Positions 1 through 20,000 of a DNA stretch of 20,000 bases are shown here, in pieces. The stretch lies in IMG/VR virus record IMGVR_UViG_3300027820_000030. One strand, given 5' to 3'. The position numbers and the translations under genes are program-made. Numbering within the stretch: position 1 is the first letter of the stretch; each line of letters starts with the position of its first letter. The notes under the pieces were generated by a model. That model was not told the DNA's origin, did no database searches, and was given only the letters and a program-made list of their open reading frames with translations. This DNA is from an uncultured virus (IMG/VR IMGVR_UViG_3300027820_000030). Its lineage: Duplodnaviria > Heunggongvirae > Uroviricota > Caudoviricetes.

Positions 1-660
1 GGTGCCCACTTCCAAGCCTTGACGATAACCGTTAATCTCGCCTAATGATGTACAGTCAATATAGTTGACCGCGTTAAACTCAAACGCGTTGAACCCGTTA
101 GCGTCAGTTAAATCGTAAACCTGCGAATTTGCACCGCTTGTGGTGATGTAGTATTGAGTGCCAAAAATAGTGCCCGAGCCACCCACTGGTGAAGTGAACA
201 TGGTGTAGTTGTCATCACTGCAAACAATACCAGAAACACCAAGACCCAAGCCGCGCATATTCATGCCGCCATCGGGAATTTCAATGCTGATTCCTGTGCC
301 GGTTAAGTCAATAATTCCATCAATCACATACATTTTCGTCGGGTCGATTGTGGTGTTCAGGTCAGACGGAGACTGGATAATAACCTCGTTAGCATAGAGC
401 GAGTTTTTGCTTGATGATGAGTTTTGGCTTTCCATCAATACAGAAGATTTACCGGTTATCTCATCAACAGATAAAACAAGCGTCCCGTCGCCGCAAATGC
501 ATTCTACAATGGGCGCGGTGCTATTTTTAAGATTAAACTTATCGACATGAAAGTATCCATCCGCTTTTACTGCTGACTTGCTATCTAGCGTTTTGTAGCG
601 GAACACCTCATAAATTGACTGAACTGACAGGCGATCAAGGTTTAGCGATTGAAATGCCAC
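1..660 (-). CDS. Virion fibre/spike-like protein, N-terminal 220 aa only (runs off the left edge; absent from the ORF track)
   Basis: GTG at 660 with GAGGTG RBS, and the frame is open to base 1 (MAFQSLNLDRLSVQSIYEVFRYKTLDSKSAVKADGYF...). G/S/T/N-rich beta-type sequence downstream of the gp4-like gene. Confidence 0.75.
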   Translation of the reverse strand, partial: MAFQSLNLDRLSVQSIYEVFRYKTLDSKSAVKADGYFHVDKFNLKNSTAPIVECICGDGTLVLSVDEITGKSSVLMESQNSSSSKNSLYANEVIIQSPSDLNTTIDPTKMYVIDGIIDLTGTGISIEIPDGGMNMRGLGLGVSGIVCSDDNYTMFTSPVGGSGTIFGTQYYITTSGANSQVYDLTDANGFNAFEFNAVNYIDCTSLGEINGYRQGLEVGT

Positions 661-661
661 G

Positions 662-1345
662 TTAACACCTCTCTACATAGTAGTAGTAAACATTGGTTTT
701 TGTGTATCCTGCCGAGTCAGTGGCTTTTATGCAAAGCTTGTGCTGGCCCAACTTGTTAAACGTAGCAACTACCGACGACGTGCTATCTGTCATAGTTTCG
801 CCTGACAGGGTGAATTCAGCATCATAGGTAACACTTGCCAGTGTTCGACCTTCAAGCCAATTCGACCAATCAACACTGATAGGCATAACCTGCTCAAACG
901 TAACGCGCTGCGCATCACCGCGAACGGGCGTGTTGTAGAAATGATTATCCAATACGGGCCATTCTGTACCGCTACCCATAGGCAGGGTTTCAGGATATTG
1001 AGACGGTGCGACTTCTACAGTCATGCGCTCTAACGACCTTTCTCCCTCTGCCGCTAATTGCAGTAGTGACGGGTCGCCTTGCTTACCGTAAAGCACAGCC
1101 AAAGACTTAGCGACAATCTTTTTCACCGGCCCTGCAAAATTAGCCGTTAACCCTGAGTCGTCAGACGCTAGGCTTTGTCCGTATGATTCAGGCTGGTAAT
1201 AACCAACATCTAAATCAAGCTCGCCCATGCAATCATCAAGGATTTGCAAGCTGATAGAAATCTCATCACCTGTCGGGGTGACTGTTATGCCGCTAATGCG
1301 TATCCATGCCAAAGCACCGTTGACAATATCACCCTTGGTTATCAT
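662..1345 (-). CDS. P22 gp4-like head-to-tail adaptor (DNA stabilisation protein) with a C-terminal extension
   Basis: TKGDIVNGAL and YPETLPMGSG match P22 gp4 motifs as I recall them (TKGDLVRAAL, YPSRMPTGSG); the gene lies just after the coat gene. Confidence 0.85.
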   Translation of the reverse strand: MITKGDIVNGALAWIRISGITVTPTGDEISISLQILDDCMGELDLDVGYYQPESYGQSLASDDSGLTANFAGPVKKIVAKSLAVLYGKQGDPSLLQLAAEGERSLERMTVEVAPSQYPETLPMGSGTEWPVLDNHFYNTPVRGDAQRVTFEQVMPISVDWSNWLEGRTLASVTYDAEFTLSGETMTDSTSSVVATFNKLGQHKLCIKATDSAGYTKTNVYYYYVERC

Positions 1346-1505
1346 CTGTTTTCGCCTTACGTGGTGCGCGTTTTGGCTTTGAGTCTTTCGCGCTTTCTGC
1401 GGTAGTGGTGAAGCCTAGCGCGATGAATGATTCCAACTGAGCAGGCTTGATGACAGCCTGTAGAAGTTCGTCATCGTGCTTAATAAATACGGTTTGATGT
1501 GACAT
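1329..1505 (-). CDS. Small protein between coat and gp4 (58 aa, basic C-terminal tail)
   Basis: ATG at 1505 with GGAG RBS (MSHQTVFIK...); occupies the same slot as the small ORF after the coat gene in P22-like phages. Confidence 0.7.
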   Translation of the reverse strand: MSHQTVFIKHDDELLQAVIKPAQLESFIALGFTTTAESAKDSKPKRAPRKAKTDDNQG

Positions 1506-1518
1506 TTTACGCTCCAAT

Positions 1519-1545
1519 AAAAAAAGGGGCCGTAGTAGCCCCTTT
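1519..1545 (-). terminator. Rho-independent terminator after the coat gene
   Basis: Minus strand AAAGGGGC-TACTACG-GCCCCTTT continuing into a T-run. Confidence 0.9.
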
Positions 1546-1561
1546 AGTATACCGATAACGG

Positions 1562-2839
1562 TTATGCTTGTCCAAACAACTGCTGGCCCCAGAATGGGTT
1601 GAAGCAGGCGAAGGTCGGCAACACGTCGAAACGGTAGCGGTTTTTGTTAGCAACACCGTCGCTGAACTTGTGAACACGGATTGAAACGCCTTTGTGATTC
1701 ACAATCATTGAGTCAGTTGCGTGCAGCTTAGGCAGCACAACTGAACCCATGCCAACGAAGCCTTCATGGTACGCAAGCGCCGGACGATAGGTAGTTGATA
1801 CAGTACCATCAATCACAATCGCGTCACCAGAAGTCAGCGCAGACGCTACGGTATTGAACGCACCATTTACACCAGTCTCATAGATAGCCGCACCAGATAC
1901 GCTGATAGTAGCATTACCTGAGCCGTCAGCAGTCGCATCCTCAAGCACAGTCAGTGAAATTGGAACCGGAGCGCCACCTTTCATGATTGTCTTGCGGTTA
2001 CGCATGTTAACGATGTTGCGACCAGTGATTTTGATGTTCGTACCAGCAGTGATGGTGCCGGTAGTCGCAGTCAAACCAGTGATAGACAGCGTCATGCGAT
2101 ACGTGTCTTTGTAGCCGGTGTAAGTTGCGCTAGGCGTAGCAGCCAAAGTGATACCAGTCAGGTCATTACCTAAAGTGATTTCAGGCAAGTTGTTGCTGGT
2201 CAATACTTGGTTAAAGCCTGCAAAGCGCTCACGTACAACCGCGCCAGCCCATGCTTCATTCACATTAGGGTTAACGCCCAATGAAGTCTGAACGTCAGCC
2301 AATGCTACTTGGTCATAGTTAGACAGTGCGGCATACATCTTACCAGCAGGTACGCCGATTTCCTTGAACAATGCGCCAGCTTCTGCAACATGCGCCCACT
2401 GGTCAATAGCTTGGTCAGGGTCGCCGGTTTTAAGTGCAGCATTCTTAACCATGAATGAAGCAAGCTCTGATTCAAGCTCAATAACCAAATCCTCAGCGGC
2501 TGGTTTGATAAGCTCGTCAAGCTGGTCAGCTTCAAGCGCTTCTTCAACCTGGGTGTTTTCCAAGTACACAGTAGCGTAGTTAGACACTTCTGCCTGCACT
2601 TTACCAACGCGGATAGGGTTAGCAGACGCAGAAGACATATCACCGTCAGTGGTGCGCTGTGGCACGTACTGAGCGGGACGCTTCATTGCCACCTGACCGT
2701 AATCGCCATCAGTTGACGGGTCAAAGTCATTAACCAGCTGCTTTGATACGGTATTCATTAAGACAGTAGAAGACTCCATGCCTTTAACGAATGATTTCAA
2801 CAATTTCTTGTTGACGTTACTTTGATAATCATTAGCCAT
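1562..2839 (-). CDS. Major capsid protein, P22 coat (gp5) family
   Basis: 425 aa; MAN start and C-terminal NRYRFDVLPTFACFNP motif; follows the scaffold gene and precedes a terminator. Confidence 0.92.
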   Translation of the reverse strand: MANDYQSNVNKKLLKSFVKGMESSTVLMNTVSKQLVNDFDPSTDGDYGQVAMKRPAQYVPQRTTDGDMSSASANPIRVGKVQAEVSNYATVYLENTQVEEALEADQLDELIKPAAEDLVIELESELASFMVKNAALKTGDPDQAIDQWAHVAEAGALFKEIGVPAGKMYAALSNYDQVALADVQTSLGVNPNVNEAWAGAVVRERFAGFNQVLTSNNLPEITLGNDLTGITLAATPSATYTGYKDTYRMTLSITGLTATTGTITAGTNIKITGRNIVNMRNRKTIMKGGAPVPISLTVLEDATADGSGNATISVSGAAIYETGVNGAFNTVASALTSGDAIVIDGTVSTTYRPALAYHEGFVGMGSVVLPKLHATDSMIVNHKGVSIRVHKFSDGVANKNRYRFDVLPTFACFNPFWGQQLFGQA

Positions 2840-2850
2840 GATAATTCACC

Positions 2851-3648
2851 TTACAAAAATTCAAGCTTCCCGTATGTTTTCTCGAATTCATCAACTTCGA
2901 GCGCACCGCCGCCTTTTAAGTCAGGTTGCGGATCGGGAGCCTTAGACACTTTAGGCGTTTTAGATAAAGCCTTAGCTTTAATGTCAGTCGCAATTTTTAC
3001 ACTGGCTTCGAGTGGCGACATAGATAGCACTTCATACATTTCAGCGGGGTTATCCGCTAAGTACGTAATAACCTGTGGGCCGTTGGCATCCTTCATTAAG
3101 TGTGCCGCTAACTCTTGGCTAATACCGTGCTGATTAATTACCTGCTCTGCGCCGCGCAACTTATCAAGGTCTACGCCTGAACGCTGTGCGTTTTCAACGT
3201 ACTTGTTAAGTATTTGCGATTGCTCATCTTGCTGACTTTTCTGCTGCGCCTGCTTTTGTTGGCCTTCATAAAAAGACTTAGCTTTAACTTCCGCGACCTG
3301 CTCAGCATACGAAGCCATATCACTATGGTACTTGCGCATTGCTTCCTCATCGTACATATCAGACGGAAACTCAGGGCGTTTGATTTCGCTAATTTCCTGT
3401 TGAACCTGCTGCGGCTGTTGATTGCCTTGCTCAAGTTCTGCCAGTCGTTTAGCTAATTCGTCACGCTCGCGCTCTGCCTGATAGCGTTTTGCAGTAATGT
3501 CGTTAAATCGCTTTTGAATGCCGTTTTGTTTCTCTTCGTGGTTTTCTCCACTATCCGGTGATGAATCGGCGGGTTCATTTAACTGTTCAGGCTCGTGGAT
3601 TTCCGTTTCATCTACGTCCTGCTCAATCTCATGGTTTGCATCTGTCAT
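2851..3648 (-). CDS. Capsid scaffolding protein (265 aa; likely start 3648, not 3954)
   Basis: AAGGTG RBS before MTDANHEIEQ; acidic N-terminus, coiled coil (QKRFNDITAKRYQAERERDEL), C-terminal SKAPDP; directly upstream of the coat gene. Confidence 0.85.
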   Translation of the reverse strand: MTDANHEIEQDVDETEIHEPEQLNEPADSSPDSGENHEEKQNGIQKRFNDITAKRYQAERERDELAKRLAELEQGNQQPQQVQQEISEIKRPEFPSDMYDEEAMRKYHSDMASYAEQVAEVKAKSFYEGQQKQAQQKSQQDEQSQILNKYVENAQRSGVDLDKLRGAEQVINQHGISQELAAHLMKDANGPQVITYLADNPAEMYEVLSMSPLEASVKIATDIKAKALSKTPKVSKAPDPQPDLKGGGALEVDEFEKTYGKLEFL

Positions 3649-3701
3649 ATTGTAAGCACCTTTTGGTGAATTAAAGCCGTGTAAATGACACGTGGCATGT
3701 G

Positions 3702-3729
3702 TTGACATTCTAATCCTACCAGTGATAAT
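3702..3729 (+). promoter_or_regulatory. Sigma70-like promoter for the inverted cassette
   Basis: TTGACA-N16-GATAAT about 40 nt upstream of the GntR ORF. Confidence 0.55.
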
Positions 3730-3736
3730 CTGACAA
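3707..3736 (-). promoter_or_regulatory. Sigma70-like promoter for scaffold/coat
   Basis: Minus strand TTGTCA-N18-TAGAAT, overlapping the divergent + strand promoter. Confidence 0.5.
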
Positions 3737-3766
3737 AAATAACGGGTATGATAAGGTGAACTGGTA

Positions 3767-4009
3767 ATGCCATATGTAGCAACAAAGCGAAGCAGTAGAG
3801 AAGAGTTAACAAAGCTAATCAGATTGATACGCGACAAGTTTGAATTAAAGGTCGGCGACCAATTGCCCGACCAGCGCGGCGCATCTGAACTTGTGGGCGT
3901 GTCTAGAACAAAGTATCGCGAGGCAATAGTAAGCCTTACGTTTGCTGGATACATTGAATGCTTTCAGGGTAAGCCGTCTGTTGTTATTAAAGATATGAGG
4001 GATATATGA
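3767..4009 (+). CDS. Stand-alone GntR-type winged helix-turn-helix protein
   Basis: LKVGDQLPDQRGASELVGVSRTKYREAIVSLTFAGYI fits the GntR HTH pattern (GxxLP...GVSRxxxREAxxxL..G.I); AAGGTG RBS; no effector domain. Confidence 0.85.
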   Translation: MPYVATKRSSREELTKLIRLIRDKFELKVGDQLPDQRGASELVGVSRTKYREAIVSLTFAGYIECFQGKPSVVIKDMRDI

Positions 4010-4230
4010 AAAAATCCAAACTAGCACAATCCATCGACATCAAGCGCGAACACGATACTACTGTGGCGAACGTTCAAGACGCAATGAAGAAAATGATTCT
4101 GGCTATCGAAAACCAGGATGAGGAATTAATGGGCGAACTCGTAAAGCAGTACGGCGAACAAACTGTTAGAGCGCTGGGTAATAAGCTTGTCGAGCGCGGG
4201 CTATTGGGAAGGGCTGAGTATGGGCATTAA
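4006..4230 (+). CDS. Hypothetical protein (74 aa, helical)
   Basis: GAGGG RBS; ATGA overlap with the GntR gene. Confidence 0.75.
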   Translation: MKKSKLAQSIDIKREHDTTVANVQDAMKKMILAIENQDEELMGELVKQYGEQTVRALGNKLVERGLLGRAEYGH

Positions 4231-4528
4231 TCGTGGCACGGGCAGGACTACCAAGCAAATGATTAACGCCAAGAATGGCGCTGTATTCGCGTGGCCCAAC
4301 CATCACCTGCAATACCCTAGAATGCTGGCTGAACGCATAGGGAGAGCCGACCTCAAAATAGCGTCAGCCACGAGCGTTTTTGCACGAGACAATTGGCGTG
4401 GGAACATGGATATAGTCGTTGACCACGCTTGCTATTATTTATGCAACCCAGCGACCCTTGAATCAATAAACGAATACTTCAATTGGCGCAGACATAAGCT
4501 CAACAGCGAAGGCTTCAATAATGATTAA
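4220..4528 (+). CDS. Hypothetical protein with a degenerate P-loop-like N-terminus (102 aa)
   Basis: ATG at 4220; RGTGRTT resembles Walker A and IVVDHA resembles Walker B; overlaps both neighbours. Confidence 0.7.
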   Translation: MGINRGTGRTTKQMINAKNGAVFAWPNHHLQYPRMLAERIGRADLKIASATSVFARDNWRGNMDIVVDHACYYLCNPATLESINEYFNWRRHKLNSEGFNND

Positions 4529-4682
4529 CTGGCAACAACTAGCAACGCCGCCCGAAGTAATGGGCAACATGATAGCTGAGGCTATCGCGTGGGCGCAGAT
4601 GGATTTAGCTTACGACAGAATCAGCTACTCTGAGTTCCTGTTTGCGCTAGATGAAATTTTTGAATGTTTGGAGGAATGGTGA
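4521..4682 (+). CDS. Hypothetical acidic protein (53 aa; not in the ORF track)
   Basis: MINWQQLATPPEVMGNMIAEAIAW...FECLEEW*; overlaps the upstream stop and joins the next gene by TGATG. Confidence 0.65.
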   Translation: MINWQQLATPPEVMGNMIAEAIAWAQMDLAYDRISYSEFLFALDEIFECLEEW

Positions 4683-4909
4683 TGAATGAATTTATGCTTG
4701 AGTTGGTGTTTGGCTTGATTTGGTATTTATTGACAGGTTTTTGGTGTAGAAAGTTGGTAATGAATTACGGCACGAAAAAAGAGATTCCTATGGATTTTAT
4801 ACCATCCATCTGCTTTGTTCTGCTGTGGGCTTTGGTAGTGCCGCTAATTGTGCCAATAATGGCAGGGATTGACGATGCGTTTAAGAAGGTGAAGGAAGGG
4901 GTTTTGTGA
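4682..4909 (+). CDS. Small membrane protein with two predicted TM helices (75 aa)
   Basis: GGAGG RBS, TGATG coupling, two hydrophobic stretches. Confidence 0.7.
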   Translation: MNEFMLELVFGLIWYLLTGFWCRKLVMNYGTKKEIPMDFIPSICFVLLWALVVPLIVPIMAGIDDAFKKVKEGVL

Positions 4910-5004
4910 TGGATAAGGACCAAAAAGTAATCGCCTGCTTGATAGCGGTGAATGTAGGTTTTATTGTTTTTGTGCTGTTTACGGCTTTGTTGGGGTTAAA
5001 ATGA
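4909..5004 (+). CDS. Single-TM peptide (31 aa; not in the ORF track)
   Basis: MDKDQKVIACLIAVNVGFIVFVLFTALLGLK*; TGATG overlap upstream and ATGA overlap downstream. Confidence 0.6.
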   Translation: MDKDQKVIACLIAVNVGFIVFVLFTALLGLK

Positions 5005-5192
5005 AACCACACATAAAGAAAGTTAATGGGGTTTGGGAGTGTAGAGGTGAAATTTACACTGGACGCGCAGAAACCCCAAAGCTTGCGTTGTATAACCACT
5101 GCCTATGCATCCAAGTTTACCCAACGGCCATTGTCAGTGATATTGAAAAGGTTATTGACTGCTGGCATAAGCGGAATAACAGAAGGGGCTAA
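5001..5192 (+). CDS. Hypothetical protein (63 aa)
   Basis: ATGA coupling; last gene of the inverted cassette. Confidence 0.7.
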   Translation: MKPHIKKVNGVWECRGEIYTGRAETPKLALYNHCLCIQVYPTAIVSDIEKVIDCWHKRNNRRG

Positions 5193-5201
5193 CTAGCCCC
5201 T
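5184..5201. terminator. Hairpin between convergent genes, probable terminator
   Basis: AGGGGCT-AACT-AGCCCCT overlaps both stop codons; only a weak U-tract (TTCTGTTATT) on the minus strand. Confidence 0.55.
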
Positions 5202-7236
5202 ACTGCAATCCTGTTAACTTACGCGCATTCTCAATGCGCTTACTAACTGTGTCAGTGTTTTTATTCACTATGTCAGCGCTGGCCTTCTGCGCATCAATCG
5301 TAACCTTCTGGCGTTTGGTTTCTGCATCAAACGCCTTAACCTGGACCTCTGCCTGTTTCGTCAGCGCGTCAGCTTGGTCAGCCTTGGCTTTCTCCATCTC
5401 AGCCATTGCCAGCAGCGTATTAGCGTCTGGTTGTTGATTCTGAGCAGCGGCTTGCATTTGCTGTTTCTCTTCGTCTGTCATTTCATCAAACGGAATCAAG
5501 CCTTGTTGCAACATCTGCGAGCGGCGACGTTTAGAAATGATATCCATATAAGGCGCATCAACAGACTTAGCCATAATATCACCAGCCATAGCCATCCACG
5601 TTGGGTCAGTCTTAGCCAGCTCAATAAGCGCATCACGGGCAGCTTCAAGACGGTTGCTGAATGCAGGTCCAGTATCACAGTAAACCTGATAGCGACCTTG
5701 TGACAGGTCATTTAATACCACCATTTGCTGCGTCTGCGTGTCGTAAATCTCTTCGTTTAACACAACCTCTTCTTCGGTTCCATCCATGTTGAGAATGGTA
5801 AACTGTCTGCGAGTATCGTAGATAACCGGAATGGCTTCGCTCAATATCTCACCGGTGCGCTTAATGCCTTTAGCCAATGCGTTAACCCATTTGCGGGTTG
5901 TAGACATGCCGCGGTCAATCTGCATACGTAGCGCTTCTTCACTCATGCGTCCTGCATACTGCCCATTCATCGCATTGTTAACGCCAGCAGTCACCAGCAG
6001 GCCCATAGCCATTTCTTGCGCCGTATTGGTTAAATGCGGGTTAGGTGTCGCGCCTTGTGTTTCGTATGGCGGCGAAGCTTCACCGTCTGGATTGTAGAAC
6101 TGAACAGGGTCGTTATTCGTGTTCATTGTCGCAAGCTTCTTCTCGTGACCTTTAGCTTGCTTAGGTGTCATCATTAGCTTCTTCTTAGGAGCCAACGCGC
6201 CCTCTTCAATCTCACGCGAGCGGGCATAGTTCAGGACGCGGTTATAGTCCATCATCTTCATTGTGATGCCTGAACAAATGCGCTTAGACGTAGAGCCCAC
6301 TACTTCATAGTTGCCATACACAGTAACAACAGGGTTTGACCTGAACGCGGTTTCCTTCTCTTTGCTTAACCAGCCTTTACCGTCCATCATGCGGTAACAG
6401 AATTTACTGTCTTCGATTTCTTTCGTTTTGGCTACGGTTATTCCGCGCTGCGCCAACTCATCAACGACTCTCATGAACTTGTCGTCAATCTCATAGACTG
6501 AGCCGTTAGTCATTAATGCAACCTTGGTTTTAACCGGCTTGCGATAGTACTTGGTCGCAATGACAATAACTTCAGCCTCGTAATCGCTGAACTGGTCGTA
6601 AGTATGCGCGTCATCAATACTCACGCACGAGCCTTCGGGCCACTTCTCTTTGTATTCTTCCGGTGACAAGGAGTGCAACACATAGGTGCAGTCAGCATCT
6701 GAATTATCAGGCTGTGTGGCTGTAGGGTCTGTCCAAATACGATTAACAGCGTTTGGTATGGCCTCGATGCACAAGTCTTGCTCAAACGACCATGGGTGTG
6801 TGTATTTGTTCTTAACTATCCAGGCATCAAAACCACGACGCAAAATACGGCGGCCAGCATCACGATAAATATCGGTCGCGCCACTCATATTCTCAATCAT
6901 GCGAATCATGCCTTCACGCAAGTCAGCAAGGTCACGACTCGCACCGTCAGACATTGGTCTTACGTTAATGGCAAAATCCATATCTTCGATTTCACCGGCG
7001 ATAAATTCAATAGCTGGCGTGGTCTGGTCAAACGTATATCGCGGCCTGCGGTTGCTGTCCATCTGACGGGCTACATGCTCTTCCCATTGCCCATCCTTAT
7101 CAAGCACAAACGCATCCTGTTCACGCATTAATTCCCGCATGTCGCGGTCTGCGTCTTGATACGCGCCTAATTCCTGTAGCGATGCGAGAAACTCACCATC
7201 TCTATCTTCTGCGCCTTTCTTACGTTTGTATGCCAT
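5200..7236 (-). CDS. Portal protein, P22 gp1-like
   Basis: About 678 aa directly after terL; GQWE...RPRYTFD and TGPAFSNR motifs; C-terminal coiled coil. Start is probably ATG 7236 (alternative GTG 7248). Confidence 0.92.
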   Translation of the reverse strand: MAYKRKKGAEDRDGEFLASLQELGAYQDADRDMRELMREQDAFVLDKDGQWEEHVARQMDSNRRPRYTFDQTTPAIEFIAGEIEDMDFAINVRPMSDGASRDLADLREGMIRMIENMSGATDIYRDAGRRILRRGFDAWIVKNKYTHPWSFEQDLCIEAIPNAVNRIWTDPTATQPDNSDADCTYVLHSLSPEEYKEKWPEGSCVSIDDAHTYDQFSDYEAEVIVIATKYYRKPVKTKVALMTNGSVYEIDDKFMRVVDELAQRGITVAKTKEIEDSKFCYRMMDGKGWLSKEKETAFRSNPVVTVYGNYEVVGSTSKRICSGITMKMMDYNRVLNYARSREIEEGALAPKKKLMMTPKQAKGHEKKLATMNTNNDPVQFYNPDGEASPPYETQGATPNPHLTNTAQEMAMGLLVTAGVNNAMNGQYAGRMSEEALRMQIDRGMSTTRKWVNALAKGIKRTGEILSEAIPVIYDTRRQFTILNMDGTEEEVVLNEEIYDTQTQQMVVLNDLSQGRYQVYCDTGPAFSNRLEAARDALIELAKTDPTWMAMAGDIMAKSVDAPYMDIISKRRRSQMLQQGLIPFDEMTDEEKQQMQAAAQNQQPDANTLLAMAEMEKAKADQADALTKQAEVQVKAFDAETKRQKVTIDAQKASADIVNKNTDTVSKRIENARKLTGLQ

Positions 7237-7247
7237 GCTATTTCTCA

Positions 7248-8687
7248 CTAGTAAAATGAGTCGAATTCGATTTCAACACTTTCTGACTTGCCTATTTTGT
7301 TAGCCTGCACCGCGTGCCTGCGCATCATGTACGCATAACGGATAGCGTCAAGCAAATCATCGTTCACCTTAACTATCTTGCCGTTGTCGTCACGGTGGTA
7401 CTGTAAAAACTCATCAAAAACATCAGATAGGTTATCGAATATCTTGAATTTACCCAATTCTATCAGATTATACAATTCTACCAAACCTTGTTCTACACTG
7501 GTCGCGCCGCCCTTGGCAGACGTACCCCATGTGGCGTGCTCGTGCAGCATATTCCAACCAGCATCCTCGTAGTATGATTTCTGCTGATTACCTGTGCCTT
7601 TTTCAGTTTGGAACCCGTCAGCAGGCCATGCCGTTGGTGCATCTTTTGCCCATGATTTTACCTGCTGCCATGCTTGATACGGCTGCTGCTTCGACTTCTT
7701 CCATGCCCTAGCCACATAAAACACATCATTGTCTTTATCCCACCATAATTGTATATGCGCTTGCGGGTGGTCCCAGCCAAAATCCATTCCATCGATAACC
7801 CACCAATGAGCAGGGATGTCGAACGGCTTTTCGGAACACAAACTCTTAACGTCAAGGTCGAATATCAACCCAGCGCCTAACAATGGTATACCTTTAGTAC
7901 GCATATCACGCTGCCATGCTGGGAACATGGCCAGTAATGTTTGTTTGGTTTCATCCGTTAAGTGCTGAGCATCATCCCATGTTGCACGCTGAATGTACTG
8001 TCCTGGCTCTGGGTTGTCCATGAATTGAACGACCAACTCAGTGCGCCCATTCTCAGGTGTGAATGTAAGTATGCCTCTGCCGCCATTGCCTTTGTCGCCG
8101 GTAGCGGTACGGGTTAATACCTGCGGGTATATAAACCGGTCCTTCGGCTCTTCGTCGATGTGATACCAGTCAACAGAGTCACCCATCAAAGCATGTTGCC
8201 CCTGTGAGTATGACCAAAACTGACAACGTGAAACGCCACCAGATTTATGCTTAACCTTTACCTCGCGAACGCATCGCGGAGTGCCCATCATCGGGATGGC
8301 GTCTACAATCCTTTCTTTTGGAATTATACCGCCTTCTAATTCTCCACCTGAATATGAGCCGAATATTGGTTGTTGTAAGATGTCACGTATCTTGTCGCCT
8401 GAATAACCTAGTATCCAGACTAGCGGGGGATGCTTAAATCTGTGCCCTTCCCAATCTTCTGGATAGTCGCCGGTCAAATGCACAGCGTCAACAAAACAAC
8501 CCGTATAAGACTTTCCTACTCGGTTGGCCGCCATTAAACATGATGCAATATTATCGCGAGTGGCGTTTACAAACTTCTTTTGCCACCCGTAAAGAGTGCG
8601 CCAAGTGTCAGCAATCTTGTTAAGCCGTGAAATCTCTTTCTTAGCTTCAAGCAATGCTAACAGTTTAAGCTTCTCTTCATGCGTCAT
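7248..8687 (-). CDS. terL: Terminase large subunit, P22 gp2-like
   Basis: Walker A AANRVGKS, Walker B WYHIDEEP, LTFTP coupling motif, nuclease motifs GMDFGWDHP and DDLLDAIRYA. Confidence 0.95.
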   Translation of the reverse strand: MTHEEKLKLLALLEAKKEISRLNKIADTWRTLYGWQKKFVNATRDNIASCLMAANRVGKSYTGCFVDAVHLTGDYPEDWEGHRFKHPPLVWILGYSGDKIRDILQQPIFGSYSGGELEGGIIPKERIVDAIPMMGTPRCVREVKVKHKSGGVSRCQFWSYSQGQHALMGDSVDWYHIDEEPKDRFIYPQVLTRTATGDKGNGGRGILTFTPENGRTELVVQFMDNPEPGQYIQRATWDDAQHLTDETKQTLLAMFPAWQRDMRTKGIPLLGAGLIFDLDVKSLCSEKPFDIPAHWWVIDGMDFGWDHPQAHIQLWWDKDNDVFYVARAWKKSKQQPYQAWQQVKSWAKDAPTAWPADGFQTEKGTGNQQKSYYEDAGWNMLHEHATWGTSAKGGATSVEQGLVELYNLIELGKFKIFDNLSDVFDEFLQYHRDDNGKIVKVNDDLLDAIRYAYMMRRHAVQANKIGKSESVEIEFDSFY

Positions 8688-9097
8688 AGTTTGTCAGGGT
8701 CCACGCCTAAGTCCCGCAGCTTTGCGTCAACTTCTTCTGGCGTTAGTTGTGGGTAGGTGTGATTAAGGTCTTGCTTGTCTTGCCACCCCATGTTTTTAAG
8801 TGCGAAAATAGAGCCTGTACAACCAGGGAAATGCAAGTTCCCTTCGTACTCCATTTCAACACGAAGCCGCGCTCTTTTTATTATGCAAGAAAACTCTTTC
8901 CTTTTCTCATAATCATAAAGGCTTTGCCGGTCAGCGAAACCTAAATGATTAGCCAGTCCTGACATCGTTACAATCGGAATATCAACAGTCCCGCCATTGG
9001 CTGAAATCGTTCTAGTTGGTGGCGAATCAAAATAAGCATCAACCGCTTCTTGCAATTCTTCTGGCGTTTCAAATGCCAGCGGCCTTCCTCCCGCCAT
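8684..9097 (-). CDS. terS: Terminase small subunit (P22 gp3-like DNA-packaging protein)
   Basis: GRPLAFETPEELQEAVDAYF, TMSGLANHLGF and IFALKNMGWQDK motifs; overlaps the terL start. Confidence 0.9.
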   Translation of the reverse strand: MAGGRPLAFETPEELQEAVDAYFDSPPTRTISANGGTVDIPIVTMSGLANHLGFADRQSLYDYEKRKEFSCIIKRARLRVEMEYEGNLHFPGCTGSIFALKNMGWQDKQDLNHTYPQLTPEEVDAKLRDLGVDPDKL

Positions 9098-9100
9098 ATA

Positions 9101-9343
9101 TCACCTCAATCTCTGTATTTTCACTCTACCGTTACGCACATAGCGTACTGTTGTTATGCCCTGGTCACGTAAATACTTACGTAACGCTTTAGCCTGCTCA
9201 AGTGTAACCTGTCTATCCAGCCCATGTATAGTCACCTCATTCATGGGCCAGAAATACACGAGCACCGTGAAGCATTCGTATGTCATTTCGTCCGGCGTAC
9301 TACCTATCTCACCGAACCGGTATGGTTCGATAAGGGATTGCAT
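9101..9343 (-). CDS. Hypothetical protein (80 aa)
   Basis: GAGG RBS; abuts the fibre gene stop and ends 3 nt before terS. Confidence 0.7.
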   Translation of the reverse strand: MQSLIEPYRFGEIGSTPDEMTYECFTVLVYFWPMNEVTIHGLDRQVTLEQAKALRKYLRDQGITTVRYVRNGRVKIQRLR

Positions 9344-11074
9344 TTATGCCTCTATTAATGCTATGTATTTGACATCAACCGCACTGCTCGAAGTGAGACT
9401 TCCTAGCGAAATCATGTTTTCCTGATTGTAATACTCAAATGATAATACCGCCATGCTGTCACCATCGCCGTAAATATCGGCAAGCCCGTTAGTATATAGA
9501 ACTCTGCGACCAACTGCGCCAGCGTGAGCAGTACCGAAACAGAAATCTGCATCACCGTTAAACCTCGCCACAGCAATATAACGCTTGCCAAACTTACATA
9601 TTGATGTAATGTTTTGGCGAATACTCCATGAGGAGTTGGCCGGAGTTAGGGTTAAAACGCCACCAGAAAAACTAGACGTACAATCCGTCAACTCCCACCC
9701 TGTAGTGTCGGTATCAAGCGAGCCATTTGAAAGTACATTTAAACCTCCTTTTATTGCACTCAACTCGCAATCAGTCGTCACTACTGATAAAGGGTCTGTA
9801 GTACTTTTGCCAAATGCCACATATGTATAGTTAGGACGGTCCTGCAAACCAACAGAAAGCCCAGTAGCAAAAAGGTTAAAAGATGGGCTAGTGTCCAGCG
9901 GCGTTCCGTTTTCTTGTAGCTCAATAACACCGCCTGTCACCGCTGTGTTATCTTTTGAGTATGCCGAAGCAACAACTAACCACTCTTCACCCGCCGAACC
10001 AAACTCTAATGTCCCCGCTGTTGGGTAAACTAAGTCAGGATACTTGTGCAAAGGTGTATCCATGTTTCTGCATCGAATGCCTTCGGCAACCGTGTTCTTA
10101 CCAAAGTCGTGAATATCTACATTGTTGTAACAGGATGCTTGAATATACGCATCGACCGATTTGGGGTGCAATTCAACGTCAGTATCGTAAAGAATGCCGC
10201 CAGAAAAGCTTAACTTTCCGCTGATATTTTGAATTGCTCCGCGCTCAAGCTGGCAATTATTCAAATAAATAGAGTTCAGCCTTTCTGCATTGCCGTCGTT
10301 TACGAAATAGGCACCGAATTCGCTTGTATTTCCTGTATTTTTTTCGAAATTACACTCTGTGAACGTAATGCCTCGGCAATCGTCGCCGCAATAAACAGCT
10401 ACATTATCACTGTCCTCCATTATCATCACATCGACAAATTTTAGTGAGTTGCTGTTGTCGATAGAAATACCTTTAAACGAATTACGTATCCAGATATTTT
10501 CCCATGTCGTTAAAAATGTATTGGTTATCTCCATGGCGAAATTGGACGTAACATTCACGGCATCAATTTGGAATCCTTCAAACTTATTCTTTGTGTAATC
10601 AATTGATGCTGAACTGTCTGGCTCAAATGCAGGAAAATCGCCTGTTGGCCTTATAATTGAACCTTGGAAGCTTCGGCCAAATCCGGTTAGCTGCTTATCC
10701 TTTCTGTACCCCAGAGTAGCATCAATATCGTAACGAATATCAGACAGCACTGAACCCATGCTTGAATTCATAGCGTCTTGAAGTGAGTCGTAGTTATCAA
10801 CGGATTCAGCGCTTCTTTTTATTGTCGCCACACCCCCAACCAACTGCACCTCATAGGGGCCGTCGGCGCATTGAATCTGAATAGCTACCGCTTCGGTATC
10901 TGGCAGGTCAAAACCGGTAAAGCGCGGATTGTCGTTAGTAAACGAATAGCCGGAGAAATAACCTGGCGCGGTAATGTCTGCGATAGTGTCGGTTGGATGA
11001 AAATACGTGTAGTCGTCTGGTATGCCGCGTGGATTACGCTTTTTAAGGTTAATGTTTTCCGGTTTAAGTGCCAT
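9344..11074 (-). CDS. Fibre/spike protein: parallel beta-helix (pectate-lyase-like) plus a C-terminal carbohydrate-binding-like domain
   Basis: LTGFG...SIIR, FEGFQID, WENIWIRN, FTECNFE and LNNCQLE repeats are typical of beta-helices; NVLSNGSLDTDTTGW resembles the start of a CBM jelly-roll. Confidence 0.75.
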   Translation of the reverse strand: MALKPENINLKKRNPRGIPDDYTYFHPTDTIADITAPGYFSGYSFTNDNPRFTGFDLPDTEAVAIQIQCADGPYEVQLVGGVATIKRSAESVDNYDSLQDAMNSSMGSVLSDIRYDIDATLGYRKDKQLTGFGRSFQGSIIRPTGDFPAFEPDSSASIDYTKNKFEGFQIDAVNVTSNFAMEITNTFLTTWENIWIRNSFKGISIDNSNSLKFVDVMIMEDSDNVAVYCGDDCRGITFTECNFEKNTGNTSEFGAYFVNDGNAERLNSIYLNNCQLERGAIQNISGKLSFSGGILYDTDVELHPKSVDAYIQASCYNNVDIHDFGKNTVAEGIRCRNMDTPLHKYPDLVYPTAGTLEFGSAGEEWLVVASAYSKDNTAVTGGVIELQENGTPLDTSPSFNLFATGLSVGLQDRPNYTYVAFGKSTTDPLSVVTTDCELSAIKGGLNVLSNGSLDTDTTGWELTDCTSSFSGGVLTLTPANSSWSIRQNITSICKFGKRYIAVARFNGDADFCFGTAHAGAVGRRVLYTNGLADIYGDGDSMAVLSFEYYNQENMISLGSLTSSSAVDVKYIALIEA

Positions 11075-11119
11075 TGCGCTGCCCTCATTGGTGATAATTC
11101 ATTCTACAGCACATGACGC

Positions 11120-11148
11120 AAATAAAAAAGCCCTGCGGATAACAGGGC
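11120..11148 (-). terminator. Rho-independent terminator upstream of the late genes
   Basis: Minus strand GCCCTG-TTATCCG-CAGGGC-TTTTTTATTT. Confidence 0.88.
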
Positions 11149-11186
11149 AACTGGAGGGGAAGAAACAAAATGATTTACTCACTCAC

Positions 11187-11215
11187 ACCATAGCGGGTTA
11201 GTTGTGTGGTGTCAA
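11187..11215 (-). promoter_or_regulatory. Sigma70-like promoter (pR'-like position)
   Basis: Minus strand TTGACA-N17-TATGGT. Confidence 0.65.
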
Positions 11216-11403
11216 CCATCCCACCCAGGCACCAGTTTAATTTCAAGCGGATAGCGTCCGGCTAAAATCTCCGCGCCGTTATCCAGTCCTTTGATGTACT
11301 GCTCAAAGGCATTAATCGCTTCGCCGGTTGTACGGGCATTAGGTACACGCATTCTCACCACCTCGCCGTTTACCTGGGTTTTGCATTGAAATACGAGGCT
11401 CAC
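11212..11403 (-). CDS. Hypothetical protein (63 aa, MSLVFQCKTQ...)
   Basis: GTGA overlap with the upstream gene favours the GTG at 11403 as start. Confidence 0.6.
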   Translation of the reverse strand: MSLVFQCKTQVNGEVVRMRVPNARTTGEAINAFEQYIKGLDNGAEILAGRYPLEIKLVPGWDG

Positions 11404-11570
11404 GACAACAACCCCCATCCAAGCATAAACAGCCACACGGCCCATCCAAAACACGCCGCAGCAACATTGCCTTTCGTCTGCTCGACATATTCACCCCATG
11501 CAAGTTCAAGCGATGCCCATGATATACCGGCGAATGTGACTACCATGTATGTGTAATAGAATTCGTTCAT
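11400..11570 (-). CDS. Small two-TM membrane protein (56 aa; not in the ORF track)
   Basis: MNEFYYTYMVVTFAGISWASLELAW...FGWAVWLFMLGWGLLS*; ATGA and GTGA overlaps. Confidence 0.65.
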   Translation of the reverse strand: MNEFYYTYMVVTFAGISWASLELAWGEYVEQTKGNVAAACFGWAVWLFMLGWGLLS

Positions 11571-11854
11571 ACCTCACCCCGTGCTTTTGCTAGTAGCATC
11601 TCGACCTCATCTGCCGCCCTGTGAGCATTTATATCTGTTAGTTGACCTGAAAGCTTTTCAAGCATCGCGTACATATCCGGTGCCGCTGCTATTAGGTGGG
11701 CGTTACAGTGAGACTCTTCGCTTATGTTGCATCCTGTATGGTCTGGGTCAAATCCCCACACTGTCCCAACAGTACCCGACATTGAATTAATTTCAATTAA
11801 GCCTCCTTCGTCATTTACCGTCCACTCGCCTTTCGTAAATTTAGCCTCACTCAT
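11567..11854 (-). CDS. Conserved phage hypothetical protein (95 aa)
   Basis: KFTKGEW...NAHLIAAAPDM pattern is common in phage early regions; ATGA coupling. Confidence 0.8.
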   Translation of the reverse strand: MSEAKFTKGEWTVNDEGGLIEINSMSGTVGTVWGFDPDHTGCNISEESHCNAHLIAAAPDMYAMLEKLSGQLTDINAHRAADEVEMLLAKARGEV

Positions 11855-12039
11855 TTCCTCGCCCTCCAACTCTTCTTTGCCTTATGTATCGCTGTAAATG
11901 CTTCGATATTGTCATTTACCACACGATACGCGTATTGCGGGTGACAGCCTACCGCATTGGATAGTGACAGCACCGTGCGATACTTACCTGTTTTCGCCTC
12001 TGCGATGATTGCAGGCGCTATTGTGCCGTATCGTTTCAT
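11851..12039 (-). CDS. Small HTH-like hypothetical protein
   Basis: TVLSLSNAVGCHPQYAYRVV resembles an HTH; GAGG RBS. Confidence 0.65.
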   Translation of the reverse strand: MKRYGTIAPAIIAEAKTGKYRTVLSLSNAVGCHPQYAYRVVNDNIEAFTAIHKAKKSWRARK

Positions 12040-12194
12040 TCCTCTTCCTCACAGTCCAGTATCTCGGCGTCGTACCAATAACTGTCAGCGTACTGTGCTT
12101 CCGCATGTGCCATTGCTTTGGCGTCATCCGCATTATCAGCCTCAACCCACAATTCATCTTCCATCATCATTTGTGTTTTTACTAAATATTTCAT
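12036..12194 (-). CDS. Small acidic hypothetical protein (52 aa; not in the ORF track)
   Basis: MKYLVKTQMMMEDELWVEADNADDAKAMA...EEEE*; ATGA overlaps at both ends. Confidence 0.7.
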   Translation of the reverse strand: MKYLVKTQMMMEDELWVEADNADDAKAMAHAEAQYADSYWYDAEILDCEEEE

Positions 12195-12355
12195 ATCCTA
12201 CCCCCATTCTCTGCGTATTTGCGCATAAGTTCTGGATGATTGAAAATCTCGAATGTCACTTTGCGTGTTTTCAACCCCGTTACCTGTGCGATTTTAATGT
12301 AACTACGTGCGCCGTCTTGTAGTGCGGCGCTCACTTTGCGGTAGTGTTTGTTCAC
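12191..12355 (-). CDS. Small basic HTH-like protein (54 aa; not in the ORF track)
   Basis: MNKHYRKVSAALQDGARSYIKIAQVTGLKTRKVTFEI...*; GTGA and ATGA overlaps. Confidence 0.6.
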   Translation of the reverse strand: MNKHYRKVSAALQDGARSYIKIAQVTGLKTRKVTFEIFNHPELMRKYAENGGRI

Positions 12356-12729
12356 AAAAAATGCTCCCAATCATACCCGGCGGGCATTTCTTCAGACGTA
12401 ACGATGTGATTATAAATCTCGTCTTTCGCCAGCTTGTCGAATAGCTCTTGATTCAACCGGCCTATATCAACGCCACCCATTGAGATTGCAATCAGCCTGC
12501 GCATTTCTTCAGACTCGCACATAGAGTTAATGACAGTATCTTCTGACACGATGTAAATGTTATTGCAGTATCTCCACTCCATCGATTTACCGTCTGCAAC
12601 AACCTCTGCCAGCTTCTCAGCGATATACCATAGATTATCATTGCTGATACTGTCATAGGTCAGTGGCGTTGATTCTGGCTCGCCTGGTAGCTGTCTGTCG
12701 TATGCGGTTTGATGTTGTTCTAGATTCAT
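12352..12729 (-). CDS. Acidic hypothetical protein (125 aa)
   Basis: GGAGGG RBS 6 nt before ATG 12729; first gene after a TATAAT box. Confidence 0.75.
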   Translation of the reverse strand: MNLEQHQTAYDRQLPGEPESTPLTYDSISNDNLWYIAEKLAEVVADGKSMEWRYCNNIYIVSEDTVINSMCESEEMRRLIAISMGGVDIGRLNQELFDKLAKDEIYNHIVTSEEMPAGYDWEHFL

Positions 12730-12754
12730 CTTCATCCCTCCATTAGTTTCACCC

Positions 12755-12793
12755 ATTATAACGGGTTAATTTTGTTTTGTGGTTTGACCAGTT
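12755..12793 (-). promoter_or_regulatory. Promoter (-10 TATAAT) with an upstream TGGT-N3-ACCA palindrome
   Basis: TATAAT at 12755-12760, no good -35, TGGTTTGACCA at 12780-12790. Confidence 0.45.
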
Positions 12794-13457
12794 ATTTCAC
12801 ATCGTAGTTGTCTTCCATGTACTTCCTAGCACTTACAGCAAGCATAAATGCCTCCCGATCTCCGTACTTGTTTTTTGAAAAGTTCTTTTCAACCTTTTTC
12901 CCACAAGGTTTTGTATATTTTGCGCAATACCTATTGCCGCAATCTGATACTCCGTTTACACCTGTTTTTGAGTCCCTCCTAACTCGCCTGTTTAGGGTTT
13001 GCTGTCTTTTTGTCGCCCATCGGCAGTTAGATGGCTCATAATTGCCGTCATTATCAATCCTGTCTAAAGATGTTCCATCTGGCCTTCTACCCATGTCTTT
13101 ATAAAAATTCTCAAAACTTTCTAACCATGCGTCACAGACTTTTATACCCCTAGAACCCCAATTTCTGTAACCTGGGTTGTTTTTATTGTGGCACCTTTGA
13201 ATCATTAAAGACCATATTCTATATTCTGTACTCTTTCTCATTCCATGCTTTTTGTTATTTCTACTTGCAACATCGGCACTGAAGCACCCGCATGAATTCG
13301 TTTTCCCAGAGCTTAAATTATATCCCTGAACATCCCTCACTGTCCCGCAATCGCATACGCATCTCCACATAGCCCTTCCCTTACTGCTATTTTCAACCCT
13401 CTCGATCACGGTCCATCTATTTATTTTCTTTCCGGTTAAATCTATTAATTTTCCCAT
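12792..13457 (-). CDS. HNH homing-endonuclease-like protein with an AP2-like C-terminus
   Basis: DLTGKK...WRCVCDCG...SCGC; SLDRIDNDGNYEPSNCRWAT; SKTGVNGV...AVSARK; AT-rich relative to the flanks. Confidence 0.88.
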   Translation of the reverse strand: MGKLIDLTGKKINRWTVIERVENSSKGRAMWRCVCDCGTVRDVQGYNLSSGKTNSCGCFSADVASRNNKKHGMRKSTEYRIWSLMIQRCHNKNNPGYRNWGSRGIKVCDAWLESFENFYKDMGRRPDGTSLDRIDNDGNYEPSNCRWATKRQQTLNRRVRRDSKTGVNGVSDCGNRYCAKYTKPCGKKVEKNFSKNKYGDREAFMLAVSARKYMEDNYDVK

Positions 13458-13471
13458 TTTATTTCACCAAT

Positions 13472-13577
13472 AAAAAAGCCAACACACTAGTGCAGGGTGA
13501 GAATTGGCTTGTAAGTTAGCCTCCTGCGCCAATGTATTGGCTGTTTTACACTTACTTGATAGGCTTCTCACGGCCTA
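13472..13577 (-). ncRNA. C4/CI-like structured leader RNA ending in a terminator
   Basis: 20-bp stem (13523-13542 with 13477-13496) followed by U6; the internal single-stranded ACUUAC and UUCUCAC are complementary to upstream GUAAGU and GUGAGAA. Confidence 0.65.
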
Positions 13578-13582
13578 AGTTA

Positions 13583-13610
13583 ATTATACATGCGGACGTA
13601 TTAATGTAAA
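13583..13610 (-). promoter_or_regulatory. Sigma70-like promoter of the HNH unit
   Basis: TTTACA-N16-TATAAT. Confidence 0.7.
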
Positions 13611-13615
13611 CAACA

Positions 13616-14278
13616 TCATTCAACCTCAAAATCATTGTTAACATGCTGCATAAAATCAGCGACTGTCCAATTCACAAACGCAGCGCGTTCCATCATTTCG
13701 ATAATCTCTTTATGTGTAATTGGTGGTTTGCGTTTCCAGATTACCTGACCTGCTCTAGTGACCTTCTCCGCGATGTAAGGAATCCCCATAAACTGCTCGC
13801 CGCCAACATTGTAATACATGCCGTTAAAGTAAACATAATAACGCTGACCATCGCAGTCTATGCAGTCACCCTCAATTAACTCAGGCATTTCACCTGTTGC
13901 AATTTCACCATTCCTCCTCTCTACCTCTGCTTCGAATTCTTCGCGGGTGCAGACGTACACGTAACAGTCCGGAACGTCCATTGATTCGCGATAGATAAAT
14001 CCAAGCTTCTCGTGCCAAAATAAATAATCAAAACCGTCACGCTTCCACTCTCGAAACAAATCAACCGCATCACTCACCGTCTTGCGTGTTGGATTTTTAT
14101 TTATGCCAACAACTTTATTGCCAGACAAAACGCAATCATGCGCATTAACCGTCTTGCGTGGTTTTAGTTGGGATTCTAGGTGTGTTATATACTCGTGCAA
14201 CTCTGATGCAGATTCGGCTTTCATGCCTACGTCAGCGTACACGCTTAGTGTTTCGATTAATTCAACTGGCCGCTTCAT
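13616..14278 (-). CDS. Hypothetical protein (220 aa)
   Basis: AAGGAG RBS; ATGA coupling. Confidence 0.8.
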   Translation of the reverse strand: MKRPVELIETLSVYADVGMKAESASELHEYITHLESQLKPRKTVNAHDCVLSGNKVVGINKNPTRKTVSDAVDLFREWKRDGFDYLFWHEKLGFIYRESMDVPDCYVYVCTREEFEAEVERRNGEIATGEMPELIEGDCIDCDGQRYYVYFNGMYYNVGGEQFMGIPYIAEKVTRAGQVIWKRKPPITHKEIIEMMERAAFVNWTVADFMQHVNNDFEVE

Positions 14279-14478
14279 TTCTCAAGCTCCTTTAAGAGTG
14301 CGTCTGCTTGCATTGTAGCCCAAATAGCCATATGGCTCGCCTCAACATCTGCTAAATTACTGTTGGCTAATAGGCCCTGCATAGCCAATCCCGCAAAATA
14401 CTCACGCTTGGTTAGGCCGGAATCACCAACCCCATTAGAGTCTGTTACTGGCATTGCCGGTTTTTCTGCGTTGTTCAT
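14275..14478 (-). CDS. Conserved phage hypothetical protein (67 aa)
   Basis: GLTKREYFAGLAMQGLLAN is a widespread phage motif; GGAGG RBS. Confidence 0.85.
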   Translation of the reverse strand: MNNAEKPAMPVTDSNGVGDSGLTKREYFAGLAMQGLLANSNLADVEASHMAIWATMQADALLKELEK

Positions 14479-14618
14479 TTCCCTTCCTCCAATTTCTCTA
14501 ACCGAACAGATAGAACCTGCTCGCCGTTTTTGTTTACGTATGGCCCGTCTAGCTCAAACGACTTTACCGGTCGCTTGGCTAGGTTTGGGTGTTTTTTGAT
14601 TAGTTGGGCGAGTGTCAT
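14475..14618 (-). CDS. Hypothetical protein (47 aa; not in the ORF track)
   Basis: MTLAQLIKKHPNLAKRPVKSFELDGPY...LEEGK*; ATGA overlaps at both ends. Confidence 0.65.
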   Translation of the reverse strand: MTLAQLIKKHPNLAKRPVKSFELDGPYVNKNGEQVLSVRLEKLEEGK

Positions 14619-14797
14619 TTTGACTCACCATAGATTTCAAAATAAGTATCTCCGGCAATAGTCTTGTTTATATCCAGGCATTTAACACCTGACTCGACTT
14701 CGCCGTCATTATCAAACGCAATCGCCATATGTAACTCAGCATCGCCATTCTCTTCGATAGCTCTGGCTAGTCTGTAAATCAATTCGCTTGCTTTCAT
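14615..14797 (-). CDS. Hypothetical protein (60 aa)
   Basis: GAGGAGG RBS; first gene after a promoter. Confidence 0.8.
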   Translation of the reverse strand: MKASELIYRLARAIEENGDAELHMAIAFDNDGEVESGVKCLDINKTIAGDTYFEIYGESK

Positions 14798-14822
14798 ATC
14801 TTCCTCCTCAGTTAATAATTAA

Positions 14823-14850
14823 ATTATACGTCACCGTTTTGTGGTGTCGA
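14823..14850 (-). promoter_or_regulatory. Sigma70-like promoter
   Basis: TCGACA-N16-TATAAT. Confidence 0.65.
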
Positions 14851-14946
14851 TGTTGCTCGTCGCTCATATATGTCATTCGTCGCAATCTCACACTCACACC
14901 CTGGAAACCGTTCCCGCAAACTCTGCTCGATGTCGTCGGCTGGTAG

Positions 14947-15621
14947 CTACTTTCTAGTTAAAACCCAATCATGCGTGTCTGACTGCGTAAAAAGCATATC
15001 ATTGAAGTCGCTAACGTCAGTCGGCACGCGTATCGTAACCTTGTCCGGTCCATCCATTCTGTTTATGTTTTTGTTTCCACATTCAAAGGCGGCTGCTAAT
15101 CCGGTGCCGTTTTTGTCATTGTCAGCAAATATAATCAGGTGTCTTACTGATCGCGGGGCTATGAACTGCTTCATATATCCAGCGTTTGCCGTTGACCATG
15201 TAGGGCAATCATAAATTTGTGTTGCGCTTAATGCCGTCTCCATACCTTCAGCTATTCCTATGGTTGCGTCACAATCAAACATTCTTATGGCTGCGCCTCT
15301 ACTTATGCTACTGCCGCACGCATCGCAAATTAGATTTTCTTGCCCGTTAGCAGTGAATATCTTTTTTGCGTTTATGCCTTGCGCCTTTCTACCGCCTTCA
15401 ATGTAAGTCCTGTGAAAATATGCAATCCGCATTCTGTCTGTTGTCATTGCGCTTGTCATACTTCTTAGCGGTCGTTTGGATTCTGGCTCAACTGTTGTCA
15501 GCTCATATCTAACGCCCTTGCGAGGCAGTATGTTTATTCTTCGGCTTAACAGGTACTCTTCTGCCTCAGTTCCTTTTAATTCGTCCATAAATTTAAACTC
15601 AAATACAAAATCATCGTTCAT
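14947..15621 (-). CDS. TOPRIM primase-like protein lacking the N-terminal Zn-binding domain
   Basis: GTEAEEYLLSRRI, YFHRTY, IGIAEGMETALS, IIFADND and DFND motifs; 11-nt overlap with the helicase gene. Confidence 0.88.
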   Translation of the reverse strand: MNDDFVFEFKFMDELKGTEAEEYLLSRRINILPRKGVRYELTTVEPESKRPLRSMTSAMTTDRMRIAYFHRTYIEGGRKAQGINAKKIFTANGQENLICDACGSSISRGAAIRMFDCDATIGIAEGMETALSATQIYDCPTWSTANAGYMKQFIAPRSVRHLIIFADNDKNGTGLAAAFECGNKNINRMDGPDKVTIRVPTDVSDFNDMLFTQSDTHDWVLTRK

Positions 15622-17137
15622 TTAGCATCTTCCTTAAATTGGCTATACTTTCTCTTGCTGTTTCTTTTGATTTCTGGTGCCTTTTGGCGCTCTTTATGTT
15701 TAGGTGCTTTATAAAATTGCTAACCTCTGCGCTCGGGTCAGTTGGAGAAAACTTGAAGCTCTTATCGGGCCATTCACCAAACTTTTCTTTGTATTTATGA
15801 CCTATCCATCCAAATTTCCAATTCTTGCCTTCGTTGTTTTTCATCTGCCAGTATCCGCATAGCTCACGCCACCAGCGTTTTTTATCTTCCTGCTGCTGCA
15901 TAGACACCGGAGCTATTTCGATGCTTTCGTCGACTTCTCCGTCCTCGCCGTATATCGGCTTAAATCCGCACTTTTCACAAACGTATTGACCGGCGGGCTT
16001 TATGTAGTGGCATGAAGGGCACTCCTTCTCTTTTTTCTCTGGCTTTTCCTTCTCCCTCGCCTGCTGCGCCTCTTTGTATGCGTCTCCAGTACTAAACAGC
16101 TCGTCGTATTCTATTTCGTGCGGCATGCCAAGCCTGTAGAATGTGCCTGAGTGATCTAGAATGATTGCTTTGTCTTTTCCTTTGGCCAACCTCAGAGCAC
16201 GTCCAATGCTTTGTATCCAGCGCATTTCTGACTTTGTTGGCTTGGCATAGATTACGCACCTTACATCAGCGTCGAAACCTTCGACCAACACATCAACGGA
16301 GCAGATTATTTTAACTATACCGTCGTCAAACGCCTTAAAAATTCTCTGCCTTTCTTCTTTTGGCGTGCTTCCTGTCATTACCTCGGCCTTTATGCCAGCC
16401 TTACGTAATTCAACTGTCAAAAAATTGGCGTGCAGTACATTGCAGCAAAATGCTATCGTTGGAAGTCCTTTGCCATACTTTAACCATGTGGTAACTATGT
16501 CACCGGCAATTTTTGCATCGCCCATTATTTCTGATATTTGCTCTTCGTTATAATCGCTGCCATAGGTGTTAGACCAGTTACTTTTTACACCTTTTAGATC
16601 TGGCTTTGTTGGCACGAAAAATTCATAGTTAGACAAGTAGCCTTGCTCCATTAAATCCTTTGTCGTTACCTGCTTGATGAAGTTTTGGTACACGTTACCC
16701 ATCCATGGCGCAAGCGGCGTTGCTGTTAAACCGATTACCTTAACGTCAGAGTTGTCTATGTATTCAATTAGTGGCTTTGACCTTATATGCGCCTCATCGA
16801 CTATAATAACGTCATAGTCGTCGTAACCCCTTCTGGCTAATGTCTGCACCGTGCCAACCTGGATATTTTTAGACGGGTCGGTCATTTCATGGTCAGCCTG
16901 TATAACGCCGCATGGTATCCCGAAATTCTCGAAGTGCTTTACCGTCTGGTTCACAAGTGCTGTACGCGGAACTGTAAAAAGCGCTCTCATGCCGTTACTA
17001 TGCAAGCCTTTCATTATCTCAGAGGCTATTATTGATTTCCCTGCCCCCGTTGGCGCTTGTATTAAGTGCGTGTTGTATTTTTTCCAGTGATGCCTAAGCT
17101 GATTAATTATTGTCTCTTGGTATTTCCTTAATTTCAT
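15611..17137 (-). CDS. Superfamily 2 DEAD/DEAH helicase with a C-terminal Zn ribbon
   Basis: APTGAGKS, IIVDEAH, GLTATP and QSIGRALR motifs; CPSC...CEKC. Confidence 0.95.
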   Translation of the reverse strand: MKLRKYQETIINQLRHHWKKYNTHLIQAPTGAGKSIIASEIMKGLHSNGMRALFTVPRTALVNQTVKHFENFGIPCGVIQADHEMTDPSKNIQVGTVQTLARRGYDDYDVIIVDEAHIRSKPLIEYIDNSDVKVIGLTATPLAPWMGNVYQNFIKQVTTKDLMEQGYLSNYEFFVPTKPDLKGVKSNWSNTYGSDYNEEQISEIMGDAKIAGDIVTTWLKYGKGLPTIAFCCNVLHANFLTVELRKAGIKAEVMTGSTPKEERQRIFKAFDDGIVKIICSVDVLVEGFDADVRCVIYAKPTKSEMRWIQSIGRALRLAKGKDKAIILDHSGTFYRLGMPHEIEYDELFSTGDAYKEAQQAREKEKPEKKEKECPSCHYIKPAGQYVCEKCGFKPIYGEDGEVDESIEIAPVSMQQQEDKKRWWRELCGYWQMKNNEGKNWKFGWIGHKYKEKFGEWPDKSFKFSPTDPSAEVSNFIKHLNIKSAKRHQKSKETARESIANLRKMLNER

Positions 17138-17364
17138 TTTTGCAACTCCAGAAGCTTGTCTATATGCTCTCGTAACCGCCTGTTTGCCTCACGCCTGTAC
17201 TTACCCTCATCAAATACAGGACACTCCCCCTGTGAGTAAATTTCGGTGTACTTGTCCATGATGCCTAAATTTCTGGCCTTGTATGGGTTCTTATCTAACT
17301 GCTCTTTTATCCAATCAATGTCTTTTGGGTTGCAGTTTATTGGGTGCCCGTATATTTCAGCCAT
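17134..17364 (-). CDS. Small replication-module protein preceding the helicase
   Basis: DIDWIKEQL...KYTEIY...RREANRRLRE; ATGA overlap with the helicase. Start uncertain (17364, 17376 or 17388). Confidence 0.7.
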   Translation of the reverse strand: MAEIYGHPINCNPKDIDWIKEQLDKNPYKARNLGIMDKYTEIYSQGECPVFDEGKYRREANRRLREHIDKLLELQK

Positions 17365-17545
17365 GACGTAAAACATTCCCGTTCGCATCCTCTATCTTGA
17401 CGAAAACCCTGCCGCAGGCCCTGCAAGTTTTTGACATCACGCTGATTGGTAGTTCAGGCACAAAACCTAGCCACTCAACCGCCTTTTTCTCCGTAGACAC
17501 TTCGTAATTACTCTCACCACATAAACCACCACACTTACAATACAT
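17357..17545 (-). CDS. Small Zn-ribbon protein (62 aa)
   Basis: CKCGG...CRACG. Confidence 0.7.
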   Translation of the reverse strand: MYCKCGGLCGESNYEVSTEKKAVEWLGFVPELPISVMSKTCRACGRVFVKIEDANGNVLRHG

Positions 17546-17549
17546 AACT

Positions 17550-18016
17550 CATTACCCTAGATTCTGAAAGAGGTTGTTAAGAACATACACTCACCTACGC
17601 AGTTAAGCGCAGGCAAGTGCAGCATTATTACCCTGAGTTCGTCAGTCGGCCAATAAAGCCAGAGCCTAAATAACATTATCTCTGGTCGGTACGTATGCCT
17701 GTTATAGCACCCTATCCACTGTACCGCGTTATTTATAGAGTTCGGCCAAGGTTTCCCAATGTAGCCTCTCGCAATAACCACTCATTCGTGTGTCGCTTTG
17801 ATAAGATTCCGCAGTAACGACTTTATCACTACGCGCTGCCGTTTCATTTCTGTCCGTCCACGCAGTGAACCAAATGTGCCAGCATGTGATAGGAAAAGAC
17901 TATCAGCAAAGTTGAAATATAAAGGAAGGTGCTATAAGATATGTTTAGCCGTGAAGGTTGCTTATGCATTTCCTGTTCATGTATTTCACCAAGGTGCTGG
18001 TAACACCGTTCGGTTA
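17550..18016 (-). ncRNA. Putative long structured leader or primer-like RNA of the replication operon
   Basis: No convincing ORF; has its own promoter; hairpins and a long-range helix whose G-U pairs form only on the minus strand. Confidence 0.5.
17912..17940 (+). promoter_or_regulatory. Sigma70-like antisense promoter
   Basis: TTGAAA-N17-TAAGAT. Confidence 0.7.
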
Positions 18017-18022
18017 AGCTTA

Positions 18023-18051
18023 AATATAACCCCGCTATGATTTCAGGTCAA
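18023..18051 (-). promoter_or_regulatory. Sigma70-like promoter for the leader/replication operon
   Basis: Minus strand TTGACC-N17-TATATT, embedded in the antisense RNA terminator. Confidence 0.7.
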
Positions 18052-18066
18052 GCGGGGTTTTGTTTT
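18028..18066 (+). terminator. Rho-independent terminator (+ strand, possibly bidirectional)
   Basis: AACCCCGCT-N14-AGCGGGGTT-TTGTTTT. Confidence 0.8.
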
Positions 18067-18481
18067 AGTAGTAACGCTCAACCTTCAACGGGTCGTCAAC
18101 AGGATGATATCTGCAAATTATGTATGCATGTCTACCGACTTCGTTTTGCTGGCTTCTTGTGCCGTCATCCCATAGCTGCCAACCTTCTTTTTCGTATTTT
18201 GCAAAATCGTTTGCAACATATCCTGCCACCACTTTTTTGTCGTAACTTTCCGGACTGACCATGCTCACTCTTTTAACTTCTTTCCTCATTGCTATGTTGG
18301 CTTTTTCGTAAATTTTGCATTCTGCTTTTACTCCTGAAAGTCCAGTTATAAGCAATGCAAGCTCTTTTCCGCTTAATCTTAATTCCATTATATTGTTGTG
18401 CGAATGAGCATCCTCTATCTCAATTGAGTAGTTGTCGTCACCCTTTCTGCCAAACGTTAAGCTTGCTGTTGTAATCTTCAT
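18065..18481 (-). CDS. Hypothetical protein (138 aa)
   Basis: GGAGGG RBS before ATG 18481 (MKITTASL...). Confidence 0.8.
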   Translation of the reverse strand: MKITTASLTFGRKGDDNYSIEIEDAHSHNNIMELRLSGKELALLITGLSGVKAECKIYEKANIAMRKEVKRVSMVSPESYDKKVVAGYVANDFAKYEKEGWQLWDDGTRSQQNEVGRHAYIICRYHPVDDPLKVERYY

Positions 18482-18482
18482 A

Positions 18483-18671
18483 TCACCCTCCAATCTTATC
18501 AATAAAAACCGTCGTTCTCGTTTCACGTATCCGGTATAGGCCGTAATACTGTTTAGGTTTGGATTTACCGCCGTATAGGGGTAAGCCGTTTGGGTTTGCT
18601 TTAAGGTGCTCGTCTAGAGCCATGATTGCACGCGGCGATAGTGGCGAGCAGTTGAATGTTACTTTTTTCAT
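18483..18671 (-). CDS. Hypothetical protein (62 aa)
   Basis: ATGA coupling to the DUF1364 gene. Confidence 0.7.
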   Translation of the reverse strand: MKKVTFNCSPLSPRAIMALDEHLKANPNGLPLYGGKSKPKQYYGLYRIRETRTTVFIDKIGG

Positions 18672-18943
18672 TTGACCACCAATAACCCTTTCTCATAAAG
18701 TTTCATCTGTGTCTCTTGAAGCGCTCGCAATTGGTCATAGCCGCTAACGTCGCCGCGGTCTAGCATTTGATGACAGTTGTAGCAGCCATAAACACCGAAC
18801 AGGTCGGGCGACTTTAAGCCGACGCCGCGAAAGTTGCTGTTAAGGTGGCAAAATACAACCGTTTCACCATCTTGGCATTGAACACTGACACGTAATGCGC
18901 ATGATTCACCGCGTGCGCTGTCGCGTATTTTTTTAGATTTCAC
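18668..18943 (-). CDS. DUF1364/YbcO-like Zn-binding nuclease-fold protein
   Basis: IRDSARGESC...C...ETVVFCH...GVGLKSPD...GCYNCH pattern; follows ninB. Confidence 0.85.
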   Translation of the reverse strand: MKSKKIRDSARGESCALRVSVQCQDGETVVFCHLNSNFRGVGLKSPDLFGVYGCYNCHQMLDRGDVSGYDQLRALQETQMKLYEKGLLVVK

Positions 18944-19383
18944 TCTCCATCCCTCATTAAAGCCTGGATATATAAATCATCAGGGTGTGAAAACTGACAT
19001 CCAAGCGATTCAAGCGCCCATACTTCATAGCGCGTTAAAAATTCAGCGAACTCCTTAACCTTTAGCTTTTTGGTTTCGGTTCGCTTAACCTCTGGCTCAC
19101 CTAAAACTGTCACGACACGTTTAGGTAAAAGCCGATTTACAACATAGTCGTGAATATCCTCAGCCGCGTAAGTTTCGCCGCGAGTCTCTTCGATATGCTT
19201 TGCTAATTCAGCGTGAAAGACCCCCCAAAGGAGGCGATTTTGCTTGCTGCTTCGAGTTTCCTCGTCAGGCTTGATAGTGACTATAATGTCTTTTTTGTGC
19301 GCATAAGCCTCGCGCAATGCAGATTTTACCATTTCGGGCCAGTGTGCAGCTTGCGAGAATGGCAGGCGCTTGGTTAGTTTCAT
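18940..19383 (-). CDS. ninB: NinB/YbcN-family recombination protein
   Basis: RSSKQNRLLW and TKKLKVKEFAEFL motifs; nin-region context. Confidence 0.8.
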   Translation of the reverse strand: MKLTKRLPFSQAAHWPEMVKSALREAYAHKKDIIVTIKPDEETRSSKQNRLLWGVFHAELAKHIEETRGETYAAEDIHDYVVNRLLPKRVVTVLGEPEVKRTETKKLKVKEFAEFLTRYEVWALESLGCQFSHPDDLYIQALMRDGE

Positions 19384-19844
19384 TCTCCTGCCCTTATAAA
19401 TTCTCTCGCGCAGTCCAGCAGAGAATTGTTCAACTCTGTGACATCCTCCTGAAGAAAGTAAAGTTTTGGCGGTATATGGCCGGCGCCTTTTGTTCTGTGC
19501 GCAACCCTACTATTAAGGGCCTCCTTAATGATTGACACAAGCCGAGAAACTGCTTCAGCCTCATCCATGTAAATACTACTGGATGGTAAAGATTTGTTAT
19601 ATATTGGATTGTAATGCACAATCTCTCTGGCTTCGACATCATTGAGCATATCAATGTCGCAATCGAAAAATTCTATTCCGTCAAACTCCTTGTCGTTTCT
19701 GTAGAAGTGCTGAGCAATTCGGCTTTTTATGTTTTTTGTCTGTCCGACGTAAACAACTTTGCTTCCTTGCTTTAAATGATAAATCCCAACTCCATCTGGG
19801 TTTACGCCTAGTTTTTCCATGAAGTCATCAAGCATCGTTCTCAT
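19380..19844 (-). CDS. GIY-YIG nuclease domain protein
   Basis: GIYHL...VVYVGQTKNIKSRIAQH...E...I...NPIYN. Confidence 0.85.
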   Translation of the reverse strand: MRTMLDDFMEKLGVNPDGVGIYHLKQGSKVVYVGQTKNIKSRIAQHFYRNDKEFDGIEFFDCDIDMLNDVEAREIVHYNPIYNKSLPSSSIYMDEAEAVSRLVSIIKEALNSRVAHRTKGAGHIPPKLYFLQEDVTELNNSLLDCAREFIRAGE

Positions 19845-19994
19845 TTCTTACACTCCTTAGCATGCTGTTTCATTACCAGCTCAGCGACAATGCCTGACTT
19901 AGTGTTTATCAATGCACACTCATCTGAGCGTTTCTTTTTTAGCTCATCAAGCAGCCTGTCGATATTCGCGTTAACTGATATTTTTATTGCTCAT
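19841..19994 (-). pseudogene. Frameshifted ribbon-helix-helix-like regulator (or a homopolymer sequencing error)
   Basis: The frame from ATG 19994 stops after 7 codons. Removing one A from the A5 run gives MSNKISVNANIDRLLDELKKKRS...IVAELVMKQHAKECKK*, whose stop overlaps the GIY-YIG start. Confidence 0.6.
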
Positions 19995-20000
19995 TTTCTT

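Follow-up and report, generated by a model that had tools for sequence, protein, structure and literature searches.

A candidate RNA-opened replication origin with a predicted antisense switch ahead of a phage helicase-primase module

We propose that the ORF-poor gap ahead of the helicase and primase genes of this uncultured phage is an R-loop-primed replication origin like those of ColE1 and the MRB plasmids, with a variable guide and turned down by a predicted antisense RNA. Weighing all evidence, we put the chance that this is correct at about even. As far as can be judged from the sequence, the working part is likely a pseudoknotted domain followed by a direct repeat (copy 1 - hairpin - copy 2) and not the antisense overlap: domain and repeat are common to many phages in which the antisense unit is absent (none of the 29 other members of the core-RNA family carries it). 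An earlier note on this DNA had suggested RNA-controlled replication with a geometry as in ColE1. This is still the best reading, but its centre probably lies in the core and the repeat. The arrangement is conserved, and no conserved ORF was found. Regarding the choice between a primer RNA and a rep attenuator, which had been left undecided, the evidence leans to a (predicted) primer or R-loop. All features are collected in Table 1.

Table 1. Features of the gap and the adjoining genes (coordinates refer to the window; +, given strand; -, complementary strand)
Feature	Position	Strand	Basis or remark
Core domain related to Rfam Betaproteobacteria-1	17763..17870	-	RF02932 29 bits; R1 40.6 bits, E 4.3e-9
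Core P1	17867-17859/17835-17827	-	predicted pairing
Core P2	17821-17816/17797-17792	-	predicted pairing
Core loop-loop pair	17839-17836/17814-17811	-	predicted pairing
Core second pseudoknot, predicted	17807-17800/17716-17709	-	partner search
Long non-coding RNA of ~470 nt, predicted (leader or primer precursor)	17546..18016	-	no conserved ORF; homology to L082
Arm of 10-bp alternative helix, partner 17702-17711	17928..17937	-	inverted pair I3; predicted when 5' end blocked
Predicted sigma70 promoter of long RNA, TTGACC-17-TATATT, -35 inside antisense terminator hairpin	18023..18051	-	sequence; same overlap in L082, L083, L187
Predicted sigma70 promoter of antisense RNA, TTGAAA-17-TAAGAT	17912..17940	+	sequence; equivalents in L083, L187
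Intrinsic-terminator-like hairpin with T tail, ends antisense RNA	18019..18068	+	arms 18019-18036 / 18051-18068; spans - promoter
Predicted ~120-nt antisense RNA	17947..18066	+	complementary to first ~70 nt of long RNA (17947-18016)
Copy 1 of direct repeat (predicted guide)	17625..17634	-	repeat family D9
Strong hairpin between copies, weak U tail	17586..17621	-	fold; conserved in L082
Copy 2 of direct repeat (predicted target: its template strand)	17549..17558	-	repeat family D9
62-aa small protein, phrog_4789 (unknown function)	17357..17545	-	PHROG match
phrog_852 small protein, usual companion of SF2 helicase phrog_16	17134..17388	-	PHROG match
SF2 (DEAD/ResIII) helicase, phrog_16, Eru1A-type	15611..17137	-	PHROG/Pfam matches
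TOPRIM primase, phrog_510, Eru1B-type	14947..15621	-	PHROG/Pfam matches

The stretch analysed (20,000 nucleotides, hereafter the window) forms the final 20 kb of the 75-kb virus record IMGVR_UViG_3300027820_000030. Within this record bases 1-191 recur at 39,909-40,099, and head as well as replication genes come in two sets; it looks like two joined phage genomes, the first with a terminal repeat. Both genomes have several blocks in common (85-93% identical), including window positions 11400-12800. The head, portal and terminase genes of the window phage are P22-like, and between the portal and scaffold genes lies a run of small ORFs (3767-5192, + strand), mostly without family matches. Past the gap the minus strand carries phrog_4789, phrog_852, the SF2 helicase phrog_16 and the TOPRIM primase phrog_510, in that order. 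The phrog_4789 gene is absent from the equivalent position in two related phages (L082 and L187, see below). For the phrog_852 protein, which may resemble the N-terminus of P2 gpA, the ESM Atlas gave no usable match. The NinB (eru1C-like) gene of the window phage is located upstream instead of downstream. A tyrosine integrase (phrog_1) and a CI-type repressor (phrog_4) were looked for in the record and in the overlapping contig G001, both of which are possibly incomplete, and neither turned up; G001 runs on into a divergent operon with an ERF gene.

The lack of O/P-type initiators had been presented as a departure from what a P22-like phage normally uses. The absence of O/P has a precedent: the replication unit Eru1 of O/P-less Stx phages consists of an SF2 helicase and a TOPRIM protein (PMC8044961), so that this absence is not in itself new. 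Shared with Eru1 are the SF2 DEAD/DEAH helicase (49% identity to that of TL-2011c) followed by TOPRIM, the lack of O/P and a phrog_852-like gene upstream. In contrast, cI/cro and a short gap characterise TL-2011c and most enterobacterial loci, which do not match our RNA model. The part of PMC8044961 covered here describes no origin for Eru1, and the literature covered here does not explain how the origin is opened in O/P-less phages with an SF2 helicase and TOPRIM.

The window was searched against Rfam. The family Betaproteobacteria-1 (RF02932) matches at 17780-17868 with 29 bits (E 0.046), which is under its gathering cut-off of 49.4 bits; as a single model on the window's own record it reaches an E-value of 4.1e-5. 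Besides this family and a weak YenS match, nothing in Rfam was found in the window at E<=1. A pattern based on the RF02932 consensus returned 104 viral loci, and 52 distinct ones passed a filter for the P1 stem. Of 20 loci tested, 6 reach the Rfam cut-off. From 39 stem-passing loci, the window not among them, we built a model (R1, whose E-values are rough); one locus, L300, was excluded as a suspected chance match, and the repeat was later seen there as well. Among 13 sources R1 matches three, the window at an E-value of 4.3e-9 and two others only weakly (L082, E 0.04; L061, E 0.33). Each of these matches lies in the gap ahead of phrog_852. No core match was obtained for L083 and L187, though both have the antisense unit.

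Judged by its sequence, the window core is a divergent, expanded relative of Betaproteobacteria-1 and not a formal member. In common are P1 with its GGNYGG...ACGGCAG loop, P2 with its CUG-UGG loop and the loop-loop pairing, whereas the window has an expansion of ~90 nt and a 5' antisense switch; in addition, the Rfam model ends before the repeat unit. The pseudoknot of loop 2 was found in all 39 R1 loci as 4-7 Watson-Crick pairs of freely varying sequence. Across these loci the pseudoknot covaries strongly and the loop bases are highly conserved, an invariance that is partly imposed by the search pattern. Covariation in P1 was not counted as independent support, because members had been filtered for this stem. 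Where loop 2 has U for G at one position, loop 1 has U for C (L405, L406, L451, L456, L160 and L082), and this co-change is likely, from the aligned sequences, to reflect the exchange of a tertiary C-G for a U.U contact in the core. We discarded a long-range pairing of the first loop (17859-17854) with 17689-17684, since the bases belong to a local covarying helix, and a family-wide search for a partner of the first loop gave 24 observed against 18.8 expected, with other bins equally high.

R1 did not match in 305 bacterial genomes (with no more than 26 candidates scored per genome in the two large searches), nor did it match the long leader that phage T5 has ahead of its T5.108 origin-binding gene (L398:6977-7546). 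By blastn, the family members L343 (against phages and plasmids) and L303 (against phages) had no match and L451 matched Acidovorax phage AP1. The gap itself likewise gave no blastn match in phages, nor among 72,556 plasmids, and sequence patterns derived from the window found only the same phage or chance matches (the gap range of one pattern being too narrow for the window itself). In L061 the weak core match lies near the middle of a 750-bp gap (1257-2009), with ~390 more non-coding bases upstream and no antisense arrangement.

The family motif continues beyond the Rfam model: GGCU is followed by CC and 9-14 variable nucleotides (copy 1), at least one hairpin, CA, and again CC with copy 2, at a spacing of 49-96 nt between the copies. 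This anchored repeat (GGCU|CC-R ... CA|CC-R) is present in 37 of the 50 stem-passing loci with enough flank, against 6 of 27 others. L086, a locus chosen by helicase homology alone, likewise has the RNA, and its repeat of 13 nt contains two G>A changes. Of the 42 mismatches within 31 distinct repeats, 35 have G in copy 1 where copy 2 has A, and if the fixed third position is left out, 14 G>A stand against 0 A>G (p 1e-4). On the same strand no complement of copy 1 was found, the longest pairing run of the 31 repeats being 6.6 against 6.4 after shuffling. One-directional mismatches together with the lack of an internal partner indicate that copy 1 likely pairs with the opposite strand; and because pairing tolerates a G facing T, as a wobble, but not an A facing C, the most simple partner would be the template strand at copy 2. 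The 50 nt past copy 2 have an AT content of 0.60 against 0.46 for the locus (higher in 30 of 31), although intergenic DNA is AT-rich anyway. In one member (L394) copy 2 is followed by 9-bp units in a short tandem array.

In the window the repeat is short: 8 nt at a spacing of 76, matched by 106 of 200 shuffles and thus not significant alone. The GGCUCC/CACC anchors are missing, as other bases precede both copies, and the best extension contains a reverse (A>G) mismatch. The first anchor is also absent in AP1, L405 and L406. Among 14 anchor-less or indel-shifted members checked, the repeat of L334 is clearly significant and that of L344 borderline, the others not. In L082 a 14-nt repeat with two G>A surrounds the last hairpin (no repeat as long in 200 shuffles); the repeats of L083 (11 nt, 10 of 200 shuffles) and L187 (10 nt, 49 of 200) are marginal. 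In contigs X5 and X10 a change at 17550 lengthens the identity of the two copies to 10 nt. In X5, position 6 is altered in both copies (17629 and 17553), a concerted change seen in one contig at a depth of 4.4; X10 is unaltered at both. Three other explanations of the repeat were rejected. A plain target-site duplication and a Shine-Dalgarno mimic fail on the one-directional mismatches, the freely varying repeats and the distance of often ~90 nt that separates copy 2 from the following start codon. For a DGR-type template/variable repeat the copies are too short; no reverse transcriptase family was found among the neighbours scanned.

The RNA motif is widespread among phages and often lies next to helicase or primase genes. 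In 18 of 39 stem-passing loci of at least 3 kb a replication-type gene (helicase, primase, primase-helicase, DnaB, initiator fragment, loader or RNase H in the fetched flank) was recognised (with family names from PHROG), in a count for which several query proteins were drawn from the member loci themselves. The corresponding numbers are 2 of 23 for loci that failed the stem filter, both of them repeat-bearing, and 0 of 17 for chance-match loci (PHROG scan of 69 of 109 listed ORFs). A second pattern yielded 120 loci, five of which pass the filter, and all four clear members follow SF2 and TOPRIM genes. In L305 and L327 the RNA follows a fragment of an O-like initiator. In L308 the ORF after the RNA matches no more than the C-terminal part of such an initiator (phrog_678 positions 219-296 of 346) and is followed by a loader-like gene. 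In the cultured Acidovorax phage AP1 the RNA lies after helicase and primase, and another gene of this phage carries the annotation plasmid replication/partition related. Conversely, the helicase module does not require the RNA, as R1 matches only 2 of 100 further loci picked by helicase. One RepL-bearing locus (L084) has no RNA match; ahead of its RepL-type gene, in a related helicase module, are three identical 18-bp iteron-like repeats (1020-1110). In L346 (at +276) the RNA stands after a cro-like gene and is directly followed by an RNase H gene. In L081 (2904-2974) an int-alpA RNA over the Rfam cut-off separates phrog_852 from the helicase and lies downstream of a DUF1376 gene.

For the remaining 21 of 39 members no replication gene was recognised in the vicinity, and some precede terminase or recombination genes. 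This brings in the possibility that the RNA is a cis-acting elongation element (a put-like antiterminator, a programmed pause or a guide-assisted terminator), in which pairing of copy 1 with the template would change read-through and the antisense RNA would act as a gate. The put RNAs of HK022 provide a precedent for elongation control. Members before terminase/HNH or recombination genes and after cro would fit such a role, as would the 6 of 29 other members that begin right behind a sigma70-like promoter (some of them divergent from a CI-like gene), and a hairpin ending exactly at a tract of ~10 nt has the geometry of a terminator. Nonetheless, at least 10 members are positioned directly past the stop codon of the primase gene, where the replication genes have already been transcribed, and the link to initiator fragments and RNase H would be left unexplained; Rfam offered no family for it either, with RF02932 and the weak YenS match as the sole results. 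We consider elongation control unlikely, although less so than the two rivals discussed below.

With respect to the antisense unit, both convergent sigma70-like promoters described in the earlier note were located at the positions given, and the minus promoter indeed sits inside a plus-strand hairpin with T tail. The terminator scanner missed this hairpin because the loop is too long; it was scored with a custom script. Promoter-like sites on their own occur at chance level (8 in 14000-20000 against 11.0 +/- 2.8 in shuffles), and it is the conservation in relatives that lifts the arrangement above chance. These relatives are L082 and L083 (from metagenomes, with helicases that are 65-66% identical) and the more distant L187. 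Each has an ORF-poor gap of ~570-650 bp before phrog_852 and helicase, and each gap begins with an opposite-strand terminator enclosing the sense -35. The convergent geometry is shared fully by L083 and L187 and partly by L082, in which a weaker counterpart of the antisense promoter was placed by alignment. Under a strict rule (a terminator over one promoter and a convergent promoter 55-110 nt away) the window, L083 and L187 score, whereas none of 150 shuffles made of each of these gaps does, and neither do L082, L061, three RepL-type gaps or the T5 leader. The conservation of promoters and structure on which the earlier proposal depended is thus present. The short RNA, described there as fully complementary to the first ~70 nt of the long one, overlaps it with only ~70 of its own ~120 nt; the rest covers the promoter and not the RNA that starts from it.

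The predicted 120-nt antisense RNA folds with z = -2.7, and its counterparts in the relatives (107-127 nt) with z between -3.2 and -6.9. L083 and the window have identical blocks of 13 nt and 7 nt at the sense 5' end, even though single-sequence nhmmer gave no link. Public contigs show the same unit in changing surroundings. Contig X9 retains 17879-18066 (3 differences in 188 nt), with the adjacent 153-aa gene swapped and phrog_852 differing at 15 of 256 positions. The related contig X18 retains the hairpin with a -10 that is a perfect TATAAT, and X4 and X8 retain it before a different sequence with its own promoter-like site. The terminator/promoter hairpin (window 18029-18066) is a shared cassette in these contigs, and upstream genes and downstream leaders vary around it. 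Seen against the whole family, the marine clade has the antisense switch as an addition.

Over its 3' ~300 nt the leader is homologous to L082 (E 1e-18), and these two sequences, the only ones compared, differ at both partners in 14 of 64 predicted pairs. The claim that the leader holds no credible ORF stands up: ORFs of at least 50 codons in the gap (17557-17781 on - and 17798-18040 on +) match no PHROG or Pfam family, the former, with 74 codons, is broken in L082 by a TGA and frameshifting insertions, and a conserved ORF filling the gap was not seen. An SD-led ORF common to the leaders was not found, and neither was a conserved leader peptide. If the first 40-70 nt are blocked in silico, in a fold prediction made without pseudoknots, the probability of the alternative 10-bp helix rises from 0.03 to 0.95 and that of P1 drops from 0.97 to 0.26. 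This refolding was not reproduced in L082. The last leader hairpin is predicted with a probability of ~1.0 with or without the block.

These observations bear on the reading that the leader is an antisense-controlled attenuator or translational switch of the pT181/IncFII type for the phrog_852-helicase-primase operon, with no role at the DNA. It might be argued from the conservation of the antisense unit before the operon in the window, L083 and L187, also where the middle of the leader differs, and from a hairpin with a weak U tail ahead of the first gene; since no CI-type repressor was found in the record, another brake is plausible as well. Hallmarks of IncFII CopA/CopT or of the pT181 attenuator were not found, with no small ORF in common and a terminal hairpin that, as predicted, is indifferent to the 5' block. 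Apart from that, the antisense target is ~400 nt away from the first start codon, no leader peptide is conserved, the hairpin-plus-repeat is also seen behind primase genes where the phage has no antisense unit, and the G/A bias suggests a partner on the opposite strand. Taken together this makes the attenuator improbable. A type I toxin-antitoxin pair was considered too, but the long RNA shows no conserved small toxic ORF, the 74-aa frame being broken in L082.

There is only a slim chance that the core acts as a catalytic RNA or as a structure in single-stranded DNA (a priming or helicase-loading signal) with the repeat marking a site of cleavage, ligation or strand exchange: the conserved loop bases, the covarying pseudoknot and the occurrence of GAA and GNAA loops (which are stable in DNA too) would suit it, but the 54 G-U/U-G cells of P1 in the alignment (including a conserved U-G adjoining the loop) and the promoters just before P1 in several members fit RNA, no ribozyme family matched in the Rfam scan, and the loop invariance is in part a product of the search pattern.

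Returning to the R-loop-primed origin, we envisage the following course of events. Both predicted RNAs would be made, the folded one of ~470 nt and the antisense one of ~120 nt. The folded core would keep copy 1 available during the passage of RNA polymerase over copy 2, and the hairpin abutting copy 2 would let copy 1 seize the template strand, G.T wobble being tolerated. Copy 1 paired with the template at copy 2 would form an R-loop that acts as the replication origin, where the displaced strand and the AT-rich DNA past copy 2 might load the SF2 helicase and the TOPRIM primase; alternatively, the RNA itself could prime after cleavage by RNase H. By binding the long RNA over its first ~70 nt, the antisense RNA would turn replication down, and this binding is predicted to shift the fold to the helix 17928-17937/17702-17711.

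No match to ColE1 RNA I or the ColE1 origin was found: Rfam, which includes an RNAI family, gave none in the window at E<=1, and the gap had no blastn match among the 72,556 plasmids. The resemblance to ColE1 would be one of design. In ColE1, according to the part of PMC4412123 covered here, an rG stretch of RNA II pairs with a dC stretch of the template into a persistent hybrid. Cleavage of this hybrid by RNase H provides the primer, or else the hybrid displaces a strand on which helicase and primase are loaded. Common to both systems are a long structured RNA and a short antisense RNA at its 5' end (both predicted in our case) and an internal RNA stretch identical to DNA further downstream. 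Different are the match itself (variable, 9-14 nt, instead of a G run), the antisense terminator over the promoter and the helicase and primase that the phage brings along.

The MRB plasmids offer a second comparison. As far as PMC3035462 is covered here, ColE1 and MRB are the only RNA-initiated plasmid families it names, and MRB plasmids have an RNA II of ~465 nt and a two-stem RNA I of 68 nt with a conserved 110-bp RNA I core. Like the window with its predicted RNAs, the MRB plasmid pB1067 is marine and has an ORF-free region of ~500 bp, an RNA II of ~465 nt and a small antisense RNA ending at a terminator near the RNA II 5' end. Its 68-nt RNA I lies wholly inside RNA II, whereas the antisense RNA predicted here has ~120 nt and three stems and belongs to a phage with replication genes downstream. 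The gap has no blastn match in the plasmid collection, which lacks pB1067. A third group, the plasmid motifs ARRPOF, PAGEV and GEBRO, are structured non-coding elements of 220-350 nt with a proposed role in Rep-less replication (PMC5737381); none of them matched the window at E<=1, and the part of that paper covered here makes no mention of a repeat or guide.

It is possible, though on balance doubtful, that the scheme applies far more widely: the phage RNAs would be self-targeting, RNA-only origin openers, each a conserved pseudoknotted scaffold with a variable 9-14-nt guide that invades matching DNA during transcription, taking the place of the origin-binding half of initiators and partnering unrelated helicases and primases. 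The marine clade would have added a ColE1-style antisense RNA as control of copy number or of lysis/latency in place of a repressor. In the open literature we found nothing on the function, repeat or phage context of Betaproteobacteria-1, and part of the phage context may already be known. If the proposal is true, an orphan Rfam motif gains a function and an extension by a guide/target repeat, the R-loop anchor of ColE1 gains a version with variable sequence, and plasmid-style antisense control would be operating inside a phage. A cultured carrier of the RNA exists in Acidovorax phage AP1.
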